A stretch of DNA of 50,094 bases. Source: an uncultured Bdellovibrionales bacterium. GTDB lineage: Bacteria; Patescibacteriota; Minisyncoccia; Moranbacterales; UBA11712. Position 1 is the stretch's first letter. The number at the start of each line of letters is the position of its first letter. Of the stretch, positions 1 through 50,094 are shown piece after piece. The notes under the pieces are model-generated. The model saw only the letters and a program-made list of their open reading frames with translations. It did not search any database and was not told the DNA's origin. Made by a program: the position numbers and the translations under genes. The DNA is taken from assembly GCA_964543275.1 (NCBI GenBank), contig CAZIWW010000001.1, positions 36,003 to 86,096 on the forward strand. The letters run 5' to 3'.

Positions 1-16
1 AAAGAATTTCCACTGC

Positions 17-50
17 TAAAAGCGGCTGGGGAACCAGCCGCTTTTGATTT
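17..50. terminator. Hairpin terminator (bidirectional type) downstream of the first GT-C gene
   Basis: AGCGGCTGG-GGAA-CCAGCCGCT, a perfect 9-bp stem at 21-42, flanked by an A-run and a T-run. Confidence 0.6.
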
Positions 51-60
51 TGCCATATGA

Positions 61-1953
61 TTATTTTATATCCTCAATCTTGTAAATCATTATAGAATGC
101 CCGATTGAGGCGTAAGGCTCGCGGGCGCGCAGCCATCCGTAGTCGGGTTCGCCGAAATTTATTTTATAATAGAGCGAGTTTTGCAGGAAAGTGGCCGAGA
201 CAGCGTACCAGCCGTTTTCTTGCCCTCTGTCGGCGTGCCAGATAATGGCTTTGTCCCCCAGATAATGCTTTACGTCTCCGCCGCCGAAATAATCGACCCG
301 GATTTTGTCGATATTATTTTCTTCAACCCAACGGGCCAGTCTTTTTAATTCTTGTCCCCAGTCCACGTTGGAGTCGGTTACATATTTGTAGCCGTTTTTT
401 GATCCGCCGACGAGTTCGTTAAAGTAGGCTAGATAATATGGGTAAGCGAAAGCTGTTTCGGCGATCAGCCAAATAATAAGAATTGAGATTATTCCGCTAA
501 AAACTTTTTTATAATTTTTCTTGAGCTTGCCGCCAAAGACAACTATTTCTTTGGATACTAGAATATAAACGAAGGGCAAAATAGGGAAAAGATGGCGAAG
601 GCCGATGTTAAGATTTCCGGTAATGCTGGTGTAAAGATAAACGGTTATAAAAAGGAGCATGGAAAATTCGGCGATATTGCGGTTAAGATATTTTTTTAGA
701 TTTGCGAAAACCAATTTTGGAAATCTCCGCGCGTTATTCTTGAGAAATAACCAAAAGCCAATTGCCATAGCTGAAAGAATTAAAACTAAACTGGGTATGG
801 GCTCTTTAATAAGAAAAACTAATGGGAAGTAAGAAGTAAAACTTTGGTTGGTGACTTCGCCAAAGAAGTAAGTGGTGTTGCCGCCGGAGACGCGGCCGAT
901 TACCATAAGTAGTCCGGTGAAGTACTGACTGTAAGGACGCAAGACAGGGTTATCGGCCATTTGATGAAGATGGGGAGCAATTGATTGCTGAAGCCCGCCG
1001 TAGAGCTGGGTGTCAATGAGTTGATGGATTTTTCCCGCCGGCATTTTGTAGATATTGATGGCGTAAACAACCCATATTACCAAAAAGCAGATGATTGCAA
1101 CGAGGACGAAAGAGGAAAAGTAAAGGTAAATTTTGCGCAGCCGCAGTTTTTTGATTTTAGATGAACCTAGGAAGGAAAAGTTGATTTTTTCTTTTCTGAA
1201 AATTGCGTACAGGAGAAGAATCAGTCCGAAAACTGGAAACAGCAAGACAGCCGAGAATTTTGCCAGTTGAGCCAATCCAAGGAAAATTCCGGCTAAAATT
1301 ATTGTTTTGTAATTTGGCGTTTTTAAGTATTTAACGAAGAAATAAAAAGCGAAGAATAAGAAAGCGGCGATGCCGAGATCGGTGGTGACATAATGGTTAT
1401 GCCCGAGAATGTTTGGGTCAAAAGCGTAGAGGGTTAAAGCTAGCAGTCCAGCCTTGATTCCGAAAAGTTCCTTGGCCCAAAAATAAATAAACCAGCCTAA
1501 GAGGAGAGAGATAAGAATAATGGGGAGACGGGACCAAAATAAAATTTGTTCGGTGTTGTTATTGGGGAAGTAAACCCCGCACCAATTTTCGATTTTAGAA
1601 ATAAGTTTATCCTTTTCGTCAGGCGAATTTTGTTCTTGGGAAATTGGCGACGGGTAAATAAATCTCCACCCCGCGTTCCACTGACCATTGGCATCGGTAG
1701 TCCAGAATTCTTCGTTAACGGGAAAGGTTAAGTTAAGAAACTGCAAAGGTATTCCGGACAAGTCCTTGATTAACGGCGGATGCTCTGGATTAAGCCGAAA
1801 GTCGTGATACTTGAGGTAAGTGTAGCCTGCCGGAATGTGAGCTACTTCGTCCATAATAGCCGCGTCGCCTAGGGAGACGCCAAGGGAAACGATAAACATA
1901 ATAACAAGGATGGCGGCTACGATGAATTTTGAGTATTTTTCGAGCAACTTCAT
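61..1953 (-). CDS. GT-C fold glycosyltransferase, ArnT/PMT-like (GT39/GT83-type), polytopic membrane protein
   Basis: 630-aa multi-TM ORF. First extracytoplasmic loop has the motif AIMDEVAHIPAGY (acidic DE motif). Soluble C-terminal domain. Confidence 0.7.
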   Translation of the reverse strand: MKLLEKYSKFIVAAILVIMFIVSLGVSLGDAAIMDEVAHIPAGYTYLKYHDFRLNPEHPPLIKDLSGIPLQFLNLTFPVNEEFWTTDANGQWNAGWRFIYPSPISQEQNSPDEKDKLISKIENWCGVYFPNNNTEQILFWSRLPIILISLLLGWFIYFWAKELFGIKAGLLALTLYAFDPNILGHNHYVTTDLGIAAFLFFAFYFFVKYLKTPNYKTIILAGIFLGLAQLAKFSAVLLFPVFGLILLLYAIFRKEKINFSFLGSSKIKKLRLRKIYLYFSSFVLVAIICFLVIWVVYAINIYKMPAGKIHQLIDTQLYGGLQQSIAPHLHQMADNPVLRPYSQYFTGLLMVIGRVSGGNTTYFFGEVTNQSFTSYFPLVFLIKEPIPSLVLILSAMAIGFWLFLKNNARRFPKLVFANLKKYLNRNIAEFSMLLFITVYLYTSITGNLNIGLRHLFPILPFVYILVSKEIVVFGGKLKKNYKKVFSGIISILIIWLIAETAFAYPYYLAYFNELVGGSKNGYKYVTDSNVDWGQELKRLARWVEENNIDKIRVDYFGGGDVKHYLGDKAIIWHADRGQENGWYAVSATFLQNSLYYKINFGEPDYGWLRAREPYASIGHSIMIYKIEDIK

Positions 1954-1963
1954 TAAGTTAAGA

Positions 1964-2121
1964 GTCCAAAGTGTAAAATTAAAGTTGCGGTTTAAAATTA
2001 AAAGCTGCTGGCAAACGTATTCAATAACTTTGAACTTTAAACCGCCGCGCTCGGCTTCGTCCCGCCAAGGAGGGATTAAGGCGGGCGGGCAGCTTTTCGC
2101 TTTTAACTTTACGCTTTGAAC
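1964..2121. repeat. Long imperfect hairpin element (AAAG/AAAC-type arms) with a GC-rich inner hairpin
   Basis: Left arm GTCCAAAGTGTAAAATTAAAG...AAAAGCTGC (1964-2008) pairs with right arm GCAGCTTTTCGCTTTTAACTTTACGCTTTGAAC (2089-2121). Inner stem CCCGCC (2061-2066) / GGCGGG (2084-2089). Confidence 0.6.
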
Positions 2122-3800
2122 TAATTAATATTGATCACAAAAAAATCTATCTCGCTGCCGGGTTGAGAAATCACTTTCATAGTTATAGCATTGGAAAAAA
2201 CTGCTCTTATTTTATTTTCTATGCCCTTATCATAATTCATTAAAACTACTTTAGCTATAGGCTTCAAGCTGGCGGGATTAAAATTTGGATCGAGGTAGCT
2301 GATACTCGGTGTCTTAGAATAAGTTAACAACTTGATCACGTGAGCCGAGATTGGCAATCCGTCGTCCATTGTTTTTCCGCCGCCGTTAACAACCACATAC
2401 TTGTTAATATCTTCCGGTAATTCATTGAGATAGGCGGCCATCTCCGTAAAGTTCTGATTGAAAGCTTGACGGACTTCAAGACTTTGGCCCCAGTCTATAA
2501 AATATCTTTTCACGGAAACGAACCCGCTCCAGGTGATAGATAAAATTAAAAAGATATAGATTACTGTTTTGAGATTAGCGCTTTTAATTTTGTCAGTTTG
2601 CCTAAAAACCAGCTCGATAAAGCAAGCGGATATAAGCAAGACCGCGGGAAGCGCGCCGATAACGCGGAGTGAATGGGGGAGACCTTCGTAAGTTAAAATT
2701 CCCGGAAGAAGCATAACGGCAAACCAAGATAAAAGCAAAACGGTGATCGCAAGATTATCGTTGTGTTTTCGATTTTTAATTCTTTGATACATTAAGTGAA
2801 AAAATTGCCAAGCAAGATAACCGAGTCCGGCTAGAAAAAACAAGCCGATTATGAATTGGAGCTCTGGCTGGGAAGGCAGGTTGTGCCGCCAGTTTTGGTC
2901 TCCGTGAAAATTAAAAGATCCTAAATTTAGAGCGGCGCTGATTCCCAAAGCTTTAAAGAGATGACCTTGATTTACTTCCGGATTTAGCACCGAGACGCTG
3001 CCGGTTCTGGCACTGAAATGTTCAGGATGCGAATAGAAATCTGCCAGCATCGGAGAAGCTGTTAGAAGCGCGAGTAGTGTAAACACGGCAATTTCTTTCC
3101 AATGATTTTTTAGAAAGTTTTTCTTGGCTGCGATTAAGGCGGCCAGCAGGGCTATTAAAATAAGCGGAGCTATGCGGAAGGCGATATAAGTATGGATTCC
3201 CAGGCCGAAGAAAACACCGGCTAAAATATAATTGTATAATTTTTTGGTTCGCAGGCCGCGGAGCAGGAAGTAGAACGAGAAAACCAAGACGAACGGGAGC
3301 ATAATAGCCCGAAAGGCGATGCGGCTGAAGTTGAGATGCCAAAAGGAAGTAGCGGTTAAAAATCCGGCGATGGCGCCTGCTCGCCAGCCGCCGAACAATT
3401 CCCTGGCCAAAAGAATCATTCCCAAAACGGTAAAAATCCCGAAAGCGGCCGACCATATCCGAAGCGTTGCCGCGCTGACGCCGAACAGCTTAAATCCCAA
3501 GGCGATAAGATTTATAAACAATCCCTCCCGGCCGTAGTTGTTTTCGTAAAAAAGTTTCCAGTGGCTGGCCTCGTTGGCTTGGATAGCGTCGGTTCCGTGA
3601 ATGGCTTCGTCTGGATAAACTCCAGGAGGCAAACTCTCAAGGTGATAAATTCTAACAAATAAGGCAACGAACAAAATAATTCCCACAAGAACCGGGTAGG
3701 CATATTTTTTGTATTTCAGCCAATCTGTGGATTTGCTTCGTTCCTTTCTGTGGTCAAATTTAGTTTTTCCCCTCGATACTTTTTTGGTATTTTTTTTCAT
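2121..3800 (-). CDS. GT-C fold glycosyltransferase, ArnT/PMT-like, second tandem copy
   Basis: 559-aa multi-TM ORF. Loop motif PGVYPDEAIHG follows TM1. Same architecture as 61-1953. Confidence 0.7.
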   Translation of the reverse strand: MKKNTKKVSRGKTKFDHRKERSKSTDWLKYKKYAYPVLVGIILFVALFVRIYHLESLPPGVYPDEAIHGTDAIQANEASHWKLFYENNYGREGLFINLIALGFKLFGVSAATLRIWSAAFGIFTVLGMILLARELFGGWRAGAIAGFLTATSFWHLNFSRIAFRAIMLPFVLVFSFYFLLRGLRTKKLYNYILAGVFFGLGIHTYIAFRIAPLILIALLAALIAAKKNFLKNHWKEIAVFTLLALLTASPMLADFYSHPEHFSARTGSVSVLNPEVNQGHLFKALGISAALNLGSFNFHGDQNWRHNLPSQPELQFIIGLFFLAGLGYLAWQFFHLMYQRIKNRKHNDNLAITVLLLSWFAVMLLPGILTYEGLPHSLRVIGALPAVLLISACFIELVFRQTDKIKSANLKTVIYIFLILSITWSGFVSVKRYFIDWGQSLEVRQAFNQNFTEMAAYLNELPEDINKYVVVNGGGKTMDDGLPISAHVIKLLTYSKTPSISYLDPNFNPASLKPIAKVVLMNYDKGIENKIRAVFSNAITMKVISQPGSEIDFFVININ

Positions 3801-4185
3801 TTTTATTTTGACAATTTTTGCGGGGATGTCTCTGCCGGAATATCTTCGTTTCTCTGCTGAATATTTTATCTCATCTGCAGTTTACCAGCAAATTTTTTAG
3901 ATTAATTGAAAATTGACGTATAATATGCGATCGCATTTAAGTGTTAAAATGGTTTTGTGTTTTTGGGTCAGGTTTACGTTATTTGTGTTAGTTTGGAAAA
4001 GTTGTGTGCTTTGCGGCTTTGCTGTGGTTTGCTGTGGTTGTATTAAGTAATTTGACCGCTGTGAGAGTGATCGAGTTACTTGAGCACATGTCCATTTGGA
4101 TAAAATTGCAAAACATGTTATTATAACACCATAACTTGCAAAAGGTGCTTTTCTCGCCTTTTGTCTTGGCGTAAAGAAAACAAAA

Positions 4186-5688
4186 GTGCTTAAGGGAATA
4201 GAAATCTCAAGTAAAATAAAAATCCTTATCATCAGCTCCGTGGCATTGGTTGTATTATTTATACTGTGCCCTTTTGAGCTAGGCGCGGTTTCTTCGGATG
4301 CTGGTCAGGGAGCTAAAGTAACAACGGCTCAAGCCCAGACGGCCGAAGAAGTTTCCGATGACTACGAGCTTTATCAGAAGTATCTTTTGTATAAAAAATA
4401 TAAGAAGAAGCGACTTTATAAAAAATACAAGAAATATAAAAAATACAAAAAAAAGTATAAATTTGATAGTAAGGCGGAGAGAAGACAGTATAAAGAATAC
4501 TACAAGCTTTATAAGCTCTACAAAAAAAATCCTGGTCGCTACAAGCGCTATGCCAGATATTACGAACAGTACAAAAAGTACCGCGGGTATAAACATAAGT
4601 ACAAGCCTTACCGAAAATACAAAAAGTACGGTAAGTATAGAAAGTATAACAAGGCTTCTTATAATAAGTATAAAAAATACGGATCAAAAGCTTATAAAGA
4701 TGGCTACAGCCGATACTTGAATGCCCAGGGAAAACAGACAACGGGGATAGTTAACTTGGGCGAGGCTGATTTAGGTGGTGGATTGCTTGGCCCGAACATC
4801 TCGGTTGGCATTCAGAGCTATACTAAAAATGATTTGAGGAACAGCCCTTTTAAGATCAGCGCCAACAAAGACTATAACATCAGAGACAAGAACGGGAATA
4901 TAATCGCTTCGGTTTCTGCGTCTGCTCGGACTAAGGTTAAATACGCTTCGGGCGGCAATCTGAAGATATATGGATCAATAACAGAGAGGACTGTAGCTGC
5001 GGAGGTCAGGTTTGACGCCACCGACGGCAATAACGATGATTTGATTTTTGATGTAAATAAGCCTGGCTCAAGTTACGATCGTTACCGCGGTAAAATAAAA
5101 CTTCGCTTTTACGACAGCTCTAAATCCAACTGCGATCGCATTTGGGTTATCAACACTCTGCCGCTGGAGCATTATGTCTGGGGAATGGGGGAGATTAGCG
5201 GGACGGGACCAATGGCTCATAATCGGGTGATGACCACCAGCTACAGGACTTACGGTTATTGGAAAATTAAATTCAGCACTAAGTACGCCGCCCAGGGTTT
5301 TAAAGTCGACGCCACATCTGGCAACCAGATTTATTATGGCTATGATTACGAAATAGCGCACCCCAGAATTAGGTCAGCCGCTGAAGATACTCGCGGAAAA
5401 ATTGTAATGTATCACGGTAAAATAGCTATTACTCCTTATAGTTCTTGGACCGACGGGCGGACCCGCAGTTGGAAAGAGCGCTGGGGGTCGAGTAATTATC
5501 CTTGGTGCAAGTCTGTTCCTGACCCATACGGCAAACATCCCTCCAAAAGTACTTCTCAATTGGTGCGAGAAGGAAATCATATGGTGGGTTTAAGCGCCCA
5601 CGGCTCGCTCGACCGAGGCGACCATTGGGATTGGGAAAGGATTTTAAAATATTATTACAGCGGGATAGATATTGTTGGGGTGTATTAA
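4186..5688 (+). CDS. SpoIID/LytB-domain protein with an N-terminal anchor and a Lys/Tyr-rich low-complexity segment
   Basis: GTG start and a hydrophobic N-terminus. K/Y/R-rich stretch of about 120 aa. C-terminal motifs LPLEHYVWGMGE and TRGKIVMYHGKIAITPYSSWTDGRTRS resemble the SpoIID amidase-enhancer family. Confidence 0.6.
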   Translation: MLKGIEISSKIKILIISSVALVVLFILCPFELGAVSSDAGQGAKVTTAQAQTAEEVSDDYELYQKYLLYKKYKKKRLYKKYKKYKKYKKKYKFDSKAERRQYKEYYKLYKLYKKNPGRYKRYARYYEQYKKYRGYKHKYKPYRKYKKYGKYRKYNKASYNKYKKYGSKAYKDGYSRYLNAQGKQTTGIVNLGEADLGGGLLGPNISVGIQSYTKNDLRNSPFKISANKDYNIRDKNGNIIASVSASARTKVKYASGGNLKIYGSITERTVAAEVRFDATDGNNDDLIFDVNKPGSSYDRYRGKIKLRFYDSSKSNCDRIWVINTLPLEHYVWGMGEISGTGPMAHNRVMTTSYRTYGYWKIKFSTKYAAQGFKVDATSGNQIYYGYDYEIAHPRIRSAAEDTRGKIVMYHGKIAITPYSSWTDGRTRSWKERWGSSNYPWCKSVPDPYGKHPSKSTSQLVREGNHMVGLSAHGSLDRGDHWDWERILKYYYSGIDIVGVY

Positions 5689-5689
5689 G

Positions 5690-5830
5690 GAAGTTTAAAG
5701 TTTAAAACTCAAAGCTCAAAATTATAGTGTCGTCCGTCTGCCAGCCCGCAGCAGATGCAGCGTTTCTGGCGGGCAACGGTATTGCATTTCGGGCAGGCTT
5801 CGCGACGACATTTTGTAATTTAATTAATAG
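5690..5830. repeat. Periodic-motif arm (TTTAAAACTCAAAGCTCAAAA) followed by a GC-rich structured core
   Basis: The core is closed by TGTCGTC ... GACGACA. It contains the 15-mer GCATTTCGGGCAGGC (5784-5798), which recurs at 18429-18443. Confidence 0.5.
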
Positions 5831-5839
5831 TATGTCACG

Positions 5840-6358
5840 ATGAAAACCAACAATCTTTTTTTGAAAATAATCTTTGTTGCTTTGGCGGCTGTTATTTTGT
5901 ATTGGGGTTTCGGCGCAATCAAGGAGCGCTATTTTAATAAATCCTCCGAGGGAAATTCTGTACAAGAAGAAGCGCAGAAAGACAAAGAAGCTGTTGAAGA
6001 TGAAAGCGGCGAGGGCTTGAAAGAAGAAATACGGGAAGAGTCGGGCGAGGGCGAGTCGGAAACCGGCATGGAAGGCGACCACCTTTATGTTACCCGCGAG
6101 GACTGCGAAAATAGATGTGAGAAGTTTAAGGACAGCGAAGAGAATCTGAAGTATTGTCAGGAAGTTTGCGGTCTAGTTCCAATTTCCGAAGTTGAAAACT
6201 GCGATGGCTTGGAAGGCCTGGAAAGGGATTATTGTCTCAAAGATTTGGCTGTTAGGAAAAAAGACGACAATATCTGCGACGAGATCAGAGATAACAAAAT
6301 CAAGCAAGTTTGCCGCAATCGGGTGGCGGAAGAAATTTTGAGCGAGATGGGATTGTAA
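5840..6358 (+). CDS. Hypothetical membrane-anchored acidic, Cys-rich protein
   Basis: 172-aa ORF with an N-terminal TM (IIFVALAAVILYWGF), an acidic linker and a C-terminal half with regularly spaced Cys. Followed by a terminator. Confidence 0.5.
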   Translation: MKTNNLFLKIIFVALAAVILYWGFGAIKERYFNKSSEGNSVQEEAQKDKEAVEDESGEGLKEEIREESGEGESETGMEGDHLYVTREDCENRCEKFKDSEENLKYCQEVCGLVPISEVENCDGLEGLERDYCLKDLAVRKKDDNICDEIRDNKIKQVCRNRVAEEILSEMGL

Positions 6359-6368
6359 AAGATAAAAA

Positions 6369-6394
6369 GCGCAGAGACAAACTCCGCGTTTTTG
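6369..6394 (+). terminator. Rho-independent terminator candidate
   Basis: GCGCAGAG-ACAAA-CTCCGCG stem (one mismatch) followed by TTTTTGTTT. Confidence 0.55.
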
Positions 6395-6439
6395 TTTAAG
6401 TAAGCGTCTTAAGAACCATAAAGCGCGCAAAGTTCGGAC

Positions 6440-6483
6440 TTATCCACAGAAGTTTTTTATTGCGGAGAGTTTTGTGGTATAAT
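6440..6483 (+). promoter_or_regulatory. Extended -10 promoter preceded by a perfect DnaA-box 9-mer
   Basis: TTATCCACA at 6440-6448. TGG-TATAAT (extended -10) at 6475-6483. ATG 6490 lies 7 nt after the -10 with no SD. Confidence 0.5.
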
Positions 6484-6489
6484 TTAGGC

Positions 6490-7803
6490 ATGAATAATAA
6501 AGAGAAAGACAATCATTGGCCATATAAGGAACCTTTCTCTTCCAAGAAGCGTCCTGGGAAAATAATTCTTTCAGAAAAAGAGAGAAATAATCTTGCGAAT
6601 GAAATCATCTCTTCTATTTTTAATGATTCAAATAATACTTTAAGTCTTGAAGGGCATAACCGTGATTCTAGTATTGACGCGAAGGGCGAAAAACTAAGTT
6701 CAGAAAAAGAATTAAATTTCGAGGAACAGGCGCGCGGAGAGATTAGAAACGCTTTCGATTCGTTTTTTCGGGAAATTAAGGCGCTTGTTGGCAGAGAAGG
6801 CATAAAAGGGTTATTAGAAATTGGGATTAATGCTAATAGTCTGGAAAAGGAGCTTCATATTTTTAACGACGAAAAAATTATTAAGCGATGTTGCGAGACC
6901 GTTCTTAAAATTTTTCACAACAAACAGGATAACGGTCTCGGTATTAGAAATTGGGCGAATACGGTTGTTGAAACGGCTTTGAGAAAGGAAGGAGAGGAAA
7001 TAGCAAAAGCGCTCGATGTTATTAGAAATAGAAAGATAAGTAGCGGCGAAGTGAAAATAGGAAAGGTGATTAGGAGAAAGTCGCCTGAGTCTGATGATGT
7101 TCTTTCAGCTAAGAGCGAAGCTCCATCCGGAGAAGGGGAAATTGTTCTCGGGAATGAACAAGAGGTAAGTGAGGATGATCTTCAAGAGCAGTTAAAAGAA
7201 ACGGTGAGAGGGATTGTTAACAGTGAAATAGAGAAGATTAAAAACGAAAGCCTGATAAGCCGAGGAGTGAAATACGACAGTTACATTGAAGGAAAAATTA
7301 AATCTCAATGGTTAAAGGCCGGTGAGTTAACTGGCGACGAAATTAGCGAGATAGCAAAAAAATATCTGGAAGAGAGACAAAAAGTCGCGGATGCCGTGAC
7401 GGAAGATATTCTGGAGAATCTTGAACTAAATCCGGGCAGAAAGAAAGACGAAGGATACATTTCAACACTCGCTTTTTTGTGGACTAGAAAGAAAATTTTC
7501 GAATACGCGGAAGAGTATTTGGAAAACAAAAAGGTTTCTGAAAAAGGAAAGTTAGATTTTACTCCGGAACAGCAGGAGGCTGTTGATTTGTTATTAGAGG
7601 AAGCATCAGGATACAACGAAGAAATTGCTGGCATTTTGGAGAGAAGCGGCAAGGCGAAGTTTTATACTGCTGAAAATATAAGCAATCTTATTGAATCTCA
7701 TTTAAGAGAATTAATTTTCAAAAATTTTGTGGAAGATAAATTTTTTTCAGATAGTGACGTTGAAAAAGTGGTTAAGCATGTTTTAGAAAATTTAAATAAG
7801 TAG
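6490..7803 (+). CDS. Hypothetical acidic, predicted helical protein (no family recognised)
   Basis: Long ORF. Start moved to ATG 6490 because the promoter lies inside the TTG-6460 extension. No TM; E/K-rich. Confidence 0.55.
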   Translation: MNNKEKDNHWPYKEPFSSKKRPGKIILSEKERNNLANEIISSIFNDSNNTLSLEGHNRDSSIDAKGEKLSSEKELNFEEQARGEIRNAFDSFFREIKALVGREGIKGLLEIGINANSLEKELHIFNDEKIIKRCCETVLKIFHNKQDNGLGIRNWANTVVETALRKEGEEIAKALDVIRNRKISSGEVKIGKVIRRKSPESDDVLSAKSEAPSGEGEIVLGNEQEVSEDDLQEQLKETVRGIVNSEIEKIKNESLISRGVKYDSYIEGKIKSQWLKAGELTGDEISEIAKKYLEERQKVADAVTEDILENLELNPGRKKDEGYISTLAFLWTRKKIFEYAEEYLENKKVSEKGKLDFTPEQQEAVDLLLEEASGYNEEIAGILERSGKAKFYTAENISNLIESHLRELIFKNFVEDKFFSDSDVEKVVKHVLENLNK

Positions 7804-7805
7804 TT

Positions 7806-10232
7806 ATGACAGAGGTTTTTAAAGAAATATTGAAAGCGGGCGCAAGACGTGGAGAGGAATTTGCTAAAAAGGCAAAGGGGCTTAGAAGTGGAAGTCAAGA
7901 GGAATTACCCAAAGCTACTGATGAGGAATTGGCGCAGGCGGAACTGTATGAACAGAAAAAAGAAACTGGACGGAAGAACGATCTTAAGGACGGTCTTGGA
8001 GAAACACATAAAGGAGACGGAGCTCAAGGGGTACTTGAGGGAGCGAGAGGCACTGCTACTGCTATGCTGGGGGAGAATCAGGAAGAACCGCGGCAAAAAT
8101 CTCTTACTGAAGCTGAAGCAAAAGGAGATGAAGATCCATCATTAGTTGAGAATGCTGAACTGGCTGGAGAGCATATCACTGAAGAGGTGCCGAAAAAAGA
8201 AGAGAAAGGTGAAGGGACCAAGAGTTTAGAGATGTTAAAAAAGGATCTTGAGGAAAAAAGGGCAAAGTACGCTCGTTTAGATACAGATATTTCGGGTAAG
8301 TGGTCGAGGCTTAAGAGAGTGCTGGGCTTGAATATTAAAGAAGTGAAGAACAAAGATGTCGATGTTGAGAAAGCCAGACGGGAATATTATGAAGCGTTGG
8401 AAAAATATGCCGGCGCAAGAAAGGCTTCCTTGCCGGAAGGAGATAAGAAAGCGGCTGCGGAACTTTTAAAAGAAGTTCGTCTTGATGAGGCGCTTAATAT
8501 TTTTAATGCCAAAACGGACGAAAGGTTAAAGGCGAGAAAAGAAAGAGGCGATTGGCCAAGCAAGTTAATGGACGGATATATGAAAGCGGTTGAGAAGTGG
8601 CGGGGATACAATTGGAAAACAAAGCTTGCTCTTTCGGGGATTTTGTTAACTGCCGGGGCAGCCAGTGGTCTTTATGGAATTGCTTTTGGTTCCATAGGCG
8701 CTGGAGTTTTTTCAACATTTAAAATTTCCCAGAGGGCGTTAAGCGCCGGAGCAACTGGACTTGGGATAAAGAAGATGTGGGATGCGGCTTCCTTAAAACG
8801 AATGGAGAAAAAATCAGTGAAAGAAATCGAGGGAATGTTATCGAAAGATGATTGGTTAGACAGGTTTGATTCTAAATTAGATGAGAGCATAAAATCTGTT
8901 AATGAGAGGCTGGCAAAGATAGAAAAGAAGGATTTAACGAGGAAAAGAGTTGCGGTGTGGGCTGGTATTTTGTTTGGCGGCGGAGGAATGATTTTCGATA
9001 TTTATAAGGGCTGGTCCGGATCCGGATTGGGGAAAACGGCGGACGTGGTTTCCGGCAAGCCGTCCGGCGCCGGGGTGACCGATGTGCGTAAGCCGAGCGG
9101 GATTGGTCAACCCCCCGTTGAAAAAACTCCAGGTACTCATATAGGTACTCATATTGAGCCGCCCAAAGCGCCTCCGGCCGACGAAGTAATTAAGTCGCCG
9201 GCAGTTACTACAGAGGATATTATTAGCAAGCCGCCCGATAAATATGTTACAACTCCGATTCCAGCGGAGACAACTGAAAAGATGACGGAGTTTATGGGAG
9301 ACTCAACTGAAATTAAAAAAGGCGGAAGTATTTGGAAATCGGTGCGAAGGTTGTATATGAAGCATCCGGAAGAGTATGGATATGGTTCGGACGGAGAGCG
9401 AGTTAAAAGCTTGTTTAAATCGTTCAAGGAGCAGGGGATTTTGAAACGTCTGGGAATTCGAGGGATTGATAATTTCGAAGATTTAACCGATGAGCAGAAG
9501 ATTAAAATCTGGTCGGAGTGGAAGACAGCTAATTCTGTCAGGGATCTTTCCATTTCCAGCGGTGGGAGAATTAAAGATTTGGTCCACGCTGGAGATAAGA
9601 TTTTTCTTGATAAGGACGGGAAAATCACTTTTGATTTCGAGCGCGGTTCCGGCATAAGACCGGGCTATTTGTCCGGTCACGAAACTGGCGCGGGTAAGGG
9701 CGGCGGAGTCGCGGAAGTCGTCGGCGGCGGAGCAGGCGCGGAAGAATTTCGCGAAGGCGAGAAGCCGGCTTGGCTTGAGGAATATGATAAAAGAATAGGA
9801 GAAACGAGATTAAGAGAGCAGGCGGCGGAAGCTAGATTAGATAGAGCTGACGAGTATTTGCGGAAGACTAGTGATGATTTAGCGGCGGCTAGAGAAGCAG
9901 AAACAGCGGCTATTGACTACACTCGGACTCATGAATTGATGGATTATATCCAGCAAAAGCTTTCAGGAGTTGATATCGACTGGGGCGCTCGCGGATCGGC
10001 TATGAGAATGTATGACGAATTAAAACAAGGTTCGCTAATTAATTCTGATCAGCCTATGGCGCCGGATATGGGCAAGGAACAGTATTGGAAAACACTCCGG
10101 AGGTTAACTGACGATCTTGGCAAACCGCGAGGTGGCGAAACAGTCGAGGAGTGGGTAAAGAGAGGATTGGAGCGTAAAAAAATTTCTCCAGAAAGAGTAA
10201 TTAGCGTCCTTAAGAAAGTATCCAATGGGTAA
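7806..10232 (+). CDS. Hypothetical large membrane protein (no family recognised)
   Basis: 808-aa ORF starting 2 nt after the previous stop. E/K-rich N-terminal third, central hydrophobic segments (LALSGILLTAGAASGLYGIAFGSIGAGVF; VAVWAGILFGGGGMIF), Pro-rich linker, C-terminal globular part. Confidence 0.6.
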   Translation: MTEVFKEILKAGARRGEEFAKKAKGLRSGSQEELPKATDEELAQAELYEQKKETGRKNDLKDGLGETHKGDGAQGVLEGARGTATAMLGENQEEPRQKSLTEAEAKGDEDPSLVENAELAGEHITEEVPKKEEKGEGTKSLEMLKKDLEEKRAKYARLDTDISGKWSRLKRVLGLNIKEVKNKDVDVEKARREYYEALEKYAGARKASLPEGDKKAAAELLKEVRLDEALNIFNAKTDERLKARKERGDWPSKLMDGYMKAVEKWRGYNWKTKLALSGILLTAGAASGLYGIAFGSIGAGVFSTFKISQRALSAGATGLGIKKMWDAASLKRMEKKSVKEIEGMLSKDDWLDRFDSKLDESIKSVNERLAKIEKKDLTRKRVAVWAGILFGGGGMIFDIYKGWSGSGLGKTADVVSGKPSGAGVTDVRKPSGIGQPPVEKTPGTHIGTHIEPPKAPPADEVIKSPAVTTEDIISKPPDKYVTTPIPAETTEKMTEFMGDSTEIKKGGSIWKSVRRLYMKHPEEYGYGSDGERVKSLFKSFKEQGILKRLGIRGIDNFEDLTDEQKIKIWSEWKTANSVRDLSISSGGRIKDLVHAGDKIFLDKDGKITFDFERGSGIRPGYLSGHETGAGKGGGVAEVVGGGAGAEEFREGEKPAWLEEYDKRIGETRLREQAAEARLDRADEYLRKTSDDLAAAREAETAAIDYTRTHELMDYIQQKLSGVDIDWGARGSAMRMYDELKQGSLINSDQPMAPDMGKEQYWKTLRRLTDDLGKPRGGETVEEWVKRGLERKKISPERVISVLKKVSNG

Positions 10233-10269
10233 GCGGGATTAAGCATTAACAAATATTTATTTTAAACCA

Positions 10270-10593
10270 ATGACTCAAGACACCATTCTTAAACAAACAA
10301 TTATTGAAGAGTTGGGCTTGCGGGATCTTCCCCGAGAAAAAAAAGAAAAAATGCTGGTGAAAATGACCGAAGTGGTTTTGAAGAGAATTTATCTAGAAAC
10401 GGTGGAGAGCTTAAGCGACGCTGATCGAGAGGAGCTGGGCAAACTTTTGGACAAAAAAGCGGAACCGGAAAAGGTCGAAGGGTTTTTAAAGTCCAAATTT
10501 GAAGATTACGACGGGTTTGTGAAAAAAATTGTGGACGATTTTAAAAACGAGATGAAGGAATCGATGACGCAGCTCGAAAATTCAAAATCCTAA
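10270..10593 (+). CDS. Small helical protein, DUF5663-like (tentative)
   Basis: 107 aa. The pattern EELGLRDLPREKKEKML...LSDADREELGKLL recalls the DUF5663 family common in Parcubacteria. The last codons (LENSKS) lie in a repeat arm. Confidence 0.45.
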   Translation: MTQDTILKQTIIEELGLRDLPREKKEKMLVKMTEVVLKRIYLETVESLSDADREELGKLLDKKAEPEKVEGFLKSKFEDYDGFVKKIVDDFKNEMKESMTQLENSKS

Positions 10594-10687
10594 TATCGAA
10601 GTTTCTGCATGGCGGCAAACGGAAATTGCGGGTTTTGAATTTTGAAATTATTTTGTGTTTAGGGTTTAAGATTTTGGATTTAAAATT
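10575..10687. repeat. Hairpin element, AAATCC/AAAATTC family
   Basis: CGAAAATTCAAAATCC (10575-10590, spanning the stop codon) pairs with GGTTTTGAATTTTGAAATT (10631-10649). There is a further arm, AGGGTTTAAGATTTTGGATTT. Confidence 0.5.
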
Positions 10688-10693
10688 AAATTT

Positions 10694-11230
10694 ATGCCAC
10701 AAAGCAAATATCAGGAACCAATTGAGGGAGAAGATCTTGATTTAGAGAAAAAATTTAAAGATGCGCGTGTCCAAAAAGCCGGCGAGGGTTTATTTCCTAA
10801 GGAATCTGTTGGCGAGAAAACTGGGGAGGATGTTGAAGCTGGGAAGAAAGTTACTGAACTAGAAGTAAAGGGAAAGGAGCCGATTAGTCCGGAAAAGGGA
10901 GCTGAAGCGGAAGTTGGCGAGAAAAGGATTTCGGAAAAACTAGAGACGGCTCGCAGAGTTATCGGAGTTCGGCAGGCTGCTCCCAAGACAACCGTAGCCC
11001 AAGACGCCCAAGCCATTTCTCAAATTGCCGAGTATGAAAAGAAAATAGACAAGCTGATGGAGATCGCTACGCACAAGGGGCCGGAACACGCCGTTAAAGT
11101 AGCCCAACATTTAGACAAAAGCAAAATTTCCGCTCGAGCCGATAATTATACTATGGACGAGATTCATGACAAGATGGAGAACGATTTGCGAGAGCGACTG
11201 GTCAAGAAAGGATTGTTGAAGGAGCTCTAG
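10694..11230 (+). CDS. Hypothetical E/K-rich protein
   Basis: 178-aa ORF co-oriented with its neighbours. No motif recognised. Confidence 0.5.
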   Translation: MPQSKYQEPIEGEDLDLEKKFKDARVQKAGEGLFPKESVGEKTGEDVEAGKKVTELEVKGKEPISPEKGAEAEVGEKRISEKLETARRVIGVRQAAPKTTVAQDAQAISQIAEYEKKIDKLMEIATHKGPEHAVKVAQHLDKSKISARADNYTMDEIHDKMENDLRERLVKKGLLKEL

Positions 11231-11289
11231 GGAAAATCCCAATGTCAAAATCCCAATATCCAATAAAATTCCAAATTTCAAATCCCAAG
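11231..11289. repeat. AAATCCCAAT-family arm
   Basis: AAAATCCCAATGTCAAAATCCCAATATCCAATAAAATTCCAAATTTCAAATCCCAAG. Shares a 19-nt complement (CAAAATCCCAATATCCAAT) with the arm at 13167-13205. Confidence 0.55.
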
Positions 11290-11372
11290 ATGTGCGTGAA
11301 GTCTATTTTCCGTAATTTTATTTCTTCGCGGAAAGTACCGCAATACTTAAAATAAAAATTTTAAAATAAAAA

Positions 11373-12728
11373 ATGGCGAATAATACAAACACAAAACCGA
11401 ATCCAAAATTAAAGGATCCTAAAATAAAGGGGACTAAAATTCCCCAAGCTTCATCCAATTCCTCCAGGAAAGTCTTAATTGGCTGTCTGATTGCAGTGGC
11501 TGTTTTTTTGGCATTGGCTATAATTGGCGGTCTGGCCGTTGCCGGGTATTGGTATTACAAGTCTAAGAAGGAAAGCATATTTTCTGAATCTTCGCCGCCT
11601 CCGAGTTGGCAAATAGAGGATGCTAGCCAGGATCAGGAGCAAGAAGAGTCTTCACAGCAAAAACCAGAACAAAAGCCAAGGACAACTTACGAAAACAAGC
11701 AATTTGGTTTTAAGCTTAAGATGACTCCGACTTGGAAGGATTACAAAGCTGTTCAGAAAGATACCGATGGAGGTTTTGGGGCGGCTATAATTGATTTTTA
11801 TCTGCCGTCTTCCAAGGCTGATTACACTGACCTTCCGGGATATGTTGAACTTTTTACTATAAATGTTTACTACATTGAACGCTGGCCCGAGTACCAGGAC
11901 TTTTGCAAAGAAGCTATGTGCGCGGGAGAAGAAGTTGGGAGAAACAGTAAATATGTTTTTACTTACTCTCACATTAGCGGTTTCCCGCCGGACGATGTTT
12001 CGCAGCAGGCTATACTCGATATGGAAACTATCGCGAAGAGTATTGAAATTTTTGAGCCGAGCGGGAGCGGATCGAGTTCCGGCGCCGCGTTGTCCCAGCA
12101 AGGTATCGCCGGTCAGGCGGGAAAGCCGGCTTATAACTCTAATTACGTTTCCGGCGCCAATTACTACGCTAACTGTAAATATCGCTATTCTCTTTATTAT
12201 CCCTCTACTTGGTCAACCGAGGGAGCGACCAGCAATTCCGGACAGGTTTTCTTCGTGGGTCCCAACGCGAGAGTTAAGATCGAATCGCTTGGTCTTACCT
12301 CGGGCGAGTCTTTGGCGGCTTTTGCGGCCAGACGAACGAGTGTAATGGAAGGGAACAAAGTTTGGAGCGAGACGGTGGAATGGGACAGTAAGGGAACGTC
12401 AACAATCAGAAGTTACTTTACTCATCCCGATTCGCAGTCAATGCACTGGATTCAAGGCGGGAGAGGAATGGAGCTTATGGCTTTTGGCGACGGGTATAAT
12501 TCCCAATTTATTAATATCAAAAATCTGCTAGGTTCGCTGACGATTGATTTGGATTATATAGATACTTGCGATTCAAGCAGTTCTTCATCTAATAATCCTA
12601 CAAGTTCTGGGTTTAATTGTGATTCATGGATTCACCCCAACGGGGATATTGAGTATTGGTGGTATAGTCTATCGCAGGAAGAGCAGGATTGTTATGTTAA
12701 GAAATACGGCGATCCGGGGTTTCAATAA
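11373..12728 (+). CDS. Hypothetical N-terminally anchored extracytoplasmic protein
   Basis: 451 aa. TM (VLIGCLIAVAVFLALAIIGGLAVAGYWYY), an S/Q/E-rich linker, then Cys-containing globular regions. Confidence 0.6.
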   Translation: MANNTNTKPNPKLKDPKIKGTKIPQASSNSSRKVLIGCLIAVAVFLALAIIGGLAVAGYWYYKSKKESIFSESSPPPSWQIEDASQDQEQEESSQQKPEQKPRTTYENKQFGFKLKMTPTWKDYKAVQKDTDGGFGAAIIDFYLPSSKADYTDLPGYVELFTINVYYIERWPEYQDFCKEAMCAGEEVGRNSKYVFTYSHISGFPPDDVSQQAILDMETIAKSIEIFEPSGSGSSSGAALSQQGIAGQAGKPAYNSNYVSGANYYANCKYRYSLYYPSTWSTEGATSNSGQVFFVGPNARVKIESLGLTSGESLAAFAARRTSVMEGNKVWSETVEWDSKGTSTIRSYFTHPDSQSMHWIQGGRGMELMAFGDGYNSQFINIKNLLGSLTIDLDYIDTCDSSSSSSNNPTSSGFNCDSWIHPNGDIEYWWYSLSQEEQDCYVKKYGDPGFQ

Positions 12729-12730
12729 GC

Positions 12731-12790
12731 CTATAAATCCCAATGATAAAATCCCAATGTCAAATAAAAATCCAAATCCCAATGATAAAA
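12731..12790. repeat. Left inverted-repeat arm of four-helix-bundle gene cassette 1
   Basis: CTATAAATCCCAATGATAAAATCCCAATGTCAAATAAAAATCCAAATCCCAATGATAAA. Complementary to 13167-13205. Also encodes the N-terminus MSNKNPNPNDKK. Confidence 0.65.
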
Positions 12791-13155
12791 AGTACGATCT
12801 TTTAGGGGGAACAGCTAAATTTGGCGAGGATGTTATTGATCTCGCGGGGACTTTAGGTAAGAATGAAATCAATCGGCCACTAATAAGCCAAGGGATAAGG
12901 TCTTCTACGAGCATTGGCGCTAATTACATGGAAGCTAATGCGGCTGGGTCACGGAAGGACTTCGAGTATAAAATAACTTTGTGTAAAAAAGAGGCTAAAG
13001 AAACGATGCGCTGGTCGCGGATGTTGGCTAGAGCTAATCCAGAAAAGAAAGATGAAATTAGAAAGCTCTGGAAAGAAGCTCAAGAGCTAGTTTTTATCTT
13101 CTCAGCTATTCTTAATAGTTCGAGGAAGAAAGAAAAGCAGAGAAAGGTAAAGTAG
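12757..13155 (+). CDS. Four-helix-bundle protein (23S rRNA intervening-sequence protein / Avd-like family)
   Basis: Start moved to ATG 12757. Motifs IRSSTSIGANYMEANAAGSRKDFEYKITLCKKEAKETMRW match the TIGR02436/PF05635-type pattern as recalled. Confidence 0.75.
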   Translation: MSNKNPNPNDKKYDLLGGTAKFGEDVIDLAGTLGKNEINRPLISQGIRSSTSIGANYMEANAAGSRKDFEYKITLCKKEAKETMRWSRMLARANPEKKDEIRKLWKEAQELVFIFSAILNSSRKKEKQRKVK

Positions 13156-13166
13156 ATATCAATTAA

Positions 13167-13205
13167 GATATTGGATTGGATATTGGGATTTTGGAATTGG
13201 GATTT
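13167..13205. repeat. Right inverted-repeat arm of four-helix-bundle gene cassette 1
   Basis: GATATTGGATTGGATATTGGGATTTTGGAATTGGGATTT. Its reverse complement matches ATAAATCCCAAT / AAAATCCCAAT in the left arm. Confidence 0.65.
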
Positions 13206-13211
13206 ATTACA

Positions 13212-15758
13212 ATGGATACTTGGAATCTTAATCTAATACTCTATCCGCTGGCTATTACGCTGGCTATAATATGTTTTGGCTCCGGAGCTTGGCTGGTGTT
13301 CCGCAGTTTTGTCATTTTCCGAGGGCAGATTACTCGGTCGCTTAATATGAATCTGGATGTGGTAAAGGTGAGTCGGCCGCTCAAACAAGAAGGTCAGGTA
13401 GGGGAGCAGGTCCAACCCAAATCGGAGAAGGAAATAATTTCAGTAATGGAGCATCTTCTGGCCAGTCTGGTGAATGTTAAAGAGAAGGCCGGTCTTTTGC
13501 GCCGGCTTATTTACGGCGACGCGGTGATTGCTCTAGAGATAGCCAACGCGGCTGACGACGACCAAATTACTTTTTATGTGGGAGCGCCGAAGAAATTTAT
13601 GGGACTTGTGGAAAAGCAAATACACAGCTTTTATCCAAAAGCTTCCATTGAAAGAGTGAAGGACTACAACATTTTTTCTCCGGGAAGCTTTACATCGGCT
13701 TCTCTTCTCAAGCTTAAGGAAAAATATTATCTTCCTATAAAAACTTACCAGTTCTTGGAGGCTGATCCGCTTAACAATATTACCAATGTGCTTGGGAAGT
13801 TTGACGAGAAAAAAGAAGGAGCGGCTATTCAACTGCTTATTAAACCGGCTGGAGGCAATTGGCGCGGCAAGGGAAGAGAAGTGGCTCACAAGATGCAGCA
13901 GGGTCGGAGATTAAGCGAAGTTAAGAGAGATACCTTTTTTAGAAATTTATTTGGTGGACTTTTTAAAACATTTACGGACGTTGGCAAAAAGGACGAACAT
14001 TCTAAAAAAGATCCTTTTAAGAACGAAAGGGAGCCAATTAGTCTTACTCCGGAGGAGCAGGAGGTGGTTAAAAAAATAGAAAGCAAAGTCGGCAAGTCGG
14101 GTTTTAAAGTCAATATCAGATTGGTGGCTTCGGCCTTGACACAAGAAAGGTCCGAAGTGATTTTGTCGGAGCTGGAGAACGCTTTCATTCAATACGAGAA
14201 TCCGGGGCTTAATAGTTTTCGAGTTGTCCGGGAAAATAAATTAAGGCCAAGAAATATTGCCTTTGATTTTATTTTCCGAAATTTTAAAGAAGAGCAAAGC
14301 TTTATTCTTTCCTCCGAGGAGGTAGCCAGCATTTTTCATTTCCCGATTTTCTCGACCGAGACTCCAAAAATAAACTGGCTTAAGGCACGGGCGGCTGCGC
14401 CTCCTTCCAATATTTCTAAAGAAGGAATTATCATTGGCTACAACAATTATCGGGGAGTAGAGACTGTTATTCGCCACGGCGATGACGATCGCCGACGCCA
14501 TTTCTATGTTGTTGGTCAAACTGGCACTGGTAAGTCGACTATGATGGAAGAAATGGTCAAGCAGGACATTAAAGCCGGCAAGGGAGTTTGCGTTATTGAT
14601 CCTCACGGGGAATTTATTGAGCATGTCATTGAATGTATTCCAAAGGGAAGAGCGGAGGACGTTATTTATTTTGATCCGGCTGATATGGAACGCCCTTTTG
14701 GGCTCAATATGCTGGAATACGACGAGCGAAAGCCGGAACAGAAAACTTTTGTTATAAATGAATTGATCAATATCTTTGACAAGCTTTACGATCTTCGTCA
14801 AACCGGGGGGCCGATGTTTGAACAGTATATGCGCAACGCGGCTTTGTTAGTAATGGAGCATCCGGAATCTGGCTCGACGCTGATGGAAATTCCTAAAGTT
14901 TTGGCTGACGAAGAGTTTCGTCGCATGAAACTTGAGAAATGCACCAATCCGGTGGTGAAAAATTTTTGGGAGAAAGAGGCCGAGAAAGCCGGAGGTGAAG
15001 CGGCGTTGGCCAATATGGTTCCATATATCACTTCTAAGCTGACTCAATTTATCTCCAACGATATGATGCGGCCCATTATTGCTCAACAGAAGACGACAAT
15101 CAATTTCCGCCAGGCTATGGATGATCAGCAGATTATTTTAGTCAATCTTTCCAAGGGCAAAATTGGCGAGATTAATAGTTATCTTTTGGGAATGATAGTC
15201 GTAGGCAAGATTTTAATTGCGGCCTTGTCTAGAGTGGAAATTCCCGAAGAAGAGCGCAAGGATTTCTATCTCTACATCGATGAATTTCAAAATGTGACTA
15301 CTGATTCCATCGCTCAAATCCTTTCGGAAGCCAGAAAATACCGGCTTGACTTAATTATCGCTCATCAGTTCATCGGGCAACTCAAAGAAGAAATTTCCAA
15401 AGCCGTATTCGGCAATGTGGGTTCAATGTGCTCTTTTAGAGTCGGAGCCGAAGACGCGGAGTTCTTGCAAAAGCAGTTTGAGCCTGTTTTCGACGCCAAC
15501 GATCTTATGAATGTGGACAACTATAATTGCTTCGTGAAACTTTTAATTAACAACGAAGCGGCCGCCCCGTTCAATATGAAGACTTATCCGCCGACCAAAG
15601 GCAATAAAGAAATCGCCGAAGCCATCAAAGAATTATCCAAACTCAAGTACGGCCGCAATCGCGAAGTGGTCAATGAAGAGATTATGAAACGTGCTAGTTA
15701 TGCTGTAACGCGAGTTCCTGCGGCGGATGCGTTTGATATGGGAGAAAAACCGCTATAG
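13212..15758 (+). CDS. Membrane-anchored TraD/TraG/VirD4-type (FtsK/HerA-like) P-loop ATPase
   Basis: Start moved to ATG 13212, because the track N-terminus is a translated repeat arm. N-terminal TM. Walker A VVGQTGTGKST, IDPHGEF, Walker B-like FYLYIDEFQN, RKYRLDLIIAHQFIGQL. Confidence 0.7.
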   Translation: MDTWNLNLILYPLAITLAIICFGSGAWLVFRSFVIFRGQITRSLNMNLDVVKVSRPLKQEGQVGEQVQPKSEKEIISVMEHLLASLVNVKEKAGLLRRLIYGDAVIALEIANAADDDQITFYVGAPKKFMGLVEKQIHSFYPKASIERVKDYNIFSPGSFTSASLLKLKEKYYLPIKTYQFLEADPLNNITNVLGKFDEKKEGAAIQLLIKPAGGNWRGKGREVAHKMQQGRRLSEVKRDTFFRNLFGGLFKTFTDVGKKDEHSKKDPFKNEREPISLTPEEQEVVKKIESKVGKSGFKVNIRLVASALTQERSEVILSELENAFIQYENPGLNSFRVVRENKLRPRNIAFDFIFRNFKEEQSFILSSEEVASIFHFPIFSTETPKINWLKARAAAPPSNISKEGIIIGYNNYRGVETVIRHGDDDRRRHFYVVGQTGTGKSTMMEEMVKQDIKAGKGVCVIDPHGEFIEHVIECIPKGRAEDVIYFDPADMERPFGLNMLEYDERKPEQKTFVINELINIFDKLYDLRQTGGPMFEQYMRNAALLVMEHPESGSTLMEIPKVLADEEFRRMKLEKCTNPVVKNFWEKEAEKAGGEAALANMVPYITSKLTQFISNDMMRPIIAQQKTTINFRQAMDDQQIILVNLSKGKIGEINSYLLGMIVVGKILIAALSRVEIPEEERKDFYLYIDEFQNVTTDSIAQILSEARKYRLDLIIAHQFIGQLKEEISKAVFGNVGSMCSFRVGAEDAEFLQKQFEPVFDANDLMNVDNYNCFVKLLINNEAAAPFNMKTYPPTKGNKEIAEAIKELSKLKYGRNREVVNEEIMKRASYAVTRVPAADAFDMGEKPL

Positions 15759-15762
15759 CGGT

Positions 15763-15891
15763 AAATTCAAAATTCTAAGCACTAAATCCTAAACAAATCC
15801 AAATATCAAAATCCGAATTTTCAAAACATTCTGTATTTTGTTATTTGAATTTTGATATTATTTAGGATTTGGAATTTAGAGCTTTGGATTT
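15763..15891. repeat. Hairpin element without an ORF, AAATCC family, arms of about 60 nt
   Basis: Left arm AAATTCAAAATTCTAAGCACTAAATCCTAAACAAATCCAAATATCAAAATCC... pairs with right arm ...GATATTATTTAGGATTTGGAATTTAGAGCTTTGGATTT. Short loop near 15828-15832. Confidence 0.6.
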
Positions 15892-15913
15892 ATTTAAGAG
15901 GGGAGGTGAAAGT

Positions 15914-16100
15914 ATGAATCGACAATCCGTGGGGCCAATTTGCCAAAGTTACGGGATGCCGATAATGAAAGACGAGGATTTTATGACCAATGCCGACGGC
16001 CGGCAGTAAAAACGAAGAGTATCGCTAGTCGCGGGAGTGGACAGAGTGCAGACAATTTTCCAAGAAGGCTCACGCATAGTTTAAGATGTTGCGCGAATTA
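15914..16100 (+). pseudogene. Decayed putative zinc-ribbon protein gene
   Basis: SD GGGAGGTGA precedes ATG 15914. Reads MNRQSVGPICQSYGMPIMKDEDFMTNADGRQ, then TAA. KNEEYR continues in frame, then TAG. Resembles the CQSCGMP...GTNADGSKSEEYCxYC family with a Cys lost and stop codons acquired. Confidence 0.4.
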
Positions 16101-16135
16101 AGCTAAGGCCGGTGTTTTTTAGACTCAAGGAACTT

Positions 16136-16600
16136 ATGGATTTTTGGGAAGTTATCGAAAAAAGAAGAAGTGTGCGAGAATTTGACAGAGTTAAAGGAGT
16201 GTCAGATGAAAATATTAAAAAAATTCTGTATGCAGCCAAGAGAGCTCCGTCAGCCGGAGGATTATATCCGACAGATTTTATAGTTGTGCGAGATAAGGAA
16301 ACAAAGAAGAAATTAACTCGAGCGGCGCTTAATCAAGAATTCATTGCTCAAGCGCCAGTGGTAATTGTAGTTGTAGCTGATACTGAAAAGTCTGCCTCGA
16401 GATACGGAGAGCGTGGAAGAAATCTTTACACTGTTCAGGATGCCGCCGCGGCCGCGGGAAATTTGTTGTTGGCTGTCACTGCTTTGGGGCTAGGCGCCTG
16501 CTGGGTAGGAGCGTTTGACGAGAATGAAGTGAAGAAGATTTTAAATCTTGATTTCGGAAAACGGCCGTTAACAATTATTCCTGTGGGGTGGGAGAAGTGA
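16136..16600 (+). CDS. Nitroreductase family protein
   Basis: MDFWEVIEKRRSVREF N-terminus and a SAGGL motif typical of NADH/FMN nitroreductases. Start moved to ATG 16136. Confidence 0.7.
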   Translation: MDFWEVIEKRRSVREFDRVKGVSDENIKKILYAAKRAPSAGGLYPTDFIVVRDKETKKKLTRAALNQEFIAQAPVVIVVVADTEKSASRYGERGRNLYTVQDAAAAAGNLLLAVTALGLGACWVGAFDENEVKKILNLDFGKRPLTIIPVGWEK

Positions 16601-16718
16601 TATTGGGGAGGCGAAGGTTGTTTGTCGCAAAAGTAACATATAAAAAAATAACATATAAAACGCGATCGCCTGCTATAGGTAATATATAATTTGTTGTTTA
16701 TGCAAAACAAACACGAGA

Positions 16719-17909
16719 ATGATTTTAAGAAATATTTTTAGGAAATTTGTTAAGTTATTAATTGTAATCGGAGCTGCAGCTGCTCTTTTTTTGGCCACCG
16801 TGGTGAGCGAAGACGAAATCTGCAACATAAAGAATTATATTTTTAAAAAAAGTCAGGAAGCTGAAGTTAAAATTCCAGAATTGCGCGGACCTAAAATAGA
16901 AAGTTACCGGTGGGAATACGCCGGTTCGCGCTATGAAATAACCGAGACTCTTTATCAATCTACTTACGAGTATTACAAGTCGAGGCCGAAAGAATATAAA
17001 TATATGGAGGAATTGCCGGATGACTGGAAGGAGGAATATTTCAATATGTTCACGAAGGAAGCCAAAGGAGACGATATTTTTTTAAAAATTGCCGAAGATA
17101 TCCAAACCGAGGGGATAAAAAATAATTTATCCAGCGATCAAATAGTTGAATTGACTGTAGCCTTTGTTCAATCTATACCTTACGATGAAGAACGAGCCAA
17201 GAGTATTCTGGCCGACGGCAATAGCCAAACTCCCAATTATCCCTATGAAGTTTTGTATGAAAGGAAAGGAATTTGCTCCGACAAAAGTTTTTTAGCTGCG
17301 GCGCTTTTGGACAAGCTGGGCTATGGAGTAGCGATTTTTGACTATGAAACCGAAAAACATATGGCTGCGGGAGTAAAATGCCCTCAGAAATATTCCGCCT
17401 ATAATTCAGGCTATTGCTACGTTGAAACAACTTCTCCCGGCAATAAAATCGGGATGATTCCCGATTTGGAAGCCGGGACAAATAGAACCGCCGCAATGGA
17501 GGAGTTGAGCTATTTTAATGAAGATTTAAGCGAGAATACTCGGCTGAAAAAACTCGGAGAGGTTGAAATATTTCTTAAATCGGACGGAAAAACTTACAAC
17601 GGGATTGTTAAAACTTTTGAGACGCTGGAAGAAATTAATTCTTTAAAGCAGGATATATTTTCTGAAAGTGGCCGGCTGACGAATTTGGCTAAGCATCTAA
17701 AAACTTATCAGGATAAGCTGGAGAAGATGGCTAAAAAACTGGAAAAATTGAAAGCCGACAATAATTATGATGGTTACAACCAGCTGGTTCCCGAGTACAA
17801 TAATTTAGCATTCTTGTATAAACAAAAGGTAAATGAGTACAACCGGGGAGTTGACGTTTATAATCAGAAGGTTGAAAGATATAATAAACTCGTTAGAGAG
17901 TTTTATTAA
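16719..17909 (+). CDS. Anchored protein with a transglutaminase-like core (tentative) and a coiled-coil C-terminus
   Basis: N-terminal TM. RKGICSDKSFLAAALLDKLGYGVAIFDYETEKHMAAGV resembles a Cys-His transglutaminase-like core. C-terminal heptad-like region. Confidence 0.4.
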   Translation: MILRNIFRKFVKLLIVIGAAAALFLATVVSEDEICNIKNYIFKKSQEAEVKIPELRGPKIESYRWEYAGSRYEITETLYQSTYEYYKSRPKEYKYMEELPDDWKEEYFNMFTKEAKGDDIFLKIAEDIQTEGIKNNLSSDQIVELTVAFVQSIPYDEERAKSILADGNSQTPNYPYEVLYERKGICSDKSFLAAALLDKLGYGVAIFDYETEKHMAAGVKCPQKYSAYNSGYCYVETTSPGNKIGMIPDLEAGTNRTAAMEELSYFNEDLSENTRLKKLGEVEIFLKSDGKTYNGIVKTFETLEEINSLKQDIFSESGRLTNLAKHLKTYQDKLEKMAKKLEKLKADNNYDGYNQLVPEYNNLAFLYKQKVNEYNRGVDVYNQKVERYNKLVREFY

Positions 17910-17922
17910 GTTGTTTAATTTT

Positions 17923-18198
17923 ATGCTTCAGCGTCTTGATGTAAAAGTTCGCGGCTTAGTTCAAGGAGTGTTTTTTAGATATGCTGCCAAAGAAAAAGCC
18001 CGGCAGCTTGGCATTAAAGGCTGGGTGAAAAATTTGCCGGACAGCAGTGTGCAGATTAGCGCCGAAGGCGAGAGTGAAGATTTGAAAAAATTTCTGGATT
18101 GGTGCCGCAAAGGTCCGTCTGGCGCTAGGGTGGAGAAAGTTGAATACGAATTCAATAATAATTTTGAAGGCTTTGATGATTTTGAGATTGTTTGCTAA
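17923..18198 (+). CDS. acyP: Acylphosphatase
   Basis: VRGLVQGVFFRYAAKEKARQLGIKGWVKNLPDSSVQISAEG...GPSGARVEKV is the classic acylphosphatase signature. Start at ATG 17923. Confidence 0.8.
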   Translation: MLQRLDVKVRGLVQGVFFRYAAKEKARQLGIKGWVKNLPDSSVQISAEGESEDLKKFLDWCRKGPSGARVEKVEYEFNNNFEGFDDFEIVC

Positions 18199-18516
18199 CT
18201 TTTATCAATTTTTCCAATTTCGTTTGTATTTTTATTTTTCCCAGACGGGAACAGGGTTGCGCTCTACTCCTCGCAACTTACAAAGTGCAGGACTATGCGA
18301 ATCAGGCCGTGAACTTATTACTGCTGAAGCGCGATATGTTAGCGGGCTTGCGCGAGTTTCTGTATGTGTTAGTTGGCGCAAAACTCAAAACGCAAAGCGC
18401 CCACCTGCTTTGAAATGCGGAGTGTAAAGCATTTCGGGCAGGCGAGACTGCGGCGTAAAGCTTAAAACTTTTTGGACTAGTTTTGAGTTTTGCGCTTTGA
18501 TCTTCTTAGATGAAAA

Positions 18517-18546
18517 TAAAAAAACTGGTCTTTTAGCGCGACCAAT
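18517..18546 (-). terminator. Rho-independent terminator candidate for the GtrA-like gene
   Basis: On the minus strand: TTGGTC-GCGCTAAAA-GACCAG followed by TTTTTTT. Confidence 0.5.
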
Positions 18547-18573
18547 TTTCGATTGTGTTTTGGGTTGATTTAT

Positions 18574-19212
18574 CTACTTCTTAAACACCCAAAACTTATA
18601 TCCTACAAAATTCCATGTTAGCACAACCACAGAAGCGACAGCGGTGGCGATGTTGGCCCAGGTCTTGATGCTAATGCCGGCCTGGGGACCAATGACGTTA
18701 ACTATGAAGGAAGCTGTGCCAGCGTTCAATATTAAGCCGATTACACTGACAGCTAAAAACTGCATAAACTCTTTTCCGGATTCTTTGACATTTTTATCTT
18801 TCTTCTTAAAGGCCCATAATTTGTTCCAAAAGAAACTATTGGTAACAGCAACCATAAAGGAAATTGATTTAAAAAGGGTGAAGAGCCAGCCGGAAGCGAT
18901 GCCGGTCAGGAAAATCAGTAAATTAAGAACTCCAAAATCCACAGCGAAATTGGCAGATCCGATAGCTCCAAATTTTGCTAGCTGGAAAGTGAATCTAGCG
19001 AATCTTGATAAGAAATGTCCGACGTAAACCCCCGCGGCCGCTAGCAGAGTAAAGAAGATTATTATAGCGAGATATTTAGGCAGAGAAATCTGTAGGCCCA
19101 GATTTTTCAGGACTATGGGGATTAGAGCTCCGAAAATAAATCCGTTTAAGGCGGCAAAGATGAGATCGTGTTTGGTTAGCTTGGTTTTGTCGCTGGTTTT
19201 TTTGTTTTTCAC
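18574..19212 (-). CDS. GtrA-family membrane protein
   Basis: 212-aa polytopic ORF. NFAVDFGVLNLL and C-terminal FVGYKFWVF are typical of GtrA-like proteins. Confidence 0.6.
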   Translation of the reverse strand: MKNKKTSDKTKLTKHDLIFAALNGFIFGALIPIVLKNLGLQISLPKYLAIIIFFTLLAAAGVYVGHFLSRFARFTFQLAKFGAIGSANFAVDFGVLNLLIFLTGIASGWLFTLFKSISFMVAVTNSFFWNKLWAFKKKDKNVKESGKEFMQFLAVSVIGLILNAGTASFIVNVIGPQAGISIKTWANIATAVASVVVLTWNFVGYKFWVFKK

Positions 19213-19335
19213 CTATGTTTCTATAAAACAATTAAATCCATCTCTAACTTTCCCTTTGATAAAGTAATGGGGTCTGCCTTTACCCTTTGCAAAGGAGAAG
19301 TTGGAAGGGGATTTTTGAATAAGACTCTTAAATAA

Positions 19336-20079
19336 TCACTCAACCGGCTTACTGGCCTCTTCTCTTAGTTTTTCCAGTTCTGGAGTCCACTCGTCAATGA
19401 TATCATCGCGGGTGCTGCTTTCCAGCTTTCCGTCTTTTCCTATTTTCTCTTCAGCCTTTTCTGAAGGCTCTTCTCCTCCAGAATTGAAAGCGCGCGTCTC
19501 TTCCGCGGATCCTTTCTTGATGACATTTTCAATGGCGCCCCAAACAGCTTCGCTATCTCGAGGGACGATCAGGGCGACTTCGTCTCCCGGCTCGGCTTTG
19601 AAATAGGTAATGGAAGCCAGCAAGACTCGATATGCTTTTCCGCCGGCTATGATTACATAATTTCCCAGATCATCCTGACTAACAATCCCGATTAGCGTTT
19701 TTCTTTCCGCCGGTCCGATTTGTTTGTAAATAAAAGAACCGTCTGGGGTAATGGTCAGCTTAAGCATATCTCCTTCCACCAACTTGGATTTGGAAGCATA
19801 GTTGGCTGGAACGGGATACTGTTTACCGTCGGTTCCAATCATAACTTGGCCGTCAAAAACTCCTTCCACTATTTCTCCTTCTTCGGTTGAAGCCGGAATA
19901 ACTCTAGCCGGTTTCTTTCCGGAAGTTCCTTCTATTTGAGCCAGCATAGCTTTAGCTGACTCAATAGTTCTTTGAGCGTTGGAGATCATCTCTCGGATGG
20001 CGGCAATTTTTTTGACGTCCTTTTGGCTGTCTTTATTTTTTTCCTCTTTTTCCTTTTTGGCCATTTGCTCATCATACAA
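19336..20079 (-). CDS. Hypothetical protein (acidic termini, beta-rich centre)
   Basis: 247-aa ORF with a TTG start at 20079; an alternative ATG lies at 20064. Strong upstream promoter. Confidence 0.55.
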   Translation of the reverse strand: MYDEQMAKKEKEEKNKDSQKDVKKIAAIREMISNAQRTIESAKAMLAQIEGTSGKKPARVIPASTEEGEIVEGVFDGQVMIGTDGKQYPVPANYASKSKLVEGDMLKLTITPDGSFIYKQIGPAERKTLIGIVSQDDLGNYVIIAGGKAYRVLLASITYFKAEPGDEVALIVPRDSEAVWGAIENVIKKGSAEETRAFNSGGEEPSEKAEEKIGKDGKLESSTRDDIIDEWTPELEKLREEASKPVE

Positions 20080-20152
20080 GCAATCGACCTAAATGTCAAT
20101 GCGGAATTGCCCGATTGCTTGTTTTTTGTGTTTGTATTTATATTACATTCGA

Positions 20153-20209
20153 ATTATACAATTGCTTTCGAAAAATGGCAAGGCGATGGATTTAAAAAAT
20201 TGTGGATAA
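20153..20209 (-). promoter_or_regulatory. Sigma-70-type promoter with an upstream DnaA-box 9-mer
   Basis: On the minus strand: TTATCCACA (20201-20209), TTGCCA (20176-20181), a 17-nt spacer, TATAAT (20153-20158). Confidence 0.6.
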
Positions 20210-20260
20210 TTGATTTATCAGCGCAGACGTTTATTTAGTCTTTTTTTATTTGTCATATTC

Positions 20261-23200
20261 TTATTGCCCATTCACAATTCTTTCAATTCTTACATAGGCC
20301 CTTTTTGAAATATGCTCCGCTAAACTATAGACAACAGGGATAACCACCAATGTCAGCGCTGAAGAAACAAGCAGTCCGCCGATAACCGCGATAGCCATAG
20401 GACGCATCATTTCCGAACCTTCCTGCCGAGCCAGCGCCATTGGCAACATGCCCAAGATAGTGGTAATGGAGGTTATTAAAATCGGGCGCAGACGAGTTGT
20501 TCCGCCTTCCACTAGAGCGTCGAATTTGCTTAATCCTCTTTCGCGCAACTGGTTGACGTAGTCAATCAGCACAATAGCGTTGTTAACCACAATGCCGGCT
20601 AGCATTATAATTCCCATAAAGGAAGGCAGTGATAAAGTTTGTCCGGTTATGAACAGCGCCAAGCCTATTCCAATAAAGGCTAGCGGCAGTTCAAACATAA
20701 CAACAAAAGGATGAATTAAAGATTCAAATTGTGATGCCATTATCATATACACCAGCAAAATTCCGAGCGCTAAAGCCCAGCCCAGCGTTCCAAATGTTTC
20801 CCGCATTTGTTTGTACGAGCCGCCATATTCAATGAAGTATCCTTGAGGCAGCCGCGTCTCGTCTGTTTTTTTCCGAATGTCGCTCATTACGCCGCCGATG
20901 TCTCTGTCAACGACGTTGGCGGTGACTGAAGCTACTCTCAATTGATCTTCGCGGTTGATTTTTATGGGTCCCTCGCCATGGGAAATTTGAGCTACCTGCT
21001 GAAGCAGTATCCGGCTTCCGGCAGGAGTATTAATGGAAAAGTTTTTTATTCCTTCTATGTCGTTTCGGTAAGCCTCGTCGTAGCGCACTCTTATATCTGT
21101 TTCTTCTCCTCCCTGTCGGAATTGGGTAGCCACTGTTCCCTGCATAGAATCTTTAATCGCGGAAGCAATTTGTCCAATGGTTAAATTAAAATGGGCGGCT
21201 CGTTCGCGATCAATGTTGATAATCAGCTCCGGTTTGCCTTCGCTTAAAGTGGTGTCGGCGTCGCGCACGCCAGGCACATCCTTAATCTCTTGAGCGATCT
21301 TATCAGAAATGCTTTTTAGCTTGTCTAAATCTTTTCCGAAAACTTTAATTTCGATTGGAGAACTTGAGCCGCTTATTAAAACCTTGCCCATATCCATAAA
21401 GTTAATCTCCAAACCTCTTATTCTAGGAAGTTTTCTTCTTATCATCTCTTGAATTTCTTCGGCTGAATACTTTCTATCCATCTTGTTTTTTAGTCTAATG
21501 AAAATTTGGGCTTCGTTAGCACCAGCCGCTCCAAGTCCCGAAGCAGCGCTTTCACCTCTGCTCGCTTCATCCAAACCAGCAAAGCTGGTAACGGTTGTCA
21601 CTCCTTCAATGTTAATTAAATCGCTTTCTATCTGGCTTACGACTTTATTGGTTTCCTCCAAAGATGTGCCAATGGGCATTTTAGCCATCAATAGCATCAT
21701 ACTTTGATCGCTGACTGGCATAAATTCAGTGCCGATAAAGGGAATTAATGCAATGGTTATTGCCAGCAGTCCGATTGTTGTTGCCATAGTCTTTAAACGA
21801 TGGTTCAACGACCACCGTAAAATCTTCTTATAGACATTCTTTACTTTAACAAAATGTTTTTTGCCAGACGCTTCTTGATAATCTTCCGCCCGTTCTCTTT
21901 TCTTGAAAATCTTGGAAGCGATCATTGGCACTAAAGTCAAGGCTACAAACAAGGAAGAGAATAAAGCAAAAATAATAGTCAAGGCTAGGCCCCGGGATAA
22001 TTGTCCGGTGATGCCTGTTCCAAGAGTCATTGGCACAAATACGGCCGCGGTGGTCAGAGTAGCGGCGGTGATGGCCATTCCAACTTCGTTAGATCCAATA
22101 ATAGCCGACTTTTTCCTCTGGCCTGTCTTTTCCAAATGGCGGTAGATGTTCTCAATCACCACTACCGCATTGTCAACCAGCATGCCGATTCCCAGCGCCA
22201 GCCCTCCCAGAGTCATTAAGTTTAAAGTATAGCCAACGGCATAGATGGGAATAAAGGTGGCAATTAAAGACAGAGGGATGGCCACAGCGATAGCCGCGGT
22301 CGGCCGCCAATTTCTCAAAAACAAATAAATTATCAGCACAGCCAGCAATCCGCCGATTATTCCGCTTTGCATCACAGAGCTAGTCGAAGTCTTGATTAAA
22401 TGGCTTTGATCCATTACTAGCTTGAAATCAACATCTTGGGGAAGATATTTTTCTACTTTCGGCATCTCGCTTTTAACTGCGTCGGCAACTTGAGAAGTAT
22501 TGGCCCCCGATTGCTTGTTTACCAGCAACAGAACACTGTCTTTTCCATTAGTTCGAGAATAGCTTCTTGATTCCTTGTGTGTGTCAATCACTTCTGCCAC
22601 ATCTTTCAAATAAGTCGGGGTATTGTTATTGACCGCGATAACAATATTTTCTATCTCGGCCAAATTTTCAAATTTTCCCACCGTTCGCAAAGGAAGCTCA
22701 AGCAGTCCCTGCTCTATAAATCCGCTGGACAAATTTATGTTTTCTCCGCGCAAAACTTGAACAACTCGAGCTTGAGTTATGTTATAGGCTTCGAGTTGCG
22801 GCTTATTTAGCTTAACCAAAATCTCCCGTTCTTGACCGCCCCTCAATTCTACCGAGGACACGCCGTCTAACCTTTCAATCTTGTCCTTAACATTATCTTC
22901 CAGAAGATTTTTCAACTCCAAAGTGGTTAAATTATCAGAAGTAACGCCGTAGCCCAACACTGGCATAGCTTCCACATCCATCTTAATCACCATTGGTTTG
23001 TTGGCGTCCGGCGGCAGTCGGTTTTCTATCAAGCCGACTTTATCTCTGATGTCTTGGGCGGCAAAGTCAATGTTAGTGCCGCTTTCAAACTCAACCATAA
23101 CTATGGAAACTCCTTCCTGGGAAATGGAGCGCAACGATTTAACGTCTTTTACGGTAGCAACCGCGTCTTCGATTGGCTTAGTAATCACGTCTTCAATATC

Positions 23201-23380
23201 TTCGGAGACCACTCCTTGGTAAGAAGTAACTACCGAAACTACAGGAAATTCAATATCGGGCAGCATATCCAGTCCCAGGCGGCCTACAGAGACAAAACCA
23301 AAAACAACAATGATCAGAACTATCATGGTTATAGTTACCGGTTTGTCGACTGAAAATTTAGGAAGATTCATATGCGTCAA
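20261..23380 (-). CDS. RND efflux transporter permease (AcrB/HAE1-like)
   Basis: 1039 aa. Twelve-TM, two-large-loop architecture, with N-terminal FSVDKPVTITMIVLIIVVFG and other AcrB-like motifs. Confidence 0.9.
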   Translation of the reverse strand: MTHMNLPKFSVDKPVTITMIVLIIVVFGFVSVGRLGLDMLPDIEFPVVSVVTSYQGVVSEDIEDVITKPIEDAVATVKDVKSLRSISQEGVSIVMVEFESGTNIDFAAQDIRDKVGLIENRLPPDANKPMVIKMDVEAMPVLGYGVTSDNLTTLELKNLLEDNVKDKIERLDGVSSVELRGGQEREILVKLNKPQLEAYNITQARVVQVLRGENINLSSGFIEQGLLELPLRTVGKFENLAEIENIVIAVNNNTPTYLKDVAEVIDTHKESRSYSRTNGKDSVLLLVNKQSGANTSQVADAVKSEMPKVEKYLPQDVDFKLVMDQSHLIKTSTSSVMQSGIIGGLLAVLIIYLFLRNWRPTAAIAVAIPLSLIATFIPIYAVGYTLNLMTLGGLALGIGMLVDNAVVVIENIYRHLEKTGQRKKSAIIGSNEVGMAITAATLTTAAVFVPMTLGTGITGQLSRGLALTIIFALFSSLFVALTLVPMIASKIFKKRERAEDYQEASGKKHFVKVKNVYKKILRWSLNHRLKTMATTIGLLAITIALIPFIGTEFMPVSDQSMMLLMAKMPIGTSLEETNKVVSQIESDLINIEGVTTVTSFAGLDEASRGESAASGLGAAGANEAQIFIRLKNKMDRKYSAEEIQEMIRRKLPRIRGLEINFMDMGKVLISGSSSPIEIKVFGKDLDKLKSISDKIAQEIKDVPGVRDADTTLSEGKPELIINIDRERAAHFNLTIGQIASAIKDSMQGTVATQFRQGGEETDIRVRYDEAYRNDIEGIKNFSINTPAGSRILLQQVAQISHGEGPIKINREDQLRVASVTANVVDRDIGGVMSDIRKKTDETRLPQGYFIEYGGSYKQMRETFGTLGWALALGILLVYMIMASQFESLIHPFVVMFELPLAFIGIGLALFITGQTLSLPSFMGIIMLAGIVVNNAIVLIDYVNQLRERGLSKFDALVEGGTTRLRPILITSITTILGMLPMALARQEGSEMMRPMAIAVIGGLLVSSALTLVVIPVVYSLAEHISKRAYVRIERIVNGQ

Positions 23381-23391
23381 AAGTGATAAAA

Positions 23392-24519
23392 TTATTTCCT
23401 AATTTTAACTTTGTCTCCCTCGCTCAACTTATAATTTCCATTAATTACCAATCGGTCTCCCTCGCTTAGCCCTTCAGTAACTTTTAAAGTATTGTTGTCG
23501 ATGCTTTCAGTGCGGACGGGTTTAATTTCGATTTGCAGATCTTTGTTAACCGTATAAACTTTCTCGATGCCGCCTTCTTTAAATACCGCCGATCTGGGCG
23601 CTACTAACGCATTTTCTTGTTTATCGGTGACAATTTTTACATTAGCTACCATTCCCGCTTTAATTTTTCTATCCTTATTTTCAAGACGAATTTTGACGGG
23701 GAATTTTTTACTTGCAGGATCGGCTGAAGAACCAACATAATAAACCTCGCCTATAAATTTATCGTCGGGGCAGGATGCTAAATTTACCTCAACCTCTTGG
23801 CCGGAAGTTATTTTTGAAATGTCAAATTCGGTTACCCCAGCCTCGATTTTGACTTTATTACTATTGGCTATGGTGGCTATAGGAGCTTTAACGGAAGCTG
23901 TATCCCCGTTGTCTAAATTTATTTTACTTATAAAACCATCCGACGGCGCTTTGATTGAATATTTATCCAGTTGAGACTGTATATAGTCGACTTGCCCTTG
24001 GGCGGCATCCACCTGTCCCTCGGCGGCGTCGATTGATAATTCAGCCTTTTTCTTAACAGCTTTGTACGCAGAAGTGCCTTTGGCGTCTCTTTTCAGTTGT
24101 TTTTGCAGCTTTTTAGTATTTTCCGCGCTTTCTTTGGCGATTTTCAAGTTTATTTTAGCGTTTTCAAAGTTAACTAGAAGAGAGTTGTCCGGTTCTAATT
24201 TTGCTAAAATTTGTCCCTTCTTTATATAATCTCCCTCCGAATGATAAAAGTCGGCAACTTTGCCGTTTATCTCGGGATAAATTTCAACTTCTTCGAAAAA
24301 TTCAGTGACGGCGGAAACGGAAATGCCTTGCGTAATAGTCTCCGGAGACATTTTTTTAACTTGAACAGCTATTGCATTTTCGCCGGATTTAAGATTTGCG
24401 CTGGAAGCATTGTCTTCAGCTTTGCCGGTTAGCAAATAACGCGTTCCGATTCCTAAACCGGCAATTAAAATGGCGGCGAGAATTAGACGCATTTTTTTAC
24501 TGCTATATGACTTTTGCAT
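23392..24519 (-). CDS. RND efflux periplasmic adaptor (HlyD/MFP family)
   Basis: 375 aa. N-terminal anchor, coiled-coil hairpin, and beta-barrel motifs (GMVANVKI, LVAPRSAV). Lies 11 nt upstream of the pump gene. Confidence 0.8.
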   Translation of the reverse strand: MQKSYSSKKMRLILAAILIAGLGIGTRYLLTGKAEDNASSANLKSGENAIAVQVKKMSPETITQGISVSAVTEFFEEVEIYPEINGKVADFYHSEGDYIKKGQILAKLEPDNSLLVNFENAKINLKIAKESAENTKKLQKQLKRDAKGTSAYKAVKKKAELSIDAAEGQVDAAQGQVDYIQSQLDKYSIKAPSDGFISKINLDNGDTASVKAPIATIANSNKVKIEAGVTEFDISKITSGQEVEVNLASCPDDKFIGEVYYVGSSADPASKKFPVKIRLENKDRKIKAGMVANVKIVTDKQENALVAPRSAVFKEGGIEKVYTVNKDLQIEIKPVRTESIDNNTLKVTEGLSEGDRLVINGNYKLSEGDKVKIRK

Positions 24520-24625
24520 AATTAATTTACTTACTGCTTATATGCGCTCTGGAGTTTCTGAAAATCCTAATAAGACTCTCTTGTTCTTTATGATTAAGCA
24601 TGGTTAAAATTTTCTGCGCGCGCTT

Positions 24626-25438
24626 TTAGACCTCCCTTGCTTTTTTGCGTAGCGATTCCTTTAATTGAGACAGTGATGTTTTTGCGGCTTTTTCTCCGGA
24701 CAGGACAATATCCTCGCCATTTAAAAATTTATTCCAATATACATTGCCCTTTGGCTCTGGCGTTATAATTAGGTCCGCTTTTTGACAGCTATAATCAGCT
24801 AAGTGGTAGCGCAGGATATTTAAGGAACTGTTGGCAATTTTCAGAAAACCCACTTTACTGTTTTGTCCGTTGCGGAAATAATGCGCTTCTGTGTTAACCG
24901 CGATAACAAAGTCGGCTCCCATATCTTTTACCGCTTTTACCGGCACAGGCAGTGATAGGCCTCCGTCGGCTAGCCGCTTTCCAAGATGTTTTACCGGCTT
25001 GAAAACCAGTGGAGTGGAAATGCTGGCGCGGACTGCCGACGCTACTTCACCCCTGTTAAGATAAACTGTTTGGCCGTTGCCGATGTCGGTTGCTACAGCC
25101 GTGAAAGGAATTTTTAGATCTTGAAAATTTATTTTGTCAACATAGCTTTCAATAAATTTTCTTATTTTTTCGCCTCTGATCAACCCTTGGCGCAGTGAGG
25201 GGTCAATTAATGAAAAAATTCGGCGCCAGTCGGTGTCAAACGCTATTTTTTCTATTTGCTTGATATCTTTAGTTGCCGCGTAAAAACCTCCGACCAAAGC
25301 GCCAATACTTGAGCCAGCAATAAAATCAATCGGAATGTTGTTTTCTTCTAAGACTTTAATGATGCCAATGTGGGCTAGTCCCTTGGCGCCGCCGCTGCCT
25401 AGGGCCAAGCCTATCTTTAATCTTTTTTTATCTGTCAT
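24626..25438 (-). CDS. Patatin-like phospholipase
   Basis: GLALGSGGAKGLAHIG (oxyanion Gly-rich loop), GSSIG (GxSxG) and ADGG (catalytic Asp). Confidence 0.85.
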   Translation of the reverse strand: MTDKKRLKIGLALGSGGAKGLAHIGIIKVLEENNIPIDFIAGSSIGALVGGFYAATKDIKQIEKIAFDTDWRRIFSLIDPSLRQGLIRGEKIRKFIESYVDKINFQDLKIPFTAVATDIGNGQTVYLNRGEVASAVRASISTPLVFKPVKHLGKRLADGGLSLPVPVKAVKDMGADFVIAVNTEAHYFRNGQNSKVGFLKIANSSLNILRYHLADYSCQKADLIITPEPKGNVYWNKFLNGEDIVLSGEKAAKTSLSQLKESLRKKAREV

Positions 25439-25620
25439 GGTTTTTTAGCAATCTCTATTTCCAGCGCTTTTAATTATTTAATTATTTTATCTCTGCTTTT
25501 TTAATCTCGAAATAATAAGACTTGCCGATGTCAAGCCGGAAGGTTAGCTAGCGGATAATCAGGCAATGCCAATCAATAAAACATTGCAAGACGCTCAATA
25601 TAATTGAGCGCCTGGAATAT

Positions 25621-25758
25621 CTATTGACTAAACGGCCACTTGTTTTCCGACCATGCCCAGTAGAGGTAGCCGGCAATCGCTAAAATTACTACAACTCCAA
25701 CAATAATTCCAATAGTTGTCGGACTTGACCAGCTGATGTCTGTTAAAAATGCTGGCAT
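25621..25758 (-). CDS. Candidate 45-aa single-TM small protein
   Basis: MPAFLTDISWSSPTTIGIIVGVVVILAIAGYLYWAWSENKWPFSQ. It fills the tetR-patatin gap on the same strand. No clear SD. Confidence 0.25.
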   Translation of the reverse strand: MPAFLTDISWSSPTTIGIIVGVVVILAIAGYLYWAWSENKWPFSQ

Positions 25759-25817
25759 TTTTTTGGTTTTTTAGCTAAATTATTAATGCCCTTAAGGCGG
25801 GCTAATCCTCGACCTAA

Positions 25818-26405
25818 TTAGAATAAAATCAAAATAATCTGATTTGAAACTTTTTCTGGGTTGATTTTTTTGTCTAGAAATGAGTATTCCAAAAGCAAAG
25901 CATCCATCATGCCGGTCAGCAATGCGGTTACTAATTTGCTATCGGCCTTTCTAGCTAATTTTTTATTTCTTAACACGTCCTCAATTAACGGTTGAATTCT
26001 CTCGGCAACCTGCTCTCTTAATTGGATAACATAATTTCTTATTTGAGAGTTGGTTGGAGAGATCTTTAGCATTAGCGCTTTGATGAGATTCTTTTCTATG
26101 AGGCCAAAGCTTAAATAGTTTCTGATAAGTTTGCGCAGTTTTCTATCAGTTGTTTTTTCGTCAAACGCTTCGGCGATGGATAAGTTTAAATTATCAAAGA
26201 CCTCGTTGAGCACCTCTTTATAAATCTCCGCTTTGCCGGTAAAGTGGTAATAAAGAGCGGCTTTGGTAATGTTAAGTTTTTTGGCAATGTCGCTCATAGA
26301 AACGCCCAGGTAACTGTGTTCTGAAAAAAGACGGCGGGCGACTTCGATGATACGCTTTTTGGTGTTCTGAAAGATTTCTTCTTGTTGCGCCTCGGTTATT
26401 TTCAT
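25818..26405 (-). CDS. TetR/AcrR-family transcriptional regulator
   Basis: N-terminal HTH ARRLFSEHSYLGVSMSDIAKKLNITKAALYYHF. Confidence 0.85.
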   Translation of the reverse strand: MKITEAQQEEIFQNTKKRIIEVARRLFSEHSYLGVSMSDIAKKLNITKAALYYHFTGKAEIYKEVLNEVFDNLNLSIAEAFDEKTTDRKLRKLIRNYLSFGLIEKNLIKALMLKISPTNSQIRNYVIQLREQVAERIQPLIEDVLRNKKLARKADSKLVTALLTGMMDALLLEYSFLDKKINPEKVSNQIILILF

Positions 26406-26434
26406 AACTTTATAGGTTGTTATTTTATAAATCT

Positions 26435-26452
26435 ACTTACCGCTCGGTAAGT
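26435..26452. promoter_or_regulatory. 18-nt palindromic operator candidate
   Basis: ACTTACCG-CT-CGGTAAGT, with perfect 8-nt arms, just downstream of the predicted tetR -10. Confidence 0.55.
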
Positions 26453-26478
26453 TATTTATAGTGTATCAAAGTAAGTAA

Positions 26479-26494
26479 ATGTCTGTCAAGACAT
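26479..26494. promoter_or_regulatory. 16-nt palindrome overlapping the tetR -35
   Basis: ATGTCT-GTCA-AGACAT. The minus-strand TTGACA lies inside it. Confidence 0.45.
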
Positions 26495-26510
26495 CGTTTT
26501 TGTTTCTTTA

Positions 26511-26539
26511 TTGACTCACAAATCTCTTTTTATTAAGAT
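26511..26539 (+). promoter_or_regulatory. Promoter candidate for the YkuK-like gene
   Basis: TTGACT (26511-26516), 17-nt spacer, TAAGAT (26534-26539). Confidence 0.45.
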
Positions 26540-26554
26540 GAGATATAAAACGCT

Positions 26555-27109
26555 ATGAATAATCCAGGCTTAAAATTTATCAGTCCCACTCGAGGCCAGC
26601 TTAGCTTCAACTTAGTGCTGGAAGATATTTTTGATTTTATTAACGAGAATCCAAGGGATAAATATAAATTAATCATAGGAACCGACGCGGCGGGCAATCA
26701 CACTTTAACTGAAGCAAAGCGTGGGGAAATGAGTAACGGCATTGCTAGAAAAAGTAATGGGCAAGTAGAATTCATTAGCGCGTTGATTGTTTATAGAATA
26801 GGGAAAGGCGGGAGATATTATTGGAAAAGAAGTTTGCTGGATGATATAGTTAGTCTTCGCCAGAAAATTTATGCAGAGACGGTGCTTTCTATTGAACTGG
26901 CTCAAATGTTTTTGGAGGAGTTTGGTAAGATTTTCAGTCTGGGGGAAAATGCCAAATACGATTTTGAAATTCACCTAGATGTGGGAGAGAACGGCGAGAG
27001 CAGAAATGTAATCCGCGAAGTGGTGGGAATGGTAGCGGGAAACGGCTTTACCGCTAAAACTAAACCGGAGAGTTTTGGAGCGGCGAAGGTGGCGGATCGA
27101 CACACCTAG
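26555..27109 (+). CDS. YkuK-like ribonuclease H-like protein (DUF458)
   Basis: FISPTRGQLSF..., IIGTDA, ALIVYRIGKGGRYYW, EIHLDVGENGESR and KPESFGAAKVADR follow the DUF458 pattern as recalled. Confidence 0.6.
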   Translation: MNNPGLKFISPTRGQLSFNLVLEDIFDFINENPRDKYKLIIGTDAAGNHTLTEAKRGEMSNGIARKSNGQVEFISALIVYRIGKGGRYYWKRSLLDDIVSLRQKIYAETVLSIELAQMFLEEFGKIFSLGENAKYDFEIHLDVGENGESRNVIREVVGMVAGNGFTAKTKPESFGAAKVADRHT

Positions 27110-27112
27110 ATG

Positions 27113-27246
27113 TAAACTCAAAATTCAAAACTCAAAACTCAAAACTTTGGAACTCGCTTCGCTTGCGATTGAACTTAGAAAGTTTCATGCGCGAAGCGCA
27201 TACCTTAGCTTTGAGGTTTGAACTTTCAGTTTTGAGCTTCCAAAAG
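27113..27246. repeat. Hairpin element, AAACTCAAAAC family, with a GC-rich core
   Basis: Left arm TAAACTCAAAATTCAAAACTCAAAACTCAAAACTTTGG pairs with right arm CCTTAGCTTTGAGGTTTGAACTTTCAGTTTTGAGCTTCCAAAAG. Core palindrome ATGCGC-GAA-GCGCAT at 27187-27201. Confidence 0.6.
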
Positions 27247-27316
27247 TGGATAACCTGTGAGTAACTTTGGCAGTAGGTGGCTTATTTAAGCCATTTTTTA
27301 TTTTTATTATTAAGTG

Positions 27317-27345
27317 TTGACTAATGTTTCTAGGTGGGTTAAAAT
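27317..27345 (+). promoter_or_regulatory. dcw (mraZ) promoter candidate
   Basis: TTGACT (27317-27322), 17-nt spacer, TAAAAT (27340-27345). Confidence 0.55.
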
Positions 27346-27404
27346 TTAGCTACAGTGTTAGAAAGTGGATAGAAGTGGGGATAACTGAAAGGAATTGTGG
27401 ATAA
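27334..27404 (+). promoter_or_regulatory. Array of phased GTGG(G) direct repeats; candidate MraZ operator
   Basis: GTGGG at 27334, GTGG at 27365, GTGGGG at 27375 and GTGG at 27397, giving spacings of 31, 10 and 22 nt. Further copies at 27246 and 27277. Confidence 0.5.
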
Positions 27405-27427
27405 ATCGACACTGCTCACGGCACTTG

Positions 27428-27524
27428 CTCTACGAATTACGAATCTCATACGAATATACGAACACAATTTTTTTCGTAATTCGTATATTCGTAGAGCGTC
27501 AGCGCGTTCGTAATTCGTAGAGAG
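27428..27524. repeat. TACGAAT-family hairpin element in the mraZ leader
   Basis: CTCTACGAATTACGAATCTCATACGAATATACGAA (27428-27462) pairs with TTCGTAATTCGTATATTCGTAGAG (27473-27496) and TTCGTAATTCGTAGAGAG (27507-27524). Confidence 0.7.
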
Positions 27525-27531
27525 TAACTAA

Positions 27532-27966
27532 ATGTTCATCGGCGAGTATTCACATACCATAGATCCTAAAAAAAGAGTGGCTATTCCGTCCAAGTTTCGG
27601 GATGATTTTAAAGGTAGGGCGGTTATAACTAGGGGACTGGACAAATGTTTGTTTGTCTATCCGCTTCAAACTTGGGAAGATTTATCCTCTAAATTGGGAA
27701 GTCTTCCAATGGGCGAAGCAGGAACAAGAAGTTTCGTAAGATTGATGCTGGCTGGAGCGGTGGATGTTGACATCGATAAAATGGGAAGGATTCTAGTTCC
27801 GGATTATCTAAAGGAATACGCCGGGCTTGGCAAAGAAGTGGTAATAGCCGGTCTATATAATCGTTTGGAAATCTGGGACGATAAGAAATGGAAGTCGTAT
27901 AAAAAGGATGCTGAAAAAAACACGGATGAGATTGCCGAGCAGTTGGGGAAACTGGGAGTGTATTAG
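27532..27966 (+). CDS. mraZ: Transcriptional regulator MraZ
   Basis: MFIGEYSHTIDPKKRVAIPSKFR ... ITRGLDKCLFVYP; duplicated SpoVT/AbrB-like halves; first gene of the dcw cluster. Confidence 0.9.
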   Translation: MFIGEYSHTIDPKKRVAIPSKFRDDFKGRAVITRGLDKCLFVYPLQTWEDLSSKLGSLPMGEAGTRSFVRLMLAGAVDVDIDKMGRILVPDYLKEYAGLGKEVVIAGLYNRLEIWDDKKWKSYKKDAEKNTDEIAEQLGKLGVY

Positions 27967-27969
27967 TGT

Positions 27970-28090
27970 AAATGTCAAATTAAAAATTTAAAAGCTCAAA
28001 TGTCAAATCAAATCCAAAATTCGAAGATAAAAAATTTAGTCGTTTGAATTTTGGATTTAGTTTGGCGTTTGGATTTTGAAATTTGGATTT
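27970..28090. repeat. Hairpin element, AAATCCAAA family, between mraZ and rsmH
   Basis: ...CAAATCAAATCCAAAATTCGAAG pairs with CGTTTGAATTTTGGATTTAG...GGATTTTGAAATTTGGATTT. There is a 13-nt exact complement, AAATCCAAAATTC. Confidence 0.6.
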
Positions 28091-28098
28091 ATAGCAGT

Positions 28099-29034
28099 AT
28101 GGTTCACAAGTCAGTATTGCTAGGGGAGGCAATTGAAAATTTAAACCTTAAGCGGGGAGATATCGTGATAGACGGGACGCTGGGTAGCGGTGGGCATATG
28201 GTTGAAATTCTAAAAAGAGTAATGCCTGGAGGAAAATTAATCGGTATCGACTGGGACGAAAGAGCGATTTTAAAATTCAAGAAAAGACTGCGGGAGGATG
28301 ATATCCTTATTCCAAAAAGAGATCTGATTTTAGTGAACGACAATTACGCGAATATAGATAGCATTCTTAGGGGGCTCGGTGTAAAAACTGCGGACGCTGT
28401 TTTATTGGATTTAGGATTCAGCTCTGATCAAATTGAAAACGCTGAAAGGGGATTTAGTTTTCTGAAGGATGGGAATTTGGATATGCGCTATTCTCCTGAA
28501 ACGCAAAGTCGAACGGCCGCTAACGTAGTTAATGATTATTCCCAAGAGGAATTAAAAGATATTTTTCAAAGATTTGGCGAAGAGAGATTTTCCGGCAGGA
28601 TTGCCAGAGCTATAGTTGAGTCTCGCAGAGCCAAGCCTATTAAAAGAACTTTAGAGTTAGTTGAAGTAATTAGACGGGCGATTCCTAAAAAGTTTGCGAG
28701 AGGCAGAATTCATCCGGCCACGCGGGTTTTCCAGGCTTTAAGAATTGAGGTAAACCGGGAGCTTGAGAATTTAGAGAAATTTCTCGACGAAGTTTTAAAT
28801 AATCTGACTAGCGGGGGGAGGTTAGTCATTATCAGCTTTCATTCGCTGGAAGACAGAGTAGTTAAAAATTTTTTTAAGGCGAATAAAGATCGGTTAAAAA
28901 TTGTAACTAAAAAGCCGATTGCTCCTTCGCGGGAGGAAATTGCATACAATCCGAGAAGCAGAAGCGCGAAGTTGAGAGCGGCGGAGAGGATCTCTACGAA
29001 TTACGAATCAAGTACGAATATACGAATAAACTGA
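28099..29034 (+). CDS. rsmH: 16S rRNA (cytosine1402-N4)-methyltransferase RsmH
   Basis: MVHKSVLLGEAIE..DGTLGSGGH..., HSLEDR and RSRSAKLRAAE. Start moved to ATG 28099. The last 14 codons are encoded by a TACGAAT repeat arm. Confidence 0.9.
   Translation: MVHKSVLLGEAIENLNLKRGDIVIDGTLGSGGHMVEILKRVMPGGKLIGIDWDERAILKFKKRLREDDILIPKRDLILVNDNYANIDSILRGLGVKTADAVLLDLGFSSDQIENAERGFSFLKDGNLDMRYSPETQSRTAANVVNDYSQEELKDIFQRFGEERFSGRIARAIVESRRAKPIKRTLELVEVIRRAIPKKFARGRIHPATRVFQALRIEVNRELENLEKFLDEVLNNLTSGGRLVIISFHSLEDRVVKNFFKANKDRLKIVTKKPIAPSREEIAYNPRSRSAKLRAAERISTNYESSTNIRIN
28992..29027. repeat. TACGAAT-family left arm inside the rsmH 3' end
   Basis: CTCTACGAATTACGAATCAAGTACGAATATACGAAT. A degenerate partner, ATTCGTTCATCGTATTGATCCGTAATTCGCG, lies near 29078-29108. 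Confidence 0.65.
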
Positions 29035-29154
29035 CTGGAAGCTTCGTTTTATTTAAGGATTATATCGTGGGAGCCCTATTCGTTCATCGTATTGATCCGT
29101 AATTCGCGCAGAAAAAAACATAAAAACAAAATTAACCTAGGGGGCTCGAAGAAG

Positions 29155-29517
29155 ATGAGCCGATTTCTAACTATCACCAGCTCCAATTCCGTAAATTTTG
29201 GCGAAAGAAAAAAAACTATCAAGAACCGTCGCATCAAGATAGGCAATGTTACTATCAGCTTTTTACTGGTGGTTTTAATTTGCTCTCTAGGCGTTTATTA
29301 TATCTTTCAAGTAAATAATTTAGCCACTAAGGGTTACGAAATACGGGAATTAGAGAAACAACTTCAAGTACTTAGGAATAAAAATGAAGAGCTGAAGATT
29401 CAATCAGCCGAGCTTAAGTCAATGTATAGAATAGAAGAGAAGACGCGAGAGCTCAACATGGCGGCTCCAAAAAACGTGAGCTATATCAATTTGCCGGGAC
29501 CAGTGGCATTGAAGTAA
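29155..29517 (+). CDS. FtsL-like cell-division protein (TM plus coiled coil)
   Basis: Position between rsmH and ftsI. Start at ATG 29155, following AGGGGG. One TM (VTISFLLVVLICSLGVYYIF), then a heptad-rich segment. Confidence 0.5.
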   Translation: MSRFLTITSSNSVNFGERKKTIKNRRIKIGNVTISFLLVVLICSLGVYYIFQVNNLATKGYEIRELEKQLQVLRNKNEELKIQSAELKSMYRIEEKTRELNMAAPKNVSYINLPGPVALK

Positions 29518-29712
29518 TTTAGATTGTCTGCTGATTATCCCGCTATAGCGGGACCCCGCCGCGGCGGTGGCGAATCTTTTACGAATATACGAATCTTGCT
29601 TCAAGATAAAGGCTTTGTTATATAATTCTGTTTTTTCTAGATCTGTATGTTCATACTTAATTCGCCTGCTTGTCGGCAGGAAGGTAATTCATAGACAATC
29701 TATTTGCAATGA

Positions 29713-31638
29713 ATGGCGGGAAGATTAAAAAGCGCAAATTTTTCGAAATCTAATTGCCGAAGCAAAAGACACTCCGCCAAAGACGGCTGGAGGATTTATT
29801 CTATAGTTGTCTTTATTTTTTTGATAGTTGGCGCGATTTTCTTCAGGTTGTACACCTTGCAGATTCTGGCTTACGGGTATTACACGGAGCTGGCCTCTAA
29901 TCAGCACAAGATTTACGAAAGTCTAATTCCAAGAAGAGGCGAGATTTTTGTTAAGGACGGAGAGGGATATTATCCTGTGGCGGTGAACAAAGAATTGGCA
30001 TTGGCCTTTGCGGTTCCTAGGGAAATTGAAGATCCTAGAAGCGCGGCTCGGGAAATTTCTGCTGTGCTGGAGCTTGACGAAGAAGAGCTTGTAAAAAAGC
30101 TAGGCAAGTCGGATGAATGGTACAGAGTTATCAAGCACAAAGTTTCTAATGACAAGGTCAAAGAGCTTAAAAACAAGGAAATAAAAGGATTATATTTTTC
30201 TCCCGAGTCGGAAAGATGTTATCCGGCTGGAGCTTTTGCTTCTCAAGTGCTAGGTTTTGTTGGTTCGGACGGAAAAGAATCCAGAGGGCGTTACGGGATT
30301 GAAGCCTATTGGGACAAGGAGCTTCGAGGCCGCGAAGGAAGACTGGAGCAGGAGCGGGACACTGGAGGCCGATGGATATCTATAAGTGAAAAGAAAATAT
30401 ATCCGGCGGAGAACGGAGCCGACATATACCTTACTCTTGATCACACTATTCAATATCGAGCCGAAATGGCTATTAAAAAGTCGGTGGAAAAGCACGGGGC
30501 GGATAGCGGGAGCATCGTCATTATGGAGCCTTACAGCGGAGCTGTTCTGGCTATGGCTAGCTATCCCGCTTTTAATCCCAACGAATTTTCCAAAGTTGAA
30601 GATATGTCGCTTTTTAAAAATCCAGTGGTGAGCGGAACTTATGAATGTGGATCGGTCTTCAAACCAATAACTATGTCCGGTGGAATTGATTCCAAAGTAG
30701 TTACTCCCGATACAACTTACGTGGATACCGGAAGTGTGCGTGAAGCTGGCTATACTATTAAAAATTCTGACTGTAAGGCGCATGGAACGCAAACTATGAC
30801 TCAAGTTTTAGAGGAGTCGCTTAACACTGGAGCTATCTTTGTGGAAAAGCTTTTGGGGAACCGGCGGTTTTACGAGTATGTTAAAAATTTTGGCTTTGGA
30901 GAAAAAACTGACATTGATACCATTGGTGAAGTTAGCGGGGATATAACGGCGCTTAAAAGCTTGAAAAATATAAACGCTTTTACAGCTTCCTTTGGCCAGG
31001 GAATTGCCATGACGCCGCTTCAATTAGTGAATGCGTTTGCGGTAATAGCTAACGGTGGTAAATTAATGAAGCCTTATTTGGTTGAGAAGCTGGTTTACGA
31101 CGACGGAAGCGAAAAGGTCAATGTCCCGATTGAGAAGAGGAGAGTTATTTCCAAAGAGGCCTCTATTGATCTGGCTACTATGCTGGTAAGCGTTGTCGAG
31201 AACGGTCACGGAAAAAGAGCTGGAGTGCCCGGCTATCTGGTGGCTGGGAAAACCGGAACAGCTCAAATTCCCAGGAAAGACGGAGCTGGATACGAGGAGG
31301 GGGCTCACATCGGCTCCTTCGCCGGTTTTGCTCCGGCTTATGATCCTAGGTTTGTGATGCTTGTAAAGGTTGACAATCCAAAGGATGTGGAATGGGCCGA
31401 GTCCAGCGCGGCGCCTGTTTTTGGAGAGATGACTAAATTCCTGCTGGATTATTTTGGCGTTGAGCCAACCGAGGAATACACTCAAGCGGATGTCGATCTT
31501 TTCAATAGAACTCACGACGTTTCAATTTACAGCCTGGAAAAAGAAGAGGAGCAGGCTCAACCGCAACCGGTCCCGGAGAAAGATAATAAGGATAAGAAGA
31601 AGAAAAGAAATAAAGATAAAAAGAAGAAAAAACAGTGA
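29713..31638 (+). CDS. ftsI: Penicillin-binding transpeptidase FtsI/PBP2-like
   Basis: N-terminal TM. SxxK (GSVFKP), SxN (ESLNTG) and KTG (GKTGTAQ) motifs. Lys-rich C-terminal tail. Confidence 0.85.
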   Translation: MAGRLKSANFSKSNCRSKRHSAKDGWRIYSIVVFIFLIVGAIFFRLYTLQILAYGYYTELASNQHKIYESLIPRRGEIFVKDGEGYYPVAVNKELALAFAVPREIEDPRSAAREISAVLELDEEELVKKLGKSDEWYRVIKHKVSNDKVKELKNKEIKGLYFSPESERCYPAGAFASQVLGFVGSDGKESRGRYGIEAYWDKELRGREGRLEQERDTGGRWISISEKKIYPAENGADIYLTLDHTIQYRAEMAIKKSVEKHGADSGSIVIMEPYSGAVLAMASYPAFNPNEFSKVEDMSLFKNPVVSGTYECGSVFKPITMSGGIDSKVVTPDTTYVDTGSVREAGYTIKNSDCKAHGTQTMTQVLEESLNTGAIFVEKLLGNRRFYEYVKNFGFGEKTDIDTIGEVSGDITALKSLKNINAFTASFGQGIAMTPLQLVNAFAVIANGGKLMKPYLVEKLVYDDGSEKVNVPIEKRRVISKEASIDLATMLVSVVENGHGKRAGVPGYLVAGKTGTAQIPRKDGAGYEEGAHIGSFAGFAPAYDPRFVMLVKVDNPKDVEWAESSAAPVFGEMTKFLLDYFGVEPTEEYTQADVDLFNRTHDVSIYSLEKEEEQAQPQPVPEKDNKDKKKKRNKDKKKKKQ

Positions 31639-31645
31639 ACTGTGT

Positions 31646-31753
31646 CTAAAATCCGAAATCCGAATTTCAAAATCCAAAACAAATCCAAATGATTAAAATC
31701 CAAAATTAGAAACAGTTTTAGTAATTTGAATTTCGATATTGTTTTAAATTTCG
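31646..31753. repeat. Imperfect hairpin element, AAATCCGAA/AAATCCAAA family
   Basis: CTAAAATCCGAAATCCGAATTTCAAAATCCAAAACAAATCCAAATG... pairs with GTTTTAGTAATTTGAATTTCGATATTGTTTTAAATTTCG. Confidence 0.45.
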
Positions 31754-31777
31754 TGCTGAATTACAAGTTTTATTGTT

Positions 31778-33094
31778 ATGAAATCTAAAAAAATTATCAT
31801 TCTAGAAAAAATTCTTAGAGCCTTGTCGGAAAGGGCTATCCAGAAATTCAAGCCTCGCATTGTCGGCGTGACCGGTTCGGTTGGCAAAACTTCTACTAAG
31901 GAAGCTATTTTTACCGTGTTGGCTTCGAAATACCGCGTGAGGCAGAGTGAGAAAAATTATAATAATGAAATTGGACTGCCTCTGGCTATCTTGGGCCTCG
32001 AAAGCGGCAAGGGAAGTTTTTGGAGGTGGATGCTTGTTTTAATTCAAGCTGTTAAAGTAATTTTATTTACTCGAGCCAAGGATTATCCCGAAGTGTTGGT
32101 GTTGGAAATGGGAGCTGATCGGCCGGGTGATATTAAGTATCTAGTTGATTTTATTCGCCCGGAAGTTGGAGTGGTAACCGCGGTTGGCGTCAGCCACTTG
32201 GAGTTTTTTAAGGATAAAAAACATATTGCTAGAGAAAAAAGCGTTTTGGTGAAAGTTCTTAGGAAAGATGGACTGGCAGTTCTTAATTGGGATGATGAGG
32301 AGACAAGAGCGATGGCCGATTCGATTAAAGCTAAAAAAATATCCTATGGATTTTCGAGTGAAGCTGATGTTCAAGCATCCGACATATTTTTTGGTTACGA
32401 AAGGTCTAAGGGTTATTACGGAGATGATATTAACAAGATAAAAGGAATTAGTTTCAAGTTGAGCTATGAGGGGACAACTATTCCGATAAGGCTTATTCGC
32501 TCGGTGGGCAGGCCCCAAATTTATGCGAGTCTCGCGGCGGCGGCTGTGGGAATTCATTTTGATATGAATCTTTTGGAGATTGCTGGGGCGCTCAAAGATT
32601 TTCAGGCGCCAGCGGGTCGGTTGAGTATCATTGACGGCATCAAAAATACCATCATTATTGAAGACAGCTATAACGCGGCGCCGCAGTCCACTTTGGCGGC
32701 TCTGGAAGTTTTGGAGAAAATTGAAGCTCGGCGAAAACTGGCAGCTTTGGGAGATATGCTGGAGCTGGGAGAAGATACCGAGTCGGGCCATCGGGAAGTA
32801 GGGAGAAAGTCGGCGGAAGTCGCCCAAGTCTTATTTACGGTTGGAGAAAAAGCTAAATTCATTTCCGACGAAGCTTTGAAAAAGGGAATGCCCAAAGAGA
32901 ATATTTTTGAATTTGAAAATTCCGACGAAGCCAAGAAAGTTATTCAAAGGGAATTAAAAGAAGGAGATATTATTCTGATTAAGGGTTCTCAAGCGGTGCG
33001 AATGGAAAAAATTTCAGAGGAAATAATGCGCTACCCGGAGCAAGCCGGAAAGTTATTGCCTCGACAGACGATGGAGTGGAAGAGCAAGTCATAG
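31778..33094 (+). CDS. murF: UDP-N-acetylmuramoyl-tripeptide--D-alanyl-D-alanine ligase
   Basis: VGVTGSVGKTSTKE P-loop, NYNNEIGLPLAIL and DSYNAAP are typical MurF motifs. Confidence 0.8.
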   Translation: MKSKKIIILEKILRALSERAIQKFKPRIVGVTGSVGKTSTKEAIFTVLASKYRVRQSEKNYNNEIGLPLAILGLESGKGSFWRWMLVLIQAVKVILFTRAKDYPEVLVLEMGADRPGDIKYLVDFIRPEVGVVTAVGVSHLEFFKDKKHIAREKSVLVKVLRKDGLAVLNWDDEETRAMADSIKAKKISYGFSSEADVQASDIFFGYERSKGYYGDDINKIKGISFKLSYEGTTIPIRLIRSVGRPQIYASLAAAAVGIHFDMNLLEIAGALKDFQAPAGRLSIIDGIKNTIIIEDSYNAAPQSTLAALEVLEKIEARRKLAALGDMLELGEDTESGHREVGRKSAEVAQVLFTVGEKAKFISDEALKKGMPKENIFEFENSDEAKKVIQRELKEGDIILIKGSQAVRMEKISEEIMRYPEQAGKLLPRQTMEWKSKS

Positions 33095-33207
33095 TGGAAA
33101 AGGTTATTGGCGGTAAGGCTTGTCACGAGTTATGAATTATGGGTTGAAAGCCTGTTTAGGCTTATATAAAGTAAATTTTGGCTGTGGATAATTCCTCATT
33201 TTGCCTA

Positions 33208-33236
33208 TTGACAAGAAATAGCTGGAGGAGTATAAG
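33208..33236 (+). promoter_or_regulatory. Strong promoter candidate with no recognisable downstream gene
   Basis: TTGACA (33208-33213), 17-nt spacer, TATAAG (33231-33236). TGTGGATAA lies at 33183-33191. Confidence 0.5.
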
Positions 33237-33513
33237 AGAATCAAGGGGTAAAATTAAATAAATTGAGTAAAAAGTGCTTACGGTTGAGGCAATTAATAAT
33301 AGGGGTTGGCCGCGAGTACTTTTACAAAAGCGATTATCGATTTTAGGGTGGTCGCTTTTTGTTTTTCTAAAGTGTCAGGCTCTTTAAAAACCTGTCTTTA
33401 TGATCCAAATTGTCGAGCTTTGAATGAAATTTTTTTGTTCAGGGCTTGGTAATTCTAAAAAATAAAAAAATAAAATTCCCAGGAGCAAGCCTGGGAGAAA
33501 GGATGGGAAAAAG

Positions 33514-33705
33514 ATGGAGGAGGAGAAGAAAGTTTCCACCTACACTGACTACACTGAAATGGTAGAGGCAATTTGCCGCCCGGATCGGTTGCGGGAGATC
33601 CGGGAGGAAGTGAAGGAAAACGGGAGGAGATTAGAGTATTTTTACGACCTCCTCCTGCAAAAGGCGAGGTTATACCTCGCCGAGGTGGAAAAGGATTTTT
33701 TTTAA
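33514..33705 (+). CDS. Hypothetical 63-aa acidic protein
   Basis: ATG preceded by GGGAGAAAGGA. Helix-prone sequence with no motif recognised. Overlapping ORFs in other frames look spurious. Confidence 0.3.
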   Translation: MEEEKKVSTYTDYTEMVEAICRPDRLREIREEVKENGRRLEYFYDLLLQKARLYLAEVEKDFF

Positions 33706-33916
33706 AAAGGAGGAAACCAAATTGCGACATCGAAAAAAAGCCTTTGCTCACAGGAAGCATCCAGAGCGGGGCTTTTTAAATTTGATGAGGGGCTTAGCAT
33801 CAAGCAAGCGCGTAAAAAGATATTCCGTAATATAGATTACGATTTGAATTATTATTGAGGATGGAAGTACAGGTTGTATTATTTTTTTTAGTTTTAGTTG
33901 GAATTAGCTGAAATTA

Positions 33917-33952
33917 AAATTGCCACGTTTTTATTGCGGTCGCATAAAAAAT
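33917..33952 (+). repeat. Direct repeat copy 1 flanking the PaaX-like gene
   Basis: AAAATTGCCACGTTTTTATTGCGGTCGCATAAAAAAT. Contains TTGCCA, a 17-nt spacer and CATAAA. Confidence 0.5.
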
Positions 33953-34003
33953 AGTGTAATATTTTAGCAGAACTTAGAAAGGGATTGTAAGTTCTGGCAG
34001 ACT

Positions 34004-34579
34004 ATGAGAAGTAAAAAGGGAAAAGAGACAACTAGGATAATCCTTCAAAGTATAGCCTGGGCTGGGGTTATTGTTATCGCGTCCACATCTCCTTATTTTC
34101 TGCCGAAAATTATTCCCAAACTAATTAAATACTCTTTGCACAAGCTGAAAAGTCGAGAAAGAAAAAGAAATTTTTGCAATACCTTTTACTATTTAAGAAA
34201 AAGAGGACTGATTAAAGTGGATAGAAGAGGGAAACAGGTTTACATTTCTTTAACTAGAGAGGGGAAAAGAAAGGCCAAAAAATACCAAATCGATAATCTG
34301 AAAATTAAAAAACCCAAGAAGTGGGACAAAAAGTGGAGGATACTTATTTTTGATGTACAAGATACTCACCGGATGAAAAGGGAAGTATTGCGTGGAAAAT
34401 TGAAAGAGCTGGGACTGTATCAGCTGCAAAAAAGTGTTTGGGTTCATCCTTATAGTTTTCAATTAGAAATGAAGACATTAAGAAGTTTTCTCGGTCTCAA
34501 CCATGCAGAGATGAGAATTATTACAGCTAGTGACATTGAAGGCGATGAGGAGGTTAGATCGTTTTTTAATCTGCTTTAG
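34004..34579 (+). CDS. PaaX-like regulator: winged helix plus a Cas2-like ferredoxin-fold C-terminal domain (tentative)
   Basis: FYYLRKRGLIKVDRRGKQVYISLTREG (wHTH-like). KKWRILIFDVQDTHRMKREVLRGKLKELGLYQLQKSVWVHPY follows the PaaX_C / Cas2-like pattern. Confidence 0.5.
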   Translation: MRSKKGKETTRIILQSIAWAGVIVIASTSPYFLPKIIPKLIKYSLHKLKSRERKRNFCNTFYYLRKRGLIKVDRRGKQVYISLTREGKRKAKKYQIDNLKIKKPKKWDKKWRILIFDVQDTHRMKREVLRGKLKELGLYQLQKSVWVHPYSFQLEMKTLRSFLGLNHAEMRIITASDIEGDEEVRSFFNLL

Positions 34580-34606
34580 ATCGGGTATAGTAAGCAGTAA
34601 TAAAAT

Positions 34607-34645
34607 AAAAATTTGCATCATTTTTTATGCGGTCGCAATGAAAAT
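34607..34645 (+). repeat. Direct repeat copy 2 flanking the PaaX-like gene
   Basis: AAAAATTTGCATCATTTTTTATGCGGTCGCAATGAAAAT. About 80 percent identical by eye to 33917-33952. Shares the core TGCGGTCGCA. Confidence 0.5.
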
Positions 34646-34832
34646 GAGAGAATTATTTTGGGGTATTTTGGAGTTCTAGATTTTCTAGATATAATAGATT
34701 TATTAGATTTGGATTTATCTAGCGAGATGGCAGGCTGAACTGCACTTAAGTGCTTAAATGGACAGAGAATAATTTTTGCTGTATCTTAAAATGTGAATGC
34801 TTTATTGTTCAACAGTTTGATTTATTATTTTT

Positions 34833-34904
34833 GGCCCCTTCGTCTAGTGGTCAGGACATCAGGTTCTCATCCTGGAAACAGGGGTTCGATTCCCCTAGGG
34901 GCTA
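34833..34904 (+). tRNA. tRNA-Glu (anticodon CUC), no encoded CCA
   Basis: Folds by eye as a cloverleaf. Acceptor GGCCCCT/AGGGGCT, anticodon stem TCAGG/CCTGG with loop TTCTCAT, T arm AGGGG-TTCGATT-CCCCT. Confidence 0.85.
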
Positions 34905-34962
34905 CGGAAAATTAAAAGCACAACCTCTCTATTTAGTTTGAGCTAAATAAAAAAGTTGCGCT

Positions 34963-35184
34963 TTATTCCTCGCGGTAGATGTAAGCCTTTTGACCCTCGT
35001 CTAAAATCGGAAGGTCACTTTGGTTAAGCTCGAAAACAATATTTCCCTCTGGTTTTTTGAGGGAAGCTTTTAATTTCGGAAATCCTTCAATTTCCTGAAC
35101 CTGAAAAGGTCTTCCTTCCCGCCGCGCTCTGGCTAGAGCCTGTTGAGCGGCTCTTTTTAGGAATTCTGAAAGAACTAAAGTCAT
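34963..35184 (-). CDS. Hypothetical 73-aa protein
   Basis: Strong SD AAGGAGGTGA 7 nt upstream of ATG 35184. No motif recognised. Confidence 0.5.
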   Translation of the reverse strand: MTLVLSEFLKRAAQQALARARREGRPFQVQEIEGFPKLKASLKKPEGNIVFELNQSDLPILDEGQKAYIYREE

Positions 35185-35256
35185 TTTACTTCACCTCCTT
35201 TTCCGCTTATTTTTAATACAAAGATTAGCATACGCTGTAACAATAAATGTGTCAAA

Positions 35257-35940
35257 TTAAGCAGACTTTTTACGGTGTATGTATTCTCTTAAGTCTCTCA
35301 ATGTTGTGTCAAGAACAACTTCGTCTCTAGGTAAAGTCTGGTGAGTAATTCTACCACCTTTAATTATTCTCCTAGTATAAGCGGTAGATTCATCGAAGTC
35401 GCAGCTGGAATCGCCAAAGTCTATAATCCAAGGAGTTCCTTGTTTGTCGATTATTATATTCCCAGGTCTTAGATCGCGGTGATAAATGTTCGCGGAATGA
35501 AGACTGTCAAGATGATTATGTAGTGTTTTATAAAATTTTCCAAAGTCAAAATTTTCCGGCAAGTCCAAATTTTTTTCAATGATTTCCAGGATACTATATC
35601 CGCTTATTTTTTCCATAATCAGCGCCTCAAAATTTTCACTTATTATACAAAAAAGGGGCTTAGGCGCTTTGACGTAGCTTATCAATTGGCACTTATCTAA
35701 AAATTCTTGCTCTCTCCTAACATTGTTAACATACCGCGATTTGTCCGTGATTATCTTGTAACACACATAGGGATCCGTCTTGCTGAAAAATACTTCTGCT
35801 GTTTTGCCTTCGCCTAGTTTAAATCCGAATTGCCTAATTTCAGTAATTTCTCTCACTAACTCTTTTTCTGCTTCAGTGCTTCCGTCTGGATTTTTTTTCA
35901 ATGTCTTACTTTTTATTATATTAAAATTTTCTTTTTCCAT
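35257..35940 (-). CDS. Minimal eukaryotic-like protein kinase-fold protein
   Basis: Gly-rich loop GEGKTAEVF, VCYKI (Lys), catalytic loop HRDLRPGNIII, IIDFGDS (DFG). ATG 35940 preferred over TTG 35973. Confidence 0.6.
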   Translation of the reverse strand: MEKENFNIIKSKTLKKNPDGSTEAEKELVREITEIRQFGFKLGEGKTAEVFFSKTDPYVCYKIITDKSRYVNNVRREQEFLDKCQLISYVKAPKPLFCIISENFEALIMEKISGYSILEIIEKNLDLPENFDFGKFYKTLHNHLDSLHSANIYHRDLRPGNIIIDKQGTPWIIDFGDSSCDFDESTAYTRRIIKGGRITHQTLPRDEVVLDTTLRDLREYIHRKKSA

Positions 35941-36094
35941 ATTGTTTTTGCACTTAAGTATATTTAAAGTCAATTATAACATTGGATAACATTAGTTTGA
36001 GATTTTATCAGCAAATTGGTCTTACACCGCAATTTTTAAAAGTCCTCGGCGAGGTTTCCCACCAAGAACTTTTCTTATTAAGGATAAGGAAGGG

Positions 36095-36400
36095 TCATCT
36101 TTCATGTCTTGTGAGCTCCAACTTGTTAGCGTAGCATGCCTTCCTGATTTGGTCGGCGACGCGCGCAGCCTCCACGAAACAAGCGGTTTCCGTTCGGAAA
36201 CTGATCACGGCAGTTTTTTCGCCGATCTCGATACTTGTTTCAAAGTGGCTATTCCCAACTGTCGTGTAACATCTAAACATTCCGAGTGACCTGGCACTTT
36301 TTTTAATTCCGTTGAAGATATTGGGCTTCTTGCTTGCTTGGTTTACCTTTTCCGTAATTTCTTGCGCTGGAGACAGCGTTAGTTTCCACCAAGTCGCCAT
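36095..36400 (-). CDS. Hypothetical 101-aa protein
   Basis: Start moved to ATG 36400, preceded by AAGGAGGAAACTTGG. No motif recognised. Confidence 0.5.
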   Translation of the reverse strand: MATWWKLTLSPAQEITEKVNQASKKPNIFNGIKKSARSLGMFRCYTTVGNSHFETSIEIGEKTAVISFRTETACFVEAARVADQIRKACYANKLELTRHER

Positions 36401-36546
36401 CCAAGTTTCCTCCTTAGACACATCGCATAAATTTTTTAGTATTTTAAAATGCAAACCCATCTAATTTTCCGCTTTTTTCTCTCTCTTGTCAATACCGCGT
36501 TTTGCTTTATTATTATGAGTAGGTTTTTGTTTGTAGAGCAGTCTGA

Positions 36547-37614
36547 ATGAACGCGCGCAAAGAACTCGAAAATTACAAGAAAATAGTCGATAAAAAGTTA
36601 GCCGAATATTTTACTGAGAAAATAAAGGAAGCAAAAAAGGTTAGTCCTTTAGCGGTGCAAGCGGTGAAGAACATTCGTGACATGGTGCTGGCTGGCGGCA
36701 AGCGTGTTCGGGCGGCTTTTATGTATTGGGGCTATAAAGCGGCTGGCGGCAAGGAAGTGGATAAGATAGTCGAGGCTTCGATGAGTATTGAGTTGACTCA
36801 TATTTTTCTTCTTATTCATGACGATATTATCGACCGTGACGATTTTCGCCACGGGATAAAATCTATCCATAAAAGGTATGAGAGTTTGGCGCGAAGGTTT
36901 TATAAAAAAGTTGACGCAGAACATTTTGGACACTCAATGGGAATGATTGTTGGGGATATGGCGGCGGCGTTGGGAAACGAAATTATTTTTAATTCTCGGT
37001 TTTCCGCGGAGAATATTTTAATGGCGCTTGATAAACTGCAGGACATTGTATCAGTCACGGTTACTGGAGAAATGATGGATATAGTTCTGGAAGCTAGAGG
37101 CAGAGCGTCCGAGAAAGAAATTCTCAAAGTTCATAAGGACAAGACAGCAAGGTACACCGTCGAAGGGCCGCTTCACCTGGGAGCGTTGTTGGCTGGGGCC
37201 GATAGGAAAGTTTTAAGGGATTTAAGCAATTACGCTGTTCCAGTCGGTACGGCTTTTCAAATTCAGGACGACATTCTGGGGGCTTTTGGGAACGAAAAGA
37301 AATTAGGCAAGCCTGTTTGCAGCGATCTTAGAGAAGAAAAGCAGACTTTGCTGATAGTTAAAACTTTAGAAAGAGGAAATAAGAGCCAAAGACGGTTAAT
37401 TAATAATTTATTGGGAAGCAAGAATTTAACATTAAAAGACATAGAAGATTTCCGCGAAGTTATCCGTGAGACTGGATCATTGAAATATTCAAGGAATTTA
37501 GCAAGAAAGTTAGTTGTCAAAGGGAAGAAAGATTTGCATAAGTCTGCTATCGGCAAAGAGGCTAGGGAATTTTTAGCTGGAATTGCGGACTATATTGTAA
37601 ATCGAGAGATTTAA
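36547..37614 (+). CDS. Polyprenyl diphosphate synthase (trans-IPPS, GGPP/FPP synthase-like)
   Basis: First Asp-rich motif LIHDDIIDRDDFRHG and second FQIQDDILG. Confidence 0.85.
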   Translation: MNARKELENYKKIVDKKLAEYFTEKIKEAKKVSPLAVQAVKNIRDMVLAGGKRVRAAFMYWGYKAAGGKEVDKIVEASMSIELTHIFLLIHDDIIDRDDFRHGIKSIHKRYESLARRFYKKVDAEHFGHSMGMIVGDMAAALGNEIIFNSRFSAENILMALDKLQDIVSVTVTGEMMDIVLEARGRASEKEILKVHKDKTARYTVEGPLHLGALLAGADRKVLRDLSNYAVPVGTAFQIQDDILGAFGNEKKLGKPVCSDLREEKQTLLIVKTLERGNKSQRRLINNLLGSKNLTLKDIEDFREVIRETGSLKYSRNLARKLVVKGKKDLHKSAIGKEAREFLAGIADYIVNREI

Positions 37615-37727
37615 AATCAGCCGTGGTGATTAAGGTAGTGATGCGCTCGCGGTTTTATTGCGGCCGGGCGATTCATTGCCGTAAGGCGGCGGTATACTTT
37701 GTTCTAATATTGTGCTATACTGCAACT

Positions 37728-38297
37728 ATGAAAATCGGAAAGAAAATTTTTGAGATAGTTTTTCACGCTCGGGGCGGGCAGGGCGCTAAGACGGCGGCGG
37801 AGATTTTGGCCCAAGCGGCGCTTCGAGAGGGTAAATTTGTTCAAGCTTTTCCGGATTACGGACCCGAGCGGAGTGGCGCTCCCATGCGGACTTACGTTCG
37901 AATTTCAGATGAGCCAATTCTCACGCGCGAGCCGGTGGTTGATCCCGATCTGGTAGTAGTTTTAGACGAGACTCTTTTGGATTCGGTAAAAGTTACTAAT
38001 AATCTGGACGAGGACGAGATTATGATAGTCAATACCGCGAAAGACAGAAACGCTGTTTCTCAAAAGACAGGATATAAGGGAAACATTTATCCCGTTGATG
38101 CCGCAAGAATATCCATGGAAATTATTGGTCAGCCTCGTCCCAATACGGCTATCTTGGGAAAACTGGTTAAGATTACTGAAGTAGTGAAGCTTGATAATGT
38201 GGTTGAGGTGTTTAGGGAAAAATATATTGGAAAGATTGGAGAGGAAATTACGGAAAAAAATGTTTTGGCGATTGAGAAAGCGTACGATAGTTTGTAA
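37728..38297 (+). CDS. porG: Pyruvate:ferredoxin oxidoreductase, gamma subunit
   Basis: FHARGGQGAKTAAEILAQAALREGKFVQAFPDYGPERSGAP. Start moved to ATG 37728. Confidence 0.8.
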   Translation: MKIGKKIFEIVFHARGGQGAKTAAEILAQAALREGKFVQAFPDYGPERSGAPMRTYVRISDEPILTREPVVDPDLVVVLDETLLDSVKVTNNLDEDEIMIVNTAKDRNAVSQKTGYKGNIYPVDAARISMEIIGQPRPNTAILGKLVKITEVVKLDNVVEVFREKYIGKIGEEITEKNVLAIEKAYDSL

Positions 38298-38298
38298 T

Positions 38299-38418
38299 CT
38301 CTACGAATTACTAAACAATTACAAAAATACGAAAACTTATAAACACCTATCCCCTAAAACTACAACTTATTTAATGTGCGATTTCGTATTTTTTGTTAAA
38401 TTTAGTAGTTCGTAGAAA
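38299..38418. repeat. Hairpin element (TACGAA variant) filling the porG-porD spacer
   Basis: CTCTACGAATTACTAAACAATTACAAAAATACGAAAAC pairs with GCGATTTCGTATTTTTTGTTAAATTTAGTAGTTCGTAGAAA. Loop of about 40 nt. Confidence 0.6.
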
Positions 38419-38426
38419 ATTGTACT

Positions 38427-38687
38427 ATGGATTGGCAAAACATCGAAAAAGGCGCTGTCATCAAGCACGATATCAAAAAGTCGCCTCGTACCGGCGACTG
38501 GCGATATATGAAACCCGAAGTTGATAAGAAGAAATGCATTGGCTGCGGGCAGTGCGTTTCTCATTGCCCGGAAGGCTGTATAACTTTAGGCAAAGATGGC
38601 AAGGCCGAGATTAATTATGATTTTTGCAAAGGCTGCGGAGTGTGCGCGCAGATTTGCCCGAGAAAAGCGATTAAGATGAGGAAGTAG
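38427..38687 (+). CDS. porD: Pyruvate:ferredoxin oxidoreductase, delta subunit (2x[4Fe-4S])
   Basis: CIGCGQCVSHCP and CKGCGVCAQICP cluster motifs; 86 aa. Confidence 0.8.
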   Translation: MDWQNIEKGAVIKHDIKKSPRTGDWRYMKPEVDKKKCIGCGQCVSHCPEGCITLGKDGKAEINYDFCKGCGVCAQICPRKAIKMRK

Positions 38688-38718
38688 TATCTAGTATATT
38701 GTATCTTGCATTTTGTAT
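38688..38718. repeat. Left inverted-repeat arm of four-helix-bundle gene cassette 2
   Basis: TTGTATCTTGCATTTTGTAT matches 19 of 20 positions of the reverse complement of 39091-39125. Confidence 0.65.
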
Positions 38719-39091
38719 GGTTACGGATAATAAGAAGATAAAATCATTTACCGATTTATATGCTTGGCAAGAAGCGCATAAATTAGTTTTAATGGTTTAT
38801 GCGGAAACTGAAAAATTTCCTAAAAGAGAAATTTTTGGTTTGACTGTCCAGATAAGACGGTCAGTTGTTTCTATTACATCTAATATCGCGGAAGGCTTTA
38901 ACAGAAATGCTTCTAAGGATAAATGTCAGTTTTATTCTATGGCGCACGGATCATTAACTGAATTGCGAAATCAGTTGCTAGCGACAAGAGATGTCGGGTA
39001 TTTAAGCCAAGCAATTTTTAATAAGCTTGCCGATCAAACGGTTGTTGTTGCTAAGTTGATTAATGGCTTGAGAAAAATAAGAAACAAATGA
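38717..39091 (+). CDS. Four-helix-bundle protein (23S rRNA IVS protein / Avd-like family) inserted in the por operon
   Basis: FTDLYAWQEAHKLVLMVYAETEKFPKREIFGLTVQIRRSVVSITSNIAEGFNR...GSLTELRNQL is the canonical family pattern. Confidence 0.8.
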   Translation: MVTDNKKIKSFTDLYAWQEAHKLVLMVYAETEKFPKREIFGLTVQIRRSVVSITSNIAEGFNRNASKDKCQFYSMAHGSLTELRNQLLATRDVGYLSQAIFNKLADQTVVVAKLINGLRKIRNK

Positions 39092-40269
39092 TACAAGATA
39101 CAAAATACAAGATACAAAATACGAAACAGCTCGCTCTCACCGGCGGGGCCGCTGCCGCCGAAGCTCTCAAGCAAATTAACCCGGATGTGATGCCGGTTTA
39201 TCCTATCACGCCACAGACGCCGATTATAGAAACTTTTGCTAAGATGGTGGCTGATGGCTTAGCCGATACGGAGATTATGGAAGTGGAATCGGAACACAGC
39301 GCTATGAGCGCGGCGGTTGGCGCGCAAGCGGCCGGAGCGCGGGCGATGACAGCCACTAGTTCCCAGGGACTAGCGCTAATGAGCGAGATTCTTCCCATTG
39401 CTTCTGGGTTGCGCTTGCCGATATTAATGTTTATTAGCGCGCGGGCTTTGAGCGCTCCCATAAATATCCATTGCGATCATCAGGATGTAATGGCTGTTCG
39501 AGATTTGGGATGGATTCAAATTTTTTCGGAGAGCGCACAGGAAGTTTACGACAACGCTTTTATAGCTCTTCGTCTGGCGGAAAAAACGCGTCTGCCGGCG
39601 ATGGTAATTATGGATGGTTTTACTACCTCGCATAGCGTAGAAAATTTAGAAGTTTTGGATACAGCCGCGGCCAGAAAATTTATCGGTGAATATAAGCCGG
39701 AAAATTATTTGCTGGACACGGATAACCCGGTAACTTTTGGGCCGGTGGGGCTTCCTAATTCGTATTTTGAATTCAAGCGAGCGCAGATCGAGGCAATGGA
39801 TGGGGTGATTGGGGAATATATAGAAATTTGCAGAAATTATGTTGAAGTTAGCGGACGCGATTATGATATATTCGAAGGCTATAACTTGGATGACGCTGAA
39901 AAAGTTATTGTTGTTGCCGGTTCCACAGCCGGGACAGCTAAAGTGGTTGTGGATGAATTGCGTGAGAGAGGAGAAAAAGTAGGACTACTTAAGATAAAAT
40001 TGTTTAGGCCGTTTCCGTACGGGGAAATAAAAAAAGCGCTTGAAGGCAAAAAACGTGTTGCCGTTTTGGATAGATCAGTTTCGTTTGGGAGTGTCGCCCC
40101 GCTTTATGGCGAGATAGTAAACTCGACTTTTCGGGATGATGTTCAGTCTTGCATTTTTGGATTAGGCGGACGTGAGATTTTTGGGGAGGATATTGCAAGG
40201 GTGTTTGAAGAAATGGGAGATAGAGGAGATCGGGAGCGCAAAGTGGTTAATTATATTGGATTAAAGTGA
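39088..40269 (+). CDS. porA: Pyruvate:ferredoxin oxidoreductase, alpha subunit
   Basis: LTGGAAAAEALKQINPDVMPVYPITPQTPIIE. The ATG overlaps the preceding stop (ATGA). Confidence 0.85.
   Translation: MIQDTKYKIQNTKQLALTGGAAAAEALKQINPDVMPVYPITPQTPIIETFAKMVADGLADTEIMEVESEHSAMSAAVGAQAAGARAMTATSSQGLALMSEILPIASGLRLPILMFISARALSAPINIHCDHQDVMAVRDLGWIQIFSESAQEVYDNAFIALRLAEKTRLPAMVIMDGFTTSHSVENLEVLDTAAARKFIGEYKPENYLLDTDNPVTFGPVGLPNSYFEFKRAQIEAMDGVIGEYIEICRNYVEVSGRDYDIFEGYNLDDAEKVIVVAGSTAGTAKVVVDELRERGEKVGLLKIKLFRPFPYGEIKKALEGKKRVAVLDRSVSFGSVAPLYGEIVNSTFRDDVQSCIFGLGGREIFGEDIARVFEEMGDRGDRERKVVNYIGLK
39091..39125. repeat. Right inverted-repeat arm of four-helix-bundle gene cassette 2
   Basis: ATACAAGATACAAAATACAAGATACAAAATACGAA. 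Also encodes the porA N-terminus (IQDTKYKIQNTK). Confidence 0.65.
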
Positions 40270-40272
40270 TTT

Positions 40273-40371
40273 CTCTACGAATTACGAATTTTGTACGAAT
40301 ATACGAATGAATGTATAAAAGCAATACATTCATAAAGTAATCTATTTGTGTGTGATTCGTAATTCGTAGAG
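40273..40371. repeat. TACGAAT-family nested hairpin filling the porA-porB spacer
   Basis: CTCTACGAATTACGAATTTTGTACGAATATACGAAT ... ATTCGTAATTCGTAGAG. Inner stem ATGAATGTAT / ATACATTCAT. Confidence 0.7.
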
Positions 40372-40384
40372 ATTAGGCATAACC

Positions 40385-41296
40385 TTGAATAAAAATTTGG
40401 TTACAAAATTTGCTCCCGGCCATGCGACTTGCGCGGGGTGCGGGATACCGGCAATTGTGAGAACAGTGCTAGGCGCGACCGACGATCCGGTGGTAGTAAT
40501 TAACGCTACAGGGTGTTTGGAGGTAACATCTACTCTTTATCCTTATACCGCTTGGAAAGTTCCTTACATTCACAACGCTTTTGAAAACGCGGGGGCGACG
40601 GCAGCGGGAGTGGAAACGGCTTGCCGGATGCTGGTTAAAAGAGGGAAGATTCCCAAGGATAAAGAGATAAAGTTTGTGGTTTTTGGGGGAGATGGCGGGA
40701 CTTATGATATTGGATTGCAAAGTTTATCGGGAGCGCTTGAACGAGGACATAAATTCTTGTATGTTTGTTATGACAACGAAGCCTATATGAACACCGGTGG
40801 GCAGAGAAGCGGCGCTACTCCTCGTGGAGCCAGCACTACTACGACTCCGGCTGGCAAGATAAACTACGGTAAAAAGCAGAAGAGAAAAGATTTAATGTCG
40901 ATTGTGATCGCGCATCACATAAAATATGCCGCTCAAGCCAATGTGGCATATCTTCAGGACTTAAAGATGAAAGCTCAAAAGGCTTTTGAAGCCGAAGGAC
41001 CTAGTTTTCTACTGGTACTCCAGCCTTGCACCAATCAATGGAAGTTTCCTGCTTCGGATTACGTGCGTGTTGGAAAGCTGGCAACGGAGACGAATTTTTG
41101 GCCTTTGTATGAATACCTTGACGGCAAATACAAAATCAACTGGGCTACTGAAAATCCCAAGCCGGTTGAAGAATTTTTAAAAACGCAAGGGAGATTTAAG
41201 CATTTATTTAAATCCGGCGGAGAAGAAATAATTTCACAGATTCAGGAAGAGATTGAAAAAGATTGGAGTAAGTTAGTGGAATTGGCGGAGGTTTAG
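40385..41296 (+). CDS. porB: Pyruvate:ferredoxin oxidoreductase, beta subunit (TPP-binding)
   Basis: TTG start. HATCAGCG and GGDGGTYDIG..YDNEAYMNTGGQ motifs. Confidence 0.85.
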   Translation: MNKNLVTKFAPGHATCAGCGIPAIVRTVLGATDDPVVVINATGCLEVTSTLYPYTAWKVPYIHNAFENAGATAAGVETACRMLVKRGKIPKDKEIKFVVFGGDGGTYDIGLQSLSGALERGHKFLYVCYDNEAYMNTGGQRSGATPRGASTTTTPAGKINYGKKQKRKDLMSIVIAHHIKYAAQANVAYLQDLKMKAQKAFEAEGPSFLLVLQPCTNQWKFPASDYVRVGKLATETNFWPLYEYLDGKYKINWATENPKPVEEFLKTQGRFKHLFKSGGEEIISQIQEEIEKDWSKLVELAEV

Positions 41297-41387
41297 ATTT
41301 TAGATAATGAGTAGCACTAGTCATTAGCAAAAGCAAAATGAAATAATATTATTTATTTTTCGTATTAGTTATTTGTAAAAAAGGTTT

Positions 41388-41579
41388 ATGTCTAAAATCA
41401 AGATTAATGAAGATCTCTGCATCGGTTGCGGGACTTGCGAAGCGATGTGTCCGGATGTCTTTAAAATTGAGAATGGTAAGGCAAAGGTGTATAGTGAAAA
41501 CTGCAAAGATTGCGAGGATTGCAAGTTGGATGAAATTGTAAGTAGTTGTCCGGTGAATGCGATAACGGTGGAAGAGTAA
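41388..41579 (+). CDS. Small ferredoxin
   Basis: 63 aa. CIGCGTCEAMCP ... SSCPVNAI. Confidence 0.75.
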   Translation: MSKIKINEDLCIGCGTCEAMCPDVFKIENGKAKVYSENCKDCEDCKLDEIVSSCPVNAITVEE

Positions 41580-41580
41580 G

Positions 41581-41660
41581 ACCAAAAATCAAAAACCAAA
41601 TACCAAAAAATACAAATCAAAAACTAATTTTTTGTATTTTTATCTTTATTGTTGTTTTTT
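41581..41660. repeat. A-rich periodic-motif segment with an AT-only hairpin
   Basis: AAAAATCAAAAACCAAATACCAAAAAATACAAATCAAAAAC, with AAAAATACAAA / TTTGTATTTTT pairing. Confidence 0.4.
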
Positions 41661-41694
41661 TACCCTTTAACTTAATAATTTAAGCGCGATATTT

Positions 41695-42996
41695 ATGCTT
41701 ACCCACGAAAAAAATGTAATAGATGATGGAAAATTGAGTGGCAGCTATAAAAGAATTCTAATTACCTCCATCATTATCACTTTCTTTATGTCCTCTTTTC
41801 TGGGAGCGGTTTTTGGTTTTATGGGGGCTATGGTTGGTCAGCAGAAAGTTTTTTCCTGGCTTCCCGGATTTTTTCAGGAAGAGCGCGACGAGTTAATTGA
41901 CAGAAGCGATGATAGTAGCGCCAGTGAAACTCATAAATTAATCGAAGAAGAATCGGCGGTGACAGCCGTAGTTGAAAAAGCTTCGCCGGCAGTGGTTAGT
42001 ATCATTGTCACCAAGGACATTCCTAAGATACAGGAGTTTTTTTTCGATCCGTTTGAATCCGATCCATTTTTTAATCCGTTCGGCTCCAGAGACAAGAATC
42101 GGAATGATGCAAATGAAGGGGAGACAGAGAAACGGGAAATTGGAGGCGGGTCGGGCTTTATTGCTTCGAAGGACGGGCTGGTAGTTACTAATAAGCATGT
42201 AGTTTCAGATCAAAGCGCTGATTATACGGTTATGACCAATGATGGCAAAAAGTACGAAGCGCAAGTTATGGCCATTGATCCAATGAATGATATCGCTATC
42301 TTGAAAATAAATGCTAATAATCTCCCAGTGTTAGAGTTTGGAGATTCTGACAGCCTAAAAATTGGGCAGACGGTTATAGCTATAGGAAATTCTCTAGGTG
42401 AATTTAGAAATACTGTAAGTAAGGGAATTATCTCTGGGCTTAAGAGGTCGCTGACGGCTGGAACCGGGACTGGTGAACTGGAGACATTGAGCGAAGTCAT
42501 TCAGACTGACGCGGCTATCAATCCGGGAAATTCCGGCGGCCCGCTGCTTAACATTGATGGCCGGGTAATTGGAGTAAATGTGGCTATGGCTCAAGGAGCG
42601 GAGAACATCGGTTTTGCCCTGCCTGTAAATTTAGTTAAAAAAGACATTAATAGTGTTAAGAGTAAAGGAAAAATTGTGCAGCCGTTTTTGGGAGTGCGCT
42701 ATGTTATAGTTAATAAGCAAATCCAAAAGGAAAATAATCTTCCTTATGATTACGGCGCTTTGATTTTGCGCGGCCAGCGAATATCCGACTTAGCGGTGGT
42801 GCCCGGCAGTCCTGCTGACAAAGCTGGAATTGTGGAGAATGACATAATTTTGGAAGTGAACGGAAAAAAAGTCAACAATAAGACCCCACTCGGCAGTTTA
42901 ATAGCTAAATATAATGTAGGCGATACGGTAAATCTTAAAATTTGGCACAAGGGAGAAGAGAAGACGGTATCAGCGAATTTGGAAGAAAGAAAGTAA
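41695..42996 (+). CDS. HtrA/DegP-family serine protease with a PDZ domain
   Basis: N-terminal TM. Triad contexts VTNKHVV, NDIAILKI and GNSGGPLLN. C-terminal PDZ (GSPADKAGIVENDIILEVNG). Confidence 0.85.
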   Translation: MLTHEKNVIDDGKLSGSYKRILITSIIITFFMSSFLGAVFGFMGAMVGQQKVFSWLPGFFQEERDELIDRSDDSSASETHKLIEEESAVTAVVEKASPAVVSIIVTKDIPKIQEFFFDPFESDPFFNPFGSRDKNRNDANEGETEKREIGGGSGFIASKDGLVVTNKHVVSDQSADYTVMTNDGKKYEAQVMAIDPMNDIAILKINANNLPVLEFGDSDSLKIGQTVIAIGNSLGEFRNTVSKGIISGLKRSLTAGTGTGELETLSEVIQTDAAINPGNSGGPLLNIDGRVIGVNVAMAQGAENIGFALPVNLVKKDINSVKSKGKIVQPFLGVRYVIVNKQIQKENNLPYDYGALILRGQRISDLAVVPGSPADKAGIVENDIILEVNGKKVNNKTPLGSLIAKYNVGDTVNLKIWHKGEEKTVSANLEERK

Positions 42997-43004
42997 AAAA
43001 TCTT

Positions 43005-43025
43005 TTTAGGGATCCGATCCCTAAA
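43005..43025. repeat. REP-like 21-nt palindrome, upstream copy (inverted orientation)
   Basis: TTTAGGGATCCGATCCCTAAA. Matches 20 of 21 positions of the reverse complement of the other two copies. Confidence 0.7.
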
Positions 43026-43042
43026 TTCCTCAAACTAATGAA

Positions 43043-43696
43043 ATGAGAAGGAAAGTAGAGCTTGTCAGCGGTCAATATTATCATGTTTATAACCGAGGTG
43101 TTGAGAAACGCGATATCTTTTTGGATGATTCTGACTATCTTCGCTTTTTGAAGTCCTTGAAGTGCTTCAATCAGGAAGATCCTATCTTCAGCTTGTTTTG
43201 GAATAACATTAAAAAGAGAAATTTAGGGGTCGGATCCCTAAAATCAAGGAAGTTGGTAGATATCGTAGCGTATTGCCTGAATCCTAACCATTTCCATTTA
43301 CTCTTAAAACAGGTAATCGACGGTGGCATTTCTGAATTTATGAGAAGGTTGGGTACAGGCTATACAGGTTATTTTAATCACAAATATCAACGATCGGGTG
43401 TTTTGTTTCAAGGAAGATTTAAATCAATTCATATAAGTTCAAATTCGTATCTTTTATATTTGTCTGCTTACATAAATGAAAATAATTTTATTCATGGATA
43501 CACAGAAAATAGCCGGAATTGGAAATATTCAAGTTATTCCGATTACATAGGGGAAAGGCAGGGAGAGTTGTGCAACAAAGATATTATTCTTGATCAGTTC
43601 GGATATGACTTCAAAGGATATGAAGAATTTTCCAGGGAAAACGCTTTATATCTTAAGGAGAGAAAGGAAGATGAGAAATATTTATTGGAAAACTGA
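43043..43696 (+). CDS. IS200-like / REP-associated (RAYT-like) Y1 HUH transposase
   Basis: YHVYNRGVEKRDIF, the HUH motif NPNHFHLLL, LFQGRFKS, and a Tyr-containing helix LSAYINENNFIHG. No tnpB partner. Confidence 0.7.
   Translation: MRRKVELVSGQYYHVYNRGVEKRDIFLDDSDYLRFLKSLKCFNQEDPIFSLFWNNIKKRNLGVGSLKSRKLVDIVAYCLNPNHFHLLLKQVIDGGISEFMRRLGTGYTGYFNHKYQRSGVLFQGRFKSIHISSNSYLLYLSAYINENNFIHGYTENSRNWKYSSYSDYIGERQGELCNKDIILDQFGYDFKGYEEFSRENALYLKERKEDEKYLLEN
43222..43242. repeat. REP-like 21-nt palindrome, copy inside the transposase CDS
   Basis: TTTAGGGGTCGGATCCCTAAA, identical to 43700-43720. Translated in frame as LGVGSLK. Confidence 0.7.
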
Positions 43697-43699
43697 CCT

Positions 43700-43720
43700 T
43701 TTAGGGGTCGGATCCCTAAA
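43700..43720. repeat. REP-like 21-nt palindrome, downstream copy
   Basis: TTTAGGGGTCGGATCCCTAAA, 4 nt after the transposase stop and 6 nt before the clpB ATG. Confidence 0.7.
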
Positions 43721-43725
43721 TTTTT

Positions 43726-46332
43726 ATGGACTTAAATAGGTTTACTCTAAAATCCCAAGAAGCCTTGCAAGGAGCGCATCAGTTAGCTCAAAGCCAGAGT
43801 CAAAATGTTGTGGATGTTTTGCATTTGCTTTATGTGCTTATTACCCAGGAAGAAAGTGTTGTTCCAGCCATCCTGGATAAATTGAATGTAAAAAGGGATG
43901 AGTTGAAAAACGATATTTTTTCCGAGATAGAAAAAATTCCCAAAGTTTCTAGCACGCAGGTTTATTTATCTTCTGAAATGGCGGGCGTTCTGCAGGAGTC
44001 TTTCCGCGAAGCCCAAAGTTTAGGAGATAGGTTTGTTAGTACCGAGCATTTATTTCTAGCATTGCTAAATGTGGCTAGTCGTGCTAAAAAATTTTTAGAA
44101 GAAAGCGGCATCAATCGTAGCGAAGTCTTAAAAGTTATGAAAGAAGTAAGGGGAAACCAAAGCGTTGATAGTCCGTCGCCGGAAGGGAAATATCAGGCTT
44201 TGGAAAAATACACCATTAATCTTACCCGCGAAGCCAGTCAGGAAAAATTGGATCCGGTAATTGGAAGAGAAGAGGAAATCCGAAGAGTTATGCAAGTTCT
44301 TACGCGACGCACCAAGAATAATCCGGTGCTTATTGGAGAAGCTGGGACGGGTAAGACTGCCATTGTTGAAGGTTTAGCCCAAAGAATAGCGACCGGCGAT
44401 GTTCCTGAAAGCTTAAAGGGCAGGGAAATTTTGGCTTTGGACTTGGGTATGATTTTGGCCGGTTCGAAATTCCGTGGAGAATTTGAGGAAAGATTTAAAG
44501 CTGTCCTAAACGAGATCGAAAAGTCGGAAGGAAAATATATCTTGTTTATTGACGAGCTGCACACTTTAGTTGGAGCCGGAGCTATTGAGGGAGCAATGGA
44601 CGCCTCTAATATGCTTAAGCCGGCTTTAGCCAGAGGAAAACTGCGGGCTATCGGCGCGACTACGCTCAAAGAATATCAAAAGTATATTGAAAAGGATGCG
44701 GCTTTTGAGCGACGCTTTCAGCCTGTGCTGGTTAAAGAACCGACGGTTGAAGATGCCATTGCCATTCTCCGCGGTCTTAAGGAGAAGTATGAAGTTCATC
44801 ACGGGGTGCGCATCACTGACGGGGCTATCGTGGCGGCGGCCAATCTTTCTAACCGCTATATTACCGATCGCTTTCTGCCTGACAAAGCGGTTGATCTTAT
44901 AGACGAAGCTACTTCCGCTCTCCGAATGGAAATTGACAGCATGCCTGGGGAAATAGATAATCTGGAGCGTGAGAAAAGAAAACTAGAGATAGAAAGAGAA
45001 GCTTTAAAGAAGGAAAAAGATGAAGAGTCGAAGAAGAAAGTGAAAGAAATTGAAAAAAAATTAGCCGATGTGAAAGAAAAGGCTAATAGATTAAAGCTGC
45101 AGTGGAAGAACGAGAAGGATCTTATAACTAATATCAGAGGCTATAAAAGTGAAATCGATCGCTTAAAAGGAGAGTCTGACGTTTTGGAGCGCAGAGGCGA
45201 GCTAAGCAAGGTGGCCGAAATTCGCTACGGGAAAATCCCAGAGCTTAAAAAGAAAATAAAAAAAGAGCAGGGAAAATTAAAAGTTCTGCAGAAGAATAAT
45301 CCTATTCTCAAGGAGGAGATTACTGAAGAAGATGTTGCCAAAGTGGTTTCCCGATGGACCGGCGTTCCGGTCGCCAAAATGCTGGAAGGAGAGATGGAAA
45401 AGTTAGCTAAAGCTGAAAAAGCCTTAAGTTTAAGAGTAATCGGGCAGGAGGAAGCTGTTTCGGCCGTGTCAAACGCTCTTCGCAGGTCGCGAGCTGGTAT
45501 TGCTGAAGAGAGCAGACCTGTCGGATCTTTTATTTTTCTCGGTCCTACCGGAGTAGGCAAGACAGAGTTAGCCAAAGCGCTGGCGGAATTTCTTTTTAAC
45601 GATGAAGACGCAATGATAAGGGTCGATATGAGCGAATATATGGAGCAGCATAGCGTAGCTAAGATGATTGGATCGCCTCCCGGTTATGTGGGGTACGAGG
45701 AAAGCGGGCAGTTGACGGAAAAAGTAAGAAGACGTCCCTATAGCGTGATACTTTTTGACGAGATTGAAAAAGCCCATCCGGATGTTTTTAATATGTTGCT
45801 TCAAATTTTGGATGACGGGCGTCTTACTGACGCCAAGGGGCGCGTGGTTAGTTTTAAGAACGCGGTTATAATTATGACTTCTAATGTGGGAAGTGACATA
45901 ATTTATAAAATGCGGGAGATTGGCTTCAAGAACGAAAGAAAAAGAGAAATCTTAAAAGAAGAGGAGATGAAAGAAAGGGTTATGCGAGCTCTTCGGGAAA
46001 AGTTTAAACCAGAATTTTTGAATCGAGTGGATGAGATAATTATTTTCCATCCTCTGAACACCGGGCAAATTAAGAAGATTATCGATCTTCAATTGAATCA
46101 AGTTAAGCGGAGATTGGCTGGCAGAAATATCCAGTTGGAAGTAACATCGGCGGCGAAAGAGTTGCTTGTCAGGAAGGGGTTCGACCCGGTTTTCGGAGCC
46201 AGGCCTCTGAAGCGAACGATCCAAAATTTAGTCCTTGACGAGTTGGCTCTTAGGATTGTAGAAGGAAAGGTTAAAGAAGGAGACAAGGTGAAGGTGGATG
46301 CTCGAGGCGGGAAAATAGTCATAAGGGAATAA
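43726..46332 (+). CDS. clpB: ATP-dependent chaperone ClpB
   Basis: 868 aa. Clp N domain, two AAA+ modules (GEAGTGKTA; GPTGVGKTE) and a long middle coiled coil. Confidence 0.95.
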
Positions 46333-46490
46333 GTCATAAGCGGCAGATCTAGTTTTAGGCCATAAGTTATGGGAAATTTTCTGCGACTTACATTCTATTC
46401 TACGATTTAACCTACTTGCCCGAGCGATCAGTGGTCTTTTGGCAGGGCGTGAGCCGCCAAAGGTCTATTTTCCATCAACCTACTAAATTT

Positions 46491-47243
46491 ATGTTTTGGA
46501 ACTTCAGAATTTTCTTGCTTTCAGTTTTGTTTTTCGCGGCTCTGCGGGCAACCCTTATTTACTCAGATTATATTTTCTGGATTTGGCTTTTATTTGGACT
46601 GGTTCTGTTATTTAGCACAAGGAGGTTAGCCAAGAGGTGGTTTTTTGCGATTCTGCCTCTACTCCTGTCAGCGAGTTCGGTTTCGCTCTTATTTTTTATT
46701 GACTCGCTGAATTTCATAAAAGTTTTTGTTTTTTTGACAGCCGCTGTTTTTTATTTTTGTCTTCTAGGAAGCTATCGTTTAAGTAAATATAATAAAGATC
46801 AAACAGCCAAGGGGATGTATAACACAGCCGCTTTCTCCGCGCTTTTCTTTTTCTACGCGGCTTCTTACGGATGGTACCTTAATGAAATTAGACTGCCGGT
46901 TTGGGAGTTAACCGTGATTTTAATGGCGATTTTTGCCGTGATCACTTTTTTCATTTCGTCTTTATCTTTTACTGTTAATCAACTAAGCTCTCACGAACGA
47001 TGGCTGTACGCCTTCATTCTGGCTCTCGCTTTAACTCAAGTGGTTTGGATTCAAAGTTTCTGGCCTTTTGGATACTTGACCGTGGGGACTGTTGCTCTCA
47101 TAATCTACTATGTCAGCTGGGACATTATCCGCAATTATTTTTCAGATAAGTTTAGCTTTAAGGGGGTTGTTTTTAATCTTGCTTTTCTGTTTGGATCCAT
47201 AGCGATTCTACTCGTCAGCTCTAAATGGTATCCAGTTGTTTAA
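46491..47243 (+). CDS. Hypothetical polytopic membrane protein
   Basis: Start moved to ATG 46491. About seven hydrophobic segments. No motif recognised. Confidence 0.5.
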   Translation: MFWNFRIFLLSVLFFAALRATLIYSDYIFWIWLLFGLVLLFSTRRLAKRWFFAILPLLLSASSVSLLFFIDSLNFIKVFVFLTAAVFYFCLLGSYRLSKYNKDQTAKGMYNTAAFSALFFFYAASYGWYLNEIRLPVWELTVILMAIFAVITFFISSLSFTVNQLSSHERWLYAFILALALTQVVWIQSFWPFGYLTVGTVALIIYYVSWDIIRNYFSDKFSFKGVVFNLAFLFGSIAILLVSSKWYPVV

Positions 47244-47319
47244 GGGTTTATGATTTACGATTTAAGAATTATAATTTTGGTTGCGGATCTGTGTTCTTGG
47301 GTTGCTTAATTAACGCATT

Positions 47320-48534
47320 ATGAGTGATGTCAAGAGCAATAAATCTTACACAAGCCGAAAATCTCGCGTGTTGCACCGCGGTGCGAGGTTCGTTTTTTTT
47401 GCGGTCTTTATTTTTGTGGTAGCCGGTGTAAGTTCAGTAATAGTGGATAAGTATTTATTTCCTTATCTCACTAGCGTTGATTGGCTTAATAAGTATGACC
47501 TTTTCAAAAAGGGAGCGGAGAATATAGTAGTGATTAACAAAACAGAAGAAGTTGTTATTAGCGAAGAGCAGACCATTGCCAAGTATTCCGACAAAGCCGC
47601 TTCCAGCGTGGTGGAGATAGTTTCCAGGAAGAAGAGCGGCAAGAAAGTAAAATCGTTGGATAAAAACAAAAGTGAGATAGGCAGCGGTTTAATTATTACG
47701 GCCGACGGTCTGGTTATAACTCACCGCGAGGCGATAATTGACAAAAGCGCCGAGTACAGAATTTTTACTTATGATAACAAATCCTACATCGGGAAACTTC
47801 TGATGATTGACTCCTTTTCTAATTTAGCGTTTCTAAAATTGGAGGGAGCGACTAATCTTCCCACAGCGTCTTTTATCAATCCGGACGATATTAAAATCGG
47901 GGCTAAGGTTGTGGTTATAGGAAAGAGCGGATCTAATTCTCAAACATTCTTTAAATCCGGCCTCATTAGTCAGTTTGCCAAGAATTATTCCATAAGCGGG
48001 CCATTGGCCTCGTCCGAGAAACTGCAGGGAGTTTTTTTTCTAGACGCTGATTTTGAGAATGATTGGGATGAAAGTTTAATTGGAAGCGCGGTGGTTGATT
48101 ACAATGGGGATGTGATTGGAATTTTGGGAGCCGTAAAAGATGATCAGCGAATGAGATTTTTTGTAGCTCCGGTAAATCATATCCAAGAGCTTACCAAACG
48201 TTATCTCGAGGAAGGGGTTGTTGAAAGAAGTACTCTAGGAATTTACTATGTTCCGCTGACCAAGGAGACAGCCTATTTGAGCGGGAGCGGTCTGGATCGT
48301 GGAGCTTTAGTTTACTCTTCGAGTCTTCAGCAAGGCTTGGCAGTTATTGCCGGCAGTCCGGCGGATAAGGCGGGTCTTCGGATAATGGATATAATCATAA
48401 GCGTTAATGGAGAGGAAATTAACTCTGATCAAAATTTGGCCTATCTTATTTCGAAATATAAACCTGGGGATGAGATTACTCTTAAAATTGTAAGGGATGG
48501 AGAAAGAATAGATGTTAAAGCAATATTGGAGTGA
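47320..48534 (+). CDS. HtrA-like protein with PDZ domain; catalytic triad apparently substituted
   Basis: Colinear with 41695-42996, but VTNKHVV becomes ITHREAI, NDIAILKI becomes SNLAFLKL, and GNSGGPLLN becomes ESLIGSAVVD. PDZ retained (GSPADKAGLRIMDIIISVNG). Confidence 0.6.
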   Translation: MSDVKSNKSYTSRKSRVLHRGARFVFFAVFIFVVAGVSSVIVDKYLFPYLTSVDWLNKYDLFKKGAENIVVINKTEEVVISEEQTIAKYSDKAASSVVEIVSRKKSGKKVKSLDKNKSEIGSGLIITADGLVITHREAIIDKSAEYRIFTYDNKSYIGKLLMIDSFSNLAFLKLEGATNLPTASFINPDDIKIGAKVVVIGKSGSNSQTFFKSGLISQFAKNYSISGPLASSEKLQGVFFLDADFENDWDESLIGSAVVDYNGDVIGILGAVKDDQRMRFFVAPVNHIQELTKRYLEEGVVERSTLGIYYVPLTKETAYLSGSGLDRGALVYSSSLQQGLAVIAGSPADKAGLRIMDIIISVNGEEINSDQNLAYLISKYKPGDEITLKIVRDGERIDVKAILE

Positions 48535-48739
48535 TATAGAGACGGTAATTGTTTATGGTGGATGGAAATAGGCTTAAAGCTGCGGGACTGGTTGTAAGTC
48601 GTAAGCCGCAGGAAATTTTCTTGCAGCCGATCTGTAATTTGTAACTTAACTTACCGTTAATGACCTATCTCCAAATAACTTTTCCTTGACACAACAGCTG
48701 GATTTGATAGTCTTTATAAGTAATTTTTAGACACTTTTC

Positions 48740-49045
48740 ATGATAGCCATTATAAGAACTGGAGGGAAACAATACCTAGCTAAAAAAGGCGATAAGCTAA
48801 AAGTGGAAAAGCTGGAAGGCAAAGTTGGTGATAAGATAACTTTCAGCGAAGTTTTGTTTTTGGGCGATGAGAAGGAAGTTAAGATAGGCAAGCCTACTAT
48901 TGAAGACGCTAAAATAGAAGCTAAAATTATACGGCAGGATAAATCCAGAAAAGTAATCATAGTCAAGCACAAGCCGAAGAAAAGATATTTAGTGAGAAAA
49001 GGACATCGGCAGTGGTTTACGGAGGTGGAGATTGTAAAGGCATAG
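48740..49045 (+). CDS. rplU: 50S ribosomal protein L21
   Basis: MIAIIRTGGKQYLAKKGDKLKVEKL ... KHKPKKRYLVRKGHRQWFTEVEI. Confidence 0.9.
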   Translation: MIAIIRTGGKQYLAKKGDKLKVEKLEGKVGDKITFSEVLFLGDEKEVKIGKPTIEDAKIEAKIIRQDKSRKVIIVKHKPKKRYLVRKGHRQWFTEVEIVKA

Positions 49046-49060
49046 TGTTTGGGAAGCACA

Positions 49061-49091
49061 AAAAAGCGGGCATGTCGAAGCCCGTTTTTTG
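49061..49091. terminator. Bidirectional rho-independent terminator between rplU and recR
   Basis: AAAAAA-GCGGGC-ATGTCGAA-GCCCGT-TTTTTT. Confidence 0.7.
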
Positions 49092-49106
49092 TTGTAGTGT
49101 TTTTTT

Positions 49107-49228
49107 AAATTTCTAATTAATCTAATTTCTAATTGATCTAATCAATACCTAAGCGCTAATGCCCAATTGCTGTTTGGTTATTGGGATTTATTTAGGTCAA
49201 TTAGATTAATTAGAGCAATTAGAAATTT
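49107..49228. repeat. Hairpin element, AATTAGAT family
   Basis: AAATTTCTAATTAATCTAATTTCTAATTGATCTAAT... pairs with ...AGGTCAATTAGATTAATTAGAGCAATTAGAAATTT. The loop holds CCCAAT/ATTGGG. The element abuts the recR stop. Confidence 0.65.
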
Positions 49229-49819
49229 TCACATCTTCTTTCGCCCCTCGATCGCTCCAGTTAGTGTAACTTCGTCCGCGTATTCAATGTCCCCACCGGT
49301 TGGCAGTCCGCGGGCCAAGCGAGTAATTTTAATCCCAAGCGGCTTAATGAGGCGCGCTAGATAGAGAGCAGTGGCTTCGCCTTCGGTGGTTGGATTAGTG
49401 GCGATGATAACCTCTTTTACCGGAGATTTTTTTATCCGAGCGATTAGTTCATTTATTTTCAAATCTTGCTTTTTCCCTGTCGGTGAATTTATGGTTCCGC
49501 CTAAAACATGGTACAGCCCGTTCATTTTTTTTGTTTTTTCGATAGAAATAATGTCCAGCGGTTCTTCAACTACGCAAATAGTAGATTGGTCACGGTTTTT
49601 GTCTTGGCAGATAGAGCATAGGCCATTTTCGGAAATATTGAAACACTGTGGGCAGTAATGAATTTTGGCCTTAAGCTCTTTTAGGGTGTTAGCAAAATTA
49701 TCCAGCCTCTCTTGATCTTGTTTGAATAAATACAAAACTAGCCGCTCGGCCATCTTGGGTCCGACCGACGGCAAAGAAGCGAAGTGATTGATGAGTTTTT
49801 GGAAGGATTTAGGAAACAT
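49229..49819 (-). CDS. recR: Recombination protein RecR
   Basis: HhH N-terminus (LINHFASLPSVGPKMAERL), Cys4 finger (CPQC...CSIC) and a Toprim domain. Confidence 0.9.
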   Translation of the reverse strand: MFPKSFQKLINHFASLPSVGPKMAERLVLYLFKQDQERLDNFANTLKELKAKIHYCPQCFNISENGLCSICQDKNRDQSTICVVEEPLDIISIEKTKKMNGLYHVLGGTINSPTGKKQDLKINELIARIKKSPVKEVIIATNPTTEGEATALYLARLIKPLGIKITRLARGLPTGGDIEYADEVTLTGAIEGRKKM

Positions 49820-49825
49820 GGATTT

Positions 49826-50050
49826 CTCTACGAATTACGAATTTTATACGAATATACGAATATACGAATATACGAATATTCTAAGTCATAGGGGAATAGA
49901 GTATAGGCAGTAGGTCAAGTCGTAGAGTATAGGTTATAAGAACTTTATTCGAATCCCTATGGTCTACAACTTACAACCAGTCTTACAGCTTACATCTTAT
50001 TTCCCTACAACCTAGATTAGTATATTCGTAAGTGATTCGTAATTCGTAAA
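49826..50050. repeat. Composite nested palindromic element directly upstream of recR
   Basis: Outer TACGAAT arms (49826-49880 and 50018-50050). Four tandem ACGAATAT units. Inner ATAAG/GTAG arms versus CTACAAC/CTTACA arms (49881-50015). Confidence 0.7.
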
Positions 50051-50094
50051 GTTAGAAGCTTGCTTCTTCTCGTTTTTTCTCCAACGACGAGAAG

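Follow-up and report, generated by a model that had tools for sequence, protein, structure and literature searches.

The Y1 transposase gene on this stretch of DNA has a short palindrome on either side and a further copy of that palindrome within its own reading frame. The arrangement raises the question of whether the locus holds a RAYT with its cognate hairpins, an ordinary insertion sequence, or a set of signals that have little to do with the catalytic activity of the enzyme. The answer bears on the role of RAYTs in their hosts and on the co-evolution of the enzyme with its REPs. In the following, the window denotes the whole stretch of 50,094 nt that was analysed.

Three copies of one palindrome at the Y1 locus

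In agreement with the preliminary description, the 21-nt sequence TTTAGGGGTCGGATCCCTAAA was found twice in identical form, at 43222-43242 and at 43700-43720, and a matching copy, TTTAGGGATCCGATCCCTAAA, is present at 43005-43025 (Table 1). The latter differs from TTTAGGGGTCGGATCCCTAAA at two positions when read on the plus strand and at one position when read on the minus strand. However, because the 21-mer is almost its own reverse complement, the 'inverted' orientation of the upstream copy comes down to the central base and one stem position only. The gene is indeed bracketed by copies on both sides, as had been claimed, but the claim that they are inverted hangs on these two positions, and the loop base or bases in the homologous loci follow no consistent orientation pattern. 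The third copy is translated in frame as L61-G-V-G-S-L-K67, ahead of the HUH motif N82-H-F-H85, and the downstream copy occupies 21 of the 29 nt between the end of the Y1 stop codon (43696) and the ATG of clpB (43726); both observations bear out what had been described.

When up to three mismatches were allowed, no further sites for the 21-mer were found in the 50,094 nt (expectation from shuffles 0.00). Likewise, the 13-nt core GGGRTCNGAYCCC with at most one mismatch returned the same three sites only in the whole 50-kb window, where 0.11 would be expected. The stability of the hairpins is modest, at about -9 to -10 kcal/mol (-9.7 kcal/mol for the RNA fold of the upstream copy), with non-significant z-scores. 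The downstream copy matches a terminator-like pattern, given the T-run 3' of the hairpin in the window. A search of the window with Rfam and ARAGORN yielded only a tRNA-Glu at 34833-34905, elsewhere in the window, which rules out that the hairpins are a tRNA or another known RNA.

Table 1. Positions of the Y1 gene, its hairpins and motifs, and the adjacent genes in the window
Feature	Position	Strand	Description
HtrA-like serine protease gene (Trypsin_2 + PDZ)	41695..42996	+	Conserved upstream neighbour of the Y1 lineage
Upstream hairpin, TTTAGGGATC-C-GATCCCTAAA	43005..43025	.	Perfect 10+1+10 palindrome; 9 nt past the htrA-like stop codon, 18 nt ahead of the Y1 start codon
TnpA-Y1 gene, class-2 (RAYT/TIRYT-like)	43043..43696	+	217 aa, intact, once in the window
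Internal hairpin, TTTAGGGGTC-G-GATCCCTAAA	43222..43242	+	One G·T wobble, sense strand
HUH motif N82-H83-F84-H85	43286..43297	+	H83 and H85 invariant in alignment A1
Presumed catalytic tyrosine Y143, motif Y-I-N-E-N-N	43469..43471	+	Y143, N145 and N147 invariant in alignment A1
Downstream hairpin	43700..43720	+	Identical to the internal copy; starts 4 nt past the Y1 stop codon, ends 5 nt ahead of the clpB ATG; followed by TTTTT
clpB	43726..46332	+	Start codon 5 nt past the downstream hairpin

Conservation and covariation of the hairpins

Readable DNA was available for 11 homologous genes, namely the orthologues at nine loci and a paralogue in two copies. All 11 carry a hairpin inside the coding sequence, and in 10 of them the same sequence recurs at one or both flanks; the exception, L073, has an internal doublet without matching flanking copies. 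In the orthologues the internal hairpin starts at an offset of +178 to +183 within the coding sequence (9/9 loci), before the HUH motif, and in the paralogue it starts from nucleotide +446, after the Y motif. An equivalent of the upstream copy is located 15-38 nt upstream of the gene in L066, L067, L070, L072, L075 and L078, and an equivalent of the downstream copy starts near the end of the coding sequence (from 5 nt before it to 15 nt past it) in L066, L067, L070, L072, L075, L077 and L078. In L067, L070 and L077 there are additional copies, immediately past the stop codons of neighbouring genes. The alignment with homologues thus spoke against the internal palindrome being an insertion, a possibility raised beforehand: it is conserved, it co-varies with the flanking copies and it is no private insertion.

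At least six different stem sequences occur among the loci, and where they differ the changes compensate each other. The types comprise TTTAGGGGTC.GAyCCCTAAA (window and L066), GTAGGTGTC.GACACCTAC (L067, L070 and L075), GTAGACGTC.GACGTCTAC (L077), TTTGGACATC.GATGTCCAAA (L072), CTTGGACAC...GTGTCCAAG (L078) and ACTTGGAAAC...GTTTCCAAGT (the paralogue). With respect to the REP foot 5' GT[AG]G, a 'double foot' GTAG...CTAC is present in L067, L070, L075 and L077; the same position holds TTAG...CTAA in the window and L066, and TTGG...CCAA in L072 and L078. In an alignment of 23 hairpins, 98.6% of the cells pair and both sides change in six of the ten pairs. The covariation score of these 23 hairpins was 0.462, as compared to 0.195 after shuffling (reached in 0 of 500 shuffles) and 0.04-0.11 for slid controls, where it should be kept in mind that, in a palindrome, covariation would look the same for a hairpin in single-stranded DNA and for a symmetric site bound as a duplex. 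The stem cells include five that are G·T wobbles when read on the sense strand and one non-standard cell, a C·A in the internal hairpin of L067, which would be a wobble on the other strand.

Hairpin codons are identical between orthologues in 6/6 and 9/9 cases, versus about 50-63% of the other codons for the same amino acids (p = 0.017 each). In addition, a prediction made from the peptide only was borne out, as VDVRRL led to GTAGACGTC.GACGTCTAC, the stem that is carried by L077. According to a crude count of peptide motifs, 44 of 120 proteins for which DNA was lacking correspond to a verified hairpin type, and the others have other variable linkers. Scoring the 'palindrome potential' of peptides over synonymous codons was dropped, because potential stems of 10-11 already occur in the background and because the true hairpin of the window includes a wobble.

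In every locus a hairpin lies 5-26 nt before the start of the next gene, and a role in the leader of that downstream gene is therefore possible. The more specific suggestion that the downstream copy doubles as a terminator or a clpB leader fared less evenly, since the T-run pattern match holds in the window, whereas the aligned flanks of the homologues show A-rich bases, not T, after this copy.

The Y1 protein and its genomic setting

The product of 43043..43696 is a predicted HUH single-strand DNA nuclease/transposase. The 217-aa protein matches the Pfam family Y1_Tnp ('Transposase IS200 like') with 35.3 bits (cutoff 23). The NCBIfam equivalog NF047646 REP_Tyr_transpos, which represents the E. 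coli-type RAYT, gave 37.5 bits, which is below its cutoff of 80 and covers profile positions 38-146 only. The protein has at least 7,800 homologues, and RayT or transposase is the name given to many of them; the label in JGI is 'REP element-mobilizing transposase RayT'. In a fold search with the AF2 model the best PDB match was 4ER8, the E. coli RAYT-REP complex (Foldseek E = 5e-7, TM(target) 0.60, with a structure-based identity of only 14%), which ranked above all IS200/IS605 structures, including the TnpA of IS608 and ISDra2. When the PDB was searched with the single sequence, the only hit was spurious (E = 0.2).

Class-2 TnpA-Y1 proteins have the tyrosine motif Y-x-x-x-N-P (Quentin et al. 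2018, PMC6006769). The Y143 motif sits at the position of this 'Y---NP', where N147 is invariant and the clade has N, Y or H in place of the P; the more distant homologues in L029 (YLHFNP) and L001 (YIHLNP) keep the NP. The protein ends in a conserved C-terminal tail of ~70 aa with WKYSS, and a profile search detected no HTH domain in it. In the AF2 model residues 60-67, the peptide encoded by the hairpin, form a low-confidence loop (pLDDT <50) between helix 51-61 and strand 72-79. No relatives of the protein were found in viral contigs. The earlier statement that the reading frame is intact and has no tnpB partner holds, considering the HUH/Y1 protein, the Y1_Tnp match and the lack of tnpB in the window; a second Y1 copy is likewise missing from the 50 kb.

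The htrA-like gene is also located upstream of the Y1 gene in L067, L070, L075, L077 and the P0014 locus. On the other side the orthologues have a P-type ATPase where the window has clpB, and the order htrA..Y1-P-type ATPase-PolX is conserved among orthologues at 58-80% amino-acid identity. The dN/dS of the Y1 orthologues is about 0.06-0.1, with synonymous sites saturated. L070 and L075 each hold a paralogue that shares about 45% identity with the window protein and has a syntenic position of its own. In L067, L070 and L077 variable genes bounded by hairpins are located between htrA and the Y1 gene. Given the purifying selection and the partly syntenic position, the protein is, as judged from sequence, RAYT-like and not IS200. 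The heat-shock operators CIRCE, CtsR and HAIR were considered in view of the htrA and clpB neighbours and were ruled out, both by their consensus sequences and because the orthologues carry the P-type ATPase and not clpB.

Local and dispersed copies

Across the 187,009 nt of homologous loci searched, the distance from a copy to a Y1 gene never exceeds 2.5 kb, although dispersal below roughly 20 per Mb would escape such a search. The contigs that are near-identical to the window (e.g. L080, from JGI) contain no further copies away from the Y1 gene, and this includes the ~4 kb that L079 adds past the window end. Every copy in the window, in the near-identical strains and in eight homologous loci is thus situated within 2.5 kb of a Y1 gene, and a dispersed REP population is therefore unsupported for the window lineage. 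The palindrome is a putative REP only. The preliminary description had proposed a RAYT/REP pair in a CPR-type genome; what stands is a RAYT-like Y1 gene, in a Parcubacteria/Moranbacteria-like genome, that is bracketed by its own palindromes, whereas dispersed repeat copies are missing from the DNA examined.

The same 21-mers are dispersed in other CPR genomes, where several copies are spread over different contigs and REPIN-like inverted doublets occur. Some of these doublets lie in frame inside CysS, MurD and glycosyltransferase genes, and their outer stems differ. The in-frame doublets in CysS and MurD suggest that the elements shape proteins in gene-dense genomes. A related palindrome is adjoined by a Y1 gene in L029, L001 and L039. 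A text search of the literature for the palindrome sequences returned nothing relevant.

A domesticated enzyme with a very small hairpin family

Taken as a whole, the locus is probably best explained as a minimal REPtron, that is, a domesticated class-2 Y1 HUH enzyme together with a very small hairpin family. The enzyme (RAYT/TIRYT-like) is vertically inherited and sits with 3-5 short palindromes. On the model of E. coli TnpA-REP and IS608 TnpA, a Y1 dimer would bind the hairpins in single-stranded DNA, and the enzyme would cleave and rejoin the DNA beside them via Y143 and the HUH metal site. The internal hairpin falls in a disordered surface loop and is therefore tolerated in frame. The copies within one locus stay alike, and the sequence of the family drifts between lineages by compensatory changes. 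We infer that the enzyme may keep copying or replacing hairpins among its few sites, and so small a population of hairpins would presumably drift fast to new master sequences. More speculatively, hairpins in or beside the transcript might also modulate the Y1 gene and the gene that starts 5-26 nt downstream.

A stricter form, to which we would give only a small chance, takes the intragenic hairpin to be an obligatory cis element, where the enzyme acts on its own locus and the gene carries its own substrate. Such action could homogenise the 3-5 copies in a manner resembling gene conversion, and the excision or rejoining of the segments between hairpins could switch the gene itself, or its neighbours htrA, clpB or the P-type ATPase gene, on and off. 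A cassette-like function would suit the variable genes that, in L067, L070 and L077, are enclosed by hairpins on the stretch from htrA to the Y1 gene. If true, the RAYT-hairpin pair would constitute a self-contained and locally acting device in tiny CPR genomes, and it would hint at a domesticated RAYT role that does without a large REPIN population.

Alternative explanations

A unit of ~716 bp with a single Y1 gene and hairpins at both ends resembles IS200, and the outer hairpins could be the left- and right-end subterminal hairpins of an ordinary IS200-like element of ~0.72 kb that transposes as a whole. The name of the Pfam family and the presence of IS608 and ISDra2 TnpA among the structural matches point in the same direction. 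However, the partial synteny, with htrA before the gene and ATPase and PolX after it, is kept at 58-80% identity with synonymous sites saturated, no second copy is present in 50 kb, and paralogues in one genome are only about 45% identical. Moreover, the protein has 217 aa and a conserved C-terminal tail where class-1 proteins have ~150 aa, it has an N where class 1 has 'Y---Q', and 4ER8 outranks all IS200/IS605 structures. We therefore regard an ordinary insertion sequence as highly improbable. A different view is that the palindromes are double-stranded operators for a symmetric dimer, formed by the helical C-terminal tail of the Y1 protein or by another regulator, and serve autoregulation and the control of the neighbouring stress genes. 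The perfect 10-1-10 dyad with half-site centres 11 bp apart, the location of the copies between the htrA-like stop and the Y1 start and just before the clpB or ATPase gene, and the HTH-like C-terminal domains of subclass 2.1 relatives (Quentin et al. 2018, PMC6006769) would all suit such a role, and half-sites that change in parallel would mimic the covariation. Nevertheless, the 217-aa protein has no detectable HTH domain and operators would make no sense as inverted doublets inside the CysS, MurD and glycosyltransferase genes of other CPR genomes. Considering further that the wobbles (five G·T on the sense strand and the C·A in L067_int) fit the folding of a strand better than duplex recognition, and that the solved Y1 HUH enzymes (the 4ER8, IS608 and ISDra2 complexes) bind single-strand hairpins, this view appears improbable.

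The hairpins could also act at the level of RNA, as terminators, mRNA stabilisers or processing sites unrelated to catalysis, with the internal copy as a neutral passenger. Termination and stabilisation are known functions of REPs (Di Nocera et al. 2013, PMC3733652), the downstream copy fits a terminator pattern, and L067, L070 and L077 have their extra copies after the stop codons of neighbouring genes. Yet terminators need no common sequence, whereas the copies within a locus are alike and change together between loci; the A-rich flanks of the homologues and the folding energies of about -9 to -10 kcal/mol with non-significant z-scores make a poor case for strong terminators. A neutral passenger in a coding sequence would be expected to degenerate, whereas conservation is higher in the hairpin codons than at other synonymous positions and the internal position has been kept over saturated divergence. 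Purely RNA-level elements are accordingly an improbable account, and we prefer the domesticated enzyme with its small hairpin family. A very large clade (at least 7,800 relatives) in minimal genomes, with a gene that is under purifying selection and has only 3-5 cognate hairpins, suggests that a RAYT can be maintained independently of a large REPIN population. The 217-aa protein and the 21-nt hairpin together offer a compact and testable system.

Comparison with known systems

The TnpA proteins of the IS200/IS605 family (IS608, ISDra2, IS200) share with the window the HUH/Y1 fold and the hairpins that end a unit of ~0.7 kb. They differ in having Y---Q, ~150 aa, multiple near-identical copies and often tnpB, as opposed to YINENN, 217 aa and a single-copy, syntenic gene without tnpB.

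Rickettsia palindromic elements measure ~100-150 bp and, to our knowledge, no cognate transposase has been identified for them. In contrast, the element described here is 21 nt long, or a doublet of ~45 nt, and is linked to a Y1 gene family. The likeness lies in the presence of the same 21-mers inside the CysS, MurD and glycosyltransferase genes of other CPR genomes, as the Rickettsia elements are, in the way they are cited in PMC3733652, short palindromic repeats inserted in frame at permissive sites of protein genes.

The E. coli RAYT (TnpA-REP, YafM; subclass 2.2; 4ER8) is likewise a single-copy, vertically inherited HUH/Y1 enzyme with cognate hairpins flanking its gene, and the imperfect stem of the window copies, which contains a G·T, is reminiscent of the mismatch or bulge by which the strands are discriminated. 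However, E. coli has hundreds of dispersed REP/BIME/REPIN copies, as compared to 3-5 copies here, all local in the DNA examined, and its RAYT gene is without the internal copy that the window gene has.

TIRYTs and their TIRtrons (TnpA-Y1 subclass 2.1, Bertels group 1; Di Nocera et al. 2013, PMC3733652) have NH[YF]H, FQ and the 'SS' motif of the tail in common with the present clade, and their repeat families are small or absent, in line with the small family found here. The repeats that flank TIRtrons share GGGGWSAS with those found here. The sequence GGGGTCAG is the 5' half of a widespread palindrome, TTTAGGGGTCAGACCCCTAAA, which adjoins homologues of 30-44% identity in L001, L039 and L029, and the window core GGGGTCGG is off GGGGWSAS at one position. 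Nonetheless, TIRtrons have long terminal inverted repeats instead of short self-complementary hairpins with one inside the gene, and no REP-like hairpins were found for subclass 2.1 (Quentin et al. 2018, PMC6006769).

The closest layout is that of TnpA-Y1 subclass 2.4 (Bertels RAYT group 4) of the Cyanobacteria and Bacteroidetes, for which REPs in frame inside RAYT genes are already known (Quentin, Siguier, Chandler & Fichant 2018, PMC6006769). In both cases the RAYT gene has its own REPs on either side; the 'double-foot' REPs of subclass 2.4, 5' GT[AG]G ... C[TC]AC 3', have their counterpart in the GTAGGTGTC.GACACCTAC of the orthologues in L067, L070 and L075, and the NH[IFV]H of the HUH motif is matched by NHFH. 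The in-frame REPs of subclass 2.4 lie in a peripheral variable region of the tnpA-REP gene; the in-frame hairpin here precedes the HUH motif (from nucleotide +179 of the coding sequence, residues 61-67, orthologues) or follows the Y motif (paralogue). When compared at the level of motifs and not with the authors' HMMs, the protein falls outside subclass 2.4, which has WQ and YIxNNP versus FQ and Y[IV]NxN[NYH] here, and which lacks the conserved W-x-Y-S-S tail. A fixed internal position and covariation with the flanks are not described for subclass 2.4 in PMC6006769. With these features, the arrangement in the window extends a RAYT/REP layout that was already described in other bacteria.

A Y1 gene with matching hairpins

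The gene between the htrA-like gene and clpB encodes a conserved HUH protein of the Y1 family, which matches Pfam Y1_Tnp with 35.3 bits (cutoff 23) and the NCBIfam equivalog for the E. coli-type RAYT with 37.5 bits, under the cutoff of 80. Its relatives in the databases number at least 7,800 (E <= 1e-5), the nearest in Parcubacteria and Moranbacteria assemblies, and many carry the JGI label 'REP element-mobilizing transposase RayT'. Across 29 aligned relatives residues H83, H85, Y143, N145 and N147 do not vary. The AlphaFold model (mean pLDDT 75) best matches PDB entry 4ER8, the E. coli RAYT with a REP hairpin (E = 5e-7); the transposases of IS608, ISDra2 and IS200 rank below it. Neither tnpB nor a second Y1 gene is found in the window.

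Within the window, TTTAGGGGTCGGATCCCTAAA occurs twice and TTTAGGGATCCGATCCCTAAA once, the latter equalling the reverse complement of the former at 20 of 21 positions. There is no further site for the 21-mer with up to three mismatches in the 50,094 nt (shuffles expect 0.00), and none for the 13-nt core GGGRTCNGAYCCC with at most one mismatch beyond the three copies (expected 0.11). RNA folding gave about -9 to -10 kcal/mol. Copy 2, inside the CDS, is translated as L61-G-V-G-S-L-K67, 5' of the HUH motif N82-H-F-H85, and the peptide it encodes (residues 60-67) is modelled with the lowest confidence (pLDDT <50), as a predicted loop joining helix 51-61 to the strand leading into that motif. The preliminary description had these positions, the in-frame copy, the intact ORF and the 29-nt spacer between the Y1 stop and the clpB ATG (43726) right; its naming of a RAYT-like Y1 protein is largely upheld by the Y1_Tnp match and the 4ER8 structure. 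No Shine-Dalgarno-like sequence is visible between copy 3 and the clpB ATG (CCCTAAATTTTTATG; 43697-43728) or before the Y1 start (TTCCTCAAACTAATGAA), where an out-of-frame ATG-AAA-TGA overlaps the start region.

Coordinates and stem types of the features
Feature	Locus	Position	Description
Y1 ORF	window	43043-43696	217 aa, intact
Copy 1	window	43005-43025	perfect 10+1+10 palindrome
Copies 2 and 3	window	43222-43242; 43700-43720	one G·T wobble each, + strand
Stem type	window, L066		TTTAGGGGTC.GAyCCCTAAA
Stem type	L067, L070, L075		GTAGGTGTC.GACACCTAC
Stem type	L077		GTAGACGTC.GACGTCTAC
Stem type	L072		TTTGGACATC.GATGTCCAAA
Stem type	L078		CTTGGACAC-NNN-GTGTCCAAG
Stem type, paralogue	L070b, L075b		ACTTGGAAAC-N1-3-GTTTCCAAGT
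Doublet in CDS	L073 (also L074)	10179-10213	GGGGACTAAGTCCCC-ATAAG-GGGGACTTAGTCCCC, read as RGLSPHKGDLVP
Second Y1 paralogue	L070; L075	19477-20118; 19551-20192	
Paralogue-type hairpin	L070	17000	PolX end
htrA-to-Y1 segments	L070 (also L071); L067; L077	8472-9998; 8436-9987; 7925-8506	hairpin-bounded
37-nt palindrome	L001; L039	3866-3902; ~7126-7162	
37-nt palindrome or 21-mer	L008, L012, L014, L018, L025, L034, L040		
In-gene 21-mers	L045; L053; L050; L062	6907-6962; 1393-1439; 780-825; 1097-1140	
In-gene 21-mers	L057; L037; L044	~1201-1242; 5725-5745; 6039-6059	
HtrA-like genes	window	41695-42996; 47320-48534	Trypsin_2 + PDZ
PF05635 ORF	window; L079	38699-39091; 5674-6048	

The internal copy is conserved and co-evolves with its flanks

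We compared the DNA of nine orthologous loci and two copies of one paralogue (its protein ~45% identical to that of the window). Each locus holds three to five matching hairpins that co-vary between loci, one of them in the gene within a disordered loop. The internal hairpin is present in every gene read, starting at CDS offset +178 to +183 in the orthologues and at +446, directly after the Y motif, in the paralogue. All loci but one (L073) have a flanking copy, either 15-38 nt 5' of the start codon, no further than ~35 nt from the stop codon, or at both places. The hairpin sequence varies from locus to locus, yet is shared across the sites within one locus. L073 has a REPIN-like tandem inverted doublet in its CDS, with no matching copy elsewhere in the 20-kb locus; its Y1 gene lies between ABC ATPase and MacB/FtsX permease genes, a different conserved neighbourhood. 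The paralogue is syntenic, ahead of a NUDIX gene, and has its hairpin upstream, in the CDS and after the stop; it is absent from the window's 50 kb.

Among 23 aligned hairpins standard pairs fill 98.6% of cells and both-sided changes occur in 6 of the 10 stem pairs. The covariation score came to 0.462; shuffling gave 0.195 (none of 500 shuffles reached 0.462) and slid controls 0.04-0.11. The window hairpins show an intermediate state at stem position 8: where the widespread form has a G-C pair, copies 2 and 3 have G·T and copy 1 has A-T. A prediction from the peptide only, that VDVRRL is encoded by GTAGACGTC.GACGTCTAC, was confirmed in L077, where the same sequence also follows the Y1 stop codon and htrA. 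Moreover, the hairpin codons are identical (6/6 and 9/9) between orthologues with saturated synonymous divergence, whereas other codons for the same amino acids are ~50-63% identical (p = 0.017 each). Conserved presence, within-locus matching, covariation and codon identity thus show that the internal copy is maintained, co-evolves with the rest of the hairpin set and is not an accidental private insertion. The preliminary description, which had left room for an insertion, underestimated what is a conserved feature of the clade.

Local and dispersed hairpins

In the window lineage the hairpins are local: in 187,009 nt around 11 genes all copies (at most two mismatches in the 15-17-nt core) lie within 2.5 kb of a Y1 gene, and extra copies, where present, occupy the intergenic spacers that separate htrA from the Y1 gene. 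The absence of copies from some 150 kb of background puts the upper bound at an estimated 20 or so per Mb. The RAYT/REP pair proposed earlier largely holds as a REPtron layout but is unproven as a dispersed repeat; the window has no copy beyond the immediate vicinity of the Y1 gene.

In other genomes the palindrome family is dispersed. One Patescibacteria MAG has TTTAGGGGTC-N-GACCCCTAAA on seven of its contigs; a Saccharibacteria MAG and a Eubacteriales MAG each have it on several, and Sutcliffiella strains carry it too. The exact window 21-mers are found at four loci on a 997,691-bp CPR contig and, on several other contigs, as inverted doublets ([xxGGGATCCGACCCCxx]-5/6 nt-[xxGGGGTCGGATCCCxx]), which is the REPIN layout. 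One distant Y1 gene (L029) has a related palindrome at both flanks and none internally, and two others (L001, L039) have one ~180 nt upstream; the gene in L001 and L039 encodes a 198-aa protein of the YIHLNP type that shares 30% identity with that of the window.

Sutcliffiella and Bacillus genomes have a 37-nt palindrome likewise centred on TTTAGGGGTC-N-GACCCCTAAA, and the 21-mer is also present in Eubacteriales, Saccharibacteria and 'Pacearchaeota' MAGs, so different phyla share the hairpin core. Other CPR genomes carry the window 21-mers, mostly as inverted doublets, in frame within housekeeping genes (cysteinyl-tRNA synthetase, MurD-like and MurC-like ligases, a GT4 glycosyltransferase). 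In two different genomes a doublet at one and the same position of CysS is read as FRDPTPKS...LGVGSLK; in CysS of the window lineage (L079) an unrelated segment of about that length takes its place. In a crude ORF test 21 of 71 hits fell within ORFs of at least 120 aa.

Inheritance and neighbourhood

Orthologues at 58-80% identity share a recognisable neighbourhood, with an htrA-like protease upstream, at times separated from the Y1 gene by one or two small unrelated genes, and P-type ATPase, GcpE, PolX, NUDIX and SecDF downstream, unlike the window, where clpB follows. Gene order and all three hairpins are unchanged in strains that share 99.6-99.7% identity with the window. Between orthologues pS is 0.61-0.87 (synonymous sites saturated), pN 0.08-0.22 and dN/dS, where computable, ~0.06-0.1. 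Considering the kept neighbourhood and the saturated pS versus low pN, the Y1 gene behaves as a domesticated, vertically inherited gene and not like an insertion sequence, as described for RAYTs in general (Bertels et al. 2017).

The genes between htrA and Y1 vary by genome: L070 has a tandem pair of identical 198-aa genes, each with the locus hairpin after it, L067 a single 402-aa gene, L077 a GNAT acetyltransferase, and the window none. The locus hairpins bounding them look like borders of inserted or duplicated segments. Within the pyruvate:ferredoxin oxidoreductase gene cluster of the window lies a small ORF, by its L079 counterpart a '23S rRNA intervening sequence protein', found at the same place in L070 and absent in L067, L075 and L077. 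Two HtrA-like protease genes flank the Y1-clpB pair, making the stretch rich in protein quality-control genes.

Possible mechanism and alternatives

By analogy with the known complex structures of RAYT and IS608 and with the biochemical results of Corneloup et al. 2021, a Y1 dimer would bind the hairpins on single-stranded DNA and cleave and rejoin beside them. The likeness within a locus probably reflects copying or replacement of hairpins by the enzyme across the few sites it has, and so small a population would drift fast to new master sequences. An ordinary IS200-like element is very improbable in view of synteny, single copy, protein length and motifs. Palindromes serving as double-strand operator for a symmetric dimer would be compatible with the covariation data; we nevertheless consider this unlikely, given the doublets and in-frame copies within housekeeping genes of other genomes, the surplus of wobbles on the sense strand and the single-strand binding mode known for the Y1 fold.

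Equally doubtful are purely RNA-level elements with the internal copy as neutral passenger, since the copies share sequence identity and the hairpin codons are additionally conserved. More speculatively, internal and flanking hairpins might, besides serving the Y1 protein, act in cis on expression. At all loci the start codon of the next gene lies 5-26 nt 3' of the downstream hairpin. The earlier idea of a terminator or clpB leader finds a T-run after copy 3; the other loci have none, so a conserved terminator role is unlikely.

Comparison with known TnpA-Y1 systems

In the classification of TnpA-Y1 proteins by Quentin et al. 2018 (PMC6006769), subclass 2.4 combines 'double-foot' REPs (GT[AG]G...C[TC]AC) with in-frame REPs within RAYT genes; an intragenic REP is thus already known in kind. 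Judged by motifs only, the CPR clade does not fit this subclass: FQ replaces WQ, Y[IV]NxN[NYH] replaces YIxNNP, and a conserved tail carries W-x-Y-S-S. The clade is similar, again by motifs only, to subclass 2.1 (TIRYTs; Di Nocera et al. 2013), whose flanking repeats have GGGGWSAS in common; GGGGTCAG is half of the widespread palindrome. REP-like hairpins were not found for subclass 2.1 (Quentin et al. 2018). Relative to those descriptions, what appears to be new is the fixed internal position (before HUH in orthologues, after Y in the paralogue), the concerted evolution of internal and flanking copies by compensatory changes, the very small, local hairpin population and the setting in CPR genomes.
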